DNA from: Escherichia coli
GTDB taxonomy: Bacteria; Pseudomonadota; Gammaproteobacteria; Enterobacterales; Enterobacteriaceae
Length of the DNA stretch: 64,000 nt
Strand: one strand, 5' to 3'
Assembly (NCBI GenBank): GCA_023061495.1
Contig: GCA_023061495.1_3643.1
In this document: positions 1 to 64,000 of the stretch, piece by piece
Layout of the letters: each line of letters opens with the position of its first letter
How positions within the stretch are numbered: position 1 is the stretch's first letter
Program-made: the position numbers and the translations under genes
The notes under the pieces: generated by a model
The model's input: the letters and a program-made list of their open reading frames with translations, nothing else
What the model was told of the DNA's origin: nothing
The model's database searches: none

Positions 1-864
1 GAAGTTGTAACCGACATTCCGGCACGCCGTCGTGGCGGTGAGCGTAACTACGTTGGTAGTGAACGTGCTCAGGTTAAAAACCTGAACATCCCGTTCTTCC
101 CTCTGGACAAAGGCATCACTGCCGCAGATGTTCAGAACTTCCGTCGTTACTTCACCCCTGATGCTCCGAAAACTGTTCAGGATGTAGTAACCCGCGTTGT
201 TCGCCGTATCCGTGTTTCTCATGAAGCACTGCGTGAGAAAGCGCTGTTCCAGGCTATTCTGGGTAAATCCTATGCACCTGGTGACGCTACCTGTCAGTAT
301 GATTACTACACTCTGTGGGATGTGTCTCAGAAGTCTGTTGAGATTGACCCTGCAAAAGCAGATCAGGATCCTATGGAGGTTCTGGAAGAAGCTCGTCTGC
401 ACATCGCACTGCAAGCTGGCGATAACGCAGCTGGCTATCGTATTGTAGCTCTGTGCTCACCAGAGTTCTTCAGCGCTATTACCCATCACCCGCTGGTAGA
501 ACTGGCATACACCTATTACGGCTCTGCTCAGGAACCTCTGCGTCGCCGTCTGGGTGCTGGCGGTCAAGACAGCGTATACCGTGTGTTTGAACATAAAGGT
601 ATCACCTTTATCGAAGATATCTCTGGCAATATTCCTAAGAAAGAGGCTCGCATTCTGCCGATGGGTATTGATCAGATGTTCCAGCTGCACTTTGCTCCGG
701 CAGACGATGTTAACGAAGCAAACACTCCAGCACAGGAACTGTACATGTGGTACAAACACTCTGCATACCTGCGTGAAGAGAAGATTGAATCTGAAACTTC
801 TATGCTGGCAGTTAACACCCGTCCAGAGTTGGTTGTTAAAGTAACTCTGAAAAACGGTGGCTAA
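1..864 (+). CDS. virion structural protein, probable major capsid protein (5' end outside window)
   Basis: Frame-1 ORF open from nt 1 to TAA 862-864; strongly biased high-expression codon usage (CGT, CTG, GAA, AAA); followed directly by GC hairpin plus T-run; lies upstream of neck and tail genes. Product inferred from context only. Confidence 0.45.
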   Translation, partial: EVVTDIPARRRGGERNYVGSERAQVKNLNIPFFPLDKGITAADVQNFRRYFTPDAPKTVQDVVTRVVRRIRVSHEALREKALFQAILGKSYAPGDATCQYDYYTLWDVSQKSVEIDPAKADQDPMEVLEEARLHIALQAGDNAAGYRIVALCSPEFFSAITHHPLVELAYTYYGSAQEPLRRRLGAGGQDSVYRVFEHKGITFIEDISGNIPKKEARILPMGIDQMFQLHFAPADDVNEANTPAQELYMWYKHSAYLREEKIESETSMLAVNTRPELVVKVTLKNGG

Positions 865-888
865 TCACTAAGGTGATTCATCCCATAT

Positions 889-919
889 GGGGAGGGGGTT
901 CTCCCCTCCCCTTTTTTTA
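889..919 (+). terminator. rho-independent terminator
   Basis: GGGGAGGGGG-TTCT-CCCCTCCCC hairpin followed by TTTTTTT. Confidence 0.7.
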
Positions 920-946
920 TTTATTAGGGTTTAACAGGAGTGTCCC

Positions 947-1792
947 GTGAAGAGAGCCGTATATCCAGTTGAGTATGATCCTCTATTAAGAGTTTTCAAC
1001 AATCAGTTAAGTTTCTATCAATTTTTAGCACAATATAACCCAGAAATCAATGTTGGTTTATCAGCCTTGCTACCACCAACAGAATTCGTTATTGGCAGTG
1101 TTCACTATCCATGCAGAACTATTGTAGACTTCTTCGAGAAGATTGCAAAACATACAGGCCTGCCAATTGATACTGGTATTTCAACCATCCGTATGGGTGT
1201 TATTCTTCTGTTCTTCACAGAGAACCTTGATGAAAGCACTTTAACACTGCAAAGCGGAGATGTCAATATCACACTCACCCCGTCAGTGTTTAAAGAGGTA
1301 GATGCTGCTTTCAAAGTTTCCGTGGCAGAGGGACATCTGTGGGACCCTGTAGGGATGCCTAAAAAAGTGACCATAAACGATGAGCAATGCAGCATTGTTT
1401 ATGAAGAAGATACCCAAACTTTCACCATCGAATGGCCTAAGAAACGCTCTCAGGTTGTAAATCTTGGGCTGACCTCTACGATAGCTCCACCGCCTCAACC
1501 AGAGCCGGAGCCGCCTGTAGGTCCTACTGAACCTGGTGGTGGTGAAGAATCCCAAGGTCCGACTGTACCTGAGGGAGGCACTGAGCAGGATCCTGAACAG
1601 ACACAAGAATCAAGATCTTCTCGCAGTGATGTTGATGCCCTACTACAGCAGGCCGCAGCTCTTAACAACGAAGATGACAAAAGTGGTTCAAAAGATGCAC
1701 TCCAAACCTTCGCCAAAGAGCACGGTGTTACCTTAAGTAAGGCAAAAACTTTCCAAAATATGATGAAAGATTTTGAGGCTGCACTGGCATAA
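947..1792 (+). CDS. hypothetical virion-module protein with Pro/Glu-rich low-complexity linker
   Basis: GTG start at 947 preceded by AGGAG (936-940); 281 aa; linker PPPQPEPEPPVGPTEPGGGEE; own terminator downstream. Confidence 0.5.
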   Translation: MKRAVYPVEYDPLLRVFNNQLSFYQFLAQYNPEINVGLSALLPPTEFVIGSVHYPCRTIVDFFEKIAKHTGLPIDTGISTIRMGVILLFFTENLDESTLTLQSGDVNITLTPSVFKEVDAAFKVSVAEGHLWDPVGMPKKVTINDEQCSIVYEEDTQTFTIEWPKKRSQVVNLGLTSTIAPPPQPEPEPPVGPTEPGGGEESQGPTVPEGGTEQDPEQTQESRSSRSDVDALLQQAAALNNEDDKSGSKDALQTFAKEHGVTLSKAKTFQNMMKDFEAALA

Positions 1793-1802
1793 TTTTGTTA
1801 AG

Positions 1803-1836
1803 GCCCCTTCCAAATTAGGAATGGGGCTTTATTTTT
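1803..1836 (+). terminator. rho-independent terminator
   Basis: CCCCTTCC / GGAATGGGG hairpin followed by T-rich tract CTTTATTTTT. Confidence 0.55.
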
Positions 1837-1851
1837 ACGAGGTATTTTCAA

Positions 1852-2472
1852 ATGGCATGGTATGAAGATGAAGAGATTATCCCGTCCCCGCCTAACCATG
1901 ATGGTGCAGTAGATACCCCAGAAGAACCACCAAAAGAAGATCCTGTACCTCCGGAACCTGATCCAGACCAACCTCTTATTAATATTATGAGGTTGTTGCT
2001 TGGCAATGTTGATGAGGAAACCCTCCCTGACGAGGTAATTAAAACATTCCTTGACATGGAGAAGTTGAAACTAAATTATCCGGCAGATCCTGATAAGCTG
2101 CCTCTGCTTAAGTACAATGTGCTTGTGCAGCTTGTGCGGTGGCTGATGATGCAGGAAGTGTCCAGCGGTAATGCAAGTATAACTTCCCGTCTGGAAAAAA
2201 TAGGTGATGAGACCATAGAGATTCGTGGTGGATCTTCCTACGCCCAATGGAAAGATTTCCTTGATTGGCTGCTGGCACACCCAGACTATGTAGATTCTGA
2301 GTTAGATGCTTACAGCAGAATGATTATCATTGGTGGTGTTCGTGTAGACGAAGGAATTCGGGTTAAATTTAATGAAAACAGCAACGGACCGTTCGATGTC
2401 CAGGGGATTACACCTATCAGTGGTCTAAATAACCAACCTCCTCGCCACCCAAGACGCAAACGCAGTTTTTAA
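1852..2472 (+). CDS. hypothetical protein (acidic, Pro-rich N-terminus)
   Basis: ATG 1852, 206 aa ORF between two terminator/promoter elements; function unknown. Confidence 0.5.
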   Translation: MAWYEDEEIIPSPPNHDGAVDTPEEPPKEDPVPPEPDPDQPLINIMRLLLGNVDEETLPDEVIKTFLDMEKLKLNYPADPDKLPLLKYNVLVQLVRWLMMQEVSSGNASITSRLEKIGDETIEIRGGSSYAQWKDFLDWLLAHPDYVDSELDAYSRMIIIGGVRVDEGIRVKFNENSNGPFDVQGITPISGLNNQPPRHPRRKRSF

Positions 2473-2478
2473 AAATTG

Positions 2479-2507
2479 TTGCTTTTGATGTATCTTTGTG
2501 GTAAAAT
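2479..2507 (+). promoter_or_regulatory. sigma70-like promoter with extended -10 (TTGCTT, 17 bp, TGgTAAAAT)
   Basis: -35 TTGCTT 2479-2484, spacer 17, TG 2499-2500, -10 TAAAAT 2502-2507; member of a motif family recurring through the window. Confidence 0.5.
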
Positions 2508-2525
2508 ACATTAGTGAGGGATATA

Positions 2526-2984
2526 ATGCTAAAGGTTAAATGTCAAACAAGGTTCAACCTAAAGCGTTTAGATCGCTTCTACAAAGAACTTGTGAGACTT
2601 GAAAGTAAAACAATAACCTACGGCTTTTATGACGAACCTCACCCGTCAGGCTTAAATATGGCAACATTGGCAGCCATTCACAACTTCGGTTGGAACGGGC
2701 TGCCTGTTCGCAATTTCATGGAGACAGCCTTTGCATTTCACAGCACTCAACTACAGACCTTGACAGAAAAATTGTTGAGAGCTATGGCTAGAGGATCAAG
2801 TGCAGAGGCTATTCTTAAGCAGATGGGGGACACAGGGGCCAAAGCTATCCAGTTTGTTATTGAGGCTGGGCAGTTTAGTAATCCTACTGTTAGCGAGCAG
2901 TGGGCACAAGAGAAAGGCTTCAACGAGGCTATGCGGCATTACGATGTGCTGCTTGAATCTGCAACCTTTAAAATCGGACAGTAA
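2526..2984 (+). CDS. putative head-tail joining/neck protein (tentative HK97 gp10-like)
   Basis: ATG 2526 preceded by GAGGG (2516-2520); the track's GTG at 2514 would sit almost on the predicted transcription start; motif NGLPVRNF; position between capsid and tail genes. Confidence 0.4.
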   Translation: MLKVKCQTRFNLKRLDRFYKELVRLESKTITYGFYDEPHPSGLNMATLAAIHNFGWNGLPVRNFMETAFAFHSTQLQTLTEKLLRAMARGSSAEAILKQMGDTGAKAIQFVIEAGQFSNPTVSEQWAQEKGFNEAMRHYDVLLESATFKIGQ

Positions 2985-2999
2985 AAATAAGGGGGTTGA

Positions 3000-3425
3000 G
3001 TGGCAGCAGGTTATAAGCTGATAGGAAAGAACAGACTAATACCTCGTAAAACATTCAAAGGTCGCCACAGAGTGTATAACAAAACAGTTGGTGGCCCTTT
3101 TGCCAACGAGGGGTTAGAACTTGAGTATGAAGAGTTTGATGTCTTAGAGTGTGTTGTGCAACCGTTGACAGGAAGGGCAGCTAAAGATTACTCCTCTCAA
3201 ATAAATCCTGAAGGTGACAGACAGTACGAGGCTTTTACAGTTTACTCCTCAACCAAGTTGTGCAGTCCAGATGAAGGAACATATGCAATGGCTGATCAAA
3301 TTCAGCTGCCTGACATCCGTGGTGACTTGAAATGGTTTACCGTTTTAAAATGCGATGCATATGTCACATCTGGCGGTGGAAGATATAGATTTTTTGTGGT
3401 GGAAGAGCCTGAAGGAGAAAACTAA
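3000..3425 (+). CDS. putative neck/tail-completion protein
   Basis: GTG start 3000 preceded by AAGGGGG; 141 aa; within head-tail gene run. Confidence 0.45.
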   Translation: MAAGYKLIGKNRLIPRKTFKGRHRVYNKTVGGPFANEGLELEYEEFDVLECVVQPLTGRAAKDYSSQINPEGDRQYEAFTVYSSTKLCSPDEGTYAMADQIQLPDIRGDLKWFTVLKCDAYVTSGGGRYRFFVVEEPEGEN

Positions 3426-3976
3426 TGGAAGCTTTCGAAAAAGTTTTTTCTGATCTTGAAACAACCATTGCTAAGCTTGTCAAGGTTGCCACAGGAAGAA
3501 CTGTAGTTCTGGCAGAAAGCTCTACCATACCGAAGCCGGAAGGTGAGTTTGTACTTTTACAAACCTTGGCGATCAATCCCACCACTTGGGAAGATAATGA
3601 GTTTCAAGATGCGGAGGGTAATGCTTACGTAACACACAGTTACACTGTTACCTATCTGTTAACAGCTTATCGTGGCAGGGCACATGCTGCACTTGGCAGA
3701 GTATTGCAAGCAATAAACCTTCCAATGTTTTATGACAAGTATTTCCCTCTGGGATCGTGCTTTGCCTACTCTAACAATTCAACAATCTCACCTCAAAGAG
3801 TGCCGTTGAATAAGCAGGCGTATGAAAATAGGGCCACGGTAATGCTGACATTTAACGTAAGGTTTGTTGAGACAGACATTGGGGCTTTTGAGGATCTTCA
3901 GGGAATTAAGGCTGAAATAACCACACACTTCCCTCCACCCAATTCTGATAAATCGGTTACAGACAGTGGTCAGTAA
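3425..3976 (+). CDS. putative neck/tail terminator-type structural protein
   Basis: ATG overlaps upstream stop (TAATG), RBS GAAGGAGAAA; 183 aa; immediately upstream of the sheath candidate. Confidence 0.45.
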   Translation: MEAFEKVFSDLETTIAKLVKVATGRTVVLAESSTIPKPEGEFVLLQTLAINPTTWEDNEFQDAEGNAYVTHSYTVTYLLTAYRGRAHAALGRVLQAINLPMFYDKYFPLGSCFAYSNNSTISPQRVPLNKQAYENRATVMLTFNVRFVETDIGAFEDLQGIKAEITTHFPPPNSDKSVTDSGQ

Positions 3977-4048
3977 TCGTTATAATTGTGTAGTGTAATG
4001 ATTACACTGCGTGTTTGATATCCGTGCACAGATATTAAGAGGAAACAA

Positions 4049-5425
4049 ATGCCATATTTAGATAAAGTGGTAGATGTTACAGTTAACCTCGGAACCCAAC
4101 CTATTGACACTGTAGGTTTCGAAACTCCGCTGTTCATCGCTATCCACAACAACTTTACTGAGCGAGCTCGTGTATATGCTGAGCTGGATCAGATGGTGGA
4201 AGACGGTTTCGCACAAGGCTCTGCAGCGTATGAGTTTGCAGCAAAAGCTTTCGGCGGTGTATTCCCTCCACAGTATGTTATGATCGGCAGACAAGCCAAA
4301 GAAAAAACCACTGTAGATTTTAAAGGTATTGCTGCCGCAGCTGATACCGATGTCGTAATGACCATTGCAAAAGGTGGCTACAATACTTCTTTGATAGTCC
4401 CTATCTCTGGTGGAACAGGTGCAACTCAGATTGCAGAGGCAATGAAGACTAAAATCGAAGCCGATGATAACTTGGACGATATCACTGTAGAGGCTGCTGA
4501 AGGTGTTATCACCATCACTGGTAACTGCACTGTTGGTTATCATACTGGTAACTATACAATCAAAAATATCGCCAATGCTGAAAAACCTTCTACAGTAGTT
4601 GATAAGATCAATGCTGAGCGGGACAATTGGTACTTCCTGTGCCATGAAGACCACACCGACATTGAAGCATGTGCTAAGTGGGCTCAGGCTAACTACAAGC
4701 TGCATGTCTACTCTACTGCAGAAGATGTGACTGGCAAAGAAAGTAACATCGCCACCAAACTGATGGCTGCACAATATGATAGTGTCGGCATGTACGATCC
4801 TCGTGCGGATAAAGATTTTCCGGAGGGTGGTATCATAGGTGCTATGGCATCCAACGACCCGTCTTACGGTGACAGTTTGCACTTAAAACAGATGCCTGGT
4901 GTGATTGCACCATCTCTGACTTTGACTCAGCGTATGGCGATTTGGGAAAACCACGTTAACTTCTACAGAATGATTAACGGTGTTGGCGCTTTCTGGGAAG
5001 GTAAGTGTGCTTCAGGTCAGTATGCAGACGCTATTCGTTTTGCACACTGGATCAAGTTCAGATCTGAAGAATCCATGTTCGGGTACATGCATCGCCGCTC
5101 CAATATGGGTTTAAGCATGAAGATGTCTGATGATGATCTTCCGGTTATCAAGTCTGTTCTGATGAACAACCCGATCAATACTGGCATTAAGAATGGCGCG
5201 ATCCTGACAGGTTTTGACGAAGACAACAATGTGTTCTACGACCCGATCATCACAGTTCCTAAACGTGCAGAAATCCCAACCAATCAGTTGGCTGCTCGTG
5301 TTCTGGAAGGTGTGAAAGTAGAACTGGTGTATAACAACGCCTTGCACTTCGTTCGTATCCGGATCAACGTCCTCCTGGACAAAGTTGGTTCTAAATCCAC
5401 CAATGCTGTTGCAATGACTGAATAA
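4049..5425 (+). CDS. putative contractile tail sheath protein
   Basis: 458 aa, RBS AAGAGGAAA, high-expression codon usage; followed by a 157-aa tube candidate, frameshifted chaperones and tape measure (classic myovirus order). Confidence 0.5.
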   Translation: MPYLDKVVDVTVNLGTQPIDTVGFETPLFIAIHNNFTERARVYAELDQMVEDGFAQGSAAYEFAAKAFGGVFPPQYVMIGRQAKEKTTVDFKGIAAAADTDVVMTIAKGGYNTSLIVPISGGTGATQIAEAMKTKIEADDNLDDITVEAAEGVITITGNCTVGYHTGNYTIKNIANAEKPSTVVDKINAERDNWYFLCHEDHTDIEACAKWAQANYKLHVYSTAEDVTGKESNIATKLMAAQYDSVGMYDPRADKDFPEGGIIGAMASNDPSYGDSLHLKQMPGVIAPSLTLTQRMAIWENHVNFYRMINGVGAFWEGKCASGQYADAIRFAHWIKFRSEESMFGYMHRRSNMGLSMKMSDDDLPVIKSVLMNNPINTGIKNGAILTGFDEDNNVFYDPIITVPKRAEIPTNQLAARVLEGVKVELVYNNALHFVRIRINVLLDKVGSKSTNAVAMTE

Positions 5426-5435
5426 GGAAGACTAG

Positions 5436-5909
5436 ATGGAAACTCAAATTTTAACTCCTTATGCGTATGACCCTAAAAAGGTCAAACTGTATCTGATGCA
5501 GCAGCGTGTCACTGGCTTCGCTGCTGACACCAAGATCGTTGTTTCAAGAAACGAAGACAACATCTACCCTCACGTTGGTGTGGATGGTGAAATGTCTGCG
5601 GCACTGTCTCGTAACCAATCTGGTGTTATGACTGTATCCTTACAGAACACTTCTGTATGGAACGCTTACCTTTCTGACTGGCAGAAACAGGCATCGATTA
5701 CTGGTCTGGTATTCTTCCCGGTTCTGCTGGAAGGTAGCCAGGGTCCAGGCATTGCTACAATCGGTTGGATCCAGAAACAGCCTGACCTGACTTACGGAAC
5801 CGAAGTAGGTCAACTGGACTGGGATATCGGTATTCTGGATGCATGGCTCAACCGTGACAACATCACTGGTGCTCTCACTGGCCTCGCAGGTCTTGCAGGT
5901 ATTATCTAA
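5436..5909 (+). CDS. putative tail tube protein
   Basis: 157 aa, RBS AAGGAAG, directly after the sheath candidate; terminator downstream. Confidence 0.5.
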   Translation: METQILTPYAYDPKKVKLYLMQQRVTGFAADTKIVVSRNEDNIYPHVGVDGEMSAALSRNQSGVMTVSLQNTSVWNAYLSDWQKQASITGLVFFPVLLEGSQGPGIATIGWIQKQPDLTYGTEVGQLDWDIGILDAWLNRDNITGALTGLAGLAGII

Positions 5910-5927
5910 GAGCACACTCTAGCATAG

Positions 5928-5953
5928 GCCTCACCTTTGGGTGGGGCTTTTTG
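5928..5953 (+). terminator. rho-independent terminator
   Basis: GCCTCACC-TTTG-GGTGGGGC hairpin followed by TTTTT. Confidence 0.6.
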
Positions 5954-5964
5954 CTTTTAGGGTT

Positions 5965-5998
5965 TTGACATATTTGTTTGTTTTTAGTATCCTATAAT
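5965..5998 (+). promoter_or_regulatory. possible promoter for the homing endonuclease gene (perfect hexamers, non-canonical spacing)
   Basis: TTGACA 5965-5970 and TATAAT 5993-5998, but spacer is 22 bp; an alternative TAGTAT at 5985-5990 gives 14 bp. Confidence 0.25.
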
Positions 5999-6014
5999 AA
6001 AGGAGGAGACAGTC

Positions 6015-7640
6015 ATGGCTAAATTGAGTGCAGAAAGGTTTATCGAAAAAGCTCGTAGGGTTCACGGAGATAAGTACGACTATTCTCTTATAGAATACAA
6101 AACATGCAAAGATAAGATAGAAATAGTCTGCAATACCTGTGGTAACCACTTCAACCAGACACCGGATAACCATATAAATCTAAAAAGAGGATGCCCTGTT
6201 TGTGGAGCTGAGAGATCTGCAAAATCAAGAAAGGGTAAGAAATTCCCCCATGAGCGTGGTAACAGGTGCACTACAGAAGAGTGGATCAAGAAGGTACTAA
6301 AAAGATATCCTGAAAATGCTGAAAAGTATGATTATAGTCATGTAGTGTACAAGACCTCTGGAGATAAGGTTGAGATTCATTGCAAAATGTGCGGAAGAAT
6401 AATGCACCAGAAACCTAGCAAGCATTTGTCAGGGCAAGGATGCAAGACTTGCGCAGCAAGATCTGTTTCTGCGAAAAAAGTTCCTAGCTTCCAAGAAATA
6501 GTTGAGAGATGTGTAGAAGTACATGGTAGTGATTATGAGTATTTTGAAGACTCTTATGTGAACACCTCAACACCTATGATGATGCGCCACAAAGAGTGTG
6601 GGAATATCTTCATGCAGCGTCCTGAATTCCATTACGGGAAAGGACAAGGATGCCCTCGTTGCTGTCGAAATCAGTCTAATGGTGAGAAAGAGATCCTGAC
6701 GTTCATTAAAAGTGTGTATAGCGGCGATATTGAAGAGAACGTGCGTATTCTGGGCAACTTTAAGGATCCTTCCAAGAAAAAGATGGAGCTGGACATTTAT
6801 GTTCCGGAGCTTAAGCTTGCTGTGGAATATAATGGTGCCTACTGGCACTCTGTAGACAGTAAGGGGAAATGGTACCACATCCTGAAAAGGAAGGCCTGTG
6901 AAAAACAAGGTATTCGCATGTTGTCTATCTGGGATTGTGATTGGCAGGATGCTCGGAAAAGACCTATCATTGAGAGATATCTCAAGAATGCTTTAGGAGT
7001 CAAAGACGAGAAGACCGTCTATGCCAGAAAGTGCACAGTTAAAGATGTGGACAATAAAACTTACCGTGACTTTATGGAGAAAAACCACATTCAAGGGTAT
7101 GCCCCCGCCAAGGAAGTGAAGAAGGGTCTGTTTACATCTGACGGCGAGCTGGTAGCTTGTATGAGTTTTAAAATACTGAAAAACAGAGATCAAAAGGTAA
7201 CCCCTTTCGTTATGTGGGACATGGTAAGGTATGCAACAAGCTGTAACGTTCCTGGTGGGCGTAGTAAGCTGTTTAAGCATATCCGAGAAGAGTTTAAGAT
7301 GGATCATGTTCAATCCTTCCTTGACAGAGATTACTTCACAGGCGTGTCCTATAAGGAGGAGGATGGCTGGATTTTGGCAGAGGACGATCAGGTGTCTACG
7401 AGCTTCTGGAGCTACCGTGGTGGCAGAATGCCAAGGCAGGCGTGGTGGAAGTCAAACATCCCAGAGACACTGAAGCATCTCGGGTTGGACGAGTCCTTAT
7501 ACGATCCTGAGAAAACACAAGAGTGGAATGCCAAAAATGCAGGCTGCTATATCCTTGAAAACAGTGGCAACTCTCGCTTTGAATGGCACAGTGATGAAGG
7601 TAAAAATGATCCTGCATACTTGGATTGGTTGAAAGGTTAA
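6015..7640 (+). CDS. free-standing homing endonuclease candidate: three zinc-ribbon repeats plus PD-(D/E)xK (DUF559/Vsr-like) nuclease core
   Basis: 541 aa; three ~60-aa repeats each with HGDKYDYS...C-x2-C...GCP-x-C; central motif ELDIYVPELKLAVEYNGAYWHS; AT-rich with AGA/ATA codons unlike flanking genes; inserted between tail tube and chaperone genes. Confidence 0.55.
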   Translation: MAKLSAERFIEKARRVHGDKYDYSLIEYKTCKDKIEIVCNTCGNHFNQTPDNHINLKRGCPVCGAERSAKSRKGKKFPHERGNRCTTEEWIKKVLKRYPENAEKYDYSHVVYKTSGDKVEIHCKMCGRIMHQKPSKHLSGQGCKTCAARSVSAKKVPSFQEIVERCVEVHGSDYEYFEDSYVNTSTPMMMRHKECGNIFMQRPEFHYGKGQGCPRCCRNQSNGEKEILTFIKSVYSGDIEENVRILGNFKDPSKKKMELDIYVPELKLAVEYNGAYWHSVDSKGKWYHILKRKACEKQGIRMLSIWDCDWQDARKRPIIERYLKNALGVKDEKTVYARKCTVKDVDNKTYRDFMEKNHIQGYAPAKEVKKGLFTSDGELVACMSFKILKNRDQKVTPFVMWDMVRYATSCNVPGGRSKLFKHIREEFKMDHVQSFLDRDYFTGVSYKEEDGWILAEDDQVSTSFWSYRGGRMPRQAWWKSNIPETLKHLGLDESLYDPEKTQEWNAKNAGCYILENSGNSRFEWHSDEGKNDPAYLDWLKG

Positions 7641-7641
7641 A

Positions 7642-7670
7642 TTGACAATGCACTATAATCATGGTAAAAT
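7642..7670 (+). promoter_or_regulatory. sigma70-like promoter with extended -10 (TTGACA, 17 bp, TGgTAAAAT)
   Basis: -35 TTGACA 7642-7647, spacer 17, TG 7662-7663, -10 TAAAAT 7665-7670; precedes tail chaperone genes. Confidence 0.6.
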
Positions 7671-7713
7671 ACACAAATATGGTGCACAACATGACTAATA
7701 AGGATGCTATAAA

Positions 7714-8187
7714 ATGGCTATAAACTTTAGACCTACAACAGAGATTGATTTAGCAGGGCACAACTTTGTGATCACCCACTGGGGACCGATGAAAGCAATG
7801 AAAAACATGCCTAAAATCGGTAAGATTGTAGCTGTCCCGCTAGGTGCTATCGGTGGATCTATTCTCTCAGGCGGTCAGAATATGGCAGAGGTCCTTCCTA
7901 CAGCCCTGGCTTACCTGTTCCAAGAACTTGATGATAACTCTATCGAAGAGTTATTTAAAATCTTGTTTGAAGATATTACCGTGGATGGTGTGGATAAGCT
8001 TAACCCTGATGTTGTGTTTGCAGGGCATCTGCTGGAGATGATTAAGCTGGCAGGTAAGGTTCTGGAGGTTAACTACGGCTGTTTTTTCACACAAGACGGT
8101 TTAGGAAGCCTTCTGGAGATGTTACAGCAGATGGGTATGATTCAGCAGGTGAACAATCTGGATCAGACTCCGGAAGAGCAGGAATAA
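7714..8187 (+). CDS. tail assembly chaperone (lambda gpG analogue)
   Basis: 157 aa between tube and tape measure; contains slippery heptamer near its 3' end; downstream overlapping ORF in the -1 frame. Confidence 0.6.
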   Translation: MAINFRPTTEIDLAGHNFVITHWGPMKAMKNMPKIGKIVAVPLGAIGGSILSGGQNMAEVLPTALAYLFQELDDNSIEELFKILFEDITVDGVDKLNPDVVFAGHLLEMIKLAGKVLEVNYGCFFTQDGLGSLLEMLQQMGMIQQVNNLDQTPEEQE

Positions 8188-8447
8188 GCAAGGTTGTTGT
8201 GAGGGCCAGTGAGTGGGCAGCCAAGAACAGTTCACTCAACTGGTTCGACTTTCTTTGGTGCAGGGTGCTTAAGAATTTCAAAGGGGAAAATTTTGAATCG
8301 CTAAATCTTGCAGATATGGCGTATTTCCTGAAGCTCTGTGAGTATCTTGATATCGAAGAATTCCTAGATACCGTCCAAAACAGGGAAATGGAGCGGGAGC
8401 AGAAGGCTGCCGCAGCTGCTGCGAAAGCTAAGCGCAGGAGAGGATAA
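7714..8447 (+). CDS. tail assembly chaperone fusion product (gpGT analogue) via predicted -1 frameshift at 8082-8088
   Basis: Frame-1 ORF 7714-8187 and -1 frame ORF (open 8058-8447) overlap; X_XXY_YYZ heptamer 33 codons before the G-like stop. Confidence 0.45.
8082..8088 (+). other. predicted -1 programmed ribosomal frameshift slippery heptamer T_TTT_TTC
   Basis: Zero-frame codons TGT TTT TTC (8080-8088); the -1 frame is open from 8058 to 8447. Confidence 0.5.
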
Positions 8448-8451
8448 TCTA

Positions 8452-8488
8452 AGGGCCGGATTCCTTTTCTGGGATCTGGCCCTTTTTA
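8452..8488 (+). terminator. possible weak terminator or RNA hairpin
   Basis: Imperfect hairpin GGGCCGGA...TCTGGCCC followed by TTTTT; loop is large. Confidence 0.3.
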
Positions 8489-8501
8489 TTATGAGGAAAG
8501 C

Positions 8502-10841
8502 ATGGCTACAAACAAAATAGTTGCCACAACAGTCAACAAGATTGGCTTTGAGATAGAGAACTCCTCCTACAAAAAAGCTGTAGAGAAAATTCGCAGTATT
8601 GGGAGGGAGTTCAGGAAACTGGGCGAGGATTTTAACTCAGCCAACCCAATGAGTAGATGGCAGGCAGTGGCTGTTAAAACCCAGCAAACAATGCAGCGGG
8701 TTGCCAGACAGCAATCTCAGGCAAATGCTAAACTGCACAGGGAGAGCGTAGCACAAGCCAAGAAAGAGGCTGCAGTAAGGGCTGCAATAGAACGTAGGGA
8801 GAACGCAAGACGTAAACAAGCTGTGGGTAATCTTACCGCTAAAAATCCAGAAATGGCTAGGATGCGTAAGTTCTACCAGCAGCAAGCTAAAGAGGCCAAA
8901 AAGGCTGCCAAATCTGCACCAGTGTCTTACGGCGGTTATAAGGCACCCAAGGCAAGAGTTTTGGCTAATGCCAAATCTTTCAAGTATATCCCTGGTAACC
9001 CTAATATGGGTGGTGTGGCTTCCGACCCTAACCTTGTGAAAGCTCAGACAGCTGCTATGAATCGTTATCATAGACAGCTAAGAAGAGACAGTAAAGCTGG
9101 TATGGATAATAAGCTTATGTCTGATCGTGAGGCAAGGAGAACCCACCTATACAACTCTGCGATAAGACTTTCTGCCAAGTATGGGGCCGGATTCCGTGGA
9201 AGCTTGCCAGGATACTCAGAGTTAGAGTCTAGGTTTGCTCGCGGTGAGATGAAAAAGTCAACCTTTAACGCCCACCTGTCAGCTCTGCAGTCTGGATTTA
9301 AAAGCGCCACCAGCCAAACGCTTACACTGGGTGATGCCATGAGAGACTTACGTAGGTCTGTTATTAATGCAACAGCTGCGTATACAGCTTTCTCTGGATT
9401 TGCTGCGGTTAACAGATCCGGTCACATGATGGAGGGGGCAAGTGCTGCTCTTACTGCTGTTACTGGAGATCCAAACAAAGCCAACAGCGAGGTTGCGTTT
9501 GTCCAGCAAGAGGCTATGCGTCTTGGTTTTGATCTCAAATCTGGTCTTCAAGGTTACGCCCAGATGTCGGTAAACGCCAAAAACCAGATGACAAATCAGG
9601 AAGTGCATGAGCTGTTTTCTGCATACTCACAGTATGCTGCTGCTTACGGTGCCGATGAGGTAAAATACCAGCGTGGTATTATGGCAATCCAGCAAATGCT
9701 CGGTAAAGGGCAAGTAATGTCCGAAGAACTGAAGCAACAACTTGCTGAAGCATTGCCTGGTGCATACGAACCTTTTATCAAGGCCACCAAAGAGGCTTTT
9801 GGTCTTTCTGAACTCTCCATGGATCAGTTCATGGACATGATGAAGAAAGGCGAGGTTAAAACAGCCAAGATCATGAAGTATGTGGCTAAGTACATGAACG
9901 AGGCATCTGCAGCTGGTTATGAAAGAATGCAGAAGTCTAACGTACTGGCAGAAAACAGACTGAAAACCTTCATTGAACTGTCTCGTCAGAAACTATTCAC
10001 CCGTTGGGCTGATGAACTAACAGAGTTCTATTATACACTGATTCGCACTGGTGAGACTTTGCAATTTGTGTGGGATGCCTCTGGTGATTTTGTTAGTGGT
10101 TTTGTGAGAGGTCTCAACTGGGTAGTTGGTGAACTAAACAATACCATAGTCAAGATCCGCATGTTTTTCCTTGAATGGGGGATTAAATGGGGACTCATAA
10201 CAGCTAAGACGAAGGAATATTCTGAAGAGCTTAATGACACCTTTAGCTATGCTAAATGGGCAGGGTTTGCTGCTGCCATTATGCTGGTAGTGAACGCCCT
10301 GACAAAAGGTTTTGTCATGGCATCTATGCTTGTAAAAACCTTCAAATTCCTTAGTTCTATAAGAGGTGCAGCTGGAGCAGCAGGTGCAGGTGCAGCTACC
10401 ACAGAAGGATCTGGTGGTGGTGCGGCAGGAAAAGGGGGAGGTGGCCTCAAGACACCTGGTGGTAAAGTTGGCCTGCTTGGTAAGCTTGGTATTATCGGTA
10501 CAATATTAAGCGCCGTGGAGTTATTTAATGACCGTTTCAACCCACTGAGTGAGAGAAATCAGCAACTGGATACTGTCAGCGATATGATTCGCAAAGATAT
10601 CATATCTGGAGGTAACGGGTTTGTTGATCCTTTGGACACCTTACCGGGAGGGACTCTTCCGTTGCCAGGTGGCCCTGGTTTTGCTTCTCAATTAAGAACT
10701 ATGGAAATGCTCCCTTTAGAGATTAGTGATGGTAAAATCACGATTTCAATAGATGAGGGGGAGTTTAGCAAAATACTTGATGCAAAACTTGAGTGGGAGA
10801 ACAACAAGGATATTAACTTTATGTCAACAGATCTTTGGTAA
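8502..10841 (+). CDS. tail tape measure protein
   Basis: 779 aa directly after frameshifted chaperones; Lys/Ala/Gln-rich predicted coiled coil N-terminal half, Gly-rich tract (GAAGAAGAGAATTEGSGGGAAGKGGGG) and hydrophobic segments. Confidence 0.7.
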   Translation: MATNKIVATTVNKIGFEIENSSYKKAVEKIRSIGREFRKLGEDFNSANPMSRWQAVAVKTQQTMQRVARQQSQANAKLHRESVAQAKKEAAVRAAIERRENARRKQAVGNLTAKNPEMARMRKFYQQQAKEAKKAAKSAPVSYGGYKAPKARVLANAKSFKYIPGNPNMGGVASDPNLVKAQTAAMNRYHRQLRRDSKAGMDNKLMSDREARRTHLYNSAIRLSAKYGAGFRGSLPGYSELESRFARGEMKKSTFNAHLSALQSGFKSATSQTLTLGDAMRDLRRSVINATAAYTAFSGFAAVNRSGHMMEGASAALTAVTGDPNKANSEVAFVQQEAMRLGFDLKSGLQGYAQMSVNAKNQMTNQEVHELFSAYSQYAAAYGADEVKYQRGIMAIQQMLGKGQVMSEELKQQLAEALPGAYEPFIKATKEAFGLSELSMDQFMDMMKKGEVKTAKIMKYVAKYMNEASAAGYERMQKSNVLAENRLKTFIELSRQKLFTRWADELTEFYYTLIRTGETLQFVWDASGDFVSGFVRGLNWVVGELNNTIVKIRMFFLEWGIKWGLITAKTKEYSEELNDTFSYAKWAGFAAAIMLVVNALTKGFVMASMLVKTFKFLSSIRGAAGAAGAGAATTEGSGGGAAGKGGGGLKTPGGKVGLLGKLGIIGTILSAVELFNDRFNPLSERNQQLDTVSDMIRKDIISGGNGFVDPLDTLPGGTLPLPGGPGFASQLRTMEMLPLEISDGKITISIDEGEFSKILDAKLEWENNKDINFMSTDLW

Positions 10842-10854
10842 TAAACAGCACACA

Positions 10855-10880
10855 GGGGGCTCCGGCCCCCTTTATTTTAT
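10855..10880 (+). terminator. rho-independent terminator
   Basis: GGGGGC-TCCG-GCCCCC hairpin followed by TTTATTTTAT. Confidence 0.65.
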
Positions 10881-10885
10881 CGGTG

Positions 10886-10914
10886 TTGTAAAAACGGCTA
10901 TTTTATGATACAAT
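10886..10914 (+). promoter_or_regulatory. sigma70-like promoter with extended -10 (TTGTAA, 17 bp, TGaTACAAT)
   Basis: -35 TTGTAA 10886-10891, spacer 17, TG 10906-10907, -10 TACAAT 10909-10914. Confidence 0.5.
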
Positions 10915-10947
10915 ATTTAGATGGTATCGGAGTGTCCTGGAGAGGTT

Positions 10948-11832
10948 ATGCCAAGTAATATAGTTGATGAAAAAGACCTGTACAAGCCTCAAGAGGTTAA
11001 ATCTCCAAAGGCTGAAAAGGCAGAGCAACAAACTGAAAGCGATGTAAAGTACACTATGTTTGTCAGCGGTCTTAACCATGGTGGTCGCAATACGGAGATG
11101 AAGGGCAAAAACTTTACTAACGATCTTGCAATCATCTTCGATCAGATTGAGAATTACTCTTTCAAACATTCTGTTGATAAGACTGATTTTGCGGTGGAAG
11201 ATAAATCTACCCTGTCAGACCACGCTGTAATTAAAGATGGTGTATTTTCTTTTACTGGTAGGGTAAATACATCACCACATATAATCTATGAGCAAAACTA
11301 CATTGACAGGAATACTGACTCTAAAAACCCTGCAGCATCTATGCGACCAGGCGCTGCACTGGAGGCTTTGACTGAGATCATTAATAAGCGCCAGTTGGTT
11401 TCTTTGGTTACCGAGGAGAGGCTCCTTGAGAACTACATCATAACCAGTCTTTCTGCCAACAAGTCTGTTGGTGAAGGTGCTGCGATGGTGTTTGATGTAG
11501 AACTTACAGAGTTCCGCACATTCTACTTGAACAAGGTTGTTAATGCAACTGTATACAGCAACCCTAAGAAAGTAGGCAAGACCCAGCAAAAAGGTGCTGT
11601 CAACGATTGTAAGAATGGCAGTAACGTAGGTAACAAGAGGGACACAGGGGCATTTGCAGACACTGCATCCACAAATGCTGCAGAAGAGTGGCAGCCATAC
11701 AAATCTATGATGTGGACAGATGAAAACGGTGTTACCCAATCTGCTGCGGATTGGTATTACCAGGAATATGGAAGACCTTCTACCATAGTCCCATCTGAGC
11801 AGGGAAACTACAACAAAGTTAACGGAAAATAA
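10948..11832 (+). CDS. hypothetical tail/baseplate-module protein
   Basis: ATG 10948 preceded by GGAGAGG; the track's upstream start at 10921 lacks an RBS and lies at the predicted transcription start; 294 aa. Confidence 0.45.
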   Translation: MPSNIVDEKDLYKPQEVKSPKAEKAEQQTESDVKYTMFVSGLNHGGRNTEMKGKNFTNDLAIIFDQIENYSFKHSVDKTDFAVEDKSTLSDHAVIKDGVFSFTGRVNTSPHIIYEQNYIDRNTDSKNPAASMRPGAALEALTEIINKRQLVSLVTEERLLENYIITSLSANKSVGEGAAMVFDVELTEFRTFYLNKVVNATVYSNPKKVGKTQQKGAVNDCKNGSNVGNKRDTGAFADTASTNAAEEWQPYKSMMWTDENGVTQSAADWYYQEYGRPSTIVPSEQGNYNKVNGK

Positions 11833-11844
11833 GGGGAGCGTGTA

Positions 11845-12225
11845 ATGGAGCTTAAAGATTGGTGCATAATCACCTTTGTGTGGGACATTGACGGCTTTCC
11901 TGATCAAACCATGCGTGTTGTTTTAGACAATGAGACGTATGAAATGCGTATGCAATGGAATGAGAGGGATGAGTCCTGGTGGCTATCTCTTGGTCCGGTA
12001 GGTGACAGCCCTTTAGTAACCAGAAAAGTAACAGCTTGTCAAGATATTCTAGACGGACTGCATTACAGAGACGATTTACCGAAAGGTAGATTGATGGTGC
12101 TGTCGTTTAAAGACGATCAATATTGGGGACGGGTTGGAAGATACAACCTTGGAGCAAGATCTGAGCTGCAACTTGTATACGGTACCCCAGTTGATCTTTA
12201 CAAGGAACAGCAAGGGTTAGAATAA
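11845..12225 (+). CDS. hypothetical baseplate-module protein
   Basis: RBS AAGGGGAG; 126 aa; tightly packed with flanking tail genes. Confidence 0.45.
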   Translation: MELKDWCIITFVWDIDGFPDQTMRVVLDNETYEMRMQWNERDESWWLSLGPVGDSPLVTRKVTACQDILDGLHYRDDLPKGRLMVLSFKDDQYWGRVGRYNLGARSELQLVYGTPVDLYKEQQGLE

Positions 12226-13223
12226 TGGCAGAGTACAGACGTAGAACATGGCGACTGTTGTTTGGTCGTCCTGTAGAGCATGGCGGTAAATCAAAAACCA
12301 ATATCCCAAAATCTGTTGAAAAGAAAGGAGAGAGTGATTCCGGAGTTTATGAGATTAGCTCGGACACTGGTGCTGCCAATATAGAGTTTGACATACAAAA
12401 GGACAATACTAAAGAGCCAAACAAAGGCTATGTGACAGTTTACAACTTGTCTGACGATACAGTTAACTATCTAGATATGCATCAAGCTGATGCTCTTGCA
12501 GTTATGTTTGAGGCTGGCTATGATAATGAGAACCAGTTGATATTCTCCGGAACTGTAGAGTTTGTTGAGGACAGATGGGAAGGCCCGACCAGAAAAACTA
12601 AGTTCATCTTTGGTGATGGCACTGAGAACATCATTAAGTGCCAAAGCACAAGATCTTATCAGAAAGGTACACCTCTGAACTCTGTGCTTAATGACCTGCT
12701 GAAGGATATGAACTTGCCAAAAGGTAGGGTTGTTGGTTTTGGAAACCAGACTCTGCAATACTCCATGGCTTTCTCTGGAAACACTGCAGAGAACCTCCGC
12801 AGGTTTGCAAGGCTGACAAACTCAACATTCAGCGTTCAGGACGGTGCTTTATATTGGACCAAGGTTGGAAAAAGGTTCAAGGACTCTGTGTTTGAAATAA
12901 GTGCAGAGTCTGGGATGCACGGATCACCTACCCCTAAAAACCCAGAACCTGCTAAAAAACGAAAAGCTAAAGCTGCTGCGAAAGGTGGCACAAGTAAGAA
13001 AAAGAAAAACCCGAGAGAGGATGTTGGTCTTACTGTAACAACATGCCTTAACGGAGCTATCCTCCCAGAGTCCACCATTTATCTTAAAAGTAGGCAATAC
13101 ACAGGCTTCTATAAGGTGATCACGGTGCACCATAAGGGCACCATAGAGGGCGGTGATTACACTACAGAGCTTGGCCTTGGGGAAACAATAGGTGGAGTTG
13201 TTGACAAAACTGAGGAGGTATAA
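12225..13223 (+). CDS. putative baseplate hub-type protein (speculative)
   Basis: 332 aa, start overlaps upstream stop; basic Lys-rich segment near C-terminus; sits before the spike-like gene. Confidence 0.35.
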   Translation: MAEYRRRTWRLLFGRPVEHGGKSKTNIPKSVEKKGESDSGVYEISSDTGAANIEFDIQKDNTKEPNKGYVTVYNLSDDTVNYLDMHQADALAVMFEAGYDNENQLIFSGTVEFVEDRWEGPTRKTKFIFGDGTENIIKCQSTRSYQKGTPLNSVLNDLLKDMNLPKGRVVGFGNQTLQYSMAFSGNTAENLRRFARLTNSTFSVQDGALYWTKVGKRFKDSVFEISAESGMHGSPTPKNPEPAKKRKAKAAAKGGTSKKKKNPREDVGLTVTTCLNGAILPESTIYLKSRQYTGFYKVITVHHKGTIEGGDYTTELGLGETIGGVVDKTEEV

Positions 13224-13900
13224 TGGCAATAAATAGGAAAGATGCTGCCGTAAGATCCTTTATAGAAAAAATAATGAGGGACTACCACACCAGTATCAGG
13301 GCTAGAGTTGTCAGCGTAGATTACAGTATCCCTTCCGCAGCCGTGCAGCCAATAGCTGAAACCACGTTTGATGACGGAGATGTTGAGAGATACCCTCTTA
13401 TCTATGATGTGCCAATCCAGGTGATGTCTGCAAACAGTGGGAAGGCAAGGTTAACACTCCCTATTAAGGCTGGAGATGTTGTAGGATTGCAGTTTTCAGA
13501 GAGAAATGAAAACAACAACGATGATCAACAAACTCACGGCCTGTTTCCGGGGTGGGCAATAACCTCTGTTCATTCAGACTCTAACGCTCTGCAGATCGAT
13601 CCTGATAATGTAGAGTTATGGAATGATAAGGTTTATTTTAAGCTGACACCTTCTGGTGATTTTGAGCTTCAAACACCTGGTGGGACATTACGGTGCGACA
13701 GTAGCGGGGAGTTTTCTTTCACCAACGGAGCTGCCAATTTACGAGCTGCTGTGGATGGAAATATTAGAATGAATGGTGCCACAATAGACCCATCTGGTAG
13801 AATCATAACTGCTGCTGGTGTGGATTTGGACTCATTCTATGCAGAATATAAAGGTCATACCCACTCTTGCCCTGATGGTGAGACAAGTGGACCGCACTAA
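13223..13900 (+). CDS. putative baseplate central spike protein (gpV/gp5-like) with His-rich C-terminal tip
   Basis: 225 aa; RBS GAGGAGG; C-terminal YKGHTHSCPDGETSGPH resembles metal-binding HxH spike apex motifs. Confidence 0.45.
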   Translation: MAINRKDAAVRSFIEKIMRDYHTSIRARVVSVDYSIPSAAVQPIAETTFDDGDVERYPLIYDVPIQVMSANSGKARLTLPIKAGDVVGLQFSERNENNNDDQQTHGLFPGWAITSVHSDSNALQIDPDNVELWNDKVYFKLTPSGDFELQTPGGTLRCDSSGEFSFTNGAANLRAAVDGNIRMNGATIDPSGRIITAAGVDLDSFYAEYKGHTHSCPDGETSGPH

Positions 13901-13912
13901 TAGAGGGCTTGC

Positions 13913-14728
13913 ATGGCTACGCTTTATAGTGATATATTGATGGACCCACAGACAGGCGATTTGGCGATAGACAAAGGTCTTGAGTTGATAGACTCAAACC
14001 AAGTAAGTCTGCGCCAGCGCCTGTGGATGAGGTTTAATACCTGGAAAGGGAGCTGGTACTTTGACGAGTTGTTTGGCTTCCCTTATATGGACTTTCTCAG
14101 TAAGAAGGTCATGAAGACTGTTCTTGATAACAAGATTATGGAAGTGGCAAGACAAGAGCCGGATGTGCTAAACATCATAAACTTCCAATCTACTATGGAT
14201 CGAAGATCGAGAACATATCAAGCGTTCTTTGAGGTTGTTACCAAGGAGAACGAGATTGTAAGACTTGCTTTCGTAGGTCTTGATCAGTTTACCTATCCAC
14301 AGCCTGATGCTGGGACAACCTCTCTCTGTGATGATGAAGGTTGGATTAAGTGGGCTAATAAACTGTACTACCTGATCAACTTTAGATTGCCTAGAACCGG
14401 GGATGCCACATGGTGGAACCAGTATGCCGGTCCTGAGATGGAAAACCCGATCCCTGTAGGCTCTCTGTTGACTCAGGATAAAGATCTGCTGATGACTGAG
14501 GCAGAACAAACCATTAACCGCAATACCTGGACGCTTGCTCCAGATGAGCGCGAATATTCTGGTGTTATTGCTACATCTAATGATGAGGCTATTGCCAACC
14601 AGTCTGACGTNNNNNNNNNNNNNNNNNNNNNNNNNNNNNNNNNNNNNNNNNNNNNNNNNNNNNNNNNNNNNNNNNNNNNNNNNNNNNNNNNNNNNNNNNN
14701 NNNNGGTCGTGCTATTGATGTTAACTAA
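13913..14728 (+). CDS. putative baseplate wedge protein (gp25/gpW-like N-terminal region); internal part masked by N
   Basis: 271 codons including a 94-nt N-run; N-terminal VSLRQRLWMRFNTWKGSWYFDELFGFPY resembles gp25/W-type baseplate proteins; reading frame preserved across the N-run. Confidence 0.4.
   Translation: MATLYSDILMDPQTGDLAIDKGLELIDSNQVSLRQRLWMRFNTWKGSWYFDELFGFPYMDFLSKKVMKTVLDNKIMEVARQEPDVLNIINFQSTMDRRSRTYQAFFEVVTKENEIVRLAFVGLDQFTYPQPDAGTTSLCDDEGWIKWANKLYYLINFRLPRTGDATWWNQYAGPEMENPIPVGSLLTQDKDLLMTEAEQTINRNTWTLAPDEREYSGVIATSNDEAIANQSDXXXXXXXXXXXXXXXXXXXXXXXXXXXXXXXXGRAIDVN
14611..14704. other. run of 94 N (masked or unresolved sequence) inside a CDS
   Basis: Literal N characters; flanking ORF remains in frame. 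Confidence 0.95.
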
Positions 14729-14737
14729 GGGGAAATC

Positions 14738-15406
14738 ATGGCTGTAGCTTATCCTACAATACCAATTCCAGATCTTGAAGATGCAGAAACAGTCCTGAGT
14801 GATGACTTCTTGGTTGTCAATCAGACTGATGGGACAAGAAAGGCTAAGATTGACGATGTTGTCAACGATCTCAGCATTACTAAAATAGTCTATTTCACAG
14901 AGGGCGGCTATCTTAAGAGCAAGAAGGACTTTGCTTATGACCCAGAGACCAAGCGCTACTACACGTGGAACGGGGATTATCCTAAAATAATCCTCCCAGA
15001 CTCTACTGTAGATGGTGCTGGGGGTGTGTCTGCAAAAGCCTGGTCTGTTTTTGGAGAGCTTGCTGCAACTTCTTCTGGTAGAATAGTTGATTACGGGTCT
15101 ATTGGTGGTCAGCTTGATATGGACCTTGAAGTTGCTGACACTTTTAAAGTTCGACTAACTTCAAATACCACGATCTCTTTTGAGAATCAAACAGAAGGTC
15201 TTGAAGGGGTGGCGAGAACTATAACCGTATGCATTACTCAGACATCTGGCGGCAACAAAGTCTATTGGCCTGATAATGTTAAATGGGCATACGGAAGAGA
15301 TCCTATCCTAACATTTACAGCTGGTGCAACAGATATTTTCAAGTTAGAAACCTACGACAACGGGTTAACTTGGTACGGGGCACTGATTATCGCAGGAGCT
15401 ATCTAA
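14738..15406 (+). CDS. receptor-binding-protein anchor-domain protein (short)
   Basis: 222 aa; N-terminus (LSDDFLVVNQTDGTRKAKIDDVV ... FTEGGYL ... FAYDPE) is paralogous to the N-terminus of the 1478-aa fibre at 18041. Confidence 0.5.
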   Translation: MAVAYPTIPIPDLEDAETVLSDDFLVVNQTDGTRKAKIDDVVNDLSITKIVYFTEGGYLKSKKDFAYDPETKRYYTWNGDYPKIILPDSTVDGAGGVSAKAWSVFGELAATSSGRIVDYGSIGGQLDMDLEVADTFKVRLTSNTTISFENQTEGLEGVARTITVCITQTSGGNKVYWPDNVKWAYGRDPILTFTAGATDIFKLETYDNGLTWYGALIIAGAI

Positions 15407-15407
15407 G

Positions 15408-18005
15408 ATGCGTATTCAACACAACATTGATAACGTATTTCAGATGATTGAGGGGCACAGGAAGTGCCTCGATAATAACACAGGTATTACCAATCTCCCC
15501 ACGCAGAACAAACTGGTAAACCAGGATGGGCTTATAGCGTCAGGTTGGTCAGGGAGCAAGATAAATAATGATTGGGCAATGCATGAGTCCCAAGCTGTGT
15601 TGATTCTGGGATACATTGAAGCATACAGGGCATCGAAAAGCGATTTCTACTTGGATAGGGCAAAAGCTGCTTGGGAAGCTTACAATAGTCATCTTCTAGG
15701 TGCATATGCAGTAGAAAGTAAAATGCAAAGATTGTCCCACTACCCATTATCCACAGATGGGGTTCCATCGCATGGCGGGTTTAAAGATGTAGTGGTGTCT
15801 TTTACCAATGGTAGAGGAAAAATCCCAGCTGGATCTCCGACATGGGGTGAATACCTAGACAAGGCATTCCAAGCGTATAACGGTGTGCTAGGAAGAAACA
15901 CTGTAGACTCTGATGTTTACGGCGGCACGGATGCTAACCCAAATTGGACAACATCTGGATTAAGTTGGTGGGTTGAGTGGTATATAGCATGGGATGGTAA
16001 CCGCTATTGGGCCAACGGTAGCATAGCCGACAGTGGTCATACGTCTGCAGAGTTCGGCACAATCCAACTGCAGGATAAGGGTGTTACAGGCAGCCACAAG
16101 GTAACCTACTGTGTGAGATTGCCACAAGAGCAGGGTGGATCGGTGATATCTGCTGGATCCCCTGTAATTGTAAACCCTATAAATGTGGTTGCAGACAATC
16201 AAGCCCCAGAGTTGGACGGGGAAGAAATGTGGTGTGACGCTTGTTATCAACTCTACACTTTGACAGACGAGGAAAAGTATTACACCGCGTTTAAACAGTC
16301 TTACAACAAGTTGCTTAATTTCAGTGATATAAATGCCTACGACAAGTTGTTTAGAAAGACCACGTTGATTAAGGCACCGTTCACAGATGGTACTTGTCTC
16401 GTTGCAGGAACAGTTCCTGTCATGAGTAGGGACAGCGACGGGTATATCAATTTTAGAATGAACGCACGCCAGCCTTGCGAAATAATCCAAAAAGGGACTA
16501 CATACAAGATAGGCAGAGATGCTGAAATTGTTATGAATTTCGGAGGAGAGGGGGTTCTGTTCCAGCCACATTTCATCCTTAATGATGGCAACAATAACAA
16601 AAAACAGTATAGGATAGGGGTCCCTTTTGGAGGGTCAGAGGTAACAGAGACAGTTGCCAAGGTTACTGATTTCGTAGAGGTGGTTGGTAAAGACGGTAAC
16701 CCGTATCTTCTGCCAAAAGAGGAAAACATTGCCGTAAGCGGTGGCGCTAGTGTTAGTATGCAATATGATACCGACATTTACAACCACTCCGACAACTTCA
16801 CCCGTTGCAACATAGTAAGAGGCAAAGTAACTTTAAATTTTGGAAGGGAGATTTCTTTAAACTCAGTAACTTATCGATCAGATGATGAGATGGTAAGGGT
16901 CAAATTTCTTGACAAAGACCGTTGGTTATGGTATGCTGATCTATATGCCACTAACGGACAATGGATAACAGAAACTCTTACCCTAGGTGATTTTAAACTA
17001 GATCCAACACAACTTCATCACACAGAAGATGAGATTAAACCTTTCTTTGCCAACCCTAAAGGAATTACCTCTGTAGATTTCAGTCTGAGCGACAGGCAGA
17101 TAGGCAATGGCTTGTTCGATCTGTATTGCGTCAACACTCTGCCGCAATTTTATGTTGCAGATAGGGATGCTTATCTGATCTGGTTTAGTGTATGGATGGC
17201 AAGCAAGACAGAATCAACCGCTAAGGTTGGTGATTGCTATGTCAGAAACTACAAGCAAGGTGCCTACAGGCACACCCCAGGTGTGTTCCCTGCCGGAAAG
17301 GTGATAGACAAGGAAAATTATCTCTTAGAGGAAAGGCCAAATTGGCCCTATCCCGGAATGCAATATCCGGTAGTCTACTGTATGGGTGCGGAAAACATAG
17401 ATCGTCAAAGATTGGCAAATACAATTGGATTTATGTACGACTCCCAAGTTTGGTATAATAACACATTTAAAACAGAAGGACCAGTTGCATCCCGCTACGT
17501 ATGGCAGCGAGGTAATGAGGGGTTGACTGGTTGGTGGGAGATGGTAGATAACTCTAAACTCCAATCAAGAGCCTTTGTTGCTGCGTGCCGCACACTATAT
17601 GAGCTTAAGAAACATAAAGAACCTGTTGATGAAAGACTGTTCCTGTTCTGCCAGAAATGGGCATGGTTCCTCAACAGATTCCAGTCATCTCATTCCGGAA
17701 ATCTACCTACAGACTTTAACACCTCTGGTGGATATTCTTATCAAGACAGAGGGGACAGGATGTGGGTGGTAGGTGAATGGCTTGCAGGTTGCTGCTGGCT
17801 AGGTCTGTGCGGGTATTCAGAGACAATACCTCAAATAGATATTGTTGTAGAAGCCTGTGTGAAGTTACTGCAAAAGCACCACTTCATTAACGGGGATAAT
17901 GTTTTAAACGGCTGCTGGGCAGTTTCTGATCCGGTAGGCTATCACTCTGGCGAAATCCTTCGCGGTCTGGGACTTTATGCCCAATACCGTGGATTGTACC
18001 TTTAA
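15408..18005 (+). CDS. large tail-associated protein, possible glycan-degrading enzyme domain (speculative)
   Basis: 865 aa starting 2 nt after the anchor-domain gene; Trp/Tyr-rich; C-terminal region resembles alpha/alpha-toroid hydrolases by eye only. Confidence 0.45.
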   Translation: MRIQHNIDNVFQMIEGHRKCLDNNTGITNLPTQNKLVNQDGLIASGWSGSKINNDWAMHESQAVLILGYIEAYRASKSDFYLDRAKAAWEAYNSHLLGAYAVESKMQRLSHYPLSTDGVPSHGGFKDVVVSFTNGRGKIPAGSPTWGEYLDKAFQAYNGVLGRNTVDSDVYGGTDANPNWTTSGLSWWVEWYIAWDGNRYWANGSIADSGHTSAEFGTIQLQDKGVTGSHKVTYCVRLPQEQGGSVISAGSPVIVNPINVVADNQAPELDGEEMWCDACYQLYTLTDEEKYYTAFKQSYNKLLNFSDINAYDKLFRKTTLIKAPFTDGTCLVAGTVPVMSRDSDGYINFRMNARQPCEIIQKGTTYKIGRDAEIVMNFGGEGVLFQPHFILNDGNNNKKQYRIGVPFGGSEVTETVAKVTDFVEVVGKDGNPYLLPKEENIAVSGGASVSMQYDTDIYNHSDNFTRCNIVRGKVTLNFGREISLNSVTYRSDDEMVRVKFLDKDRWLWYADLYATNGQWITETLTLGDFKLDPTQLHHTEDEIKPFFANPKGITSVDFSLSDRQIGNGLFDLYCVNTLPQFYVADRDAYLIWFSVWMASKTESTAKVGDCYVRNYKQGAYRHTPGVFPAGKVIDKENYLLEERPNWPYPGMQYPVVYCMGAENIDRQRLANTIGFMYDSQVWYNNTFKTEGPVASRYVWQRGNEGLTGWWEMVDNSKLQSRAFVAACRTLYELKKHKEPVDERLFLFCQKWAWFLNRFQSSHSGNLPTDFNTSGGYSYQDRGDRMWVVGEWLAGCCWLGLCGYSETIPQIDIVVEACVKLLQKHHFINGDNVLNGCWAVSDPVGYHSGEILRGLGLYAQYRGLYL

Positions 18006-18009
18006 CATA

Positions 18010-18030
18010 GGGGGCTGTTTGCCCCCTTTC
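18010..18030 (+). terminator. hairpin, weak terminator
   Basis: GGGGGC-TGTTT-GCCCCC followed by only TTT. Confidence 0.35.
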
Positions 18031-18040
18031 AGGAGAAAGA

Positions 18041-21000
18041 ATGGCTGATATTAAAGTTGTCAGAATTGAATCTCTTCCTGCCACTACCGCAGTGACAGAG
18101 GATGATTACCTGGTTGTTCAACAACCAGACCTGACCCGTCGTGTAAAAATTGGCGATGTTGTCCATGTGGATGGGACTGTTTCTCATGTAATCTCCTTTA
18201 AGGAAGGTGGTAAGTTAAACGGCCCAATGGATTTTGCCTACTTCGAAGAGGAAGACCTCTACCTGCGTTGGAAAGGCGAATTTCCGCACACTGTTCCTGC
18301 ACTGTCTTCACCTTACGCTGATGGTGGGATTACCGATGCTGCATGGATGGTATATACAGATCCGTCCTTAAGGGAGGAGCTGGAATCTACCATTGGTGCA
18401 TCTATGATCATGACAGCCGAAGGGCAGTCTGTCCAGGATGTAATGGATGTTACGGTTCAGACAGCCAACGATGCTAAAGCGCTTGCACAGCGGGTAGATT
18501 TTGGTACAGTGCATACTGTAGGCGATGTCATTCACCTTGTCAACTTTGTTGGTCCTGCAGTTATTGAAGAGGGAAGAACCACTAACTACCCTTCTGAAGC
18601 AGCTGGTGAAAAATTTCTGAACGGTGTGGTATCTCGTCGTGATACTACAACTGTTGATGGTATTTTCCGTGGCGCTACCTCAGGAGCCATGTATACCATT
18701 GCAGTAACCAACGGTGTAGCAACAACAAAAAGAATAGCACTTCGTGATGAATTTAAACGCCTGGAGGCAAACAATCCAACAAGAACAGTTATCCGTGCTG
18801 GAGATGATTTAAACACAGCAGGGTACTTGCAGCTTGATGCAACAGGCCGTTGGGGTATGTGGAACCAGCAAACAGCCTCGTGGCAACCTCTTGCTATAGA
18901 GCAAGGCGGTACAGGAGCCAGAGATGCCGCTGGAGTCCGTATCAATATCGGTGCTTTCTATAAGCAACGTGCAGCCCTTGAGGCAAATTTTAATATCAAT
19001 AACTTGACTGGTAATCAGGACGGCATATACTATCAGCCGATGACTGCTAATGCAACTGAGGCAAATGGTTACCCTGCAGGTTCTGGTGCTGGTCACTTGA
19101 TTGTTTGGCAGAACAATGCTAACGGCGGTACAGGTTGTCGTCAGGAATACTATCCATTCTCTAACGTGGATGTTTGGTATTTGAGAACCTATCAGGCTAA
19201 CACAAACCAGTGGACTGCATGGCAGCCGATGGTCAGACCTCGGAATGATGACACCTTCAGATCTCATATCGGCCTTGGTAAAAACAACTCTCCTGCTTTC
19301 GGGCACCTTTACTTAGCGCAATACTCAGGAGATGTTAAATCTGCTTCAGGTATTCTCCATGGAGATAAATATAACACTGATGGTGTTCTAGAGCATGGCT
19401 ATAGGATCTACTCCGAGGTAAGAAACGACAATAAGGCGTGGTTAACAATCCACCTGCACAAAGGCGCAAAAGGATCTGAAACTCATAGATATTTAGGCTT
19501 CCGTGAGGATGGGGTCTTAGATTGTCCTAAATATATGCAGGTTGGTGATCTGAACGGTCAGCTGGCAAACTGGGGACTTGGAGAATGGATTCGTAGTTCA
19601 GGGGCAGAAAGAGGATTCTGGGGTTCCAAGAAAGCCGCCAAGATGGTAGTCTGGGATGGAGGGATGGACGAGTCCGGTAATGGTACTCTGGAATGGGGTG
19701 TTTATAACAACCGGAAGGCCAAGTGGGAACCTTTACCTCAGGCCGCAGGTGGCACTGGAGCTACAACTTTAGCAGATGCTCAGAATCTGTTCAAAGTTCC
19801 TGTAGCGGCAGGCGTAAAAGATTTCTTAACACTGCCAAGAACTGCAGGAATGGAAGATGGGAAATACTACCCAATCATCGTTAGAACAGATCCATACTAT
19901 GCGCCCACAACTGGTACTGATATTACTATAGTTACCAGATCGTCATCTGGCAGTGACCCTATGAACTGTGCGACCTTACAGTGTCACTATAGAACTGGTG
20001 GGTGGACAGACAGAGGGGATTCTTTCCAAGGGGTTATTAATTTCTACCAAAACGAGAAAGCAATTCTTGGATGTGTATCCCCAACCAGAGGAAAGCAGGA
20101 GTATGTTGCATTCTATGTTGAGTCGCGTGCTTTCCCTGTCAGTGTCTACACAAGCAGAAACGTTCTTGAGGTATTTACCAGAGAAAATGACTGGCAGGTA
20201 GGAAATGTTACTAATAACCAAGATGGTGTCAAGTTTTGCGCCCCTCTTGCGTCGGATAATTTAAGCCTTGCAATTAAAGGTGATGATGTAACAAACACTA
20301 GGATTCTTGCGGAGTTCAAGGGAACACCTGGGTTCTATACAGGCGGTAGTACAGATCGGCACTATATAGGCACACCTGACCGAATGGTTCTGATGAGTAA
20401 GACAGAAATGCCCCCTGTAGAGATGTGGTACAACGGTCTTAACTACATTTGCCCGGGTAGCCAAACCACTAGAAAAGCACTGTTCTCTAACGCAGGGTTC
20501 CAAGCTGCATCGGAAGGAACAGGGGATCTGATCAACAATACCTTTACCTCTAAATGCGGTAATGGCGCAAGACTGCAAGGACAGGCAGAGTTCAGATCTA
20601 CTCCAGAGGCTGGTCAAGTTATTGTTCGTGATGTTGTAGGTTCTGCTCACAGATTCTACAACTTCAACAAAGATGGCACTTTCTCAGCTCCTGGTGGTTT
20701 TGTATGCCACACTGGTGCAGACTGGAACAACCAGTTTGGGCCTAATAACCCGTCCAAAATACTGGCTGGTAACGTCAACGGGCCTGAAGGTTCAATGGTT
20801 GTTGGCGGGTTGTCTGTGGCGTTTTCTGGAAACTATGCTTTCCAGATGGCAGGTAGTTTAGATCAGCTGTACACCCGTTCCATAGAGCGGGGTAACCACA
20901 GAGCGTGGAACAAAGTTATTCAGCACCGTGGTCAAGGGTTGGGGACTAGTGACCTTAACGATTACAAAGCGGATCGCGAAGGTATTTACCATCAAGAGGC

Positions 21001-22477
21001 AAATGCCAACGCCACAGCGGAAAGACACTACCCACCAGGGAAGCAGATGGCTGGTACGCTGATCGTGCTTAGAAACTCTGCCAACGAAGGTACAGGTTGT
21101 GTCCAGATATATAAAATGTATCTTGGGGGAACGTGGGAAAGGTACTATAATAACACTGGCAGCGGAATGAACTGGAGCCCTTGGAAGAGAACGAGCTTCC
21201 CAGAAAGTACAACTGCCCCAGTCATGCCTGACCTGTGGTTGCCTTTAACCTCTAATCTAAAACCTGTACTAGGTGAAGGTGAGATGGTGTTCTCCAGACC
21301 TTCTACAGCAACATATTTCACTAAGCGCGGTGTCATGGCTGTTGCACAGGCAAACCAACCACGTTTCGAAAGAGATGGTCTGCTCATTGAAGGTCAAAGG
21401 ACAAATCTGATGCTTAACAGTGAAGACCCGAGCAAATGGGGAGCCCAGTCACAGATTACGGTCGGCAACACTGTAACAAACACCAACGGCACAAAAGGTG
21501 CAAGATTTACAGTAAGCAACGTATCCGGTGTAGAAACAACGGCGTTAAACCTGGCTACAGTTCCAGCCACCCGAGGTGCAGATGTAACAGGTGCTGAGAA
21601 ATTTTGTACTGGATCTATTATTGCAAGAGGTGGTAAAGCTCACCAGAGACTGCGTGTAAGATTCGACATGTATAACGGATCCACCACAGTATTCCAGGGT
21701 GATGCCTATGTTAACCTGTCAACACTTGAAGTTAAAACAACAGGTGGTGCAGCTGGGAGAATTAAAGTAAAAGCTGAGAGATGGCAAACAGCCGGACCTG
21801 CTTGGATAAGGGTTGTTGCTACGTTTGAGGCAGTGGCCTCTGACATGAATATTGGGTGCCAGTTCCAGATTGCCCCGCCGGAGGGTTCTCAACACGCCGC
21901 AGGGGATTGGATTGACGTCGCAATACCTCAGTTTGAGTTAGGATCTTGTGAGTCCTCGTTTATCCCTACAGGGTCTTCACCAGTGACTAGGGCAGCAGAC
22001 CTTTGTAAATTCCCAATGACTGATAATTTAGCACCTAGACCGTTCACCATCGCCGCTACTGTGGATGCCAACTGGAGAGGTTGGGGAAAAGCTCCTAACG
22101 CAGCTCCTAGGGTTATTGATACAGAGGGTCGCGCTGCATTTATCATGGGGTTTGGCTCTGCAGCGAATATTGCAGAAGATGGTTATCCATATTGCGATAT
22201 TGGTGGTTCAAACAGACGTGTTTATGAGATGGCTAAAGCACGTAAGTTGAAGATGGGGTTCAGGATAAAAGAAGATGGTAAAACCTGCTCTTTTGCCAAC
22301 GGTCTGGTGAGCACGGAAACACAATCTTCTTGGGAATTCCTGGCAGGAGGCGCTCTCATCCGTCTCGGCGGTCAAACAGCGACAGGAGAAAGACATTTGT
22401 TTGGTCATATTAAAGATGTAAGAGTTTGGAACTCTGCATTGACCGATACCCAGCTTATGATGGAGAGTGTTGAATAA
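18041..22477 (+). CDS. long tail fibre protein with N-terminal anchor module, internal duplication and C-terminal LamG/ConA-like lectin motif
   Basis: 1478 aa; RBS AGGAGAAAG; anchor shared with 14738 gene; duplicated segment (...GHLIVWQNNANGGTGCRQEYY... vs ...GTLIVLRNSANEGTGCVQIYK...); C-terminal LFGHIKDVRVWNSALTDTQL. Confidence 0.6.
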   Translation: MADIKVVRIESLPATTAVTEDDYLVVQQPDLTRRVKIGDVVHVDGTVSHVISFKEGGKLNGPMDFAYFEEEDLYLRWKGEFPHTVPALSSPYADGGITDAAWMVYTDPSLREELESTIGASMIMTAEGQSVQDVMDVTVQTANDAKALAQRVDFGTVHTVGDVIHLVNFVGPAVIEEGRTTNYPSEAAGEKFLNGVVSRRDTTTVDGIFRGATSGAMYTIAVTNGVATTKRIALRDEFKRLEANNPTRTVIRAGDDLNTAGYLQLDATGRWGMWNQQTASWQPLAIEQGGTGARDAAGVRINIGAFYKQRAALEANFNINNLTGNQDGIYYQPMTANATEANGYPAGSGAGHLIVWQNNANGGTGCRQEYYPFSNVDVWYLRTYQANTNQWTAWQPMVRPRNDDTFRSHIGLGKNNSPAFGHLYLAQYSGDVKSASGILHGDKYNTDGVLEHGYRIYSEVRNDNKAWLTIHLHKGAKGSETHRYLGFREDGVLDCPKYMQVGDLNGQLANWGLGEWIRSSGAERGFWGSKKAAKMVVWDGGMDESGNGTLEWGVYNNRKAKWEPLPQAAGGTGATTLADAQNLFKVPVAAGVKDFLTLPRTAGMEDGKYYPIIVRTDPYYAPTTGTDITIVTRSSSGSDPMNCATLQCHYRTGGWTDRGDSFQGVINFYQNEKAILGCVSPTRGKQEYVAFYVESRAFPVSVYTSRNVLEVFTRENDWQVGNVTNNQDGVKFCAPLASDNLSLAIKGDDVTNTRILAEFKGTPGFYTGGSTDRHYIGTPDRMVLMSKTEMPPVEMWYNGLNYICPGSQTTRKALFSNAGFQAASEGTGDLINNTFTSKCGNGARLQGQAEFRSTPEAGQVIVRDVVGSAHRFYNFNKDGTFSAPGGFVCHTGADWNNQFGPNNPSKILAGNVNGPEGSMVVGGLSVAFSGNYAFQMAGSLDQLYTRSIERGNHRAWNKVIQHRGQGLGTSDLNDYKADREGIYHQEANANATAERHYPPGKQMAGTLIVLRNSANEGTGCVQIYKMYLGGTWERYYNNTGSGMNWSPWKRTSFPESTTAPVMPDLWLPLTSNLKPVLGEGEMVFSRPSTATYFTKRGVMAVAQANQPRFERDGLLIEGQRTNLMLNSEDPSKWGAQSQITVGNTVTNTNGTKGARFTVSNVSGVETTALNLATVPATRGADVTGAEKFCTGSIIARGGKAHQRLRVRFDMYNGSTTVFQGDAYVNLSTLEVKTTGGAAGRIKVKAERWQTAGPAWIRVVATFEAVASDMNIGCQFQIAPPEGSQHAAGDWIDVAIPQFELGSCESSFIPTGSSPVTRAADLCKFPMTDNLAPRPFTIAATVDANWRGWGKAPNAAPRVIDTEGRAAFIMGFGSAANIAEDGYPYCDIGGSNRRVYEMAKARKLKMGFRIKEDGKTCSFANGLVSTETQSSWEFLAGGALIRLGGQTATGERHLFGHIKDVRVWNSALTDTQLMMESVE

Positions 22478-22809
22478 TGAATACTTTTACCCTTGGGTTT
22501 ACTGGTAGGGAGGATTTTAACGGTTTCATGGACGAAATCGGCTTTTACGAGAACGAGGTGTTGCAAAACACCCTTCTTGTAGAGGTTGTCGGGTTTATTT
22601 ACACAGAAACTGAAGACACTTATGAGGCCGAGGACGAGTTTGGCAACATGGTTGTCTACCCAGTTTGCGAGAAAAGTAAATTGTTTTATGTCAACGTTCT
22701 GGCTCTAGACGAGGATGCAGAAAACATCGTCTCGAAAAGCGGAAAAGTTGTAGATCCGATAAGGTTGAACATGTTCGACCAATCAGTATCTACCTTGGAA
22801 GCACTTTAA
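22477..22809 (+). CDS. hypothetical small acidic protein (possible fibre chaperone)
   Basis: 110 aa, start overlaps fibre stop (TAATG); followed by terminator. Confidence 0.4.
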   Translation: MNTFTLGFTGREDFNGFMDEIGFYENEVLQNTLLVEVVGFIYTETEDTYEAEDEFGNMVVYPVCEKSKLFYVNVLALDEDAENIVSKSGKVVDPIRLNMFDQSVSTLEAL

Positions 22810-22815
22810 AGTATT

Positions 22816-22841
22816 GCCCTCGCTTCGGCGGGGGCTTTTTG
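22816..22841 (+). terminator. rho-independent terminator with UUCG tetraloop
   Basis: GCCCTCGC-TTCG-GCGGGGGC hairpin followed by TTTTT; same hairpin family as 28735 and 54667. Confidence 0.7.
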
Positions 22842-22847
22842 TTTGTA

Positions 22848-22876
22848 TTGCGTATTAACTTAAAATCTGGTAAAAT
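22848..22876 (+). promoter_or_regulatory. sigma70-like promoter with extended -10 (TTGCGT, 17 bp, TGgTAAAAT)
   Basis: -35 TTGCGT 22848-22853, TG 22868-22869, -10 TAAAAT 22871-22876. Confidence 0.45.
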
Positions 22877-22906
22877 AACTATCATAATTGTTAACCGGGA
22901 GGCACA

Positions 22907-23497
22907 ATGTTTTTATGGGAAAGGCCTAGATACCTTCCAGATATTAGACTGGAGCTACTGGCAGACATCGTTACATTTAAAAGCCCGTTTACAGGTAAGA
23001 CGCAAAAAGTCACCTATGCCACGCCTAACTGGAAAGGCACTTTGACGGTTTCCAATATCAGCGAGTCTCAGTTGTTGGAGCTTAAAAGTTTTGTTGATCA
23101 GGTTTACAAAGATGGAAATATTTTTCTTATCAAGGCTTATGGGCATTCAGTGACCTCCAACGAGCCAATCGCTCTTGGACCAACTGGTAACGACGATTTT
23201 TTGAAGACGGTTGGTTGGGAGCCTAACAGGGATATAGCCAGAGCTGGGGATAAAATATCTGTCAATGATGAGTTGAAAGTGGTGACAGCCTCAGTACGAA
23301 GTGATGGTGTTGGGGCCGCTGTTATAAACATATCCCCAAGACTTAGGAAACCTATTGCCGCAGGGGATACCATGAAAATAATAACTCAATCTCCGAAGGG
23401 TAGATTTCATATCCGAGATCTTTATAAAATTAAGCAAAAGGTTGATGCTATGCAGAAAGGTGATAATATAGTTATCAACTTCTTTGAGGATTTCTAA
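22907..23497 (+). CDS. hypothetical distal-tail structural protein
   Basis: 196 aa, RBS GGGAGG; first gene of a run resembling a lambda-like tail-tip module. Confidence 0.4.
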   Translation: MFLWERPRYLPDIRLELLADIVTFKSPFTGKTQKVTYATPNWKGTLTVSNISESQLLELKSFVDQVYKDGNIFLIKAYGHSVTSNEPIALGPTGNDDFLKTVGWEPNRDIARAGDKISVNDELKVVTASVRSDGVGAAVINISPRLRKPIAAGDTMKIITQSPKGRFHIRDLYKIKQKVDAMQKGDNIVINFFEDF

Positions 23498-23498
23498 G

Positions 23499-24050
23499 AT
23501 GATAAGAGCGCCATTAGATAATTTATTTCTTGAAAAGCTAGAGCTTGATGGTGTTGAGATCTTAATTGCTGCAAAGCTAGAGCTGCCAACAGGGACTGTC
23601 AGGGTGTGCTCAGGAACTGGTGTTGTGGTTATTGAGGGGCAACATTTTATAGGGATAGGTGGATCAGCAACATTGACTGCTGTGTCTGAGAAAGATGCCA
23701 CCAACTTCGGATCTGTGGTAGCAACATTGAACGGGTTTGATCCTAAATATGTTGGCGATCTACTGAAGACGGAGTACTCTGGTTGCCGTGCCACGTTATA
23801 TATCACCGCTATGGAGAATGGTTTACCTGTCACAACTAATGGCTTGTTTGACGGCCTTATAACAGACATGGCTATTCAGACAGGGGAGAATAGTGCTCTG
23901 TCCATATCCATCTCTTCCATCTTCAACAGCTGGTTAAGAGGTTTTCCTTATCGATACACAGAGGAAAGCCATAGCTCAAGAAACGATAACGACAGATTTT
24001 TTAAATATGTGGATCAGGTGGCGAGCCGCCCGATCATTTGGGAGGTTTAA
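23499..24050 (+). CDS. hypothetical distal-tail structural protein
   Basis: ATG 23499 preceded by GAGGA (23486-23490), chosen over the track's TTG at 23484; 183 aa. Confidence 0.4.
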   Translation: MIRAPLDNLFLEKLELDGVEILIAAKLELPTGTVRVCSGTGVVVIEGQHFIGIGGSATLTAVSEKDATNFGSVVATLNGFDPKYVGDLLKTEYSGCRATLYITAMENGLPVTTNGLFDGLITDMAIQTGENSALSISISSIFNSWLRGFPYRYTEESHSSRNDNDRFFKYVDQVASRPIIWEV

Positions 24051-24475
24051 TGAGCACACATCCTCGTTTAGTAGACTGGCAAGAAAGGTTGTGGAAAGTA
24101 TTTGACGAAGAAGCCACCGTCCCGTTTGAATGGGGATTCCACGATTGTTGCACTTTTGCTGCTAAGTGTGTTGATGCCCAATACGGAACAGATTTTCTTT
24201 CTAACTTTGAAGGAACGTATAAAACAGAGTTGGAAAGCAAGAGATGGTGCATGCTTCGTTTCAAAACCACACACCTACCTACTGTTTTTGATCTCTTTTT
24301 GACTCGACTGGATACTCCTAAACAGGTCCAGCGTGGTGATATTGTTATTTTCGAAGGTCTGAACGGCCTCACCGCTGGTGTGTTTTGGAACAACCAGATT
24401 TGGGCGAAAGGTGATAAAGGGATCTTTACGTTCGATATGAAAGATTCTATCGTTGTTGATGTCTGGAGGTATTAA
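24050..24475 (+). CDS. tail-tip protein with Cys-containing motif, possible NlpC/P60-like (lambda gpK-like; speculative)
   Basis: ATG 24050 preceded by GGGAGG, chosen over the track's TTG at 24038; motif FEWGFHDCCTFAAKCVD; directly upstream of the J-like gene. Confidence 0.35.
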   Translation: MSTHPRLVDWQERLWKVFDEEATVPFEWGFHDCCTFAAKCVDAQYGTDFLSNFEGTYKTELESKRWCMLRFKTTHLPTVFDLFLTRLDTPKQVQRGDIVIFEGLNGLTAGVFWNNQIWAKGDKGIFTFDMKDSIVVDVWRY

Positions 24476-25131
24476 TGCCAATTGCAATGATTGATAACAT
24501 CGTTGCTTCTGCAAGATCTTCAAGTTATGACTGGAACGCATCCAAGGCAGCTCTGGCTGACAGCCTGAACACTGTTACCACCAGAACTCTGGATAAGATT
24601 TTCGAGGGCAACAAATCTTACAGAAGTCAGCAAGATAGACAAAAGCTTCTCAGATCTTCTGCTGCACCTTGCTCTGTAGTATATGGAAAGACACGCACAT
24701 CTGGATTGCTTGCGTTTTTGGAGCAGGACAGAGACAGAACCCTTCATTGTGCTATTGTTCTTGCCAATCACCCTCTGGAAGGTATAGAAGATATACTTAT
24801 CGACGGTAATCCTATTTCCTCGTATGGAGATTTGGTATCGTGGGAGCTGCATAACGACAGAAAAACCTCTGATCCTTTCATGGGCACACACTGCCCATCG
24901 TGGTCACCGGACATGATAGGTAGAGGGATCAGTTGGCTACGAGTCAGCTTCAGGTTTGACCCTAACAAGTTTCCTTTTGGGTTGCCAAACGTCACACTCG
25001 TCAAGGTTGGTAAAAAATGCNNNNNNNNNNNNNNNNNNNNNNNNNNNNNNNNNNNNNNNNNNNNNNNNNNNNNNNNNNNNNNNNNNNNNNNNNNNNNNNN
25101 NNNNNNNNNNNNNNNNAAAAAAATGCTATGA
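24475..25131 (+). CDS. tail-tip protein; either a separate gene or the N-terminal part of the J-like protein (unresolved because of N-run)
   Basis: RBS GGAGG then ATG 24475; frame-1 ORF runs into the N-run at 25021-25116 and stops four codons after it; the downstream J-like ORF is in another frame. Confidence 0.35.
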   Translation: MPIAMIDNIVASARSSSYDWNASKAALADSLNTVTTRTLDKIFEGNKSYRSQQDRQKLLRSSAAPCSVVYGKTRTSGLLAFLEQDRDRTLHCAIVLANHPLEGIEDILIDGNPISSYGDLVSWELHNDRKTSDPFMGTHCPSWSPDMIGRGISWLRVSFRFDPNKFPFGLPNVTLVKVGKKCXXXXXXXXXXXXXXXXXXXXXXXXXXXXXXXXKKML

Positions 25132-28100
25132 TCCTCGCACCAGTAAAGAGGTGTATACCAATAACGCTGCCTTGGTGATTCTGGACTATTTAAGAACATA
25201 CCTTAAATGTCCTGACGAAACCATCAACTGGGAGTCCTTCAAGGAGGCTGCCAACATATGCGACGAGGCTGTAAGAAACGCAGACGGAACCAGCGAGCGT
25301 CGTTACACCATTAATGGTGAGTTTGACATGGATGAAGCACCAGCGAGTATTATGGCAGAAATGCTGAAAGCTTGTGGTGCAGATCTTAGCTATGTAGCTG
25401 GTAAGTATGGTCTGCTGGTAGGTGCATACTATGGCCCGGCAACAATGACACTGAGTGAGGACTGTGTTTGCGGTGAGGTTAAGATCTATCCGGAAGCCTC
25501 TTTCGACAAGAGATCGAACACAATAACTGGCAGATTCACTAGTCCAACCAAAGGGTATTCTGAAACAGATTTTCCATCAGTGTTTGTCCCAGAGTGGATA
25601 GAGAAGGATGGAGAAAGAAAGATAATTGATATAGATTATCGTTTTGTTACCAGCCCTTATCAAGCTCAGCGTGTTTCTGCAATCTTCTTAAGACGTGCCC
25701 GAGCTGGCAGGATTATTGAAGTAACCTGCAATATGCGAGGTTTTAAATTTAAACCTGGGCGTTACGTTACGATGAATCTTCCAAGTATTGGTATAGTGGG
25801 CCAAGAAATGAGGGTTCTTGAATGGGAGTTCACCAAAAAGGGCGGTGTCAAGGTAAAACTCCGTCAAGATGCTAAAGAGTGGAATGATGCCACAGGGCAA
25901 CTTCCGGATTCTGGAGATGTGGATATTCCGATATCCCCGTCCGGCGTAGCTCAACCGCAAAACTTCAGATACTCTGTTCTTCAAGCTGGGGAAGTAACTC
26001 ATGGTGTTTTGGCTTGGGACAACGTTGGAACTTATGCTCAAAATATTGTGCAGGTAAGAAAGAACGGAGAGATTATTTGGACAGCACAGACAGTTGAGCA
26101 GTTTGTCCGCGTAGAAGGATTGACCAAAGGGTCATACACAGCAACCGTGGTTGCAACATCTTATAAAGGTGGTGTATCTCCAGAAGCTTACTGCGAGTTT
26201 AACATTCAAGCACCTGAAGCTCCTGTTTCTGTAGAAGTTAAGCAGGGATACTTTGCTATCACCTTGATTCCGCACAGCAGGGACTTAGCAAGTGTAAGCA
26301 CCCAGTATGATTTTTGGACATCTGGTATGACAAGGTTGCCGGACACAAGTGATGCAACCGTTACTTCAAAAGCCACCCGTATGGGTGTTGGTTCAACTTG
26401 GACATCTGAAGGTCTGCAGAACGATAAGATTTATTATTGGTATATTCGAACCACAAACGCTTTTGGTAGTTCTCAGTTTGTAGAATGCGCTGCACGCTGC
26501 TACACCTCTATTGAAGATTTGATGCCTCAGATAGATGCTGAATTTAAAAAGACAGAAACTTATAAAGAGTTGATGAGCACTTTAGATTCCTCTATCGAGG
26601 AGGTTGAAAATCGTGTCACAGAACTTAACAGGTACATGGATGGTAGAGTTGACGAGGCTTTTGACCGCATGGAAGGTGAGTTCTCTAGAGTAGACAAGCT
26701 GTATGCTCAGTTGGGGGATAGGGTTGGAATATTCATCCAAGAAACCCACGACAACTTCCAGGACGTTAATGGAACGCTTACCACTCTAGACCAGAAACTG
26801 GTAGCCACTCAGAACAAGTTTGCAGATGATCTTTCTAAAGAAAGTGGTAAGCTGACTTCTCTAATACAGACCACCAACAAAGCTACAACCGATCTGTTAA
26901 ATCAGAAAACTGAAGCTTTGGACGAGAAGATTGTTTCAACAAGGGGTGAATTGGAAGATGCTTTGGCACAGGAAAGCTCTGAGCTGAACTCTCTGATTGT
27001 TTCAACCAATAAAACGACTACAGATCTCCTTAATCGGAAAACCGAGGCTTTAGACAATAAGCTGACAGCAACGAAAGGTGAGTTGACCAACAATCTGCAA
27101 AATGAGAGTGCTAAACTATCATCCTTGATTGAGTCAACCAACAAATCCACCACTGATCTTCTTAATAAGAAAACAGAGGCGTTGGATGAAAAACTGGTTG
27201 CTGCACAGGGCGAGTTGACTGAGCAGATCGGAGATGTTGAAAAAGGCTATCTGGCTGGTGATAAGAGCCTAGAGGGCAAGTTGAATACTCAAAGATCTGA
27301 GTTGGATGCGAGCATTCTGAGCACTAACCAGGCCACTGTGGACTTGCTGAACAGAACTTCTGAGACTCTTGACCAGAAGATTAGCCAGACCAACGCCACA
27401 GTGTCCAAAAACTACACCACGCTTGATGGTAAGATAAACACCGCCAAGTCTGATCTTAATACGTTGATTTCTACCACCAACAAGGCCACAACTGACCTAT
27501 TGAATCAGAAAACGGCAGCTTTGACTGAGCAGTTAACCACTGCTAAAGGGCAGATTACAACCAACACCAATAACATTACCGGGTTGGATAATAAGCTGAC
27601 TCAGACTAAGAAAGAATTGTCTGCGAATATTTCTGAAACTAATAAGTCTACTGTTGACCTTATTAATGGCACAGCGTCAGCTATTCGTCAAGAACTTGCT
27701 GTTGCTAAGCAGGAGATTATTGATGATGTTGGAGATGTGACCGAACTCAGAGCTGCAGTGGCTACAACATCTAAGGCTGTGACCGACTTAGAGGGCAAAG
27801 TAAATGCTCAATGGGGCACAAAAATACAGGTAGACTCCGCAGGGAATAAGTATGTGGCAGGTATCCAGTTAGGCATGGAAGGCTCTGGAGGCCAAGTTCA
27901 GTCATATTTCATGGTTAGCGCAAACAACTTTGCGGTATACAACCCAGGCAATGGAACAGCAACCCTTGCTTTCGCAATCAAGAACAACCAAGCGTTCTTG
28001 AAAGACGCTTTTATAGAGAACGGCACGATCTCTTCTGCCAAGATCGCGCAAGAAATTTCGTCAAACAACTACGATGGCAACGGGTACCACAAATACGGTT

Positions 28101-28726
28101 GGTATATTAACAAGAACGGGCACGCCCAGTTTATGGATGTGTGGGTGAAAGGTAACATCAACGCTAGTGCAGGTAACTTCACAGGGGCAGTTAACGCCAC
28201 CAGTGGTACCTTCCGTGGAGATGTTTATGCCAACAATGGTAGCTTTAGAGGGACCATAGATGCAACAGGAGGTACATTCCGTGGACGTGTAGAAGCTTCC
28301 GTTATCCGTGCTAACCAGTTCGAAGGTGCGATTGTTGCACACAGGACTTACGGAGATTGTGCTCCAGTATATAACTCGCAGCAAAGGGTTTGCCGTTGGA
28401 GGTGGAGATATGTGGACAACGTGCAAGGCCAAGGTAAAAACGTAACATTCTTCTTTAAACTGAACGGTACTCGTGCCAACTCTCAACTAAATGCGTGGAT
28501 AGCTGGTCACCAACTACTTGCTGGCAAGAAGTACGGAAACGATAACGATGGCATGTGTGCAGTTGGGATAACAGGTCTAGGTGAACAAACTATAGACATT
28601 ATTATCGAGATTTACACACCATGGTCAACAGGGAACGTGACAGGCATTACAATATCTTGTCCTACAGTCGTTGTAAGTCGTTCTAACTCAAGTTTCCAAG
28701 GTCCTTGGAATGAGTCTCACGACTAA
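24956..28726 (+). CDS. host-specificity / central tail fibre protein, lambda gpJ-like (true start uncertain, probably within or before the N-run)
   Basis: About 1250 codons; post-mask region and the C-terminal block (YVAGIQLGMEGSGGQVQSYFMVSANNFAVYNPGNGTA...) resemble lambda J as recalled; internal coiled-coil repeat array; UUCG terminator downstream. Confidence 0.55.
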   Translation: MTLTSFLLGCQTSHSSRLVKNXXXXXXXXXXXXXXXXXXXXXXXXXXXXXXXXXKKCYDPRTSKEVYTNNAALVILDYLRTYLKCPDETINWESFKEAANICDEAVRNADGTSERRYTINGEFDMDEAPASIMAEMLKACGADLSYVAGKYGLLVGAYYGPATMTLSEDCVCGEVKIYPEASFDKRSNTITGRFTSPTKGYSETDFPSVFVPEWIEKDGERKIIDIDYRFVTSPYQAQRVSAIFLRRARAGRIIEVTCNMRGFKFKPGRYVTMNLPSIGIVGQEMRVLEWEFTKKGGVKVKLRQDAKEWNDATGQLPDSGDVDIPISPSGVAQPQNFRYSVLQAGEVTHGVLAWDNVGTYAQNIVQVRKNGEIIWTAQTVEQFVRVEGLTKGSYTATVVATSYKGGVSPEAYCEFNIQAPEAPVSVEVKQGYFAITLIPHSRDLASVSTQYDFWTSGMTRLPDTSDATVTSKATRMGVGSTWTSEGLQNDKIYYWYIRTTNAFGSSQFVECAARCYTSIEDLMPQIDAEFKKTETYKELMSTLDSSIEEVENRVTELNRYMDGRVDEAFDRMEGEFSRVDKLYAQLGDRVGIFIQETHDNFQDVNGTLTTLDQKLVATQNKFADDLSKESGKLTSLIQTTNKATTDLLNQKTEALDEKIVSTRGELEDALAQESSELNSLIVSTNKTTTDLLNRKTEALDNKLTATKGELTNNLQNESAKLSSLIESTNKSTTDLLNKKTEALDEKLVAAQGELTEQIGDVEKGYLAGDKSLEGKLNTQRSELDASILSTNQATVDLLNRTSETLDQKISQTNATVSKNYTTLDGKINTAKSDLNTLISTTNKATTDLLNQKTAALTEQLTTAKGQITTNTNNITGLDNKLTQTKKELSANISETNKSTVDLINGTASAIRQELAVAKQEIIDDVGDVTELRAAVATTSKAVTDLEGKVNAQWGTKIQVDSAGNKYVAGIQLGMEGSGGQVQSYFMVSANNFAVYNPGNGTATLAFAIKNNQAFLKDAFIENGTISSAKIAQEISSNNYDGNGYHKYGWYINKNGHAQFMDVWVKGNINASAGNFTGAVNATSGTFRGDVYANNGSFRGTIDATGGTFRGRVEASVIRANQFEGAIVAHRTYGDCAPVYNSQQRVCRWRWRYVDNVQGQGKNVTFFFKLNGTRANSQLNAWIAGHQLLAGKKYGNDNDGMCAVGITGLGEQTIDIIIEIYTPWSTGNVTGITISCPTVVVSRSNSSFQGPWNESHD
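25021..25116. other. run of 96 N (masked or unresolved sequence)
   Basis: Literal N characters; the reading frame changes across this run, unlike the other three N-runs. Confidence 0.95.
26850..27790 (+). repeat. tandem coding repeats (about six degenerate 40-60-aa coiled-coil units) inside the J-like gene
   Basis: Recurring units such as L-x-S-L-I-x-T-T-N-K-x-T-T-D-L-L-N-x-K-T-E-A-L-D-x-K-L visible in the translation. Confidence 0.6.
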
Positions 28727-28734
28727 CAGTAAAG

Positions 28735-28760
28735 CCCCGCTTCGGCGGGGTTTATTTTTA
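28735..28760 (+). terminator. rho-independent terminator with UUCG tetraloop
   Basis: CCCCGC-TTCG-GCGGGG followed by TTTATTTTTA. Confidence 0.7.
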
Positions 28761-28768
28761 TGCTCAGA

Positions 28769-28797
28769 TTGACTATTGTTACAAAATTTGGTAAAAT
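28769..28797 (+). promoter_or_regulatory. sigma70-like promoter with extended -10 (TTGACT, 17 bp, TGgTAAAAT)
   Basis: -35 TTGACT 28769-28774, TG 28789-28790, -10 TAAAAT 28792-28797. Confidence 0.6.
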
Positions 28798-28830
28798 ACC
28801 TTGTAGAGATTTTCATACCGGAGGAGTGAC

Positions 28831-30321
28831 GTGGCTAAGTATGGATTGACAGAGGCTGGTTTCGTTATACCAACCCTAAATGACCTAATCGTTGAAACTA
28901 AGCAAAGCCTGATCCGTGCTTTTGGCGAAAACTTCAACGTACAGAGTAACTCCGTTGCAGATAAGCTGACCACTATCTTCAACGAGCGAGAGTATCAACT
29001 TATTCTTATGGCAGCATCTGTATACGCATCGCAGACGCTGTATGGGGCAGAAGGTATTTACCTGGATGAGCTTCTTGGAAGACAGGGTATTTACCGAAGA
29101 GGCCGTTCTAAATCATCAGGTACCTGCCAGTTGACAATCAACACAACTGTGCCATACAATATGATTTATGATTCCAAAACTTATACGCTGGACAGTGGCA
29201 ACTTTGTTCTTAGCAACGATGTGCAGGTGGCGGGAAATCTTATTGCTCACAGAATAAACGCTCCAGACCTAAGAATTGGGAAATACAACTTTCAAATTAC
29301 CAACCAGACAGACGGAAGTATCAAAACAAAAAGTCTGGTTTTAACAGATAAGGCTCTGGACTCTTCTGATTTGCCAAGCTTTTACGGTGAGATTAAGCAA
29401 TTCATTGTCGATAATACAACCCTGCTGAATGATGATTTAATTCAGATAGATATGTTGACAGGGACGTTGTGGATAGGGTACAATTCGAATCTTGATCAAG
29501 TTGGACTTAATAGCAGGGTAGATTTCAGAGTATCCCCGATTGTAGGGGAAAGAACTATCACCCTAGATGTTATCGCTAACGAGGCTGGTGAGCTGTCAAG
29601 AGAGGCAGAAACCGTGACAACAATGTCACCTACTCCCAGTGGATTTATCAAGCTTACCAACCGAGAAAGATTCAATGAGGGCAGGGATGTTGAGAAAGAC
29701 TCTGAGTATCGCTTAAGAGCTTCCAGCACTAAACAGCTGACATCTAAAGCTACCCGTCCTGCAATTCTTAGCGCTGTAAGCGAGGTGAAAGGTGTTGAGA
29801 AAGTAAGAGTGTTCTCTAACAACACCGATAAAACGGATGCGAAAGGTATACCACCTTATAAGTTTCAAGTGGTGGTGTTTGGTGGTGCAACAGAGGATAT
29901 CTGTCAGGCGCTGTATCAAACCATAGCTTGCACAAACAGAACTTATGGGAATATCTTCTACGATATTACCACATCAGACGGTCAGACTGAAAGGATTTAT
30001 TACTCCAAGGCAAATACCTACCGCCTAGATGTAAGAATTACCTACTCAGGTGCTGCGCTTTCCACAACCGAAAAAGATGCCATTGTAGAGGCTCTTTTGC
30101 AGGTTGTTAACGGACTGGATGTTGCAGATACGTTGTACAATATCCAATTGGTTGGTGCTGCATCAGCTGCTGTGTCAATAGGCAGATTTAACAGACTTGT
30201 GATTCAAGTAAAACCTGTGGGAGCCTCTGATGAAGCTTACACTACAAACGATATTGTTGCAAACATGACTGAGGTGTTTGACCTAGACGAAAGTAATATA
30301 ACTTTCCAACAAACTATTTAA
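28831..30321 (+). CDS. putative baseplate wedge protein (Baseplate_J / gp6-like)
   Basis: GTG start 28831 preceded by GGAGGAG; 496 aa; N-terminal region fits the baseplate J-like pattern as recalled. Confidence 0.5.
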   Translation: MAKYGLTEAGFVIPTLNDLIVETKQSLIRAFGENFNVQSNSVADKLTTIFNEREYQLILMAASVYASQTLYGAEGIYLDELLGRQGIYRRGRSKSSGTCQLTINTTVPYNMIYDSKTYTLDSGNFVLSNDVQVAGNLIAHRINAPDLRIGKYNFQITNQTDGSIKTKSLVLTDKALDSSDLPSFYGEIKQFIVDNTTLLNDDLIQIDMLTGTLWIGYNSNLDQVGLNSRVDFRVSPIVGERTITLDVIANEAGELSREAETVTTMSPTPSGFIKLTNRERFNEGRDVEKDSEYRLRASSTKQLTSKATRPAILSAVSEVKGVEKVRVFSNNTDKTDAKGIPPYKFQVVVFGGATEDICQALYQTIACTNRTYGNIFYDITTSDGQTERIYYSKANTYRLDVRITYSGAALSTTEKDAIVEALLQVVNGLDVADTLYNIQLVGAASAAVSIGRFNRLVIQVKPVGASDEAYTTNDIVANMTEVFDLDESNITFQQTI

Positions 30322-30332
30322 GGCGGTGAGAT

Positions 30333-31019
30333 ATGGCAGAGATTAAGTCGGATGTCAACCACATCCACACTCTGCCAGATTTTGTTCAGGGAGGTCTTGA
30401 TTACCTGCCTGGAGATTTTCTGGCTGAGAAGGTTAATTTAGTCACATTCTTAACCGTGTACCTTAAAAGGTTGGAGGATGTTGATAAAATGCTGGTAGGC
30501 TTGGCTGAAGGAAGATTGCTTAACAATGCCAGCGGGAGATACCTTGACGAAGTTGGTAATCAACTCGGTATTCTTCGGAATGGGCTTTCAGATGCGGATT
30601 TTCGTGCTACCCTGGTTATTCAGCAAGCAGCAGCATCAAGGGGTGGGACTCGCGAAGATGTCATCTCCACCTTGCGACAATTGTTCGGAAGAGACAATTT
30701 CGATACGTGGAAAGGTGACAATTTCAGGTTTGACATAAACATTAGAAAAACTTGCTTTGACATATTGCAGTCTATCGACCAGATCTTAGATATGCTGCCA
30801 TTGCCTTGTCATTTGCGTCTTACGGAGTCGCAAGGGCAAGCTTTTGGTTTTGAAGGGGACTCTACAACTCTCGGCTTCGGATCAGTGTGGGAAGAAAACC
30901 AGTTCGGGGTTGGTGGGCTGGCTACTTTGTTATATGTTCCTGACGTAAGACCTGATTGGGATACCACAACCATTTATTGTGAAAGTATTACAGTAAACGC
31001 AACTAGACAGGAGGGTTAA
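30333..31019 (+). CDS. putative baseplate protein (P2 gpI / Mu gp48-like, tentative)
   Basis: 228 aa directly after the J-like baseplate gene; motif YLDEVGNQLGILRNGLSDADFR. Confidence 0.4.
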   Translation: MAEIKSDVNHIHTLPDFVQGGLDYLPGDFLAEKVNLVTFLTVYLKRLEDVDKMLVGLAEGRLLNNASGRYLDEVGNQLGILRNGLSDADFRATLVIQQAAASRGGTREDVISTLRQLFGRDNFDTWKGDNFRFDINIRKTCFDILQSIDQILDMLPLPCHLRLTESQGQAFGFEGDSTTLGFGSVWEENQFGVGGLATLLYVPDVRPDWDTTTIYCESITVNATRQEG

Positions 31020-33091
31020 TGGCAACAGCTGTTTTTAAACCTTACCGTGATTACTCTACAATGGCTGCACGGTTTCATTACCGCACAGTTCAGGATACTG
31101 CAGTTCCGGGTAGGGATTATGATCATGTTGAGGGCGATGTAACTATCCCGGTTGGGGCAACCAGTATTGAGATCCCTGTAGAAATTGTTGACAAATTGCC
31201 AAACAGGTTGCCAAGAAGCTTCTTTATGGAGTTTTCATCAAACTCCCAAGGGGTTATGATTGGAACACAAAGAGCGAAATGTACAATAGTTTCAGATGAG
31301 AATCTTGACAGAATATCTTGGGATACCGTTGAGGAGAGAATGTTTCACCCAAGATACTGGGTTACAACCACACAGCAGACTGAAAGCACCTGTATTGTTG
31401 CGGATAATAACTGCTGTATTAACCGTTTAGTGTCAAGAACATATGGGGGCATGGCTGGGTGCATTTGGGAAACAGTTGACAAGTATGACCATTTCGGCAT
31501 TGGATTTGATGATCACTACGAGATGAGAAACACCAAGCTTTGGTTCAGAATGTCAATAACCAATGCCAGCAACTTCTCCACCCCTGAAAAGATGATTATG
31601 ACTGTAGACCTTGTTGATGGTACAATCATCTATGTTCCTTTAGCTCAATATGCTGTCAGCATCTCAGAGGATAAGAATGTTGCAGAAATTCATATTGATT
31701 TCGAGGACTGCGTCGGGATGGACCAGAACAACAACATGATGGGTGTTGATCCTCGGCAGGTGAGAAGGATTCTAATACCACTTATGCCTAAAGATTGGGT
31801 AGGTAATAGCACAGACCCGAGAACGGAAAATGTAGAGTGTGAGTTGCGTCTAGATCTTCTTCAGCCGGATACAGGCTGGAAAATGATGCAACTTAACAAT
31901 ATTCAGGTGAAAGAACACGATGTTGGGATCTGCACAGCATATGACGATATGTGGAACGTATCCCCTTTAAGGGTGTTGAGCAATATCAAGCGTCTGGGCT
32001 ATACAGGAACCATAAACCATTATGTTGGTATGAGCCATTATTATGACTACACATGGTCAGGAACCCAATGGTCTATAAACAAAACAGGAGCTCTAAACGC
32101 TGCAGCTTATAAATGGCATGATGATTTTATGTACAATGCCAAACGACATGACTTCGACGTTATGCAGTCTGTAAGCTTTGAGCTTTATAGCGATGCCTGT
32201 CCGTTGGAATGGACCCAGAGAGACTGGAACGATAACTATGCTAAAACAGGCTATACGCCTTGTAGTTACCTCCTGTCTCCAACCATTGAAGAGGGCATGA
32301 ATTTCCTTACTGCAGTATTTAAGAATTTTGCATCAGCCGCTATGAGAAACAACCTGCCAGTGATTATGCAGATTGGTGAACCGTGGTGGTGGTTCAATAC
32401 CGATACTCGTAAGCCTTGTATTTATGACTACCCTACAAAGCAGGCGTTTTATGATGAGACTGGTGAATATGCACTAGACATTGGGACTATTGACGATCCT
32501 AAAACTGGCGGTGTTTATGACAAGTATGTAGCATTTTGTCGTGGTAAGCTTGGCGCTCGTATTGCAGCCATTTCAAAGGCAATAAAAGCACACGCTGCAT
32601 CGGCTCAGATGACAGCTTTACTGTTTTTCCCCACTATTATGGAAACCGAGCTTACGCAAAAACTGAACCTTGCTGACCAATATAAAAAGGAAGCAGGTGC
32701 TCTTGATTTCTTCTGCACTGAGTGCTACGATTGGGTGATGCAGGGAGGTATTGAAAAGGCAAAAGAGTCTGTAAACATACCTATCGTTAAGTTAGGTTGG
32801 AAACCGTCTGAAATACAATACCTTGCAGGGTTCGTTCCTAGCAAAGAGCTTGCTCCGGTATATGGCTACGACCCAACCAGGAATTACCAAGAATTTTTAT
32901 GGAGATGTATTTGCGGAAACATGGCAACCATAGAGTATAGATACCCTGAGGTAAAACAGTATGTGTGGGCATACCCGCAAGTAATGTCTGACAGCATCAC
33001 TGTTACCGCCAGAGATTCTACTGTTCTGCATATGGGGCAGGTTGCTCTGAAAGGGTATGTAGAAGATGTTGTTCCGCCAGACTTCTCATAA
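31019..33091 (+). CDS. tail-associated protein with Calx-beta-like N-terminal motif, possible enzymatic tailspike
   Basis: 690 aa; start overlaps upstream stop; N-terminal DYDHVEGDVTIPVGATSIEIPVEIVD resembles a Calx-beta motif; Trp-rich remainder. Confidence 0.45.
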   Translation: MATAVFKPYRDYSTMAARFHYRTVQDTAVPGRDYDHVEGDVTIPVGATSIEIPVEIVDKLPNRLPRSFFMEFSSNSQGVMIGTQRAKCTIVSDENLDRISWDTVEERMFHPRYWVTTTQQTESTCIVADNNCCINRLVSRTYGGMAGCIWETVDKYDHFGIGFDDHYEMRNTKLWFRMSITNASNFSTPEKMIMTVDLVDGTIIYVPLAQYAVSISEDKNVAEIHIDFEDCVGMDQNNNMMGVDPRQVRRILIPLMPKDWVGNSTDPRTENVECELRLDLLQPDTGWKMMQLNNIQVKEHDVGICTAYDDMWNVSPLRVLSNIKRLGYTGTINHYVGMSHYYDYTWSGTQWSINKTGALNAAAYKWHDDFMYNAKRHDFDVMQSVSFELYSDACPLEWTQRDWNDNYAKTGYTPCSYLLSPTIEEGMNFLTAVFKNFASAAMRNNLPVIMQIGEPWWWFNTDTRKPCIYDYPTKQAFYDETGEYALDIGTIDDPKTGGVYDKYVAFCRGKLGARIAAISKAIKAHAASAQMTALLFFPTIMETELTQKLNLADQYKKEAGALDFFCTECYDWVMQGGIEKAKESVNIPIVKLGWKPSEIQYLAGFVPSKELAPVYGYDPTRNYQEFLWRCICGNMATIEYRYPEVKQYVWAYPQVMSDSITVTARDSTVLHMGQVALKGYVEDVVPPDFS

Positions 33092-33103
33092 TCAGGAGAT
33101 AAA

Positions 33104-34144
33104 ATGTCAAAACCTAGTTTTCCATTAGAGATTTGGGCAGAGGAGGATCAGGTTCTGCCTAACACCCACAGACAGAACAGGCTACGCCCGATTGATGATT
33201 TGTGGAGAAAAGGTTGGGATCTTGGTCAAAAGCCGTCATGTGAAGAACTTAACTATATTTTCAATATGCTCGGGACTTGGGCAAAATATATTGCTGACGA
33301 GCAGATCCCAGCCCAAGAGGGCCGTTATCTGGTACGTGATAATAACCTGAGCGATCTTCTGAACATTCCTGTCGCCCGTAGAAACCTTGGGGTTATTACT
33401 AAGGAAGAGGCAGACGCCAGGTATGTAAAAGTTACAGGCGATACAATGACAGGCCCCTTAGGTTTGCAGCGTATCAACTTTAAAGCTGCCGAGACAGATA
33501 AGGCTTGGATAGAGACAACTATTGGTCCAGATAAGACAACTCTCGACTTTGGGTTAAGTGATAACACTGGGTCGTTTGATGATGGTGGCACATCTACAGT
33601 AGATGCGTTTCGTTGGAGATTCCAGCCAACTCAGCCAGACATTAATCCAGAGTTCACTTTGATGTACCTGAACGCGATCACGGCTAACCGTGCGCTGTTG
33701 AAAGTGGTAGGTAATGTTGAAGTTGTCGATAACATGCGGTGTAACAACCTTACCATTAGCAGCACAGCAACATTCACCAACTGTAATGTGGCTAGTCAGT
33801 TGACAGCTGGGTCCGTATATGTTAATGGCGGCGCAAGTTGTGACAGTATGGTTGTAAGAAGCCAGCATTGTGTTGTAGGTAACAGAAATGTGGTGCGCTC
33901 TGTGAATGGAGTGACGGCTAACGGTAACGGCGATGTAACGATCACCATCCCGCAGACAGGGGTACAGGATATCAGAATCGGTGCAAGACTTGTTGATGGT
34001 GTTTCTGAATCTCCAGTTCGCAACGGCTACGTTGTCACAGGTTGGCATTTTGGTGATAAAAAAGAGATGCGTGGTTCAACCTACTGGGCAGGACCTTTAC
34101 AAAAACTTGTAAATGGTCAATGGATCACTGTTAATTATGCGTAG
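33104..34144 (+). CDS. tail fibre protein (paralogue of the 35160 gene)
   Basis: 346 aa; N-terminus (KPSFPLEIWAEEDQVL) and C-terminus (YWAGPLQKLVNGQWITVNYA) match the shorter gene at 35160-35615. Confidence 0.55.
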   Translation: MSKPSFPLEIWAEEDQVLPNTHRQNRLRPIDDLWRKGWDLGQKPSCEELNYIFNMLGTWAKYIADEQIPAQEGRYLVRDNNLSDLLNIPVARRNLGVITKEEADARYVKVTGDTMTGPLGLQRINFKAAETDKAWIETTIGPDKTTLDFGLSDNTGSFDDGGTSTVDAFRWRFQPTQPDINPEFTLMYLNAITANRALLKVVGNVEVVDNMRCNNLTISSTATFTNCNVASQLTAGSVYVNGGASCDSMVVRSQHCVVGNRNVVRSVNGVTANGNGDVTITIPQTGVQDIRIGARLVDGVSESPVRNGYVVTGWHFGDKKEMRGSTYWAGPLQKLVNGQWITVNYA

Positions 34145-34158
34145 ATCGGAGGACTAGC

Positions 34159-34743
34159 ATGAAAATACTTCAAGAGTTTAAACTTTACCAGCCGGGATCT
34201 GGCGAATACTACACCAACAAGGAGACCAAGGAGCTGACTCCTCAGGAGGTTGAGGATTACACAGCATACACTGGATATTTTTTACGTAATGATGATGGCG
34301 ATTGGTATGTGCAATCACGAACACTGCGACAAGAAAATCCAGGCTGTATCTTCTTACTTGTTGACGAGAAGGGTATTCTTAAGACATCTACAGAAGAACC
34401 TGATGCCTTGTGGCCTGCTCCAGGTCTTCGTGTGGTTATCGCCAAAAAAGAAGAGGTACCAGAAAACATTATGCTCCACCACGACGCTTTGCGTTTAGTT
34501 GGTGATGAATTTGTCACAGACAATGAATTCTTTGTTCAACAGGCAGAGGGTGTCATAGAGACAGAACTTGCTTGGGCTACTGCTAGAATTGGTGCCTATC
34601 AAGACATGATTGACCTTGAATACGATCTTACTGATGACCAAAAACGCAACATCAGGGATTTGAAAATGTACAGGGTAAAACTTCTTGAAATAGATACATC
34701 TAAAGCCCCTGACATTTTCTTCCCGGAACGACCTACCCTCTAA
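34159..34743 (+). CDS. tail fibre assembly chaperone (Tfa-like)
   Basis: 194 aa immediately after a fibre gene; C-terminal motif ...DLKMYRVKLLEIDTSKAPDIFFPERP typical of tail fibre assembly proteins. Confidence 0.55.
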   Translation: MKILQEFKLYQPGSGEYYTNKETKELTPQEVEDYTAYTGYFLRNDDGDWYVQSRTLRQENPGCIFLLVDEKGILKTSTEEPDALWPAPGLRVVIAKKEEVPENIMLHHDALRLVGDEFVTDNEFFVQQAEGVIETELAWATARIGAYQDMIDLEYDLTDDQKRNIRDLKMYRVKLLEIDTSKAPDIFFPERPTL

Positions 34744-34754
34744 GAGGAGGTGTT

Positions 34755-35069
34755 GTGGAGTTGGATTTGGCGGCATTGTACGGTATCTGCATGGGTACCG
34801 TTGTCCCGATCTGTGTATGGGCTTTCAACCAGTGGCACACCAAATGGAAAGGCATTTCCAAGAGGTTGGATGAGCTGGAGAAAGACCTTATTTTAGTGAA
34901 AAATAGCATGGTTACAAAAGATAGACTTGATTCCATTATTGAAACCCGGTTAAGTAAGCTAGAGGCTGATATCAACGACCTTAAGCAAGATGTCAGGACA
35001 GATGTCTCCGGTATCAGAGCTGATGTGCAAAAGATTTTACACATGCTTGTAGAGCATAGTAAAAGGTAA
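34755..35069 (+). CDS. small membrane-anchored coiled-coil protein (function unknown)
   Basis: GTG start preceded by AGGAGG; 104 aa; hydrophobic N-terminal segment (LAALYGICMGTVVPICVWAF) then a predicted coiled coil. Confidence 0.4.
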   Translation: MELDLAALYGICMGTVVPICVWAFNQWHTKWKGISKRLDELEKDLILVKNSMVTKDRLDSIIETRLSKLEADINDLKQDVRTDVSGIRADVQKILHMLVEHSKR

Positions 35070-35078
35070 ACAAAGGCC

Positions 35079-35112
35079 AGAACGGCAAGGATGCCGTTCT
35101 TGCATTTTGTTC
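35079..35112 (+). terminator. rho-independent terminator
   Basis: Perfect 9-bp stem AGAACGGCA-AGGA-TGCCGTTCT followed by a T-rich tract; overlaps the next promoter -35. Confidence 0.65.
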
Positions 35113-35128
35113 TCTAAAGTGTTAAAAT
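35100..35128 (+). promoter_or_regulatory. sigma70-like promoter with extended -10 (TTGCAT, 17 bp, TGtTAAAAT)
   Basis: -35 TTGCAT 35100-35105, TG 35120-35121, -10 TAAAAT 35123-35128. Confidence 0.5.
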
Positions 35129-35159
35129 AGTCCTTAAGGAATTTTCTCAGGAGAACGTG

Positions 35160-35615
35160 ATGACTAAACCAGTTATCCCTCTTGATATTTGGGCCAATCA
35201 GGATGTTGTGCTTGAAAATACGGGAGAATTGAATAAGTCCCAACCAAAAAAAGAAGAGAGATTGAAAGGTTGGGATATGACACAAAGAGTGGCATGTGAG
35301 GTTGTTAACTTTGAACTTCACATGCTTTCTGCGTGNNNNNNNNNNNNNNNNNNNNNNNNNNNNNNNNNNNNNNNNNNNNNNNNNNNNNNNNNNNNNNNNN
35401 NNNNNNNNNNNNNNNNNNNNNNNNNNNNNNNGGGTGTTGAAGATGTAAGGATAGCAAACCGCTTCAGAACCACCTACAGAGAATCAAGAGTATACCCTGG
35501 GCATGTAATGTGCTCCGGCAATTACGCCTATAAACACCCGTATCAAGGTGACTATTGGACTGGTGCTATTCAAAAATTTGTAAACGGTCAATGGATTACC
35601 ATATCTTATGCTTAA
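35160..35615 (+). CDS. short tail fibre paralogue (middle masked by N)
   Basis: ATG 35160 preceded by CAGGAGA; shares N- and C-terminal motifs (YWTGAIQKFVNGQWITISYA) with the 33104 gene; frame preserved across a 96-nt N-run. Confidence 0.5.
   Translation: MTKPVIPLDIWANQDVVLENTGELNKSQPKKEERLKGWDMTQRVACEVVNFELHMLSAXXXXXXXXXXXXXXXXXXXXXXXXXXXXXXXXXGVEDVRIANRFRTTYRESRVYPGHVMCSGNYAYKHPYQGDYWTGAIQKFVNGQWITISYA
35336..35431. other. run of 96 N (masked or unresolved sequence) inside a CDS
   Basis: Literal N characters; flanking ORF remains in frame. Confidence 0.95.
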
Positions 35616-35624
35616 AGAGGGTAA

Positions 35625-35891
35625 ATGAAATTAACTCAGTTTTTATGGGGGTTGGTTGCGGCATCTGATGACCCTACGAAAGTGTCCCAATCTAAGCTAT
35701 GGTCAAACATAGGCATGGCAGTGATGACTGGGGTGTTTATTCATATGGGGTACAATGATACGCTTCCTGAATGGTATGCGTGGATATACGCACCTTCGGT
35801 AGCTTGCCCCCAGCTTATTAGCAAATTCATCTCGCTCCGGTGGGGTTGCCAGCACCCTGACCACGTTAAAAACGAAGAGCAAAAAGCTTAA
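35625..35891 (+). CDS. small hydrophobic protein (holin-like candidate, speculative)
   Basis: 88 aa, RBS AGAGGG; two hydrophobic segments (LTQFLWGLVAA; WSNIGMAVMTGVFIHMGY). Confidence 0.35.
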   Translation: MKLTQFLWGLVAASDDPTKVSQSKLWSNIGMAVMTGVFIHMGYNDTLPEWYAWIYAPSVACPQLISKFISLRWGCQHPDHVKNEEQKA

Positions 35892-35900
35892 GGAGAAATC

Positions 35901-37646
35901 ATGGCGCAAGACATGACAAGCTTCGAGCAGGCGGTAGATCAAGTAATTGTTGATTCTGAACGTTTGCACTTGATTGTCAACGGTAACGCTGTGGATGAAG
36001 TTGTCGTAGAGGATGGGACCACTATCCCTACGGTACGAAAAGCCATGCTTGACACCCTTTATTTTAAAACGCCACCAATCCCTTGGGCGTATGGTGCATC
36101 CACAACAGTTTTTAACCAGTTGTATGAGTTTAAAGGGGATACAGGCACTCAGTGGTGGTACGCCCCAGCAGCATCAAAATCTAACCCAGTTAGGATGCCA
36201 GCAGATCCTTCACAATCTCCGAACTGGAGATTATATACCGATTCTGCAGTAATGGCAAAATACTACGCAAAACTTAACAGCCCAAGGTTCGAAGGTGACC
36301 CGAGAGTACCTACACCCCCAATGGACGATAAGTCTGAGTCTATAGCAAACACAGAGTTTGTTGTTGACTATGTGGATAGCATATTTAAAGCCATGGAGGG
36401 GATGAAAGTTACTGTAGGGTCTTTGGTGGTAAAAGGTCTTACAGAACTAGCTAACACCATAGTTGGGGGCACCCTTACCTTACATGGGCCTGTTAATGGA
36501 GCAGATTCTACTGCACGCTTCAGGAACCTAATCCTCACGGCAAATACTTCTACACTTACTTTTGCGTGGAGCGATCCTAAGCATGCAGACTGGAGAAGCA
36601 CAGAGCTGCAACCTCATGAAGTGTCCACCCACAGGGTTATAGCTGACACTATAACCTCTGGGAAACCAGTGGCTAATAATAACGATGTACATTTTGATGG
36701 TCTTGGTAATAACTTTTTTGACTACGTGTACATTCGTGGTAATGCCATGAAGGCAGCAACCGAACCTACATTGCAGGTCGATGGGACCGCCAGGGTTAAG
36801 AACCTTGAGGTGACAGGCACCGTTACAGGGATAACCTACTCTGTTGATGGTACCATGATCTACCCTAGCTATATTGAAAGCACGGGTGATGCATTGATAA
36901 ATGGCGATTTAGAGGTTGGTGGGTCTGTAGTTATTCGAGGTACAGCCTCTATCCAAAACATAGCTCTGAACACTCTGAGAGTCAATGAGCGTGCAACTTT
37001 TGAAGGGGAAGGGCTTACAGCTAACAAAGGCATAATTACCGAGCTGACAACAACTACTTTAACTGCAACAACTGCAAACTCTGAAAACTGCAACGTTACC
37101 AGAAACTTGCAGGTAAACGGCGATGTTAGCTTAAATGACAACGGCACAGGAACAACACGCCTTCATAACCTTGAAATATCCGGCACAGTGACTGGGTGGC
37201 TGCCAGACTTCTCTAATGTCAATTTTGTTTGTAATGGTATTAACTCCAGCGGTAAGATAACCACCTCTCAAGGAATTGAGGCTGGTAAAACCATCACTGC
37301 CCCTACTTTCCACGCAGGAAAAGTAGACTTTGACTTAGAGGAGGTTGACGCATCTAGTGGGACATGGACACCTAACGGGCAGGCCAGTATGTATGTTGTC
37401 CACGCTAAAGGGGATTTTACAATAGGGCAGTGGCCTGGGACATCAGCGGAAGATAAACCTTATCCATTCACTGCAGTTATCTATGTCATTCAGGATGCCG
37501 TAGGTCACAACGTGACTTTGCACGATAAGTATGCTATCCTGTCGGCAACACCTGTTATTAACAACAAGGCTAACAGTGTTACCCTGCTGCAATTAACATA
37601 TTGTGGTGTTGGTGATATCGTAGACGTAGTAATTGCACAACGTTAA
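35901..37646 (+). CDS. tail fibre/tailspike protein
   Basis: 581 aa, RBS AAGGAGAAA; repeated beta-strand-like segments in the C-terminal half; terminator downstream. Confidence 0.5.
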   Translation: MAQDMTSFEQAVDQVIVDSERLHLIVNGNAVDEVVVEDGTTIPTVRKAMLDTLYFKTPPIPWAYGASTTVFNQLYEFKGDTGTQWWYAPAASKSNPVRMPADPSQSPNWRLYTDSAVMAKYYAKLNSPRFEGDPRVPTPPMDDKSESIANTEFVVDYVDSIFKAMEGMKVTVGSLVVKGLTELANTIVGGTLTLHGPVNGADSTARFRNLILTANTSTLTFAWSDPKHADWRSTELQPHEVSTHRVIADTITSGKPVANNNDVHFDGLGNNFFDYVYIRGNAMKAATEPTLQVDGTARVKNLEVTGTVTGITYSVDGTMIYPSYIESTGDALINGDLEVGGSVVIRGTASIQNIALNTLRVNERATFEGEGLTANKGIITELTTTTLTATTANSENCNVTRNLQVNGDVSLNDNGTGTTRLHNLEISGTVTGWLPDFSNVNFVCNGINSSGKITTSQGIEAGKTITAPTFHAGKVDFDLEEVDASSGTWTPNGQASMYVVHAKGDFTIGQWPGTSAEDKPYPFTAVIYVIQDAVGHNVTLHDKYAILSATPVINNKANSVTLLQLTYCGVGDIVDVVIAQR

Positions 37647-37654
37647 TATATCTA

Positions 37655-37680
37655 ACCGCTCCTGACGGGGCGGTTTTCTT
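37655..37680 (+). terminator. rho-independent terminator
   Basis: ACCGCTCC-TGAC-GGGGCGGT hairpin followed by TTTTCTT. Confidence 0.55.
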
Positions 37681-37694
37681 ATCTGGAGAACACA

Positions 37695-40600
37695 ATGCTT
37701 CCAATCCCTTTGCTAAAACTTGGTCGTCATTTCCTCGATAAGAGGGGTGGAATTAAGGAACTTGCTGTTCTGTCATACCCAATAGACAACAGTGATGGCA
37801 CAAGCACTACAGTACCCTATGTAAATAGCTTAGCTATACTTTTTGATGATGGTCAACTTAATATCACGGGATATAACAGGTTCGGAGAGTGCCGCACTGG
37901 GGATCTTGACACGATAAACTATCCCAACGAGGCTGCCTGGAACGTTGATCATGTGTGGAGAGCAGACCGTGCGTTTGTGATCCGAACTTTTGATAACCAG
38001 TTTTTCTACATCGGCTGCACTGCAGGGCTTATTGGGTCTGATGCTGCAGGCGGTAATGATGTTTGTGTAAGAGAGTGGACACCTCTTCCTGAACAGATCG
38101 TTAAAGGGTTGCACCTTGACACCCACCCAGAGCGCCTTATTGAGGTGATGGGTGGTATTAACAACACTGTCTGGGTTATTGCAGAGGCAGAAGGCACAGG
38201 CATACTGAATCTGTATGGGTCTGGTAACAACACCTACGGATCTTTGCATGTAGATAAAAATCAGCATGCAACCCCTGTAAAGATCGGTGAGACATCGGAA
38301 AATCCTGAAACAGGCCCTTGGAAAAACCCAAGCATTAACTGCGAGGTGCATGACAACTCTGTTATTTTCGGTGGTCCTAGAGGTTTCTGGATTGCTGGAT
38401 ACGACTTTCTGAGAAATAACAGTAGAAACGACCTTGTTTGGCCTCCTGTGCAGATTACTCGTAACGATTTGAGAGGCATTCCTGCAGATGAGGAGTGGAA
38501 AGGGTTTATGTGTGGTCCTAACGGGGCAATAATTGCCACACAGAGGATGCACAAACCTAATGACCAGCAGCTTGTTAACGTATTCTACGGGCAAGACGTC
38601 TGGGGAGATGACACATGGCGTTCCTTAAATATCACCTACACCCATGAGGTGATAATGGCTCGTGGATACGGAACAAGTGGCATTTTCTTCAATAATGGCA
38701 CTAAGCAGTATCGTGGGTTCTCTCGCAACTTGTGTAATGATATTGGTGCACAATCTGCAAACAATAGCCCTAGGGCCAATTTTATCCACTATCAAGCTCT
38801 TGCTACAGCTAAATATGTTGAGCAACGCCTGCCAGTTAGCTGGACAGAGAGTGTTTATTTCCAAGGCATCCACAGAGAAGGTTTCTTAGGGACCTTTACT
38901 GTTGTTAATGGTAAACTTTGGTGGTCAGGCATCCCGAGGGGAAGTTTTGCAGGATCTAACAACCTGTTTGGCGGCAGACTTAATAGTCAGGGGTTCACAG
39001 AGGTTCCTGAGAATTGGTATAAAAATGTCCCAGTAGACAGTTGGGGTGTTGATGATATTTTCGATGTTAACGGTGTTAGCAGCGTTAGCAATATCTACAT
39101 TGGTGACACGGTCAAGATGAAACTGAAGCCTCAGCCAGAGGGGGCTACGTTCATTATTGACAAAATTGAACTGGTAAATGCTGCAGGCACGGTTGTTACA
39201 GATGCAAATTACCAATTCTCCGCCAACTGGAACCACGGTGGGGCCAACGAAGTTGTTGTTACCCAATATAACAGAAATGTTAACAGACGTGGACTGTACT
39301 CTGTAAAAATAACCTATCATGACAAACATGGCACAGGCAGAACCCACACAACAAGGACTTTGAACTGGAACACTATCGTCCCAGCGTACCCGTCTGATGG
39401 TAAATGGCATACTGTCGGTAGAAACAAACAGTTCCATGTCAACGATACTGTATACTTTGGGTTGAATGCGGCCCAGCCTGCAGTAGAAGGGGATACATCG
39501 TATATGGTCAGACTCCATAGAATGGATGCTGGATCAGTAACTTATGATGTTACTCAAGAGATTTATAATCAGCGACGAAATACCTATGATAACTTGGTGC
39601 AGACACAGGCCTTATGGGAGTTCAACCCAAACGGCAGAGGTGGTAAAATGTTGCAGGTCAACGAACAAAACGGGACATCGTTGACGGTTCACGAACACCC
39701 AAACCCTTGGCCTGATCCTGGAAAACCTAACTCTGGTGCTCGTACATTAAAAATTGTCAGCCATGACGTAGGATATTTCGGAATACGCTGGGAAGCCACA
39801 GTAAGATATGCTGACGGGACGACAAACAATATTGGGATCACCCTTGGTGGCACTAGTGAGGATAACTCACTGAAAATTGCCTACACTCCTAGAGGCATTT
39901 CTATTGATAATATGGATGTTGTTCGCAACGGTTACGGGGATGTGAACATCAAAGTCACCCTTGGTGAACATCTTGGTGGGGAAAGAATCATCATGTATGC
40001 CTTTGATCATGACCCTCGCACCAACGGAACATATGCAGACCAGGCGTGGAGTTACCTGATAAGTGCACCTGAGCCAAATACTAAAGAATTCTACTACGGT
40101 ATGAAGCGCAATGTGTGCAAGAAAACAGGGACACATGACTGGATTGCAATCTGCGTTAAGGATGAGCGTACTGCTTGGAACGAACCTGTTAATAGATGGT
40201 TCGTAGGTATTCCCACCCGAAGTGATAAATACGTTGAAGAATATATTGTGTGCATGGGCGGCACCAACCTTAATATGTGTTGGAACGAGGATGCAAACAA
40301 CAAATACTCTGATTATGACTATATGCGGGACTATTCTTGCAATCAGTGGTTTAACCAACCTGGATATGCTGATCGACAGGCAAGAGTGAATCCTGCAATC
40401 TTCACAGATACTCAGGTTTTCTTGACAAAACAGGCTAACGAGGTTCAGACCTTCAAGAACAAATACGATCCTAACAAGTGGTTTTATAACTGTTATGGCG
40501 CATTTTTCTGGGGTCCTGGCGAACTACCTAATGGAGGATCTTGCTTCGAGGCTGCAACTTACGCCAGTGACAGGTTTATGGGGCAGGTTAAGAAGTACAA

Positions 40601-43430
40601 GATAATCCCTGGTCCTGAAACTCTGGGCAATGCCGTTGACCCTTATATCGTCATGACCGTGCTGAGATCAAACATGGATGGGACATCCATGTCTATGCAA
40701 GTTCCAGTAACAAACGGGTACAAACGTGTTGTGATGATCATTAAGTGCGACTTAATAGGTAAGCAAGTTCTTGCAGAAAACGGAACCTCAACACATTTAT
40801 TCGAGACTGCTCTGCATTATCAGTTTGCTGATTCACCTTTTGCAGGGGATAAGAGAATATCTGATACAGACAATGCTCGATGCAAGAAATTTATGCTTGG
40901 TGGTGGATGGTGGTGGTATGAATTTGATTTAACAGACAAATTCACCGACACGTCTAAAGTGGTGACAGGGCTTCGTCTAGATCTTGGCGAAAACATGCAC
41001 AAAAGTGTTTGTGATGGCACCTACGGTGACCCAACAATCTACTTAAAGTATGTTTCTTTTGAGCACCCAGAGGATGTCGTTTATGGTCCAAAACTGAGAC
41101 TGTTTGGCAATTGGATTGCTAAAGACAGGGCAGGTATGGGTAAAAAGGTGAGAGGGTTCTTAGTTGATGCAGGAACAGAAGACATGTTGGTTAATGCAGT
41201 GTGGCCTGAATTACCGGGAACTCAGTGGGACAATTCTGCTAAGTCTATAAACTGGTTCAATATCCACAGAGCTATGTGGGCAACTAACTGCTATCTGTGG
41301 AAAGAGTTGAATGACGGCGCTTTCGGGTTTACTGGTGGCAGAAGAATGGCAATCATTTGCTGGACAACGCTGCAGAGATGTTATGACCATGACTACGAGA
41401 TTGGAGGCAGGGCATGGAAAAATATAAGGGATAGAATCATAACTAACTTTGCAGATCCTAACGGTGGCGGGGCGTATGGTTTCGACTGCAGCAGGCTTAT
41501 CCATTTGAACGGATCTTCGGCCTATAAGAAAGAAGGCTACTCTGGGGCCATGATTGAATGGGGCTTGGTAAAAGATTCTCGTGTGTTGATGGGTCAGCAA
41601 CTTGCTGCTGCAATAGGACCGAACGCAGTACAATCTGTTAAACCAGCATGGTTCGATATCCCATTATGGTCCTCTGGAACACCAGGAACTGCTGCAATCA
41701 ACCCTACCACTGGGGATCTGGAAATCTCCTGGGAGGACCTGAAGCAGGTCGGTGGCTGGGATAAGGCAGGGTACCAGGTGCAATGGTGGAGATCTGACGG
41801 ATCATTGGCGGCTGATGAGTTTGTTAAGGACAATTTCTACACCATGTCCTCTGCAAAAGCACAGCAATTGTTTGGTCAGGCCACTCCGTCAACGATCACC
41901 ATGTCCATGTGCTGTAAAGACACCAGGACTGGAGCTCTGGGGCCAAGGGTTGCTAAAGTTTTCTCAGGTATTAAATGGAATCTCCCTGTTCAAAGTGTTT
42001 CATGGAAGCAAATAGGTGATAACAAGCTGCTGGTTACCCCAGCTTGTCAGTTCAGCGCAACTCTTAACGTTGATCCTGCTGTTGCGGCAAACTCAGCTAA
42101 AGCTTCTGACTTCTCTGTGTCTAACACTGCTATGGCAGATGTGAGGAAGATTGACACGCTGAACGCCAGAATTACCTGTAAAAACACTTATGGCACATTC
42201 CAGATCATCAACAACTTCACAGATGCTGATTCTAAGGTAGTGAGGACAGCAAGCCAAACTCTGAGTTTAGGAACTCTGGCCTACGCGGCCCTGATCACTG
42301 AACAGTCGGCAACACTCCAAGGAGGCGGTGTAGGCAAGTCCATTGCAACACCTGTGTGGAAGCCAAATGAGTGGGTTGTGTTTGATTTAACTGTGGACTT
42401 CTCCAGCGATAATAACTGGACATGGGTAAGGAATTNNNNNNNNNNNNNNNNNNNNNNNNNNNNNNNNNNNNNNNNNNNNNNNNNNNNNNNNNNNNNNNNN
42501 NNNNNNNNNNNNNNNNNNNNNNNNNNNNNNNNNTTCTTGTCACAACTGATGGGTGGCCCAAACTCAGTTAGTGATAGCCAAGACTCCACTGACCCGAGTG
42601 TGTTTCAGGTGGGTAAAACTCACCCAGAAACTGGGGCACCGTTGCCTGACAGGAAGTATGCTTTGGTTTGCATCTCTTACGGAAAAGCAGATGTAACCTT
42701 CTCAGGGACACACACATATAACGGCACTTACAACTTCTCTAAAAAGTACAGCCTCAAGGCAGGTAACATTGTAGACGAGGTTGGTGCGTTGTATAATCCA
42801 GGAAACGGGATAGGGATTGTAGGTGGTAAACTGCAGATGCAGGAACCTTCTATTACCCCTTCCAATGTGCCAGGAATCAGAAAGACTTGGGAAAGTAGTA
42901 ATACCAACATTGCAACAGTGGATGCTACCACAGGGCTGGTAACATTTAAAGCTACTGGGAATGTCACTATAAAGTTTGTAGTTACAGATGATGCAGGGCG
43001 CAAAACGTCTTCAACATCTTTTACTGTCAAACAGATGGCACCACAGTGGAGAATGTGGATAGGTACAGCAACAAACGGGGCATATCCTAATCCGGCAGGG
43101 ACTTCTGGTATGAAGACTTTCTCTACAAGCAAGCCGATGGAGTACGGCAGCGGTCCTAAGGTAGGGCAGATGGTGTACTTTGGTGCGTATATTCCTGAAA
43201 TTATAGGGCTTCCGAGAAGTCAGCTTCAGTTGCTGTTTGGGGCTGGTGTTGACGATCTTGCCACTTTCGGGTATAGAGACAACATCGATGCTGCAAGGAG
43301 TTCAGGATGGGTAGGGTTCAGAATGGAGTCTGGAAAGGAAGGCAGGATTCTAGGGACAGCCTCTATAGGTGTTATGTTCCCTGGTGACCAGCAGTATCGT
43401 CTAGAAGCCTACGCAACCTTTTCTCGTTAA
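37695..43430 (+). CDS. giant virion-associated protein (1911 aa) with bacterial Ig-like (Big_2-type) domain; part masked by N
   Basis: Single ORF preserved in frame across a 98-nt N-run; segment PSNVPGIRKTWESSNTNIATVDATTGLVTFKATGNVTIKFVVTDDAGRKTSSTSFTVK resembles Big_2 domains; ends at a bidirectional terminator. Confidence 0.55.
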   Translation: MLPIPLLKLGRHFLDKRGGIKELAVLSYPIDNSDGTSTTVPYVNSLAILFDDGQLNITGYNRFGECRTGDLDTINYPNEAAWNVDHVWRADRAFVIRTFDNQFFYIGCTAGLIGSDAAGGNDVCVREWTPLPEQIVKGLHLDTHPERLIEVMGGINNTVWVIAEAEGTGILNLYGSGNNTYGSLHVDKNQHATPVKIGETSENPETGPWKNPSINCEVHDNSVIFGGPRGFWIAGYDFLRNNSRNDLVWPPVQITRNDLRGIPADEEWKGFMCGPNGAIIATQRMHKPNDQQLVNVFYGQDVWGDDTWRSLNITYTHEVIMARGYGTSGIFFNNGTKQYRGFSRNLCNDIGAQSANNSPRANFIHYQALATAKYVEQRLPVSWTESVYFQGIHREGFLGTFTVVNGKLWWSGIPRGSFAGSNNLFGGRLNSQGFTEVPENWYKNVPVDSWGVDDIFDVNGVSSVSNIYIGDTVKMKLKPQPEGATFIIDKIELVNAAGTVVTDANYQFSANWNHGGANEVVVTQYNRNVNRRGLYSVKITYHDKHGTGRTHTTRTLNWNTIVPAYPSDGKWHTVGRNKQFHVNDTVYFGLNAAQPAVEGDTSYMVRLHRMDAGSVTYDVTQEIYNQRRNTYDNLVQTQALWEFNPNGRGGKMLQVNEQNGTSLTVHEHPNPWPDPGKPNSGARTLKIVSHDVGYFGIRWEATVRYADGTTNNIGITLGGTSEDNSLKIAYTPRGISIDNMDVVRNGYGDVNIKVTLGEHLGGERIIMYAFDHDPRTNGTYADQAWSYLISAPEPNTKEFYYGMKRNVCKKTGTHDWIAICVKDERTAWNEPVNRWFVGIPTRSDKYVEEYIVCMGGTNLNMCWNEDANNKYSDYDYMRDYSCNQWFNQPGYADRQARVNPAIFTDTQVFLTKQANEVQTFKNKYDPNKWFYNCYGAFFWGPGELPNGGSCFEAATYASDRFMGQVKKYKIIPGPETLGNAVDPYIVMTVLRSNMDGTSMSMQVPVTNGYKRVVMIIKCDLIGKQVLAENGTSTHLFETALHYQFADSPFAGDKRISDTDNARCKKFMLGGGWWWYEFDLTDKFTDTSKVVTGLRLDLGENMHKSVCDGTYGDPTIYLKYVSFEHPEDVVYGPKLRLFGNWIAKDRAGMGKKVRGFLVDAGTEDMLVNAVWPELPGTQWDNSAKSINWFNIHRAMWATNCYLWKELNDGAFGFTGGRRMAIICWTTLQRCYDHDYEIGGRAWKNIRDRIITNFADPNGGGAYGFDCSRLIHLNGSSAYKKEGYSGAMIEWGLVKDSRVLMGQQLAAAIGPNAVQSVKPAWFDIPLWSSGTPGTAAINPTTGDLEISWEDLKQVGGWDKAGYQVQWWRSDGSLAADEFVKDNFYTMSSAKAQQLFGQATPSTITMSMCCKDTRTGALGPRVAKVFSGIKWNLPVQSVSWKQIGDNKLLVTPACQFSATLNVDPAVAANSAKASDFSVSNTAMADVRKIDTLNARITCKNTYGTFQIINNFTDADSKVVRTASQTLSLGTLAYAALITEQSATLQGGGVGKSIATPVWKPNEWVVFDLTVDFSSDNNWTWVRNXXXXXXXXXXXXXXXXXXXXXXXXXXXXXXXXXFLSQLMGGPNSVSDSQDSTDPSVFQVGKTHPETGAPLPDRKYALVCISYGKADVTFSGTHTYNGTYNFSKKYSLKAGNIVDEVGALYNPGNGIGIVGGKLQMQEPSITPSNVPGIRKTWESSNTNIATVDATTGLVTFKATGNVTIKFVVTDDAGRKTSSTSFTVKQMAPQWRMWIGTATNGAYPNPAGTSGMKTFSTSKPMEYGSGPKVGQMVYFGAYIPEIIGLPRSQLQLLFGAGVDDLATFGYRDNIDAARSSGWVGFRMESGKEGRILGTASIGVMFPGDQQYRLEAYATFSR
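42436..42533. other. run of 98 N (masked or unresolved sequence) inside a CDS
   Basis: Literal N characters; flanking ORF remains in frame. Confidence 0.95.
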
Positions 43431-43449
43431 CAAGGGGGTAAATAAAAAA

Positions 43450-43476
43450 GGGGCCAAACGGCCCCTTTCTTTTTAT
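43450..43476. terminator. bidirectional rho-independent terminator between convergent transcription units
   Basis: GGGGCC-AAAC-GGCCCC hairpin flanked by an A-run upstream and a T-run downstream; separates the + strand structural genes from the - strand early genes. Confidence 0.7.
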
Positions 43477-43478
43477 AG

Positions 43479-43679
43479 TTAGTAATACTCCCAACATGCC
43501 CCATCTTCAGACGGCTTGACGCGCTTACCTTTATGGTCAACATAGGTATAGCCACAACCTTCACAAATAACAGGTGCTGCATAGCCTTCCTTCCACTGAT
43601 CCTCAGTGATCAGACCTTCCAAATCTTTGCAGTCAAAGCCAAACAACTCTTCAGAGCAATCTTTACAAAAATCAGCCAT
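43479..43679 (-). CDS. small zinc-ribbon protein
   Basis: 66 aa; C-x2-C ... C-x2-C spacing (CKDC ... CEGC); RBS GAGGA. Confidence 0.5.
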   Translation of the reverse strand: MADFCKDCSEELFGFDCKDLEGLITEDQWKEGYAAPVICEGCGYTYVDHKGKRVKPSEDGACWEYY

Positions 43680-43682
43680 TTC

Positions 43683-44090
43683 TCAGTCCTCGCATTTAAC
43701 AAATTTTTCTACAGATCCGCCAAGCACAGCTTGTTGCTTGATGGCACTTCCTTCATCATGGTGGATAGATTTATGCTCCGTTCCACCAAACTTCCCTGTG
43801 TGGAAGGTGTGCACCCAAATCTCTTTGGGAAGGGATTTATTCTCTTCTCCCACCAATTCCCACATACCCCACAAGTGATCTGTGATATCTCTGATGAAAT
43901 ATCCCTCACCGAGGTTTGTATTCACACTATAGGCCGATTCGTGATCTCCGTGAGTATAACGGAAGGCAGTGTACTCTTTCCCCGGTGTGAAGTGGGTATC
44001 CATCAGTATAGCTGTTAGAGAATTAGGGTCTCGAAAGCCCAAGAACTTTAGTTTAACAACTTCTACGTTTACACTTGCAAGATTATCCAT
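43683..44090 (-). CDS. hypothetical His-rich protein (possible metal-dependent enzyme)
   Basis: ATG at 44090 preceded by GAGGAGA; the track's start at 44165 would read through this RBS; 135 aa with DTHF, HGDHE and HHDEG motifs. Confidence 0.45.
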   Translation of the reverse strand: MDNLASVNVEVVKLKFLGFRDPNSLTAILMDTHFTPGKEYTAFRYTHGDHESAYSVNTNLGEGYFIRDITDHLWGMWELVGEENKSLPKEIWVHTFHTGKFGGTEHKSIHHDEGSAIKQQAVLGGSVEKFVKCED

Positions 44091-44120
44091 GACAATCTCC
44101 TCTGTTGGGTTGGTGAGATA

Positions 44121-44149
44121 ATCATATATAAATCTGGTGTTAGTGTCAA
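44121..44149 (-). promoter_or_regulatory. internal sigma70-like promoter on the minus strand (TTGACA, 17 bp, TATGAT)
   Basis: Minus-strand -35 TTGACA (44149-44144), spacer 17, -10 TATGAT (44126-44121); about 25 nt upstream of the RBS of the 43683-44090 gene. Confidence 0.5.
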
Positions 44150-44253
44150 GCTTAATTTTAAGCAATTTGAGAGGGTATTTTATTCAGAAGGGTAATCGCA
44201 CATAGGTAGGAAGTTTATGAAGGCACAGGCCTCGTTTGAGGCCTTAAAATCGA

Positions 44254-44634
44254 TTATGACACTTTGACGTAGCGCTCTGACAAAGCTGGAAAGCCAACAG
44301 CAGTACCTATGCTGCCGTATGCTATCCACCATTGAAGTTCATCGTGACACCATTTTCCGATCAGAAAGGTGCTGGGGTAGCGAGTCAGTATTTTGGCATA
44401 AGCTTTAGGGTCTGCATCCTCTGGGATAATGATGCTTGGAGCATCTTTGTTATGACCACAGCAGCAGTTTATAGTTTTCAATCCTGCCGCCCATAGACTC
44501 ATGATAGGCTTAGCCATGCACTTATCAAGGCACACACGTTTTTTGCAGTCACGGAGCTTTTTAGGCACATCAACGATAACATTTGGATGCTTGGCACCTT
44601 TAACTTTCCAATTATAGGATTTACACTTGCACAT
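44254..44634 (-). CDS. hypothetical Cys-rich protein
   Basis: 126 aa, RBS GGAGA; about 11 Cys including CKCK and CCCGH motifs. Confidence 0.45.
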   Translation of the reverse strand: MCKCKSYNWKVKGAKHPNVIVDVPKKLRDCKKRVCLDKCMAKPIMSLWAAGLKTINCCCGHNKDAPSIIIPEDADPKAYAKILTRYPSTFLIGKWCHDELQWWIAYGSIGTAVGFPALSERYVKVS

Positions 44635-44685
44635 TTAATCAGTCTCCATTTAGAAATCCACACTATTACGTTTTTGAGGCATACC

Positions 44686-44856
44686 TTACTTAAAGTCTTT
44701 GTCACCTATTACGATTGCACGAATCCACTCATTGTGATGCTTAATGGCGGTAAGGTGTAACATAATGTAGTGATTGTCATTACCAAACACGGCGCGATAA
44801 GCTTTAGCAGCACCATGGTATAACTTCCACATCAAGTAATGGTATCTTCGTTTCAT
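44686..44856 (-). CDS. small hypothetical protein (56 aa)
   Basis: Short ORF filling the gap between flanking genes; its ATG overlaps the upstream gene's stop (ATGA); below the ORF-track length cutoff. Confidence 0.3.
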   Translation of the reverse strand: MKRRYHYLMWKLYHGAAKAYRAVFGNDNHYIMLHLTAIKHHNEWIRAIVIGDKDFK

Positions 44857-45332
44857 GGCTCTTTCTCCGGTTCAGGATCTGGGTAATCTTCAATAATAAA
44901 GGGCCATCCGTTACGCTTAGCGTCAGACTTATACTCAATTTCCTTCATTGCAAACTCTAACTGATTCTTAGCCGGAATGCAAGCTGGAGAATCATCAACC
45001 CAGATGTCTGGGTAGATATCAAACTGCGCCAGATAAGCGGCCTTCTGAACGCCTCCAGTATAAAACACTCCAACATCGAGCTCCTTGCGCCAGTATTCGA
45101 TGTCCACGTTGTCTTGAGTGATGAATCGGAAAGTCACAAGATAGACTGTCCACCCCTCCTTCTTCAGGTCCTTAATAAGGCGGGAGAAGATGAAAGGGCT
45201 CGCATTAAACGTTCCATCAAAGTCAATAGCAATGATATGCGTGCAGTGACGAGTCTCATATGGATTGCTCGTGGTGAGATTGCTGTAGTTAAAAGGTACT
45301 TCTTCTCCGCAGTAGCTGTAGTCCATATTCAC
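44853..45332 (-). CDS. HAD-superfamily phosphatase-like protein
   Basis: 159 aa; motif I IAIDFDGTF (DxDGT) and later WVDDS; RBS GAGAAGGTG. Confidence 0.5.
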   Translation of the reverse strand: MNMDYSYCGEEVPFNYSNLTTSNPYETRHCTHIIAIDFDGTFNASPFIFSRLIKDLKKEGWTVYLVTFRFITQDNVDIEYWRKELDVGVFYTGGVQKAAYLAQFDIYPDIWVDDSPACIPAKNQLEFAMKEIEYKSDAKRNGWPFIIEDYPDPEPEKEP

Positions 45333-45604
45333 ACCTTCTCGTTGATAAATTTACGGGCGGTTTGGTGAGTTGTTTCTGCTGTCTTCAGAATGATATTAAT
45401 TTTATTGTCAAGATCATTCATCTCAGCAGTTAATTCAGGAATCTCTCCAGCATGCATGGTGAAATCATACATAGACATACCCAGGATCTCATTGATTCGG
45501 CGGTTGCATTCTGCAGCACGTTGGTTCATTTTCCAAGCTAACACTAGAGCCTCTTGCGTAGCCTCTAGTGCAAAGTCTAATACGTCAGCTTCTTCTTTCG
45601 TCAT
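45329..45604 (-). CDS. hypothetical protein
   Basis: 91 aa, overlapping stop/start with the downstream gene; function unknown. Confidence 0.45.
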   Translation of the reverse strand: MTKEEADVLDFALEATQEALVLAWKMNQRAAECNRRINEILGMSMYDFTMHAGEIPELTAEMNDLDNKINIILKTAETTHQTARKFINEKV

Positions 45605-45660
45605 CTCAGTCTCTCTTGTTGTATTGTTGATAGGTGTATGAATGCTTTATAACTCACCTT

Positions 45661-46227
45661 TTATTCAAACTGCAATAGCAAATCCACCACCGCGCTAGGT
45701 CTGTCAACAAACTCACCGGGCCCACATGCCCACAGAGGGTATCCGTCTACATACCGCCAAATCCAACCTGCAGTGTGGAGTTCTAGCAGGGCAGTACCGT
45801 CCTTACTGTCAACCACTCTTTCCCACAGTGTTGGGCAGCGAAGCTTGAGGATCGGATCCCCTCCCTTATACCCATCCATGTAGATACCCATTGCAAAGTT
45901 CAGCATCATCTTTTTGTGCACTGACCTCTTACTGAGGGTGCTCATCACTTCCTCTTTGTGGATGTTTGTAAGCTTCTCCTTGGCTACCTGCAGATCGTTG
46001 CAGCCATTGTTCAGAAGATCTTCCAGACACTTGACCCGAAGGTCGTGAATATCTTTGTCGTGCACCGTTGGTACAGGGTCGTAGCGATATAGCACTGTTG
46101 ATACAAGGTTGCTCGGGTGTGGGTCTGACAGCAACCCATAACCCCAATACTCCTCTGTATCTGAAAGGACAAGACACCCAATGTCTCTGTCAAGCTTTCC
46201 TGTGTTGTAAGCCACATTGACCGCCAT
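45661..46227 (-). CDS. hypothetical protein
   Basis: 188 aa, RBS GGAG with 8-nt spacer; function unknown. Confidence 0.45.
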   Translation of the reverse strand: MAVNVAYNTGKLDRDIGCLVLSDTEEYWGYGLLSDPHPSNLVSTVLYRYDPVPTVHDKDIHDLRVKCLEDLLNNGCNDLQVAKEKLTNIHKEEVMSTLSKRSVHKKMMLNFAMGIYMDGYKGGDPILKLRCPTLWERVVDSKDGTALLELHTAGWIWRYVDGYPLWACGPGEFVDRPSAVVDLLLQFE

Positions 46228-46229
46228 AA

Positions 46230-46475
46230 TTATAGCTCCACTAGCAAAGTGCTCTCAAAATGCCTCTCATGCAGACCACTATAAGGAACCACTTCCACAA
46301 CACCGTCGCGGATGTATGGAGTCATCATGGTGACATAATCACCGAACGGGTTGGCATTATCACTAACCACGACCACATGCTGCCCCTCCTTGGCAGAGTG
46401 CCAGATAGATCTGCACTTCATCATGTGTTCGAGAGCGCCAGGTAAAATCTTGTTACGTTCTTTACGGGTCTTCAT
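46230..46475 (-). CDS. hypothetical small protein
   Basis: 81 aa; start overlaps upstream gene stop; function unknown. Confidence 0.4.
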   Translation of the reverse strand: MKTRKERNKILPGALEHMMKCRSIWHSAKEGQHVVVVSDNANPFGDYVTMMTPYIRDGVVEVVPYSGLHERHFESTLLVEL

Positions 46476-46921
46476 AACAGATATAGCTCCTTATGAAAGT
46501 GGGCTTTCAATTTCTCACCGAGAAACTTCTTGATACCTTCCTCTAAAGTGTTTTCGATGTAGTCCAGCTTAACTGCTTCGATAGACATATCATAGATCGC
46601 CAGCTCTAAGCTGTCAAGTCCCATCATAGCATGAACCATAAGATTTTCATCTTCAGATACATTCAGGGGACTTCCTATAACATCTGGAGGCAGAATAGTT
46701 TCCCAATTATTCTGGGCGGTAGATCTCCCGCCATCCACCTTACGTCTCAGCTCGAATGTATTCTTAGTGTAGAACACTTCATAAGAAACGATACGACTGT
46801 CACTCTCATAATAGACGAAGTTCAAGTAGGAGCCCAGCCGTAGTCGGCAAACTTCTACCCCAAACCATTGTTTCTTATAAGAATTCAGGCTAATGCTGTC
46901 GCATTCACGTTTGCTCAACAC
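46472..46921 (-). CDS. hypothetical protein
   Basis: 149 aa, GTG start preceded by AAGGAGAGAG; function unknown. Confidence 0.4.
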   Translation of the reverse strand: MLSKRECDSISLNSYKKQWFGVEVCRLRLGSYLNFVYYESDSRIVSYEVFYTKNTFELRRKVDGGRSTAQNNWETILPPDVIGSPLNVSEDENLMVHAMMGLDSLELAIYDMSIEAVKLDYIENTLEEGIKKFLGEKLKAHFHKELYLL

Positions 46922-46937
46922 GGCTCTCTCCTTCTTG

Positions 46938-47171
46938 TTAATCTTCGTAAATAATGATTTCTGCTTTAGGTTTTCGTGCTTTCAGGTCCAGCTCTATCCA
47001 GTGCACCATCGCTGTTTCAAGAAAAACAGCCTGGATGCATCCGTCTTCAGCGTGCCCTACCAGCATAACAAGATCTTCACATTCATCATCTGCATCACGG
47101 ACATACAAGATCTCTCCAGATTCAAAGTCTTTCACAACCTGATTGCTGGATAATTTACGAATTTTTGCCAT
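46938..47171 (-). CDS. small early protein, divergent member of a tandem paralogue family (D)
   Basis: 77 aa; RBS AGAGGG; shares N-terminal basic region and G-x-(V/I)-hydrophobic core pattern with the three 87-aa genes upstream. Confidence 0.45.
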   Translation of the reverse strand: MAKIRKLSSNQVVKDFESGEILYVRDADDECEDLVMLVGHAEDGCIQAVFLETAMVHWIELDLKARKPKAEIIIYED

Positions 47172-47172
47172 A

Positions 47173-47436
47173 TCAGAAACCCTCTAAAAAGCTCTTGTAG
47201 AAAATAATCTCAGTATCCACACCAGTCACGATCTTGTCGTTCCTGATTTCATCTGTAAGATAGGTGTCAAAACGCAGCACCTGTGTGGTATTGTCACACA
47301 TCCACTCGGCTGTTACCATGGCAAAAATCTTAGCATCTTCATTATCTGGTGTAAATGTTACCACCTCACCGCATTTAAACTTTTCGATAGGTTGCGTGTT
47401 AGCTTTTGGTTCTGCAATGGTGATTTTCGTGGTCAT
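47173..47436 (-). CDS. small early protein, tandem paralogue family (C)
   Basis: 87 aa; RBS AGGAGGAG; motif KCGEVVTF aligns with PCGTVVSC and APGTVVMF of the neighbours. Confidence 0.5.
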   Translation of the reverse strand: MTTKITIAEPKANTQPIEKFKCGEVVTFTPDNEDAKIFAMVTAEWMCDNTTQVLRFDTYLTDEIRNDKIVTGVDTEIIFYKSFLEGF

Positions 47437-47699
47437 TATTCTCCTCCTTCTTTTGAATAGCTTGTCTCTCCAAGGATGGTAATTTTGGTGTCAAGCTCTG
47501 TAACTTTCATGTTTGGTGGCAGATCGTACAACTCATTATTTTCTAAATCGAACCCCCATACACAATGTTCCCCTGTTTTGACAATCATAACTATGTTTTG
47601 AATGCCGTCTCCGTCACAACTTACCACGGTCCCACATGGAAAACTGTCTGCACGCTTTTTGTTCTTCACTTTAGAATTGAATACAATGCTAGTAGCCAT
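47436..47699 (-). CDS. small early protein, tandem paralogue family (B)
   Basis: 87 aa; RBS GGAGGA; 1-nt start/stop overlap with neighbours; clear similarity to paralogue A. Confidence 0.5.
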   Translation of the reverse strand: MATSIVFNSKVKNKKRADSFPCGTVVSCDGDGIQNIVMIVKTGEHCVWGFDLENNELYDLPPNMKVTELDTKITILGETSYSKEGGE

Positions 47700-47962
47700 T
47701 ATTGTTCCTCCACCATAACTTCGCCAAGAATTTCTATGCAGGCATCCATTTCTGTAACAACCAAGGTGTGAGGTAGTTCTGCAAACACCTTTCTGAACAG
47801 GTCAAATACCCCAACATATATGTTTGCAGGATGTGATCTCACAACAAGTGCTGTATTCACATCTCCAAGTTCATCAACAAACATCACCACAGTACCTGGA
47901 GCTACTGAAGACAGATACTTCTTAGTTTTACGGTTGGATGCAAATTTTAACTCTGTTGCCAT
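47699..47962 (-). CDS. small early protein, tandem paralogue family (A)
   Basis: 87 aa; RBS GGAGGAG; MATELKFASNRKTKKY...APGTVVMF...VGVFDL...LGE. Confidence 0.5.
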   Translation of the reverse strand: MATELKFASNRKTKKYLSSVAPGTVVMFVDELGDVNTALVVRSHPANIYVGVFDLFRKVFAELPHTLVVTEMDACIEILGEVMVEEQ

Positions 47963-47977
47963 AAATAATCTCCTCCT

Positions 47978-49438
47978 TTATTTAACGTACTCGATTAATT
48001 CCACAGTTTTCCCAAAGCTCGGGATATAATTTTTATTATACCCTTCAGTGAGAACCCATAAAGTATCGTACTTTTTCCACTTGTTGTCAACAGCCTTTTG
48101 TTCAAAGTTATGCTCAAAGTAGAGATCGGTAAGGACGATGACATCTTTTGCATTCGGTATGTTAGCATCCAGATACTCGAACACGCAGGCGGCTGTTGTG
48201 CCCCATGTTGAGTGGACCTCATAGTTGATCATCTCATCGATGTTACCGCGAGTGTATACTTTAACCTCTCCAACCTCGGTTGACCAACAGAACATCGTAA
48301 CCTTAAACTCTTTATACAAATTGCACAACCCGGTGATCTCATTAAACATTTTCTTTAAAGTTCTTTGTGAGATCGATCCAGAAACGTCTAAAGCCACTAC
48401 AATATCTATAGTGTTTTCCGGATTACGACCAGGAACAATAACGTGTTGATTCTTGTTTATAGCTCCAACTTTTCGCATTGTGGTGGTCAAAGACCCAGAT
48501 CGGCGACCAGGTTTTCTGTAGGTTAACTCAGCCTTTCTTTTAGATAACATACGTTGCTTAATAATATCTATATAATTGATTACAGGCTTGCCTCTGTTTT
48601 TGACAAACTCGCGCACCGCCTCGGGGCAACGACCTCCTGAAGCTTGCATTGCTGCTTCCAACATGTCACCAGAATCCTGCATGGCCTGATCTTTATCAGA
48701 TTGACTGATTACTGGTTGCGGCTGATCATACCCCATAGCCTTTCCAAGATCATCACTAGTGCCACCGTTCCCGCTCATGTGATCATCGGTTTGTCGTTTA
48801 TCTCCTTGGGAGTTCTCACCTTTACCGTTCTTACTTTTACCGCCATTCTGATCTCTTTGTTTATCAAGAACTGCATAGACGTTCTCAGCAATCCATCCAT
48901 GAAACTTCATGTCGCAGTAGCAATTAGCTAAGAAGCCAAAAGGCTTACCTTTTACGAACTCAGTGCTTTTCCCCTTCGGGAAGAAAACACAAGGAGGCTT
49001 GCTAAAGTCAACCACAAGACCTGTGTTGATAACGTGATCACAAGCAATATTGAACAGTTCCGGCTCAAAGCTTTTACCACGGACCAGATGATCACAGATA
49101 ATATGCCCCACCTCATGTGACAGAAGAAATGCCACCTCTTTCACAGATTTTGGGGAATAGAAAACCTCAGCCATCTCAAACTGCTTGTCAGTCAGAGATG
49201 CTTTAAGAATGGTTTTACGCTCATCTGCCAACCCCATAATGAACTCAGGGCTGTAGTAGATGCGTTTATGGTCTGTTGCCATAGTGGAGCACCATGTGTG
49301 GTTTTCTACGAACTGCAACCCTGACAACAGTGTGCCATAAAACGGCAGCTTTTCAAGAAGATACATGCGAGCGGCCTGCAGCATTCGCAAGGCATCATCT
49401 TTTTGTGCGGTAATGATTTCTGAACTTCTGCTATCCAT
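47978..49438 (-). CDS. vWA-domain protein with N-terminal HExxH metallopeptidase-like motif
   Basis: ATG at 49438 preceded by GGAG, chosen over the track's TTG at 49459; HEVGH zinc motif; MIDAS-type VVALDVSGSIS. Confidence 0.6.
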   Translation of the reverse strand: MDSRSSEIITAQKDDALRMLQAARMYLLEKLPFYGTLLSGLQFVENHTWCSTMATDHKRIYYSPEFIMGLADERKTILKASLTDKQFEMAEVFYSPKSVKEVAFLLSHEVGHIICDHLVRGKSFEPELFNIACDHVINTGLVVDFSKPPCVFFPKGKSTEFVKGKPFGFLANCYCDMKFHGWIAENVYAVLDKQRDQNGGKSKNGKGENSQGDKRQTDDHMSGNGGTSDDLGKAMGYDQPQPVISQSDKDQAMQDSGDMLEAAMQASGGRCPEAVREFVKNRGKPVINYIDIIKQRMLSKRKAELTYRKPGRRSGSLTTTMRKVGAINKNQHVIVPGRNPENTIDIVVALDVSGSISQRTLKKMFNEITGLCNLYKEFKVTMFCWSTEVGEVKVYTRGNIDEMINYEVHSTWGTTAACVFEYLDANIPNAKDVIVLTDLYFEHNFEQKAVDNKWKKYDTLWVLTEGYNKNYIPSFGKTVELIEYVK

Positions 49439-49471
49439 TAAAACTCCAGAAGGGGCCAATGGCCCCTGTCA

Positions 49472-50449
49472 TTATTTAACGTGCTTGAAAATACCAGCCA
49501 ACTCGGTCATTGTCATGCGGGTGGTCTTCATAAGGTCTGTCATAGCTTTTTCCATGATTGGAGATACCACCATGAAGTTACCTTTGGTGAAACCTTTGTT
49601 CCAGTCGGTAACTAATAGTGGTTTAAGTCCGGCCCCGAGACGCTCACCAGTTAAAGCACAACATTTTCGAATGTATGTGCTCTTAAATTGGCTGAACGAC
49701 AGATCAACTTTCATGCCTACATCGTAGAACGTTTGACAATAGAAGGTGTAAGCTTTGGCAATCTCAACATCATCAGGTAGTGCAGGAACCTCTTCTGTAA
49801 GCCCCTCTTCGACCTCCTGAGTCTCTTTTTCCTCTTCATGTACCTGTTGCGTCATTTCTTCAATCTCTTCTGCGATAGGTTCGTTTACAATGTCAGAAAT
49901 GTGCTTCTTGGGTGCACGATAAGTAACTTTAGACATAGGTAGCATATCTTCCTCCTCTTCTTCGTCAAAGAGTGCTAGTTTATCCTCTTCCGTTCCATAT
50001 TGCAAGATGAAATCTTCAAAAGTATAATCACCTTTCAATTTCTCCATACGCTCTTCGCTCAGGTGGAGCATCATCTGCTGGACAATTTTTCGATCAGTTT
50101 TGTCTTTAATCAAGACTGCGGTCTTTTTATCTACCAGACAGTCCTTCAGGGAGTTGCACCTTAACCCAACCACACAACAGTTATCAATTGCGTAAGGACC
50201 TTCATCATCTATCCGCTCTAAGGATGGGTAGAAAGGATTCCCCAACCCGTTTTCATCTGTGTGCATGTCAAAAGGTATAAGGGTATAGTCGCACACCCCC
50301 TCTCCTAAAAGTTTTTTACCAAATAGGAGGTATTCTTCCCATGACAGGTTGAACTCTATATCTCGTTTCCGTGCATTATTTTGTTTGCGTCTGTATTTTT
50401 TTAGCAGGCGCTCTAATTCTTCTGGTGTATAATATTTTTCAAGATTCAT
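49472..50449 (-). CDS. first early gene of the minus-strand unit; protein with degenerate HNH-like motif and acidic linker
   Basis: ATG at 50449 lies about 25 nt downstream of the predicted minus-strand transcription start; the track's TTG at 50515 would precede the promoter; motif SLERIDDEGPYAIDNCCVVGLRCNSLK. Confidence 0.45.
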   Translation of the reverse strand: MNLEKYYTPEELERLLKKYRRKQNNARKRDIEFNLSWEEYLLFGKKLLGEGVCDYTLIPFDMHTDENGLGNPFYPSLERIDDEGPYAIDNCCVVGLRCNSLKDCLVDKKTAVLIKDKTDRKIVQQMMLHLSEERMEKLKGDYTFEDFILQYGTEEDKLALFDEEEEEDMLPMSKVTYRAPKKHISDIVNEPIAEEIEEMTQQVHEEEKETQEVEEGLTEEVPALPDDVEIAKAYTFYCQTFYDVGMKVDLSFSQFKSTYIRKCCALTGERLGAGLKPLLVTDWNKGFTKGNFMVVSPIMEKAMTDLMKTTRMTMTELAGIFKHVK

Positions 50450-50480
50450 AAGTTGTCTCTTGTGCTTTGTAGGTGAAGAA

Positions 50481-50509
50481 ATCTTATCAAGTGCCTCAAC
50501 AGATGTCAA
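50481..50509 (-). promoter_or_regulatory. early promoter, minus strand (TTGACA, 17 bp, TAAGAT)
   Basis: Minus-strand -35 TTGACA (50509-50504), spacer 17, -10 TAAGAT (50486-50481); back to back with the plus-strand promoter. Confidence 0.55.
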
Positions 50510-50522
50510 CCTCAAAAACGTG

Positions 50523-50551
50523 TTGACTTTACTCTAAATCCACGATATAGT
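50523..50551 (+). promoter_or_regulatory. early promoter, plus strand (TTGACT, 17 bp, TATAGT)
   Basis: -35 TTGACT 50523-50528, spacer 17, -10 TATAGT 50546-50551; divergent from the minus-strand early promoter. Confidence 0.55.
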
Positions 50552-50591
50552 GCACCCATTCGAAAGAAAACGAACACAGGATCACTTAATC

Positions 50592-51491
50592 ATGTCAAAT
50601 CTTAACAGCTTTAGCACTCGGTGGAAACAAGATATCACAACCAATCTCTCAGCAGGAGATATCCTTTCTGCAATTTACGAGGCCTTGGATGATAAAGCTA
50701 CTTCAAAATCGGTCTGTACCAACCCGCTAATTCCTATAGTAATGAAGGTGATTGAACGTAGGTTGGTATCCGGATCCGATAAGTGGACATATCTTGATAA
50801 TGGGGGACACACTTACTCCAACGGATATGTTGATATAAAAGTAGAATACGCAGTATCATACCGACGGAGCGGTTCTGTAACTTTCAACTTCTCTGGAGGT
50901 TTCCGATCTCTGGCAACTTCACCTTTTGTTTCCTCAGAGCAAAAGTTTGAACTTCCGTTCCTTTGGATGATGGCTAACGCGACAGGCAAAACCCCTGTAA
51001 GCATTCGCGTAAAATACAACTACAACGGATCTAGTAAGATCTATGCCGAGAGTGTATCAGCAAGTTTTTATTTTGTGATGGGGGATGGAATCCTCAAACA
51101 TATAAAGATGTGCGATATGCATGATGTTATAAATGAAGTGACTGATAAGAATGTCCTAGTGAAAGACCTCAATAATTTTTATACACCTGGAGACTATTAC
51201 GTCAACCGCCCACTGTGCATCTTTAATGCCGCACACCCTTTAGGTGAGTATTTGATCGCCAATAGCGATATTGCCAATAATCGCTTCGAGGTAGCAAGAG
51301 TACAGAATGAGGTGTTGACATCTTGCAAGAGCGGTGATAAGTTTACCGAAGAAGAGATGGGTGTTTTAGAGATGATGGGATATAAGTGTAGCCTTTGGGT
51401 AGATGAGGTGTTTAATGACGGCATCTATGGACAGGATATTTACCCACTAAAGAAGTATACTGATTCCAGTTTAATTTACGCGGAGATTTGA
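50592..51491 (+). CDS. hypothetical early protein
   Basis: ATG 50592 downstream of the predicted transcription start; the track's start at 50550 would overlap the -10; 299 aa. Confidence 0.5.
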   Translation: MSNLNSFSTRWKQDITTNLSAGDILSAIYEALDDKATSKSVCTNPLIPIVMKVIERRLVSGSDKWTYLDNGGHTYSNGYVDIKVEYAVSYRRSGSVTFNFSGGFRSLATSPFVSSEQKFELPFLWMMANATGKTPVSIRVKYNYNGSSKIYAESVSASFYFVMGDGILKHIKMCDMHDVINEVTDKNVLVKDLNNFYTPGDYYVNRPLCIFNAAHPLGEYLIANSDIANNRFEVARVQNEVLTSCKSGDKFTEEEMGVLEMMGYKCSLWVDEVFNDGIYGQDIYPLKKYTDSSLIYAEI

Positions 51492-51698
51492 CTATGATGA
51501 AGTCATGTGGTAGTGTATATTATGTTGGTGAGAATGTTCAGGCAGATAGTGTGTGGAAATCACCACCGATGATGCCTTCTTGAGCGGGTTATGTTTCCCC
51601 AATCCTGGGGACATTCTCCCTCACCCTGGAGATTTTGTTGTCAACAAGACAGACGGTTATACCGTGTGCCTGATGGTTGAAAAAATCTTTTTAGACAC

Positions 51699-51727
51699 TA
51701 GACACAATCACCGTCTTGTGCTAAAAT
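51699..51727 (+). promoter_or_regulatory. sigma70-like promoter with extended -10 (TAGACA, 17 bp, TGcTAAAAT)
   Basis: -35 TAGACA 51699-51704, TG 51719-51720, -10 TAAAAT 51722-51727. Confidence 0.45.
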
Positions 51728-51768
51728 TTCAAGAATGTAAAATGACAGTTGCCTAAGGAGGCCTATCA

Positions 51769-52125
51769 ATGTCTAAAGTTACTTATCGTGCAGCTATTTA
51801 CTGCAATGAGCAACCAATCAATAGTGATGGTCACTGCTTTTTTAAAGAAAATCAGTTGGGCTGTATTGCCCTCCCTGATGAAGGGGAAGGTTATATGATT
51901 GCATTGACAGGGTTTGAGCCTGAAGCCTTGGAAGCCAATCTGGACTACATGGTAGAGAAGGGTGCTGCAGACTTGGTTGCCAATGGCCTCTCCATAAGCC
52001 TTGAAGAAGTGGAGCGCTTCATGGGCAATTACCGTGTAGTGCGTGAGTTTACTGTCGAGGTGGAAACTCCAGAGTGGGGTGGCACTGAAACTAATGCTGA
52101 AGAAAAAGAAGAGGAGGTAGAATAA
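51769..52125 (+). CDS. hypothetical early protein (acidic C-terminus)
   Basis: RBS AAGGAGG; 118 aa. Confidence 0.5.
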   Translation: MSKVTYRAAIYCNEQPINSDGHCFFKENQLGCIALPDEGEGYMIALTGFEPEALEANLDYMVEKGAADLVANGLSISLEEVERFMGNYRVVREFTVEVETPEWGGTETNAEEKEEEVE

Positions 52126-52382
52126 TGAAAGTGCAAATCTTGACTAATGCCGAGAAGATGTTTATCGAAGATACGCCTTTTGAAACTGGTGAGCTACAGT
52201 TTGTATATTTTGTTGACTTAGATAAGGTTTTTCCTGCGCTGAACCTAGGTTTGGAGAAAGTACCTTATAAAACTCTATGCCAGGTTGTCCGTGCCTTAGC
52301 GGCAGATGGGGAGTTCCACACCATTGAAGATATCCAGACCTATGGGTATCTTGAACTGCAACGAGAAGAAGAGGTGGACTGA
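52125..52382 (+). CDS. hypothetical early protein
   Basis: RBS AGAGGAGG; start overlaps upstream stop; 85 aa. Confidence 0.5.
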   Translation: MKVQILTNAEKMFIEDTPFETGELQFVYFVDLDKVFPALNLGLEKVPYKTLCQVVRALAADGEFHTIEDIQTYGYLELQREEEVD

Positions 52383-52384
52383 TA

Positions 52385-52765
52385 ATGGCCCAGTGGAAGA
52401 CAACAGTTGACCTTCATGATCAGTGGTTAGGACGCATCACCGAAGACGGGAAACTAGTGGAGTGGGACAACAAGCATGTTAGCGAGTTGGCAAGTATTGT
52501 GGCTGGCAAATTACGCTCCAAGTTCCCTGAACAACTGGATCCTGATAGTTCAAAGTTCGATCCTGAGTTGGAGGATGTTGTATACTACTTCGATACCGTT
52601 GATGACTACGACGCGTGGTTTGCAGCACGTGAGCTTTACCCTCAAGGCTCTGCTATGCGCCAGATGGAAGAAGATTATCCTCCGTGTGAGCAATTCAACA
52701 ATGCAATGGCTTGCCTTTACGATTGGGCAGATAAGAACCTTGTCTGGATTCGGACTGCATTCTAG
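52385..52765 (+). CDS. hypothetical early protein
   Basis: RBS GAGGTGGA; 126 aa. Confidence 0.5.
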   Translation: MAQWKTTVDLHDQWLGRITEDGKLVEWDNKHVSELASIVAGKLRSKFPEQLDPDSSKFDPELEDVVYYFDTVDDYDAWFAARELYPQGSAMRQMEEDYPPCEQFNNAMACLYDWADKNLVWIRTAF

Positions 52766-52809
52766 TAGGTAGGGATGGCGGCAAGGATGCTGCTTAAGGA
52801 GCAGTAGAT

Positions 52810-53079
52810 ATGTTATACCAGCAGTACGAACTTCGTGCAGAAAAAGAATTAAATTTTGACAAAGATATTCACAGATATTATTATGGGAAAGTTAGAGGGC
52901 AAGCAAGAAAGTGTACTCCAACACTCTTTTATGCCAGCAGACGACTGCCTCCAGAAGAGGCAACAGCAGAAAGGGTTGCGTACAACTGGGGAGTCACGTA
53001 TGATATTGACAGATCCGATGTGATATCTGTTTTGGAAAACTTTGAAAACACTTACACACAAGTAGAGGACTTTTACTAA
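52810..53079 (+). CDS. hypothetical early protein
   Basis: RBS TAAGGAG; 89 aa. Confidence 0.45.
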   Translation: MLYQQYELRAEKELNFDKDIHRYYYGKVRGQARKCTPTLFYASRRLPPEEATAERVAYNWGVTYDIDRSDVISVLENFENTYTQVEDFY

Positions 53080-54263
53080 TGTCAAGAAACGTATTCGAAA
53101 GTGGTCAAATCACTGTCCGCGAGTTGCCAGCTATTATTCAATTTGCCCAGCGTCATAACCGATCTGTCCTGATTTTAGGACCGATGGGTGTGGGAAAGAG
53201 TCAGGTTATGAAGCAGATTGCTGATAATATGTTCGGTGAGCGAGATGACAACCTGGTTGACGTGCGGCTGTCAGATAAAGATCCTGCTGACTTATCTGGA
53301 CTGCCTATCCCTGTAGAGGTAGATGGAGCTACACGTACAGTGTTTGCAATTCCAGAATTTTGGCCTGCAGACTCAGACTGGAGCGGAATTATCTTTCTGG
53401 ATGAGCTTACTCATGCAGATAACTACCTGCAGAAGGTTGCAATGCAAATTATGCTCGACCACAAGTGCGGCACCTATGCATTTCCTAAGGGCTCTGTTTT
53501 TGTAGCTGCAGGTAACCGTGCTACAGATGGTGCTGTTCTTTCAGCGCTCGAAGCTCCTCTGGCTAACCGCTTTATCATTGTAGAAGTTACAAGCAATGCA
53601 GAGGTATTTATTGAGGACTACGCATTCCTTAATGGTGTGCATTCCTCTGTAATTGGATATCTGAAAAGAGTTCCATCAGCTATCGATAATTATGAGGCTA
53701 TGGCTGAGATTAATTGTCCGTCTTTTGCCACACCGCGATCTTGGGTTGCTGCATCTGACATCCTGCACGATTTTGACAGCGGTATTATTTCTGACGCTAT
53801 GGCTCGTGTTCTTCTGCAAGGTGCTATCGGTCACACTGCAGCGGTAGAAATCTGGACCTACCACACCAAGAAACGAAACTTGCCAGAAATCGGTCGGATT
53901 ATGGCAGGGGGTTGCAAAGAGTATGTAGGTCCTAAGCAGCCAGATATCTTGTGGATTCTGGGGTCTGAAGGGTGTATCGCTATTCGTAACATGATGGAAA
54001 ATGCAAGTATCTCCGACGAAGATCTTGTCAGCTGTGTGGCAAACTTCCTTGATTTCCTTTGGGAAAATTTCAAGGATGAGAACCGAGACTTTGTATTCTC
54101 AGTCTTTATGGCGATGATGAAACCCAACGCCCTAGGAAATGCCTTACTTATTGGTAAAGGCCGGGACAAGATCGTTGCTCAGCTGATCAAAGCATACCCG
54201 AACCTGATGAAGATTGTAAAAGAGTTTGGTGAAGAGTTTAGCGCCATTTTAGCTAAAGCTTGA
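53079..54263 (+). CDS. AAA+ ATPase, MoxR/AAA_5-like
   Basis: 394 aa; Walker A LILGPMGVGKS; Walker B IIFLDELTHA; start overlaps upstream stop. Confidence 0.65.
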   Translation: MSRNVFESGQITVRELPAIIQFAQRHNRSVLILGPMGVGKSQVMKQIADNMFGERDDNLVDVRLSDKDPADLSGLPIPVEVDGATRTVFAIPEFWPADSDWSGIIFLDELTHADNYLQKVAMQIMLDHKCGTYAFPKGSVFVAAGNRATDGAVLSALEAPLANRFIIVEVTSNAEVFIEDYAFLNGVHSSVIGYLKRVPSAIDNYEAMAEINCPSFATPRSWVAASDILHDFDSGIISDAMARVLLQGAIGHTAAVEIWTYHTKKRNLPEIGRIMAGGCKEYVGPKQPDILWILGSEGCIAIRNMMENASISDEDLVSCVANFLDFLWENFKDENRDFVFSVFMAMMKPNALGNALLIGKGRDKIVAQLIKAYPNLMKIVKEFGEEFSAILAKA

Positions 54264-54272
54264 GGAGGTTGT

Positions 54273-54653
54273 ATGGCTAAAGTAGGTAAGCGGGGAAACT
54301 ACTTGGTGGTATTGACCGAGGAGCCGGAGAAGGAGTACGAATGCAGCTCCACTTGCGTGATCGATATCCGAGGAAAAGATGTAGATGAAATCTGGTTTAA
54401 AATATTGGACGCTTGCGACAGCAGTGACTATTTCTTCATCTATGTCAACGATAAAGCGGGGTTCTTCCATGACGATGGAGAGTTACCGTATGAAATCTAT
54501 GAGCTTGTAGAGGCTTGCCATCGTGGAGATGCGGAGTTGTTTGGTCTACGGCTGAAAAGCGGTAAGTTCTTCTACCAAGACGAATGCATGAATCTTCACA
54601 ACTTCGTAGAGGGAACTTGCAACGATGGAGAGATTCTGGCACACTACGACTAA
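54273..54653 (+). CDS. hypothetical protein
   Basis: RBS GAGGAGG; 126 aa; terminator hairpin downstream. Confidence 0.5.
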   Translation: MAKVGKRGNYLVVLTEEPEKEYECSSTCVIDIRGKDVDEIWFKILDACDSSDYFFIYVNDKAGFFHDDGELPYEIYELVEACHRGDAELFGLRLKSGKFFYQDECMNLHNFVEGTCNDGEILAHYD

Positions 54654-54666
54654 TTTCTAAGACCAC

Positions 54667-54692
54667 CCCCGCTTCGGCGGGGATTTTCTATT
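54667..54692 (+). terminator. rho-independent terminator with UUCG tetraloop
   Basis: CCCCGC-TTCG-GCGGGG followed by ATTTTCTATTT; same hairpin as at 28735. Confidence 0.6.
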
Positions 54693-54702
54693 TGGAGTTA
54701 TT

Positions 54703-55203
54703 GTGAAAATTAAAATCTTTGCTATTATTTTGAGCGCATTTTTATCGCTGCCTGTTGTTGCAGCACCAAAACAAAAAGTATATCACACCTGCAAGCCATC
54801 GGATACTAAGGAGAACATTCTGGCATGCAATATCTACAGGGAAGCTAGAGGAGATGGCACGATGGGTATGCTGGCATCTGGGTTTGCCACACTAAACAGG
54901 AAATCTCACCCTAAATACCCAGACACTATAAGAAAGATTGTCTACCAACCTAACCAGTTTTCGTGGACAAACCACGGCAAAACTTTTAAGGTGACAGAAA
55001 AAGATTCATGGGATCACGCTAAAAGTCTTGCAAAGATGCTTCTAAAGGTCTATAATAACAACCATGTTGCATACATGGCTATGGATATAACAGGTGGAGC
55101 AACACACTATCATACAACAAAAGTACGACCGAAATGGGCAAAAAAGATGCAGAGGACAGCTCAATTCGGGAGTCATATCTACTACAAGGAGCGCAATAAA
55201 TGA
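54703..55203 (+). CDS. secreted cell-wall hydrolase (SleB/CwlJ-like Hydrolase_2 domain) with Sec-type signal peptide; endolysin candidate
   Basis: GTG start preceded by GGAG; N-terminal MKIKIFAIILSAFLSLPVVAAP; catalytic-domain motif CNIYREARGDG...ATLNR...PDTIRKIVYQPNQFSW. Confidence 0.6.
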   Translation: MKIKIFAIILSAFLSLPVVAAPKQKVYHTCKPSDTKENILACNIYREARGDGTMGMLASGFATLNRKSHPKYPDTIRKIVYQPNQFSWTNHGKTFKVTEKDSWDHAKSLAKMLLKVYNNNHVAYMAMDITGGATHYHTTKVRPKWAKKMQRTAQFGSHIYYKERNK

Positions 55204-57182
55204 TTGTAAACAGTAATGAAACTAAAGCAGTGCTAACTGGGAATTTGGAGGTCACAAGGGGATCAATTTCTCTGAACAAAGAGACTTTTGGGTTAATCAT
55301 TAAAGGGATTTATGAAGATAAGGTGCTGGCAAGCTGCCGTGAACCAATCTTCAATGCTGTGGACTCCCATGTTGAGTCTGGACGGAGTGATGTACCGATC
55401 ATCATTCACTCCCCTACAGACCTTGAACCATACTTCTTTGTGCAGGACGTTGGATTGGGCATGTCAGAAGAGATGGTCCGCAACACCTTCATGAACTTGG
55501 GGGAATCCACCAAGCGCAACAGTAATGCCTTGGTAGGTAATAAAGGTGTTGGTTCAAAGGCCCCGTTCAGCATGGTAGACACTTTTGATGTGATCAGTGT
55601 GCACAACGGTGTGGAAAGCACATACCTATTGTTCTTGGATCAAGGCATCCCAAATGTCACCAAGATCCGTGAGCGGAAGACTGAAGAGCATAACGGGGTA
55701 AAAGTTCAGTTTCATGTTAAGAAAGAGCATGTTCTGAAATATCGCACTGCTATTGCATCGTGCCTACGCTATGCAAAATTCCCGTTCACCGTCACCGATC
55801 CAATGACGAGCAAGATGCTGGAGGGAGATAAGGTAGAGGCGCAGTACTATTATGAAAAAGATGGTTGGAAGATGACCATCCTGAAGGGCTATACCAGCTC
55901 CGACGAGAGTCGTGTGGTAATGGGCCACCAACCTTACCGTTCTAAGTTCCTGGAAACATTGACAGACTATCCTGCAATCTGTGTAGAGATCCCTATCGGG
56001 GATTGCAATATTAACCCTGGGCGCGAATGGACCATAGAGGGTCACGATGATGGTGGATTCCAAGAGCGTCTGGAGGCTTTTGTCAAAGAGGGTATCCGTC
56101 TTCGTGGGGCAGAAGTTGTTGCGGAATTGGAAACAGCAAAAACATCCTCAGAAGCACGCGAGATGATGAAGAACAGTGGAGTGTTCGGGCACATCTTCGG
56201 TAAGAATTTTATGTGGGAACGATGGGAAGAGACAGGCCTAGGAAATTTGGGAGACTGTGAGATCTTCGCTGGCGGCTTAAATAAAGGCCGCATAGGTTAC
56301 GCTTGTTACGGAAAGGTAGAATTCTTACGGGGAGTCTATTTAGTATTTAACGACGGAGACGGCAAATATAACCGAAATAAGTGTAACTACTTAAGCGAGA
56401 TCACCGGACGCAACGTTTTCTATTGCCGGAACACGGATCTGGTGAAAGAGTTTAAAGAGGCGGCACACCATCCGTTCTTTGCAGATACGGTCAAATTGTT
56501 ATCAGAGCTCCCTCGCCGACCTGCGAAGAAAGGTGAAACAAAAACTCATTATGAGCCAGGCTATTGGGTTAAAAAACTTGAGAAGGATGGTTACTTCCGT
56601 CGTGAGCGTATTACTAAGGCAGAGTTCAAGAAGATTAAGCACTGCATTCCTTATGAGGGTGATATCCAACGTGGAAGTTGTTGGCTGGGGCAGCTGAGTA
56701 ACATCTACCAGCAAAATTATGACCGTGTGCGTGCGGCACTCCAGATTCCTGAAGGGGAAGATCTGTACCTGGTATCAGAATCTCGTCTGCTTTGGACCGA
56801 TCCTGATTGCCAGTATGTTACAGAGAAGAGTGTGGAACATTTGTTGAAAGAGGATGCTTGGAAATTCTTACTGACTCGCGCAGCAAATGAAACTTCATAT
56901 GACAGCCTGTATAGACAATTAGGGAAAGTTATTCCCATGCAAGATTTTGGAAATTATCGGCCACATTTCCACAAGTGGGAAGGTAATACCGCGTGGAAGC
57001 ATAGTGAGCTAAATCATCGTGCCAAAATCTTAATCGCCAACCGAGTCAAATGCGGGAAGGCCTATATTGCAAGATTGGAAAAGAAATATCCACTTTTGAA
57101 GCATGTAGGCTTGAAATATTGGGACACCCCTGCTATGATTGAATACCGTGAACTGATCGATACAAAGAATAACATCAAATAA
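55200..57182 (+). CDS. rIIA: rIIA-like protein with N-terminal GHKL-type ATPase motifs
   Basis: 660 aa; GHKL-like motifs FNAVDSH, VQDVGLGMS, GNKGVGSKAPF; directly upstream of the rIIB-like gene. Confidence 0.55.
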   Translation: MIVNSNETKAVLTGNLEVTRGSISLNKETFGLIIKGIYEDKVLASCREPIFNAVDSHVESGRSDVPIIIHSPTDLEPYFFVQDVGLGMSEEMVRNTFMNLGESTKRNSNALVGNKGVGSKAPFSMVDTFDVISVHNGVESTYLLFLDQGIPNVTKIRERKTEEHNGVKVQFHVKKEHVLKYRTAIASCLRYAKFPFTVTDPMTSKMLEGDKVEAQYYYEKDGWKMTILKGYTSSDESRVVMGHQPYRSKFLETLTDYPAICVEIPIGDCNINPGREWTIEGHDDGGFQERLEAFVKEGIRLRGAEVVAELETAKTSSEAREMMKNSGVFGHIFGKNFMWERWEETGLGNLGDCEIFAGGLNKGRIGYACYGKVEFLRGVYLVFNDGDGKYNRNKCNYLSEITGRNVFYCRNTDLVKEFKEAAHHPFFADTVKLLSELPRRPAKKGETKTHYEPGYWVKKLEKDGYFRRERITKAEFKKIKHCIPYEGDIQRGSCWLGQLSNIYQQNYDRVRAALQIPEGEDLYLVSESRLLWTDPDCQYVTEKSVEHLLKEDAWKFLLTRAANETSYDSLYRQLGKVIPMQDFGNYRPHFHKWEGNTAWKHSELNHRAKILIANRVKCGKAYIARLEKKYPLLKHVGLKYWDTPAMIEYRELIDTKNNIK

Positions 57183-57192
57183 GGAGACCAAG

Positions 57193-58398
57193 ATGATTTT
57201 CATCTACGAACATTTCAAAACCCGTAAAGAAGCACGAGACCGCCGTGCAGAACTTGAGAAGAAAGGTTTCACATGCGCTATTGAGAAAGGTGACACAACC
57301 TGGACACTGGCAGTGGGTGCCCCAGAGGTGTTCGATCCTGACCGTGACAGCGTCTGCTACACCCGTGAGGATTTTGAAACCCGTGAAGAGGCCCGTTTAT
57401 TTCGATATGGGTTGGAAGATAACGGTAAGTACGCCATGATCTTAGACTTAGGCGAAGGTTCCGTTAAACGTTGGGGCGTGGTATACCCACTGTGTGTTGT
57501 TCACGGTGTGGGGTTCACTGGGGTAGCAGTTAAGTCAGAAGAACCTTCGGTAGAAGTCAAAGACCCGGTGCTGGAGGTGGTGAGCAGTGTGTCTCAGCAA
57601 CAGACTCGAAGCATCGAGCCTTTGGTAGTTATTTGCGGAGAACTCCTCCAGATCACCTGTAACGAAGGTATTTTTGAAATTCGCCGTAGCGAAAGTGAGG
57701 AAGTTTACCAGAAAGTCTTCGACCATATCTCTGTTCAGGAATATGACGAGGCAATTGGTGAAATCCTTATCTGGCTGGAACGCAAGAATGAGTTCACTAC
57801 ACTGGCAGACAACCTGATTATGAAAGATGGTAAGCTCTACTACTACGGTGTAGAGATGCGATCTACCATTGCAAAGAAAATTGAGAAAGATTATGCAGAT
57901 GGAACACTGGATGACCGCTATGTGAAATTCCTAGTTCGCCTGTTACGCAATCCGTCTGCAAAATCTGTAAACATGCTCTACGATTTTATGCAGGCAAACG
58001 ACATTCAGATTGCAGAAGATGGTCGAATCATTTGCTACAAAGGGGTTCAGTTTAACGGCGACAAGTGGGTGGATTGGCACAGTGGTAAAGTCCCACAATA
58101 CCAGGGTGCTTTTGTATCCATGCCTCGTAACTTTGTAGAGGATGATCCGGAAGCTGCATGCTCTTATGGCCTGCACTGTGCCAGCAAAGAGTATGCAAAG
58201 AGCTACGGCACTGTGATGACGGTTATGGTTGACCCTGCTGATGTAGTCAGTGTACCTTACCAACACAACAGCGCTAAGTGCCGTGCATGCCGCTACGAAA
58301 TCGTAGTAGCTCCAGAATCGCGCAAAGATGGAGACCCAATCGAGTACGTGATTGACCGCGACGGCAACACTATCGACATTATCTACGAGGAGGCGTAA
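57193..58398 (+). CDS. rIIB: rIIB-like protein
   Basis: 401 aa; C-terminal block (NPSAKSVNMLYDFMQANDIQIAEDG...SMPRNFVEDDPEAACSYGLHCASKEYA...DPADVVSVPYQHNSAKCRACRYEIV) matches the T4 rIIB C-terminal region as recalled from memory. Confidence 0.55.
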   Translation: MIFIYEHFKTRKEARDRRAELEKKGFTCAIEKGDTTWTLAVGAPEVFDPDRDSVCYTREDFETREEARLFRYGLEDNGKYAMILDLGEGSVKRWGVVYPLCVVHGVGFTGVAVKSEEPSVEVKDPVLEVVSSVSQQQTRSIEPLVVICGELLQITCNEGIFEIRRSESEEVYQKVFDHISVQEYDEAIGEILIWLERKNEFTTLADNLIMKDGKLYYYGVEMRSTIAKKIEKDYADGTLDDRYVKFLVRLLRNPSAKSVNMLYDFMQANDIQIAEDGRIICYKGVQFNGDKWVDWHSGKVPQYQGAFVSMPRNFVEDDPEAACSYGLHCASKEYAKSYGTVMTVMVDPADVVSVPYQHNSAKCRACRYEIVVAPESRKDGDPIEYVIDRDGNTIDIIYEEA

Positions 58399-59768
58399 TG
58401 GAAAAAGGGCAGTACGATGTAGGCACAGATGCTGCCCTTGTTGCAATCATGAGTGGTGAGAATGTCTTCGTAAGTGGACCGGGTGGAACCGGGAAGACAT
58501 ATCTTATCAACATGATCCAGTCTATGTATGGAGACTCTTGCATAACGGTTGCCCCGACAGGGGTAGCCGCTTTAAACGTTAATGGAGCAACAGCGCACCG
58601 AACTTTCGATCTTGCCGCAGGTGTGAGCATGGAGTCAGACTGGACAGCAATAAGGGCAAAAACAGCAAAGCCTCTGAAAAGCAAGGCATTTACCATCCTA
58701 ATTATCGATGAAATCTCTATGATCCGTGCTGACAAGTTCATAGAGATGGATAGAAAACTTCGCTTTCTTCGGAAAAATGACAAACCTTTCGGAGGCATTC
58801 AGGTACTATTGTTTGGAGATTTCTACCAAGCACCTCCAGTTGTCTCTTCCATGGAGAAAGAAGCCTACTTCAACTTCTACCACACAGATCTGTGTTGTTA
58901 TACAGAATCTTGGGAGGATCTTAATCTTCACAATATAGCCTTAGTAGACCAGTTCCGTCAGGAATCTGTTCGCTTCGCCACAATGTTGAACTGTGTTCGT
59001 GAAGGTCGCCGCATAAAAGAGGTTGTAGCAGAGCTTAACACTCGTTGCTATCATGGTGGTGTCCCAACAGATGCCTTGACCATCTGCGCCACCAATAAGC
59101 AAGCAGAGGAGGTGAACAGACGTTTCTATGATGCCATCCAGGCCCCAGAGAAGACCTACATTGGTAAAATGAAGGGTAAGTTCCCTTCCACACTGCCTGT
59201 GGAGCAGGAAATGAGGCTGAAGATAGGGATGAAGGTTATGATAACCTCAAACGATGTTGACCCTACTCACAAAGTTCCGTATTATGTCAACGGGACACGT
59301 GCCACAGTGGTAAAATTCAAGACCAAATCCGTGGTAGTTGAGCTAGAAGACGGGGCACAGGTTGAAATTGAGCCGAGATTGTGGGAGAATAACGAGTACA
59401 AACCTTCCCAGAGGTACAATATTGCCGAAAGGAAGATGGAGAAGTTCATAGAGAGGGTTGTGATCGGGTCTTATGAGCAACTTCCTTTGAAATCTGGGTA
59501 CGCAGTAACATCTCATAAAAGTCAAGGACTTACGTTAGATTGTTACAACCTAGACCTCGGAAAGAACGGAGCTTTCTCTCCCGGAATGACGTATGTTGCC
59601 TTGAGTCGGGTTAAGACGATACAAGGAATAAACTTGTTGCGTCCATTAAGAGAGGTGGATATTATTGTTGACCCGCGAGTCGTAGAGTTTTATAATACAA
59701 CTTTCCCTGGCTTAGACGAGAAGGTCAGGAAAGATTTTGAAACTAGAGCAGAAAAGGGGGACGTATGA
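58398..59768 (+). CDS. SF1B DNA helicase (Dda/RecD/Pif1-like)
   Basis: 456 aa; Walker A GPGGTGKT; Walker B IIDEISM; motif VTSHKSQGLT; start overlaps upstream stop. Confidence 0.7.
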   Translation: MEKGQYDVGTDAALVAIMSGENVFVSGPGGTGKTYLINMIQSMYGDSCITVAPTGVAALNVNGATAHRTFDLAAGVSMESDWTAIRAKTAKPLKSKAFTILIIDEISMIRADKFIEMDRKLRFLRKNDKPFGGIQVLLFGDFYQAPPVVSSMEKEAYFNFYHTDLCCYTESWEDLNLHNIALVDQFRQESVRFATMLNCVREGRRIKEVVAELNTRCYHGGVPTDALTICATNKQAEEVNRRFYDAIQAPEKTYIGKMKGKFPSTLPVEQEMRLKIGMKVMITSNDVDPTHKVPYYVNGTRATVVKFKTKSVVVELEDGAQVEIEPRLWENNEYKPSQRYNIAERKMEKFIERVVIGSYEQLPLKSGYAVTSHKSQGLTLDCYNLDLGKNGAFSPGMTYVALSRVKTIQGINLLRPLREVDIIVDPRVVEFYNTTFPGLDEKVRKDFETRAEKGDV

Positions 59769-60103
59769 GTTTGTGGAGAAATATAGTTAACTACGTGTGT
59801 GGCAATCCAAATCCTGAAGAGAAGGATGTTGTGATTCACGATTTTACTAAAAGATCTCGTGAAAAAGACCTCCTGCTAACAAAGGTGATCGATAAAGACC
59901 CTATAGGAGACTGGGCAGGGTTTGCGTTTACATCTGACAAGTACACCTTTAACAAAGGTGACTACCTCGTTGTGGATTTTAACGAAGACATAGAGGGTGC
60001 TGAACCTTACTATCAGACCCTTGTCGTTGCAGAGTGTGTTGAGCTCTCTGCAAACATGCACAGTTTGATTCTTTTTGAGCTTGACTCTGAAGACCTTCAG
60101 TAG
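59765..60103 (+). CDS. hypothetical protein
   Basis: RBS AAGGGGGA; overlapping start/stop (ATGA); 112 aa. Confidence 0.5.
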   Translation: MSLWRNIVNYVCGNPNPEEKDVVIHDFTKRSREKDLLLTKVIDKDPIGDWAGFAFTSDKYTFNKGDYLVVDFNEDIEGAEPYYQTLVVAECVELSANMHSLILFELDSEDLQ

Positions 60104-60163
60104 TAAGATGTGAGTATAAAGGGGAGGAGTTACTCCCCACAAAACCGAGGAGAGCACCAAACG

Positions 60164-60466
60164 ATGAAGCGTTATAAACCATACACTTTTGAAATCGATT
60201 TCGAACTTGACGATATGCTCACTGTAGAAGCTCAGGCAGTTGTCCAGTTGCCAGATCCGGAGTGCCGTGATTCTGATGTTGATTATTATGGATTTAGACA
60301 GATTACCGATGTGCATGTTTACCACAACGGGGAAGAGGTGGGCTTTCACCAGCTGCCAAACGATCTGCGCCACTCGATTTACAAACGTGCAGCACGTGAA
60401 CTAGAGTCCTATCTGGATGCAGCGACAACGGCAGCAGCATTTGCTGAAGAAGTAGGGGGATTCTAA
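60164..60466 (+). CDS. hypothetical protein
   Basis: ATG 60164 preceded by GAGGAGAG, chosen over the track's GTG at 60110 which lacks an RBS; 100 aa. Confidence 0.45.
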   Translation: MKRYKPYTFEIDFELDDMLTVEAQAVVQLPDPECRDSDVDYYGFRQITDVHVYHNGEEVGFHQLPNDLRHSIYKRAARELESYLDAATTAAAFAEEVGGF

Positions 60467-60861
60467 TGATTACAGATGTGAAGATTATCCAATACCACTT
60501 AACCAAATTAGAAGATGCTGAAAAAGAGCTTGCAGAAGTTCTGAATAGTGGGTATACTTTACTGGCATGCTCCTGTTCAGACACATACATTGTGTGGACA
60601 CTTGTTAAGAAGGAAGATCCAGCAGGGATCTTGGTGCCAAACCCTAAGATTATTAGCGAGGTGGACGACTACTCTCAGGATGGCCTGCCAGAGGGTTGGG
60701 AAGCATGGGAAGGTGGTGAAAACCCTGTACCAGGTAAGTGGGTAAAATACAAACTACGCAGCGGTGCACAATATGCTGACTACTCTGATGACCTAGACTG
60801 GAGTCACTCTTCACTAGGATCGTCTGCAAGTGCATATGATATCGTTGCTTTTCAGGAATAA
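60466..60861 (+). CDS. hypothetical protein
   Basis: RBS AGGGGGA; 131 aa. Confidence 0.5.
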   Translation: MITDVKIIQYHLTKLEDAEKELAEVLNSGYTLLACSCSDTYIVWTLVKKEDPAGILVPNPKIISEVDDYSQDGLPEGWEAWEGGENPVPGKWVKYKLRSGAQYADYSDDLDWSHSSLGSSASAYDIVAFQE

Positions 60862-60872
60862 GGGGGAGTGTT

Positions 60873-61355
60873 ATGTCAGACTTCATGTGGAAGGTAGGCT
60901 ATGCCTCTCCTGAAATGTGTGAGGCTTGCTTTGTGAAAATAGGCCGCGAGGATATTGACAAAGTGATCCTTAAGTTTCGTGATGTGGCTGTAATCGGAAA
61001 CCGAGTGCTTAAGCACTTAAAGAATCTGAAGCTCACCAAGAAGAAGTTCTTCGGACTTTTCGAAGAGAAAGTTGATGCTTGGGCACATTGCATTCAGGAA
61101 GCCAAATCTCACTACAGTGCTATCGTTACCCCAGAACGGGTAGCCAAGATGGAAGGATTTATCAACAGCACAGAGTTTGAGTGCCTAAAGGCTGCTCTTG
61201 ATAGTTATCCAAAGTGCCTCAAACACCTTGACAAGTATGTAGAGAAGGATGGGGAAATGTATCTCACCCTGGACGCATACTATGAGATGCAAGAAATTTT
61301 AAATTTAGATTTGACATTGGTATCCACCGAGTATACAATAGGTATCCGGGTTTAA
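60873..61355 (+). CDS. hypothetical protein
   Basis: RBS AAGGGGGAG; 160 aa; terminator downstream. Confidence 0.5.
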   Translation: MSDFMWKVGYASPEMCEACFVKIGREDIDKVILKFRDVAVIGNRVLKHLKNLKLTKKKFFGLFEEKVDAWAHCIQEAKSHYSAIVTPERVAKMEGFINSTEFECLKAALDSYPKCLKHLDKYVEKDGEMYLTLDAYYEMQEILNLDLTLVSTEYTIGIRV

Positions 61356-61361
61356 CACTAG

Positions 61362-61388
61362 GCCCTGCCCGAAAGGGTGGGGCTTTTT
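61362..61388 (+). terminator. rho-independent terminator (GAAA loop)
   Basis: CCCTGCCC-GAAA-GGGTGGGG hairpin followed by CTTTTT. Confidence 0.55.
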
Positions 61389-61406
61389 GCATTAGGAGAC
61401 AGCAAA

Positions 61407-62168
61407 TTGAAATTTATCTACAAAGAACACTACCACAAAGGTGTTGTGTGGAGTCTATTTGACGGGTCTGGGGGTGCAGTCATTGACTGGGCAAAAGCTG
61501 GGTATCTGTGCCTGTGCTTTAATGCAGAAGGGGCTGACCATGGCAGTTATGCAGAGGTGATAACCGATCATCCCAATATTCACTATGTGGATTATTGGAT
61601 TGACCCGTGGTTCCCGCAGGAAACTTTTTGCATGTATCCGGCTCCAGACTTTATTCTTGCATTTCCTCCGTGCACGCATTTGGCGGTATCAGGTGCTGCG
61701 CATTTTAAGAAAAAGCTGGCTAAGGACCCTCTGATCCAAATTAATGCTGTAAAAGATGCTAGGGTTGCAGAAGAGTTGGGAGAGATTTACGATTGCCCGT
61801 GGCATGTAGAGAATCCTGTGGGTGTTATGTCCACACTGTGGCGCAAACCTGATTACCGTTTTCACCCTTCGGATTATGGCGGGTATTTACCGGAAGATGA
61901 TGTAAACCCATGGTTTCCTGAATTTATAGCTCCACGTGATGCCTATCCAAAAATAACTTGCGGATGGATAGGTAATGGATTTATAATCCCGGCCACAAAA
62001 CCTGTCCCGCAAATAGTTGACGTGGTTAGCGGGTATTCCATGCAACACGCCAAGCTGGGTGGAAAGAGTGCAAGAACGAAGATGATTCGAAGCCTCACAC
62101 CACGTGGCTGGGCAAAAGCTGTATTCTTAGCAAACGAGCCTGTAGTAAGGAGAAGGGCCAATGGTTGA
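61407..62168 (+). CDS. DNA C5-cytosine methyltransferase-like protein with atypical catalytic motif (PCT instead of PCQ)
   Basis: Probable TTG start 61407 preceded by AGGAG; the track's GTG at 61377 lies inside the terminator hairpin; motifs LFDGSGG (motif I-like), FPPCTHLAVSG (motif IV-like), VENPVG (motif VI-like); short at 253 aa. Confidence 0.4.
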   Translation: MKFIYKEHYHKGVVWSLFDGSGGAVIDWAKAGYLCLCFNAEGADHGSYAEVITDHPNIHYVDYWIDPWFPQETFCMYPAPDFILAFPPCTHLAVSGAAHFKKKLAKDPLIQINAVKDARVAEELGEIYDCPWHVENPVGVMSTLWRKPDYRFHPSDYGGYLPEDDVNPWFPEFIAPRDAYPKITCGWIGNGFIIPATKPVPQIVDVVSGYSMQHAKLGGKSARTKMIRSLTPRGWAKAVFLANEPVVRRRANG

Positions 62169-62832
62169 CTGGAGCAAGTATTTCACCTACAGTGATGGCA
62201 AACTGTTCTGGGCGTACACTGCAAAAGCCGGAAGGGGCAGGGTTATACATTACGCAGGTGAGGAGGCCACAGGTACAGATAAAAATGGCTATAGAGTGAT
62301 ATATGTGTCAGGTGTTGGGAGTGTTCGTAGGCATAGAATAGTTTGGGAGATGCATTACGGGGAGATACCTGAAGGACTTGTTGTGCGGCACAAGAACGAC
62401 ATAGCAGGCGATGATAGGGTAGAGAACTTAGTCCTAGGTACACAGGGTGATAATGCAAGAGACATGATCTACAGTGACAAACTGAGCATTAACAATACCT
62501 CAGGGTGTCGAGGTGTACGCTACCATAGAGGCATAAAAAGATGGATTGCATCTGTTGGAGACATATACTTAGGGTGTTTTAAGACAAAAGAGGCTGCAAT
62601 TGCATGCAGAAAGTTATGGGAGAAGGGAAAATTCGTCCCGCAAGAGTTGGATGTTAGAAACACTAGCGGTGTAACAGGGGTGTTCTATGTGCCGAGCTCT
62701 GGAAGGTGGAGAGTCAGGGTGCAAAGCGGCAAAAAGAGAAAGAGCTATGGCACTTACAATACTTTAGAAGAAGCAAAAGCTGCACGAGATAGAGTGATGA
62801 AAGAGATTGAGGAGTTTAAAGATGGGGAATAA
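62161..62832 (+). CDS. HNH homing endonuclease with two AP2 DNA-binding domains
   Basis: 223 aa; HNH region HRIVWEMHYGEIPEGLVVRHKNDIAGDDRVENL; two AP2-like units (SGCRGVRYH...KRWIASV; SGVTGVFYV...RWRVRVQ); AGA/AGG/ATA-rich codon usage; overlaps both neighbouring genes. Confidence 0.6.
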   Translation: MVDWSKYFTYSDGKLFWAYTAKAGRGRVIHYAGEEATGTDKNGYRVIYVSGVGSVRRHRIVWEMHYGEIPEGLVVRHKNDIAGDDRVENLVLGTQGDNARDMIYSDKLSINNTSGCRGVRYHRGIKRWIASVGDIYLGCFKTKEAAIACRKLWEKGKFVPQELDVRNTSGVTGVFYVPSSGRWRVRVQSGKKRKSYGTYNTLEEAKAARDRVMKEIEEFKDGE

Positions 62833-64000
62833 GTTTATATCCTCTGCATATAGCCGCTATGGAGAACCTAACCCGGTTGCAACAAGATACAAAAGTGGGG
62901 GCAGTATGAAACGAGACTATCGTGATGAAAAAGAGGTTGAAACTGTAGAGACTGTTTTAGAAAATACTAAAATTGTCCCTGTTCCACAACAGAATATAGG
63001 TCTAATGGCTGCTCAATATTTTGGTGTGCGATCAGCATTATCCCAAGAAGATGGTGTGACAGTCACTGCAACATATTTCCCATATTATGACCGCTACGGA
63101 AATCTGTCTGGTTTCAAAAAACGTGATTGGTCTAAGCCGAAAGAGCAGAAAGGACACTGGTCTGTAGTAGGCATAGTAAAGGCCAACTCTCAGATGTTTG
63201 GTCAAAAGCTGTGTGCATCCTCCAACAACCGTAAACAGATTAACGTTTGCGAGGGGGAGGGTGATGTTATTGCAGCATGGCAAGCTGCATATCAGATACA
63301 AGTGAAAGGTATTCTCACCAATGCTAAAGCCCCAGCGAAGGTGAAGCAGTGGGCTAAAGAAGTTCAAGATGGGATTGATGCAGTTATCAACGGCGGGGAT
63401 CTGGCAGGAAAACCCTGCCTGCCTTTTGTTGGAATTAACTGCGGGTGTGCAAACGCCGTAGATACTTTTGCTAACAATGAGAAATTTATCCGTAGCTACG
63501 GAACAGTGGTCCTTGCAATGGACAACGATGCAGCTAACGAGGTAGAGAAGCAAAAACACGTTATCAAAGGTGTTGAGGCCACACATAATATCGCAGCATT
63601 TTTGATGGCGGATAACGTTTACCACGTGGAATATCCAGGTGAGGTAAACGACCCTGATGGTGTAAAAGATATTCGTGACATGCTGAAGGCTAAAAAGCTG
63701 GAAGATATTGTCAACATGTTCCGTCACCCAGTCAAATATGTGCCTGATGCTGTATCTGATTTAGAAGACTTCTCCATTGAATCTCTTCGTAAGAAGACTT
63801 CCAATGGCGTGGATATCAGTGCGGAGTTCCCTAAATTGCAGAAGATGCTGAAAGGGCTCCACAAAGGCACCTTGATGATGCTAACAGGTCCGTCTGGCGG
63901 TGGTAAAACAACTGTAGCCAAGAAGCTGGAACACTGCATTGCAAGATACTTGATGGATCCAACATGCCCTAAAGCTGATGATTATGAAGAGGATGATCGC
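62822..64000 (+). CDS. primase-helicase (Toprim domain followed by DnaB-like P-loop helicase), 3'-truncated by window edge
   Basis: ORF open from ATG 62822 (RBS GGAG) to the window end with no stop (checked codon by codon); Toprim motifs CEGEGD and LAMDNDAAN; Walker A LTGPSGGGKTT; not in the ORF track because it has no stop. Confidence 0.6.
   Translation, partial: MGNKFISSAYSRYGEPNPVATRYKSGGSMKRDYRDEKEVETVETVLENTKIVPVPQQNIGLMAAQYFGVRSALSQEDGVTVTATYFPYYDRYGNLSGFKKRDWSKPKEQKGHWSVVGIVKANSQMFGQKLCASSNNRKQINVCEGEGDVIAAWQAAYQIQVKGILTNAKAPAKVKQWAKEVQDGIDAVINGGDLAGKPCLPFVGINCGCANAVDTFANNEKFIRSYGTVVLAMDNDAANEVEKQKHVIKGVEATHNIAAFLMADNVYHVEYPGEVNDPDGVKDIRDMLKAKKLEDIVNMFRHPVKYVPDAVSDLEDFSIESLRKKTSNGVDISAEFPKLQKMLKGLHKGTLMMLTGPSGGGKTTVAKKLEHCIARYLMDPTCPKADDYEEDDR

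Follow-up and report, generated by a model that had tools for sequence, protein, structure and literature searches.

Small paralogous proteins encoded in tandem within a putative early operon of rV5-like Escherichia coli phages

Few E. coli phages are isolated as often as those related to rV5, which serve in cocktails for therapy and biocontrol. To our knowledge, most of their early genes are uncharacterised. In the window, the whole stretch of 64,000 nucleotides analyzed here, four small genes (A to D) follow one another in a tandem array. The original prediction had described them as diversified paralogous early genes of no recognisable family, of a kind often involved in host takeover or anti-defence. 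The locus raises the question of whether A to D belong to one family, and what such a family might contribute to infection.

Organization of the array and its operon

The position and anatomy of the four-gene array were correct as originally described, and all four genes are encoded on the minus strand (Table 1). Over the 3.5 kb containing the array (46000-49500), the window shared 99.6% identity with Escherichia phage vB_EcoM-ECP26 and 93-94% with about 100 further rV5-like phages (genus Vequintavirus). In the annotated rV5-like records examined, A to D are annotated as 'hypothetical protein'.

Table 1. Coordinates of the array, its flanking genes, and the borders of its transcription unit in the window
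Feature	Position	Strand	Description
Gene A	47699-47962	minus	87 aa; phrog_10698; first gene of the variable cassette
Gene B	47436-47699	minus	87 aa; phrog_10698; second gene of the variable cassette
Gene C	47173-47436	minus	87 aa; phrog_12861; divergent paralog, fixed, highly conserved
Gene D	46938-47171	minus	77 aa; phrog_12046; most divergent paralog, fixed, conserved
Polymorphic cassette A+B	47440-47965		Sliding identity, haplotype table, genome counts
DUF2201_N metallopeptidase + DUF2201 VWA-like protein (rV5 gp12 homolog)	47978-49438	minus	Conserved upstream flank of the array
rV5 gp17 homolog	46472-46921	minus	149 aa, GTG start; conserved downstream flank of the array
Srd-like protein, annotated 'anti-sigma factor' (rV5 gp11 homolog)	49472-50461	minus	First gene of the unit; annotations
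Sigma70-type promoter TTGACA-17-TAAGAT, extended -10 TG	50481-50509	minus	Scan match; aligns with annotated rV5 P11; heads the unit of the array
Bidirectional intrinsic terminator closing the unit	43447-43468		Corresponds to annotated rV5 terminators after ORF 26

Overlaps of 1 nt were found between A and B and between B and C (TAATG), whereas C and D are separated by a 1-nt spacer (TGAtATG). The Shine-Dalgarno sites of the array genes are strong, as had been claimed: AAGGAGGAG precedes A and also C, GGAGGA precedes B, and GAGGG precedes D. For B, C, and D, the site falls within the final codons of the gene before (VEEQ, KEGGE, and LEGF, each followed by the stop codon). Because the Shine-Dalgarno site of the next gene is embedded there, the E/G-rich C-terminal likeness of A to D is partly a by-product of translational coupling. 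The LGE-type C-terminus attributed to the whole array occurs as 'ILGE' in A and B only, and not in C or D.

In rV5, genes 11-26 were described as one unit with sigma70-type promoters and a bidirectional terminator (PMC3606486). No terminator-like site was found on the coding strand between the P11 homolog and the array. The location of A to D inside this rV5-defined unit, behind a conserved sigma70-type promoter, suggests that they are probably expressed early, as the label 'early' implies. The Srd-like protein had no match in Pfam or NCBIfam, and the rV5 gp12 homolog contained the Pfam domains PF13203 (E=1e-28) and PF09967 (E=4e-11), with 97-99% amino-acid identity across Vequintavirus. Besides the Srd-like and DUF2201 proteins, all genes of the unit are function-unknown.

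The virion proteins named in the main text of the rV5 paper do not include those of the array, and the terms gp14 to gp17 are absent from the accessible part of its supplementary files. No reports on expression, transcriptome, essentiality, interaction, toxicity, or knockout of A to D were found in the literature searched, which covered the rV5 genome paper and BASEL as well as the EdH4 Cas13a and CRISPRi-ART studies, a host-factor screen with LL12, another screen of accessory genes, and work on daunorubicin.

Relationship and predicted fold of the paralogs

The proposal of four tandem paralogs was borne out by profile, shuffle, and iterative searches. The members had been called clearly related, which holds in pairwise comparison for A and B (38% identity; Smith-Waterman score of 98 versus 23±4 in shuffles, z=18), while C and D are connected only by profiles (pairwise z of 0.5-4.5). 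The profiles included A', an 85-aa variant that occupies the place of A and B in other phages and is 39-41% identical to both. An HMM of A, B, and A', from which C was left out, scored C at E=2.4e-4 (next match at 0.35 among the 659 six-frame ORFs of the window), and hhalign aligned C with the A/B/A' family at E=3e-5. After inclusion of C, the HMM scored D at E=7.5e-5 (next match at 0.13 among the window ORFs), and D was aligned with the A/B/A'/C profile by hhalign with a probability of 79.5% and E=1.5e-5 over 70 columns (70 of its 77 residues). With shallow alignments, D was not significant in hhalign, and significance was obtained only after adding the A' variants and C. Word-indexed homolog searches with A, C, and D gave only relatives at least 79% identical, so that no profile depth was gained.

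In the shuffle test, none of 5000 shuffles reached the real score for either protein (D, 18.2 bits versus a maximum of 11.1; C, 17.4 versus 9.8). Additionally, an unsupervised jackhmmer search started from rV5 gp14 recovered B and A, then C, then D, and no fifth ORF in the window. These results indicate that A, B, A', C, and D constitute one paralogous family that is collinear over nearly the full length, with D linked only transitively. The 81-aa gene at 46230-46475, two positions downstream of D, contains 'GQHVVVV', which recalls the G-x-V-V motif of the family; it was ruled out as a fifth member (E=0.7 in jackhmmer on the window).

The G-x-V-V core said to be shared by all four is present in A and B (GTVV) and in C (GEVV), whereas D reads GEIL. 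Similarly, a basic N-terminus was found in A and B (+4 in the first 20 residues) and barely in C and D (+1). As whole proteins, A to D are acidic (pI 4.5-5.0) with masses of about 9-10 kDa, and the residues common to the paralogs are mainly glycine and hydrophobic strand positions. Synonymous sites are saturated between the paralogs, which share 21-38% identity, indicating that they are old. A recent origin of A' by recombination of A and B was ruled out, as either half of A' lies at a similar distance from A and from B (alignment read by eye) and its synonymous sites are saturated.

The AF2 model of A was all-beta with six strands (pLDDT 78.5), and that of D was also all-beta (pLDDT 71.9, moderate confidence). 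Of 75 aligned positions, 56 had the same DSSP state in the two models, the best agreement being obtained at shift 0, and in both a long N-terminal strand lies outside the barrel. On the basis of these models, A and D are predicted to be SH3/Tudor-like small barrels, i.e., five-stranded, strongly bent antiparallel structures of about 60 residues. Small beta-barrels of this type include the Tudor domains of SMN and TDRD3, the C-terminal domain of ribosomal protein L2, and the C-terminal Tudor domain of UvrD, which binds the beta lobe of RNA polymerase. Tudor domains proper carry a cage of three to four aromatics in the beta1-beta2 and beta3-beta4 loops, whereas aromatic residues are not conserved across the alignment of A to D. 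The features of ring-forming Sm/Hfq barrels (an N-terminal alpha-helix followed by Sm1/Sm2 motifs, hexamer or heptamer) and of the SH3-like toxins CcdB, MazF, and Kid (a barrel of about 100-115 aa, a family-level sequence match, and a cognate antitoxin gene) were not found.

In a Foldseek comparison with BFVD, the model of A matched many small phage proteins (70-90 aa; E=9e-4 to 4e-2, TM-score 0.5-0.7), all uncharacterised, and the match list of D overlaps that of A partly and weakly among these predicted viral structures. The matched proteins, from Serratia phage Hera, Vibrio phage Thalassa, and Pseudomonas phage PaP3 (ORF.65), as well as Escherichia phages LAMP, SU7, and ECBP2 among others, resemble A in size and predicted fold. 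However, they differ from the family in sequence (9-25% identity), and none was recovered by an HMM search of 1.84 billion representative proteins. Since no matched protein has a known function, this resemblance adds no mechanism.

Distribution, conservation, and an exchangeable slot

No recognisable family was found for A to D, in agreement with the original prediction: searches of Pfam, NCBIfam, PADLOC, and PDB sequences were empty, and only three function-unknown PHROGs matched. Specifically, no known family of phage defence or of defence-associated proteins was matched in PADLOC-DB, Pfam, NCBIfam, or PDB sequences, and no transmembrane or enzymatic family in Pfam or NCBIfam. The PHROG matches were full-length (E=1e-41 to 1e-62), with phrog_10698 matching A, B, and A', phrog_12861 matching C, and phrog_12046 matching D. 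These entries are the same proteins catalogued from rV5-like phages, with no function attached. PHROGs treats the three families as unrelated, whereas the profile evidence presented here joins them into one.

The family is narrowly distributed. The exhaustive HMM search of the 1.84 billion representative proteins recovered only Vequintavirus-type clusters (A, B-like, A'-like, and C); the single outside match, a 1095-aa repeat protein, was a false positive. When IMG/VR was scanned with family alignments for A/B, for C, and for D, only the same two rV5-like contigs were found, and tblastn with A, B, C, and D (E<=1) against 50,697 phage records found no real relative outside 118 Vequintavirus records. 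By contrast, the adjacent metallopeptidase occurs in 626 records. In Salmonella phage PVP-SE1, the metallopeptidase and the gp17 homolog lie side by side with no array between them and the MoxR ATPase is kept; no family members were found in the regions compared from PVP-SE1 and phage RB49.

Copy number varies among related phages, as had been anticipated. Genes C (at least 90% identity) and D (at least 80% identity) were present in all 118 related genomes and, according to the haplotype table, are always adjacent to each other in Vequintavirus. Gene A (at least 80% identity) was found in 44 of the 118, always together with B, and in the other 74, including rV5 (gp14), a single A' replaces the pair. 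Between the window and rV5, identity fell to 5-6% only within about 47440-47965 and was 91-98% on both sides. Thus, the first slot is filled by one of two alternative, sharply bounded cassettes, A+B or A', and is the only polymorphic slot of the array. Phages of either haplotype have been isolated with E. coli K-12 as host.

An 18-nt imperfect direct repeat (15 of 18 positions identical; 47437-47454 and 47966-47983) brackets the A+B cassette exactly and consists of the Shine-Dalgarno regions of C and A. It was not read as a recombination signal, since neither the A' haplotype nor L007, a divergent Vequintavirus lineage known from metagenomes, conserves it. Its absence from both suggests that it is probably only a similarity of ribosome-binding sites.

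In the anti-CRISPR-type loci of Mu-like Pseudomonas phages, alternative small-gene cassettes occupy a fixed position between conserved phage genes. Likewise, A+B and A' alternate in one slot with gene-precise boundaries in DNA that is otherwise 91-98% identical. Unlike in those loci, however, the alternative cassettes are homologous to each other, no Aca-like helix-turn-helix gene is present, and the neighboring members C and D are invariant.

The members had been called diversified, which is not supported in the sense of an arms race. Every member is under purifying selection, with a pooled pN/pS of 0.33 for A, 0.22 for B, 0.07 for A', 0.034 for C, and 0.09 for D, and the fixed genes C and D are among the most conserved of the operon. 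C is 100% identical to rV5 gp15 at pS=0.47. In the L007 lineage, C and D are 96.6% and 92% identical, respectively, whereas the other eight genes compared are 37-82% identical (A and B, 56-64%). With a fixed, strongly constrained C/D pair beside one exchangeable slot, the family is not uniformly diversifying.

Strong conservation was also seen in two other genes of the operon, the homologs of gp20 (45329-45604) and gp19 (45661-46227), which are 100% (at pS 0.22) and 98.9% identical to their rV5 counterparts. Their identity in the L007 lineage is only 37% and 55%, suggesting that constraint on them, unlike that on C and D, is lineage-specific.

Relatives were also found in an uncultured Vequintavirinae-like lineage, represented by three Logan metagenome contigs (L019-L021), which is absent from the 50,697 GenBank phage records. 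Its C-like gene (3001-3279) lies upstream of an Srd-like gene and is preceded by two adjacent 142-aa genes. In L019, this lone gene is upstream of the metallopeptidase and separated from it by three genes. It is 83% identical to C (pN 0.089), whereas its neighbors, the Srd-like protein (41%), the metallopeptidase (43%), and p142b (65%), are less identical to their counterparts (pN 0.24-0.43). The C-like gene also has a lower pS (0.61 versus 0.77-0.90 in the neighbors), so that horizontal transfer may to some extent have contributed to its high identity.

In addition, an A'-like gene (63% identical to rV5 gp14) was found in another small-gene neighborhood of apparently the same lineage as L019, on a 2.7-kb metagenome contig (L010; features at 1355-1606 and 2070-2307). 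It lies beside a gene for a Cys-rich 143-aa protein, which is 94% identical to p142b of L019 and 53-65% identical to the product of the window gene at 44254-44634. The contig also includes a segment sharing 84% identity with a part of phage RB49 (Krischvirus) in which small hypothetical genes are located. The RB49-like segment beside the A'-like gene suggests that unrelated groups of E. coli phages have exchanged small genes. The C-like gene on L019 and the A'-like gene on L010 are both solitary, as no further family member occurs within 3-6 kb. Their single occurrence in other neighborhoods of an uncultured related lineage suggests that family members can function on their own.

Candidate functions

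We tentatively favor a reading, which could well prove wrong, in which A to D are non-enzymatic binding proteins of a sigma70-driven early operon, with C and D acting on invariant targets and the first slot being accessory. Each paralog would act stoichiometrically as a binding module early in infection, with a different macromolecular target. Such a mode is suggested by the small size of the proteins, which are too small for catalysis, by the lack of a catalytic motif, and by the mainly glycine and hydrophobic strand residues that they share. The invariant targets of C and D might be core host machinery or a conserved phage partner, corresponding to host takeover or regulation, and the A+B/A' slot might serve an accessory purpose, open to exchange, along the lines of counter-defence or competition. 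As read from sequence comparisons, the strong conservation of C and D indicates constraint and not the identity of any bound target. Nevertheless, this extreme conservation gives C and D priority in the search for host components to which the phage has to bind.

A more far-reaching version appears improbable. It holds that C, and perhaps D, is an indispensable takeover factor, a Tudor-like barrel clamping an invariant host machine (RNA polymerase, the ribosome, or RNase E), and that the first slot is a new cassette for anti-defence or inter-phage competition on the same scaffold. If true, clamping of an invariant host machine would explain why C is conserved far above the other early proteins compared, and one small-barrel scaffold would have been reused for core and arms-race functions.

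Three points are new at this locus: three function-unknown PHROG families merge into one, predicted to share a small beta-barrel fold; C and D are unusually conserved; and the first slot holds a clean two-allele cassette. The array is best regarded as a set of small, orphan, probably early phage proteins on a generic barrel scaffold, real but fairly ordinary, with no new mechanism indicated yet. For the rV5-like phage EdH4, Cas13a counter-selection has been demonstrated (PMC9712115). The locus is tractable, and the A+B and A' cassettes could be swapped experimentally for strain-specific phenotypes; if none appeared, the array would be another orphan early-gene family.

Alternatively, all four might be anti-defence proteins, each inhibiting a particular immune system, as in arrays of anti-CRISPR or anti-RM genes. 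Small, acidic, orphan, and probably early proteins, a variable cassette at a fixed position between conserved flanks, and an A'-like gene in a different small-gene neighborhood next to RB49-like DNA are consistent with this view. However, C and D occur throughout the genus, and the nonsynonymous rate of the C-like gene in the uncultured lineage is 3-5 times below that of its neighbors. Both haplotypes plate on the same K-12 hosts, and the searches of Pfam, NCBIfam, and PADLOC were without a match. Furthermore, in the BASEL collection, Vequintavirinae were reported as exceptionally sensitive to restriction-modification and all sensitive to Fun/Z (PMC8594841), which argues against an effective anti-RM role. 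Taken together, an anti-defence function of all four proteins is unlikely.

Somewhat less likely still is a single hetero-oligomer built from the paralogs, with the small barrels arranged as a ring or stack and their amounts matched by tandem order and translational coupling. The one-base overlaps with embedded Shine-Dalgarno sites, the equal lengths, and the constant adjacency of C and D in Vequintavirus fit such an assembly, and the N-terminal strand outside the barrel in the predicted models could pair between subunits. Nevertheless, the number of subunits would be four in one haplotype and three in the other, both of which are viable, and the C-like and A'-like genes of the uncultured lineage stand alone.

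It is very unlikely that A to D serve the adjacent DUF2201 metallopeptidase/VWA protein and its MoxR ATPase partner as adaptors, substrates, or regulators. The array begins 16 bp downstream of the metallopeptidase gene, with which it shares an operon, and the MoxR ATPase is encoded in the divergent unit. However, PVP-SE1 keeps both proteins without a detectable family member in that region, relatives of A to D are confined to 118 Vequintavirus records compared with the 626 containing the metallopeptidase, and the C-like gene of L019 is three genes away on the upstream side. Finally, the idea that the similarity is due to chance, or that the ORFs are not real genes, can practically be dismissed and is already refuted: it could draw on the weak pairwise scores involving C and D and on the shallow hhalign result for D, but the profile, shuffle, and iterative searches picked exactly four ORFs, the predicted strands of A and D are in register, and abundant synonymous change with almost no nonsynonymous change shows that the ORFs are translated.

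The labels given to this locus in databases are erratic. The DUF2201 metallopeptidase/VWA protein is annotated as 'HNH endonuclease', 'anti-sigma factor', or 'metallopeptidase'; phrog_1314 is labelled HNH endonuclease, and Pfam shows DUF2201_N and DUF2201. Different records name the gp17 homolog either 'tail protein' or 'holin', and gene A is labelled 'excinuclease ATPase subunit' in phage B9-1. In addition, sixteen 'Campylobacter phage' records (host C. jejuni), within MG065635-MG065690, match 46000-49500 with an identity of at least 90%. The array is likewise present in those examined. The sixteen, which include records of up to about 143 kb, look mislabelled or derived from contaminated lysates.

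Follow-up and report, generated by a model that had tools for sequence, protein, structure and literature searches.

A conserved gene pair encoding a MoxR-class ATPase and a vWA protein with a putative metallopeptidase domain lies split by an ancient inversion in an rV5-like Escherichia coli phage

The MoxR-vWA pairs RavA-ViaA, CbbQ-CbbO, and NorQ-NorD mature or modulate specific enzymes, namely Rubisco, nitric oxide reductase, and respiratory complexes. Related pairs are encoded by phages. Group 2.2 jumbo phages carry a MoxR AAA+ / metallopeptidase-vWA pair for which a role in virion assembly has been proposed (Iyer, Anantharaman, Krishnan, Burroughs, Aravind 2021, Viruses 13:63; PMC7824862). 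In N4, gp24 (an AAA ATPase) and gp25 (a vWFA protein) belong to the set of 14 genes that form the core of N4-like phages, and both are middle transcripts (PMC4193335). In Midasin/Rea1, AAA_5-type modules act with a MIDAS domain that grips the substrate and pulls it off its complex (PMC7159879). We found no experimental work in the literature on DUF2201/COG3864 members or phage-encoded MoxR/vWA pairs, and nothing in the Vequintavirinae papers examined on the rV5-type ATPase or DUF2201 genes.

We analyzed such a pair in a 64,000-nucleotide stretch of DNA from an E. coli assembly (GCA_023061495.1), hereafter the window. The pair is a known but functionally unstudied two-gene module of an rV5-like E. 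coli phage; the genes are already so annotated in public records, and for this window our result is mainly confirmatory. We consider it probable (about 0.7) that the two genes are the halves of an ancient, widespread module, an ATP-gated chaperone-peptidase, that was split by one inversion. A first-pass annotation had placed the ATPase and the vWA/HExxH protein on opposite strands about 3.6 kb apart. Both open reading frames were present where it had put them, with start codons 3,641 bp apart on opposite strands.

Table 1 Features of the locus in the window (positions are those of the window).
Feature	Position	Strand	Remarks
Conserved Vequintavirinae gene, directly downstream of DUF2201 in the ancestor	46472..46921	-	blastp chain; phrog_6790
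DUF2201-family protein, 486 aa	47978..49438	-	zincin-like putative metallopeptidase N-terminus, disordered Gly/polar-rich linker, C-terminal vWA with complete MIDAS
MIDAS DxSxS motif (DVSGS, residues 351-355)	48374..48388	-	from translation
HEVGH (HExxH) motif	49103..49117	-	from translation; residues 108-112 of the 486-aa protein
GC-rich hairpin AGGGGCC-ATT-GGCCCCT	49451..49467	-	between anti-sigma-like stop codon and DUF2201 ribosome-binding site
Anti-sigma-like (Srd-like) gene	49472..50449	-	first of leftward arm, directly upstream of DUF2201
Divergent intergenic control region, 142 bp	50450..50591		back-to-back sigma70-like promoters, each 10/12 against consensus
Promoter-like site TTGACA-17-TAAGAT, with TG	50509-50481	-	
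Promoter-like site TTGACT-17-TATAGT	50523-50551	+	
Sigma70-like promoter site TTGACA-17-TATTAT, 11/12	52856..52884	+	inside ORF 52810-53079
Divergent MoxR-class AAA+ ATPase, 394 aa	53079..54263	+	
Walker A GPMGVGKS	53178-53201	+	coordinates verified
Walker B, inside IFLDEL	53391-53408	+	coordinates verified
Intrinsic terminator CCCCGC-TTCG-GCGGGG then T-run	54667..54682	+	closes rightward unit after ATPase and ORF 54273-54653

The DUF2201 protein most likely starts at ATG 49438 (GGAG-N6-ATG), which agrees with the public annotation, and not at the upstream TTG 49459. It matched PF13203 (DUF2201_N; 101.1 bits, Pfam cutoff 23.2) and PF09967 (DUF2201 VWA-like; 43.7 bits, cutoff 26.4), both above the gathering threshold and in N-to-C order. 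Among 114 homologues with 22-42% identity, H108, H112, and D134 were invariant, and E109, H117, and R120 were at least 90% conserved. The putative zinc site of the HExxH motif was likewise conserved in a set of 27 DUF2201 sequences. The vWA fold contained a complete MIDAS (DxSxS...T...D), in which D351, S353, G354, S355, and D438 were invariant and T414 was at least 90% conserved across the 114 homologues. The proposal of a vWA protein with an N-terminal HExxH motif was borne out. The N-terminus is a putative zincin-like (HExxH) domain and would have peptidase activity. A Foldseek search against the PDB aimed at this domain returned vWA matches only, and a single-sequence PDB search with the protein returned no matches. 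The linker (residues 201-252 if counted along the 493-aa ORF) was Gly/polar-rich with 8 acidic and 7 basic residues. It is net neutral, and we therefore rejected the idea of a BchD-like acidic linker.

The ATPase has the full AAA+ catalytic set of Walker A, Walker B, sensor 1, Arg finger, and sensor 2, and G37xG39K40S41, D108E109, N146, R164 (LANRF), and R220 (ATPRSW) were invariant in 27 homologues. By itself it fell below the gathering threshold of Pfam AAA_5 (17.2 bits, cutoff 22) and AAA_3 was not reported, so its MoxR membership is transitive, via homologues at E ~1e-43. Within the 27-sequence family, AAA_5/AAA_3 matched only the 11 outgroup members and bpMoxR matched 6 (E <= 0.001). In profile comparison, the family came closer to genuine MoxR proteins than to AAA+ proteins of other clades, with hhalign giving 94.4% for RavA (score 62.7, 119 columns), 48% for Lon (score 40.7), and 15.7% for ClpX (score 32.4; P-loop only). 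The protein was structurally similar to solved MoxR ATPases and had both the helix-2 beta-hairpin insert and the pre-sensor-1 beta-hairpin. A single-sequence PDB search gave P-loop-only matches and was uninformative. The profile and structural comparisons uphold the MoxR-class assignment made in the first pass. The structural neighbours of the pair included CbbQ, NorQ, NorD, and BchD. NCBIfam and PADLOC contained no meaningful family for either protein, and the pair is thus not linked to known defence or anti-defence systems.

The region between the two arms had been described as an early divergent control region. The divergent arrangement was confirmed by the back-to-back promoter-like sites, whose -35 boxes are 13 bp apart, while early expression of the pair is suggested by promoter type only. 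Neither gene opens its arm: counted leftward, DUF2201 comes second, and counted rightward, the ATPase comes about seventh. The anti-sigma-like gene matched phrog_3118, with weaker matches to Srd / sigma70-decoy phrogs, and had no Pfam match. The hairpin that follows it is possibly an attenuator or terminator. An equivalent hairpin with other stem sequences was found at the same junction in locus L044 and in Seunavirus-like loci, where it is followed by a U-run. The ATPase has a promoter-like site 223 nt upstream of its start, and a site at the identical distance was found in L001, L042, L044, and L045, of which L044 and L045 represent a clade with an ATPase 72% identical to that of the window. 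This site was absent from Seunavirus-like loci. In the equivalent region of PVP-SE1, an author-annotated promoter (TTGACA-17-GATAAT) drives the DUF2201 arm, and the other arm had no promoter match at 9/12. By blastn, the intergenic promoter region was conserved only as far as the closest relatives. The gene at 46472..46921 is connected by a chain of blastp matches through CR9 gp128, A73_49, an ABPH49 gene, and PVP-SE1 gp215, and four small inserted ORFs now separate it from DUF2201 in the window. We considered a universal third component downstream of DUF2201 and rejected it, as the downstream gene is conserved only within Vequintavirinae.

The two family profiles matched 626 and 811 of 50,697 phage records, so that independence predicts about 10 shared genomes. 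Every sampled genome with either gene also had its partner. The pairing is far beyond chance. Both genes were present in all 11 further phage lineages, including a cyanophage, a Bacillus phage, and Rak2-like and PA5oct-like jumbo phages. In 31 of 32 ATPase-anchored viral loci, DUF2201 lay within 10 kb of the ATPase, and the exception has both genes on one contig. The order ATPase then DUF2201 on the same strand was found in 17/17 N4-like viral contigs and 5/5 context loci, and the ATPase was upstream on the same strand in all 76 gammaproteobacterial loci with enough upstream sequence. Locus L013 at first appeared to hold DUF2201 without an ATPase; this was rejected, as the ATPase is elsewhere on the same contig (L048). 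Related loci were found with a single DUF2201 protein and sub-alignments.

One ancient inversion accounts for the split layout in the window. Between PVP-SE1 and ABPH49, only the segment running from the anti-sigma gene through the HD-hydrolase to the ATPase is flipped, with both flanks collinear, and in CR9 and A73 the two genes are still adjacent. All loci with an ATPase at least 43% identical to that of the window were split, with gaps of 3.4-5.1 kb, and all loci with an ATPase at most 36% identical had both genes on one strand. The ancestral layout would have been an adjacent ATPase-to-DUF2201 cassette, and the inversion would have occurred in the common ancestor of Vequintavirus and Seunavirus. 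The inverted segment comprises the anti-sigma-like gene, the bidirectional promoter, several genes, and the ATPase, with a breakpoint exactly between ATPase and DUF2201. The two genes are now on opposite arms of one promoter region, where co-expression is still possible. Both genes in the split lineage showed strong purifying selection (dN/dS 0.015-0.058).

The domains, motifs, and co-occurrence support the reading of the pair as a chaperone/protease-like system, as first suggested from the sequence. One half would be the MoxR-type AAA+ ATPase, presumed to be a hexamer, and the other a dedicated vWA co-factor with a zincin-like peptidase N-terminus. By analogy with characterised MoxR-vWA pairs (PMC7159879), the MIDAS may capture an acidic residue, either in a target protein or in the ATPase; the MoxR ring would then remodel the bound complex by ATP hydrolysis. 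The fused peptidase domain would couple cleavage to remodelling. The two proteins presumably interact physically, and their timing in the rV5-like phage is probably early or middle. A further step, which we put forward tentatively, is that the pair is an ATP-gated, MIDAS-targeted protease that cleaves or dismantles a specific conserved host or phage protein early to mid infection. It is likewise only tentatively that we extend its use to large virulent phages (N4-like, Vequintavirinae, Rak2-like and PA5oct-like jumbo phages, some cyanophages, and Bacillus phages). If so, the pair would amount to an enzyme of takeover or maturation, widely distributed and as yet uncharacterised, and its retention after splitting or unlinking would reflect an obligatory partnership of the two proteins.

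What the module acts on can be read in several ways. A possible role, though one we favour only cautiously, is host takeover. Early to middle in infection the module would act, by remodelling or cleavage, on a conserved protein of the host or on a phage factor for replication or nucleotide metabolism. The pair is placed next to a two-way sigma70-like promoter along with an anti-sigma-like gene; genes for exonuclease, thymidylate synthase, and replication recur as neighbours; and in N4-like phages the pair is core and, in N4, middle-expressed (PMC4193335). However, the pair has no matches to known anti-defence or defence families. The hosts span Bacillus, cyanobacteria, and enterobacteria, so the target would have to be very conserved in hosts or encoded by the phage. 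The proposal made for jumbo phages (PMC7824862), in which the pair chaperones and proteolytically processes structural (tail, ejection, or head) proteins, appears somewhat doubtful here. It agrees with the Acidianus two-tailed virus, where a MoxR-vWA pair without a peptidase serves tail development, with the annotated structural genes that flank the pair in 121Q and cyanophage S-TIM66, with virion-protein genes near the gp24/gp25 homologues of roseophage RPP1 (PMC4193335), and with the unverified label 'tail protein' of phrog_6790. In the window and PVP-SE1, however, the genes lie next to promoters of sigma70 type, and the genes around them are non-structural (anti-sigma-like, HD-phosphohydrolase, rIIA/rIIB, and others); the neighbours in several lineages are a 5'-3' exonuclease and thymidylate synthase; the N4 transcripts are not late (PMC4193335); and the same cassette occurs in free-living bacteria, where there is no virion.

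It is unlikely that the pair is instead a metal-cofactor insertion chaperone like NorQ-NorD, CoxD-CoxE, BchI-BchD, or CobS-CobT, with an HExxH motif that binds metal and hydrolyses no peptide. In zincins, the Glu of HExxH is the catalytic base. Its conservation in the DUF2201 homologues together with the invariant His108, His112, and Asp134 is the signature of a hydrolytic and not a transfer site, and no specific client enzyme co-occurs consistently. In favour of this reading are the CbbQ, NorQ, NorD, and BchD structural neighbours, the nucleotide-metabolism enzymes that often adjoin the pair, the ferrochelatase gene two genes downstream in Sulfurivermis, and the many characterised MoxR-vWA pairs that mature metalloenzymes (listed in PMC7159879). 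It is very unlikely that the genes became functionally independent in rV5-like phages after the inversion, with their placement around the promoter a historical leftover. Co-transcription of the two has been lost, a conserved promoter-like site of its own precedes the ATPase, a hairpin precedes DUF2201, and in one related contig the two genes are at least 36 kb apart. Yet even this unlinked contig retains both, as does every split-type genome examined, with all catalytic and MIDAS motifs intact and the low dN/dS given above.

Outside structural and replication functions, few modules of large virulent phages are as widely conserved as this gene pair. It belongs to the N4-like core and recurs in Vequintavirinae, in several groups of jumbo phages, and in thousands of lineages of bacteria, and the split layout is a natural experiment in which the partnership outlives the loss of operon linkage. 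N4 and the rV5-like phages (BASEL collection members included) have E. coli K-12 as a host and are open to genetic work, which makes them well suited to a search for the substrate.

Compared with known systems, FtsH and Lon offer a functional analogy only, combining ATP-driven remodelling with a protease (FtsH is an HExxH zinc protease). They belong to other AAA+ clades (hhalign to Lon was only 48%), hold ATPase and protease in one chain, and thread the substrate through a pore into a chamber; they and the window pair are not homologous as systems. Midasin was the best PDB sequence-profile match of the ATPase family (1e-9), but it is eukaryotic, carries six AAA modules in one giant polypeptide, and lacks a peptidase domain. 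The vWA partners in RavA-ViaA, CbbQ-CbbO, and NorQ-NorD also lack a peptidase domain, and identity was below 20%. The bacterial MoxR-like ATPase-to-DUF2201 cassette (e.g. Sulfurivermis, Sedimenticola, Thiocapsa) shares the two Pfam domains and the gene order, with the ATPase upstream, but is cellular, uncharacterised, and about 22-25% identical to the window protein; at E <= 1e-10 the family counts about 26,000 representatives. N4 gp24/gp25 is a homologous pair, and public records annotate family members as gp24-like and gp25-like. The family HMMs matched Enquatrovirus BEU42 (ATPase 7e-57, DUF2201 5e-80) and 17 N4-like contigs (1e-35 to 1e-43 and 1e-101 to 1e-128, respectively). The two proteins of the N4-type pair, however, share only 20-28% identity with those of the window, their genes adjoin on one strand in every case, and they lack the Vequintavirinae-specific two-helix insert before the HExxH helix. 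The jumbo-phage pair of group 2.2, like that of the window, combines a MoxR ATPase with a vWA co-chaperone whose N-terminus carries a fused metallopeptidase domain, a putative one in the window, and the jumbo phages 121Q, K64-1, and Paride (PA5oct-like) were matched by both family profiles. In those phages the two genes adjoin or share a strand, and the role proposed is in virion assembly, whereas in the window, from a ~137-kb non-jumbo myovirus, they are split and divergent around a sigma70-promoter region among non-structural genes.

The window derives from an rV5-like Escherichia phage (Vequintavirus); over region 47000-55500, 125 phage records match it at 93-97% identity, among them ECP26, B9-1 and several BASEL phages. 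Both open reading frames (ORFs) claimed in the first-pass annotation, a MoxR-like ATPase gene and a divergently transcribed vWA/HExxH gene, were present. The minus-strand ORF had been listed from a TTG at 49459. The order observed there was a stop codon, a GC hairpin, GGAG, N6 and an ATG at 49438. Because of this GGAG-N6-ATG arrangement, and because public annotations use a 486-aa product, we started the gene at that ATG. Sixteen GenBank records titled 'Campylobacter phage' (host Campylobacter jejuni; for example MG065635 C12, MG065658 C7 and MG065647 D#) were 93-99% identical to E. coli rV5-like phages over this region, which is probably due to host mis-attribution or contamination.

Features of the MoxR/DUF2201 pair and its control regions (window positions unless stated)
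Feature	Position	Strand	Description
DUF2201 gene	47978-49438	-	Pfam DUF2201_N + DUF2201; 486 aa
MIDAS DVSGS	48374-48388	-	encoded within DUF2201 gene
HEVGH motif	49103-49117	-	encoded within DUF2201 gene
Two-helix insertion	residues ~69-98 of the 486-aa protein (about 76-105 in 493-aa ORF numbering)		in the DUF2201 protein (gene 47978-49438)
GC-rich hairpin	49451-49467		directly 5' of DUF2201 ribosome-binding site
Divergent intergenic region	50450-50591		142 bp; back-to-back sigma70-like sites
Sigma70-like promoter site, 11/12	52856-52884		inside ORF 52810-53079; exactly 223 nt upstream of ATPase ATG
ATPase gene	53079-54263	+	394-aa P-loop protein, phrog_1297
Strong terminator	54667-54682		end of ATPase unit

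The minus-strand product matched two Pfam domains far above their cutoffs, DUF2201_N ('putative metallopeptidase domain') with 101 bits and DUF2201 ('VWA-like domain') with 44 bits. We analyzed the conservation of its motifs first in a set of 27 homologues reaching down to 19% identity and afterwards in 114 independent representatives at 22-42%. The HExxH and MIDAS residues were kept in both sets: H108, H112 and D134, as well as the MIDAS residues D351, S353, G354, S355 and D438, were invariant, and at least 90% of the sequences kept E109, H117, R120 and T414. An exhaustive profile search recovered ~26,000 DUF2201 representatives (50% identity, E <= 1e-10), and nearly all of the best 150 matches were full-length, covering both domains. 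Given the size of the family and these full-length matches, the fusion of peptidase-like and vWA domains is therefore its standard architecture. Directly before the HExxH helix, the window protein carries a Vequintavirinae-specific insertion of ~30-45 residues, predicted with high confidence to form two helices, which is missing from N4-like, bacterial and other homologues. In public records, the pair is already named 'MoxR ATPase' and 'putative metallopeptidase / VWA-like domain-containing protein'. Across such records (Murica and PVP-SE1 in RefSeq, CR9, MiataMamis, Paride and others), the DUF2201 protein is also often labelled 'HNH endonuclease' or 'homing endonuclease' (source phrog_1314); some call it 'anti-sigma factor' or 'DNA repair ATPase' instead. 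These labels look like a propagating mis-annotation, since Pfam gives DUF2201_N and DUF2201 only.

For the ATPase alone, no Pfam AAA-type match reached its threshold (AAA_5 scored 17.2 bits, where 22 are required). Because the class could not be assigned clearly from the single sequence, we built a family alignment. Homologues ~35% identical to the ATPase (E ~1e-43) contained AAA_3, AAA_5 and sometimes bpMoxR. All 27 aligned sequences shared the Walker A and B, sensor 1, Arg-finger (LANRF) and sensor 2 (ATPRSW) residues without exception, and the top PDB matches of the family profile were midasin/Rea1 (1e-9). In the AlphaFold model (pLDDT 85), a beta-hairpin follows beta2 as an insert, and a pre-sensor-1 hairpin is also present. 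As a discriminating control, we aligned the family profile with three E. coli proteins using hhalign. RavA scored highest (94% probability, score 62.7, Walker A through sensor 1), followed by Lon (48%, score 40.7) and ClpX (16%, score 32.4, P-loop only). The protein is a divergent MoxR-class ATPase, as the motifs, profile match, model hairpins and control all indicate.

The two genes overwhelmingly go together. The closest outgroup ATPases, encoded in large phage-like contigs, are directly followed by a same-strand DUF2201 gene, and a bacterial example shows this layout too. Scanning six-frame ORFs with HMMs of the two families, we found the ATPase and DUF2201 genes adjacent, in that order, in 17/17 N4-like IMG/VR contigs. 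Both were also present in all 11 further annotated phages: PVP-SE1, CR9, A73, ABPH49, the cyanophage S-TIM66, Alishewanella phage Slickus01, the N4 relative BEU42, jumbo phage 121Q, PA5oct-like Paride, Aeromonas phage 4L372XY and Bacillus phage Goe21; five of these had been picked solely from the ATPase match list. In Gammaproteobacteria, the ATPase was upstream on the same strand in 76/76 loci with enough upstream sequence. Of 50,697 phage records searched by tblastn, 626 contained one of the proteins and 811 the other; the taxa were the same, and about ten shared genomes would be expected if the genes were independent. DUF2201 was within 10 kb in 31 of 32 ATPase-anchored viral loci, and the sole exception still had both genes on one contig (IMGVR_UViG_3300045988_163358, 136,426 bp, Vequintavirinae-like; ATPase 58% and DUF2201 45% identical to the window's). 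Both lie on one strand there, with 98 kb between them, or some 36 kb should the genome be circularly permuted, which gives the pair a third arrangement, an unlinked one. In Pseudomonas phage Paride (5964-11149), the same-strand genes are ~2.9 kb apart and separated by three small hypothetical genes and one annotated 'homing endonuclease', a label that DUF2201 itself also bears there.

The layout of the pair followed ATPase identity. Every locus with an ATPase at least 43% identical to the window's (Vequintavirus, Seunavirus and relatives) had the split, divergent layout, with gaps of 3.4-5.1 kb; all loci at 36% or below were same-strand, in ATPase-DUF2201 order and usually adjacent. Between ABPH49, an adjacent-type member of the Vequintavirinae, and PVP-SE1, the only inverted segment was that spanning the anti-sigma-like gene, divergent promoter, HD phosphohydrolase and ATPase. 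Order and orientation were unchanged in both flanks, one with RNA ligase and phosphatase and the other with DUF2201 and the genes following it, and the gene directly 3' of DUF2201 was conserved in CR9, A73, ABPH49, PVP-SE1 (gp215) and the window (46472-46921). The split is therefore explained by a single inversion, one breakpoint of which fell exactly between ATPase and DUF2201. Because the inversion was centred on the bidirectional promoter, both genes remain within a few kb of that promoter. Among rV5-like phages, purifying selection on both genes is strong (dN/dS 0.015-0.058). The two-helix insertion is older than the inversion, since it is also carried by P0141 (38% identical) and P0142 (34%), two of the most divergent DUF2201 homologues in the window protein's clade. 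In the window, four small ORFs of 77-87 aa (46938-47962, minus strand) separate DUF2201 from its ancestrally adjacent downstream gene; two are paralogues (47699-47962 and 47436-47699; 38% identity, E 2e-11), and the group looks like a lineage-specific insertion or expansion. The ATPase unit is followed (54703-57182 onward) by a secreted SleB-type cell-wall hydrolase (Hydrolase_2, signal-peptide-like N-terminus) and rIIA, with rIIB next in the related phage EmilHeitz. Under the inversion model, the hydrolase and rIIA were ancestrally downstream of the anti-sigma-like gene.

The divergent region carries TTGACA-17-TAAGAT, with TG upstream, on the minus strand and TTGACT-17-TATAGT on the plus strand, and in PVP-SE1 an author-annotated promoter occupies the equivalent position and drives the DUF2201 arm. 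DUF2201 is the second leftward gene, behind the anti-sigma-like gene. Its preceding hairpin has equivalents in other split-type genomes (L044 at 6442-6461, and the loci L049, L050, L051, L055, L057, L058, L060 and L067), with stems that differ between clades and a structure that is kept; the Seunavirus-like version has a U-run after it and often TATAAT before it. The hairpin may be an attenuator or terminator keeping DUF2201 expression below that of the upstream gene. The ATPase is about the seventh rightward gene. The 223-nt spacing of its own promoter-like site was kept in all Vequintavirus-type loci, including a clade with a 72% identical ATPase. Its start overlaps the stop of the preceding ORF (TAATG, 53076-53081), suggesting translational coupling with that 89-aa protein. 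PHROGs labels the 89-aa protein 'ATPase' (phrog_13164), for which it is far too small. Judging by these promoters, early expression is plausible; the sole direct published statement on timing places N4 gp24/gp25 among the middle transcripts (PMC4193335). The genes beside the divergent promoter are publicly labelled 'anti-sigma factor' (49472-50449, minus strand) and 'alpha 1-3 fucosyltransferase' (50592-51491, plus strand). Both labels were unsupported by our scans: neither product had a Pfam match, the former matched, in its N-terminal ~130 residues only, Srd-like, sigma70-decoy and endonuclease VII-like PHROGs, and the sole match of the latter was a function-unknown PHROG.

The most likely function follows from characterised MoxR-vWA pairs (reviewed in PMC7159879): by analogy, the MIDAS site would grip a client protein at an acidic residue, and the MoxR ring would spend ATP to remodel that client. 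The fused HExxH domain would then couple remodelling to peptide-bond cleavage, as is suggested by the invariant His108, His112 and Asp134 and the highly conserved Glu109. The pair might possibly insert metal instead, as NorQD, CoxDE or BchID do, but this is a poorer fit with the conserved catalytic Glu.

As to the process served by a remodelling and cleavage system, virion maturation has been proposed for jumbo phages (PMC7824862), and structural genes adjoin the pair in 121Q, S-TIM66 and roseophage RPP1. However, the promoter context in the window, the middle timing in N4, the frequent exonuclease and thymidylate-synthase neighbours and the occurrence of the cassette in free-living bacteria all argue against it. 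The same four observations speak for an early/middle takeover or replication-linked role.

We found no experimental work on any member of the pair in our literature search. It is a very widespread phage and bacterial module, and its substrate is the question of interest. Both the observation and the chaperone/protease-like interpretation of the first-pass annotation were upheld. The present analysis adds the co-occurrence figures, the broad motif conservation, the controlled MoxR assignment and the single-inversion origin of the split. The system itself is of a known kind, an ordinary and already annotated MoxR / DUF2201 (metallopeptidase-vWA) pair. Its architecture is identical to that of the jumbo-phage MoxR / metallopeptidase-vWA pair (Iyer et al., PMC7824862), and it is homologous to N4 gp24/gp25, two of the 14 N4-like core genes (PMC4193335).

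Follow-up and report, generated by a model that had tools for sequence, protein, structure and literature searches.

The stretch of DNA analysed (the window, 64,000 nt) was assigned to a Vequintavirus (rV5-like coliphage), showing DNA identity of 93-97% to 122 phage records, with SYGMH1 (97% identical) as the nearest relative. Three co-directional ORFs spanned exactly positions 54703-58398 and encoded a cell-wall hydrolase, an rIIA homologue, and an rIIB homologue, so that the hydrolase does lie directly 5' of rIIA/rIIB as the earlier note on this DNA had stated. The features of the region were as follows:

54667..54682, + strand: terminator-like GC hairpin CCCCGCTTCGGCGGGG then ATTTTCTATTT, 20 nt 5' of the hydrolase start
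54694..54697, + strand: Shine-Dalgarno GGAG, 5 nt ahead of the GTG start, read from the sequence
54703..55203, + strand: cell-wall hydrolase with predicted export and the Hydrolase_2 / SleB catalytic fold, 166 aa, GTG start
54703..54762, + strand: predicted Sec (SPase I) signal peptide MKIKIFAIILSAFLSLPVVA, residues 1-20, with predicted cleavage between VVA and AP (hydropathy, -3/-1 rule)
55200..57182, + strand: rIIA homologue with an N-terminal GHKL (HATPase_c_3) domain, 660 aa
57193..58398, + strand: rIIB homologue, 401 aa, with the rIIB-family match on residues 132-373

The ATG of rIIA overlapped the stop codon of the hydrolase gene (ATGA), and in phage EdH4 the counterpart of the hairpin carries a terminator annotation (transcriptional, -16.3). 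The three genes sat in a block of replication genes (MoxR ATPase, helicase, methylase, primase, and polymerase). All three carry an existing annotation in more than 100 GenBank records of phages that are 93-97% identical, the hydrolase being gene 2 of rV5 ("cell wall hydrolase"), and they are ordinary, already known genes of Vequintavirus. The 126-aa acidic gene upstream of the hydrolase, for which the rV5 paper gives T5.083 as a homologue, was considered as a conserved hydrolase partner and rejected, as it showed no similarity to the upstream genes of Certrevirus, Seunavirus, Mydovirus, Justusliebigvirus, and a T5-like phage.

The rIIA/rIIB pair

The rIIA homologue matched phrog_612 over its full length (residues 1-658, E=1.5e-123) and scored 35 bits on PF13589 (HATPase_c_3; cut-off 25). 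The rIIB homologue matched phrog_609 (E=1.3e-61). Its N-terminal ~100 residues contained a single weak match of the SPOR type, and a second repeat there is possible by eye only. Identity to the proteins of EdH4 was 647/660 (98%) for rIIA and 385/401 (96%) for rIIB. In Vequintavirus EdH4, knock-down of rII had no effect in the absence of Rex, while plating was reduced on cells carrying lambda RexAB (PMC11879866). Because this near-identical pair matters only against lambda RexAB, rIIA/rIIB of the window is, as judged from sequence identity, a counter-defence module and not lysis machinery.

The PHROG and RefSeq labels ("endolysin" for the hydrolase and "lysis inhibitors" for rIIA/rIIB) invite the reading of these genes as a lysis cluster, which is wrong for this phage group. 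The earlier note had proposed such an atypical, possibly holin-independent lysis system. That proposal is not upheld, since the near-identical rII pair of EdH4 acts against RexAB, the genes lie in the replication block rather than in a late lysis cassette, and relatives carry a lambda-R-type endolysin, spanins, and a predicted holin elsewhere.

The hydrolase: catalytic domain and N-terminus

The hydrolase matched Pfam Hydrolase_2 (PF07486) over profile positions 2-100 of 100 (E=2.1e-19, 70.4 bits, cut-off 27) and phrog_938 "endolysin" (E=1.7e-27). The SleB catalytic domain (4F55/4FET) was found as a PDB sequence match (E=2.5e-6). A single-sequence AlphaFold2 model (pLDDT 47) was discarded in favour of a model built on an 11-sequence alignment, which reached a pLDDT of 88.4 with low values in the signal region, and a Foldseek search with this model found 4FET at E=9e-5, with a target-normalised TM-score of 0.78-0.79 and an rmsd of 2.7 A. 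The SleB/CwlJ-type domain claimed earlier was thus recovered by the Pfam profile, the PDB sequence match, and the structural search. Against the SleB equivalog TIGR02869, the score was 48.3 bits (cut-off 236.5), and the match was confined to the catalytic part at the C-terminus (profile positions 83-201). Because the score fell below the cut-off and covered the catalytic part alone, the protein is classed by its profile matches as a Hydrolase_2 family member and not as a SleB orthologue.

Glu47 of the hydrolase (NIYREARG; codon GAA at 54841-54843) is the predicted catalytic residue: it was aligned to the YGESRG Glu of 4F55/4FET, the catalytic residue reported for SleB. Glu47 was nearly invariant in the family alignment (A1), and the Cys30/Cys42 pair was conserved within the closest subfamily. 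Between the hydrolase genes of the window and phage MaxTheCat, 15/15 nucleotide differences were synonymous, and on that comparison the gene is under purifying selection. Family statistics were taken from an exhaustive HMMER search; a word-indexed homologue search had given only 10 proteins.

The N-terminus MKIKIFAIILSAFLSLPVVA contained two Lys, a 17-residue core IFAIILSAFLSLPVVAA, Pro at -4, and V-x-A at -3/-1, and the Kyte-Doolittle 19-residue mean was 2.29. The Sec-type signal claimed in the earlier note fits by hand rules (n/h/c regions, hydropathy, and -3/-1) and is a prediction. The core was 59% I/L/F/V and 35% A/S and was followed by the VVA-A site, a composition unlike that of a SAR endolysin. 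A hydrophobic N-terminal segment was present in 121/129 (94%) of the family representatives and also in the homologues of Certrevirus, Justusliebigvirus, T5-like phages, Seunavirus, and Mydovirus. For the homologue CB7_83, a signal peptide, toxicity when expressed in E. coli ("data not shown"), and conservation in all Vequintavirinae genera have been described (PMC7344957, 2020).

Lysis genes of relatives and candidate membrane partners

No endolysin, holin, or spanin of the canonical set was found within the 64,000-nt window; the rest of this phage's genome lies outside it, and the set is attributed to the phage through its close relatives. The endolysin of Vequintaviruses (gp89 in rV5) is a lytic transglycosylase of the lambda-R type, soluble and lacking a signal (1AM7, E=3e-56), and was present in 80 phage records at an identity of at least 95% and in 37 at no less than 99%. 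In SYGMH1 it adjoins the DNA ligase gene and is identical to that of MaxTheCat at 150/156 residues. An i-/o-spanin (Rz/Rz1-type) pair lies upstream of the terminase in close relatives. The predicted holin is a 78-aa protein with two TMDs and a charged C-terminus (rV5 gp129), paired with bas57_0168 of MaxTheCat by size and architecture and not by sequence. The earlier note had named a holin-endolysin pair elsewhere in the genome as what would overturn its reading, and close relatives carry such a pair, its holin being predicted. The canonical endolysin type differed with the genus: Vequintavirus has lambda R, KPP-1 has GH19, CB7 has a T5-endolysin-like peptidase, and W70 has an M15C peptidase.

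Beside the cluster, no ORF with a TM segment was found on the coding strand, in agreement with the earlier remark that no holin is adjacent. The only hidden small ORF with TM-like segments in or beside the hydrolase gene was antisense (55079-55300, - strand), and it was rejected because it showed 7 amino-acid changes relative to MaxTheCat, while the sense frame remained synonymous within the hydrolase-coding part. Small membrane proteins had also been placed in the fibre cluster. This stood for the ORF at 34755-35069, which has a single TMD at the N-terminus and then a coiled-coil tail, and did not stand for that at 35625-35891, which has weakly hydrophobic stretches only; neither matched any holin family. 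In Seunavirus, Mydovirus, and Certrevirus, a small holin- or pinholin-like gene with two TMDs directly follows the hydrolase gene (its product has 51-57 aa in Seunavirus and Mydovirus), and in these genera the two may form a genuine secretory endolysin cassette. By tblastn, neither the window nor MaxTheCat gave a homologue of the two-TMD proteins of Seunavirus and Certrevirus (best E=0.05-0.4, compositional).

The hydrolase family was also found in T5-like and phi92-like phages, and Certrevirus, Justusliebigvirus, and T5-like phages carry the exported-type hydrolase without rII. Phapecoctavirus encodes the same hydrolase plus a Phage_lysozyme protein, and T5-like phages have an endolysin of their own, so the hydrolase recurs as a second wall enzyme. 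That the SleB-like gene stays constant while the endolysin type varies argues for a role that the endolysin does not replace. A literature search gave no usable experimental study of phage Hydrolase_2 lysins and no usable transcriptome of a Vequintavirus, and the PhageMaP Bas63 and CRISPRi-ART supplements held no annotated entry for the hydrolase homologue. Endolysin P28 was dropped as a characterised Hydrolase_2 member, as its paper describes a lambda-R-like maltocin enzyme.

Role of the hydrolase and comparison with known systems

The hydrolase is probably an accessory muralytic enzyme, with final lysis carried out by a conventional set of proteins and rIIA/rIIB serving as a counter-defence pair. 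From its sequence, export of this accessory enzyme to the periplasm is the most likely course. It would be a small peptidoglycan-cleaving enzyme, acting in the manner of lytic transglycosylases through one catalytic Glu, crossing the inner membrane by classical Sec export without a holin and being cut by signal peptidase after VVA20. The Cys30-Cys42 disulfide would probably form in the periplasm, where glycan strands would be cut. Low output is suggested by the weak GTG start together with the terminator just upstream, and small amounts of the enzyme may be made; the timing of expression was inferred from the gene neighbourhood. Rather than acting as the main endolysin, the enzyme would pre-weaken or remodel the sacculus, and final lysis would fall to the soluble lambda-R-type endolysin, the predicted holin, and the Rz/Rz1-type spanin pair, all outside the window. 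The rIIA/rIIB pair would neutralise RexAB-type abortive infection, and its place beside the hydrolase would reflect inherited synteny and not a lysis cassette.

A more speculative history, which we hold to be possible at best, is that the SleB-fold enzyme was the ancestral secretory endolysin of all Vequintavirinae, once triggered by the two-TMD protein whose gene still follows it in Seunavirus, Mydovirus, and Certrevirus. Two parallel wall-degrading routes would then exist, and Vequintavirus would have lost the trigger and come to rely on the holin of an acquired lambda-R-type system.

It is unlikely that the hydrolase is non-lytic in infection, remodelling the envelope for a large burst, interfering with phages that superinfect or compete, or altering envelope signalling, and playing little part in final lysis. 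The early/middle-type position beside a counter-defence module, the features suggesting low expression, and the retention of the gene in several large virulent lineages, some with another documented endolysin, are consistent with such a role. Its catalytic Glu, the fold of an active glycan-cleaving enzyme, and the toxic overexpression speak against it and are equally compatible with a lysis-assisting role.

Rather improbable is that the hydrolase is the principal endolysin in a Sec-dependent lysis that is holin-independent or pinholin-triggered, as with Lys44 of fOg44 or the SAR endolysins. The predicted Sec-type signal and the two-TMD gene directly following in three sister genera are in line with this, as are the toxicity of the CB7 homologue (PMC7344957) and the fact that this is the sole wall hydrolase conserved across the subfamily, the other endolysin being variable. 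However, the soluble lambda-R-type endolysin is highly conserved in Vequintaviruses, which also have spanins and a predicted holin of class II; the two-TMD partner is absent, having no homologue in the window or MaxTheCat, and the hydrolase stop instead overlaps the rIIA start. The gene lies among replication genes, behind a terminator and with a GTG start, and its product, whose N-terminus combines strong hydrophobicity with a predicted cleavage site, is not SAR-like. A secretory endolysin is a late, holin-linked lysis enzyme, and what was found here was a replication-block location, no adjacent membrane-protein gene, and a separate endolysin in relatives.

A virion-associated lysin for DNA injection, also raised in the earlier note, is extremely improbable: tail wall hydrolases are frequent in phages and the PHROG/GenBank labels are generic, but virions assemble in the cytoplasm, with which a cleavable export signal is incompatible, the rV5 paper does not name the protein as a virion component, all CB7 virion proteins except CB7_55 map to region 1, which excludes CB7_83, the tail module already includes a spike lysozyme and a gp25-like protein, and the gene lies outside the structural block.

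Returning to the accessory-enzyme reading, several lineages of large virulent phages that infect Gram-negative bacteria retain a SleB-fold hydrolase with predicted Sec export, and at least some of these lineages have a documented normal endolysin as well. Why the hydrolase is kept beside an endolysin is testable in the near-identical EdH4, which has already been used with a published CRISPRi-ART knock-down.

Among known systems, rV5 gene 2 is the closest: its protein is 99.4% identical, likewise has 166 aa and this Pfam domain, and is also encoded beside rIIA; nothing material sets the window hydrolase apart from it or from the Vequintavirinae orthologues (CB7_83, CR3_087, and 4MG_270). The versions of Seunavirus, Mydovirus, and Certrevirus differ in having a C-terminal extension of ~10 residues and the following two-TMD gene, neither of which is present in the window. 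The rIIA/rIIB pair resembles that of T4 in being adjacent, in its full-length family matches, in the GHKL domain of rIIA, and in the anti-RexAB function shown for the near-identical EdH4 pair, whereas identity to T4 is below 40% (PMC11879866). A further difference from T4 is that the N-terminal ~130 residues of the window rIIB lie outside the family match and are weakly SPOR-like.

Phage enzymes that reach the wall via Sec and need no holin hole include secretory endolysins (for example Lys44 of the Oenococcus phage fOg44) and SAR endolysins (P1 Lyz and R21). The window hydrolase would share with them its predicted Sec routing, but lies outside a lysis cassette with no adjacent holin or pinholin in Vequintavirus, and Vequintaviruses also have a separate canonical endolysin. 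SAR endolysins have a releasable anchor rich in Gly/Ala/Ser, whereas the segment here is strongly hydrophobic and ends in a VVA-A site. The hydrolase has the fold of the catalytic domain of Bacillus SleB/CwlJ (4F55 and 4FET; target-normalised TM-score 0.79), and the catalytic Glu is aligned between them, while identity over the structural alignment is 21-24% and the N-terminal PG_binding_1 domain is lacking. The host of an E. coli phage has no spore cortex, so the substrate of the hydrolase must be ordinary peptidoglycan.

Hydrolase, rIIA and rIIB genes and their genomic context

A 5-kb query around the three genes matched 122 phage records (93-97% identity), nearly all Escherichia phages of the genus Vequintavirus (rV5-like myoviruses, ~136 kb), with vB_EcoM_SYGMH1 as the top match (97.3%). 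The genes were as follows:

54703-55203, + strand: hydrolase of 166 aa, GTG start with GGAG 5 nt upstream, Hydrolase_2 domain
55200-57182, + strand: rIIA, full-length match, GHKL ATPase domain
57193-58398, + strand: rIIB, rIIB family match

The earlier note had placed the hydrolase directly upstream of rIIA/rIIB-like genes, and the ORFs were found there. Matching records already label them 'SleB / cell wall hydrolase', 'rIIA' and 'rIIB'. The 2013 description of type phage rV5 gave gene 2 as 'cell wall hydrolase' (166 aa, PF07486) and gene 1 as rIIA, with rIIB adjoining; for the hydrolase, a signal peptide, its conservation and its toxicity were described in 2020, and rII function in the genus was tested in 2025. 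The features of the region are real and correctly placed, yet ordinary and previously described.

At least 23 records titled 'Campylobacter phage' (host C. jejuni), such as MG065655, MG065659 and MG065672, contained E. coli Vequintavirus sequence; those listed showed 93.8% DNA identity and a 99.4% identical hydrolase protein, and the naming probably reflects a mislabelled host or contamination. Four runs of N (~95 bases; 14611-14704, 25021-25116, 35336-35431 and 42436-42533) lay within tail/fibre genes, one of them breaking ORF 35157-35615.

The rIIA and rIIB products are not lysis proteins. Vequintavirus EdH4 has the identical gene order, annotated terminator included, and its counterparts share 647 of 660 rIIA and 385 of 401 rIIB residues. 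Knock-down of either EdH4 gene left infection of cells lacking Rex unaffected but lowered plating where lambda RexAB was expressed (PMC11879866). For phage Bas63, the rII pair proved dispensable on laboratory strains and was linked to countering QatABCD. Residues 1 to ~100 of rIIB (57193-57500) fell outside the rIIB family match; residues 8-42 gave a weak SPOR-domain match (PF05036, E=1.4e-3, 19.4 bits against a cut-off of 21), a second SPOR-like repeat (~residues 58-95) was seen by eye only, and one GenBank record calls the counterpart 'SPOR domain-containing protein'. No export signal was evident in the rIIB N-terminus.

Upstream of the three genes were a MoxR-type ATPase and a 126-aa acidic protein, and downstream a Dda/PIF1-type helicase; the syntenic region of Vequintavirus MaxTheCat continues with a methyltransferase, primase-helicase and DNA polymerase. 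Judged by these neighbours, hydrolase-rIIA-rIIB sit in the replication block. A strong, GC-rich terminator-like hairpin with a T-run (54667-54682) preceded the hydrolase GTG by 20 nt and no good promoter was found between the two, so hydrolase-rIIA-rIIB-helicase would need read-through or an unrecognised promoter. The hydrolase stop codon overlapped the rIIA ATG (ATGA), and we infer low-level expression of the hydrolase by read-through, coupled to rIIA. A literature search for transcriptome data on its expression found none. An antisense 73-aa ORF (55079-55300, - strand) with two TM-like segments across the hydrolase/rIIA junction was judged non-coding; it is open in relatives, with 7 residue changes in MaxTheCat against synonymous changes only in the hydrolase-coding sense frame.

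Fold and predicted export signal of the hydrolase

The proposed SleB/CwlJ-like identity was confirmed by a Hydrolase_2 score of 70.4 bits (cut-off 27), by a PDB sequence search returning the SleB catalytic domain (E=2.5e-6, Glu47 aligned with the SleB Glu) and by a model (11-sequence alignment, pLDDT 88.4) that superposed on B. anthracis SleB with a target-normalised TM-score of 0.79 and rmsd of 2.7 Å. A SleB orthologue was ruled out, as the protein has no peptidoglycan-binding domain and scored 48 bits against an equivalog cut-off of 236.5. All 15 nucleotide differences from MaxTheCat and 3 of the 4 from SYGMH1 were synonymous, so the gene, on this comparison, is under selection.

The N-terminus, MKIKIFAIILSAFLSLPVVA followed by AP after the predicted cut, combines two Lys with a strongly hydrophobic core of 17 residues, and the cut is preceded by V-x-A with Pro at -4; by hand rules rather than SignalP, it fits the Sec-type signal suggested earlier. 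A SAR anchor was ruled out, the segment being too hydrophobic for release and a signal-peptidase site being predicted. Among the best 150 cluster representatives of an exhaustive search, 129 had an NxYxE motif preceded by 20 residues or more, and 121 of these had a hydrophobic N-terminal segment. Signal-like starts were also present in the homologues from Certrevirus, Justusliebigvirus, one T5-like phage, Seunavirus and Mydovirus. A Cys pair just ahead of the catalytic helix (Cys30/Cys42) is conserved in the closest subfamily and would fit an oxidising compartment.

Lysis genes of relatives and proposed role of the hydrolase

An atypical, possibly holin-independent lysis system, as the earlier note proposed, found no support: relatives encode a lambda-R-type endolysin, spanins and a predicted holin elsewhere in the genome. 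As less than half of the genome lies in the window, relatives supply the evidence for this set, in which the holin is a prediction. In fully annotated MaxTheCat the lysis genes fall outside the region corresponding to the window. Its 'endolysin' adjoins DNA ligase, is clearly homologous to the lysozyme R of phage lambda (1AM7, E=3.4e-56) and has no signal or anchor; the large terminase is directly preceded by an i-spanin/o-spanin pair, of which the i-spanin has an N-terminal TMD and the o-spanin what looks like a lipoprotein signal. The gene bas57_0168 (78 aa, two TMDs, highly charged C-terminus) corresponds by size and architecture, rather than by comparison with the rV5 sequence, to rV5 gp129, put forward as a holin candidate in 2013; a separate protein of 123 aa, bas57_0112, is annotated 'putative holin' in MaxTheCat. 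SYGMH1 has the lysozyme in the same place (150 of 156 residues identical to that of MaxTheCat) and the same spanin pair, and the lambda-R-type enzyme occurred at ≥95% identity in 80 records. Two genes of SYGMH1 (L009, 25802-26089 and 27739-29295) look misannotated: the o-spanin gene is called 'capsid maturation protease', and a gene called 'ATP-dependent helicase' would, by its position and length, be the counterpart of the MaxTheCat portal gene.

Two proteins between fibre genes had been described as small membrane proteins:

34755-35069: 104 aa, one N-terminal TMD, charged coiled-coil tail; phrog_5345, unknown function
35625-35891: 88 aa, weakly hydrophobic stretches only; phrog_1322, 'membrane protein'

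Neither matched a holin family.

That the region is ordinary and holin-independent lysis unsupported is, in our judgement, likely. With much lower confidence, our best estimate is that the hydrolase is an accessory periplasmic muralytic enzyme. A virion-associated lysin is unlikely, given the predicted export signal, the absence of the hydrolase from the virion proteins named for rV5, and a tail module with its own spike lysozyme and gp25-like protein; in CB7, virion proteins map to gene region 1 except CB7_55, which excludes the homologue CB7_83.

Comparison with other phage genera

An exported SleB-like gene has been reported in all Vequintavirinae genera (PMC7344957). The hydrolase matched 1266 records in total, also in Justusliebigvirus, Phapecoctavirus, T5-like and many Pseudomonas, Klebsiella, Vibrio and Stenotrophomonas phages. 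Certrevirus, Justusliebigvirus alia and one T5-like phage carry it without rII, which shows that the two need not go together. Cytoplasmic endolysins varied by genus: Vequintavirus has the lambda-R type, KPP-1 a GH19 enzyme, CB7 a T5-endolysin-like peptidase and W70 an M15C peptidase, and Phapecoctavirus has both Phage_lysozyme and Hydrolase_2. The endolysin is thus exchanged between genera and the exported SleB-like enzyme retained, a pattern that suggests a role for the latter that the endolysin would not cover.

No canonical holin adjoins the hydrolase, as noted earlier; in Vequintavirus its overlap with rIIA leaves no two-TMD gene after it, and no homologue of such a gene was found in the window or in MaxTheCat. 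Sister genera differ. Seunavirus 4MG (L011:3884-4057) has a 57-aa two-TMD protein with a basic C-terminus right after the hydrolase, followed by rIIA-rIIB-helicase; Mydovirus KB57 (L013:1824-1979) has an unannotated 51-aa two-TMD gene in the same place, clearly homologous to 4MG_271; and Certrevirus F5M2A (L006:5528-5725) carries one of 65 aa with two TMDs at this position, which others have suggested to be a class II holin. In these three genera the hydrolase and two-TMD gene may form a true secretory-endolysin module, which keeps the earlier idea partly alive.
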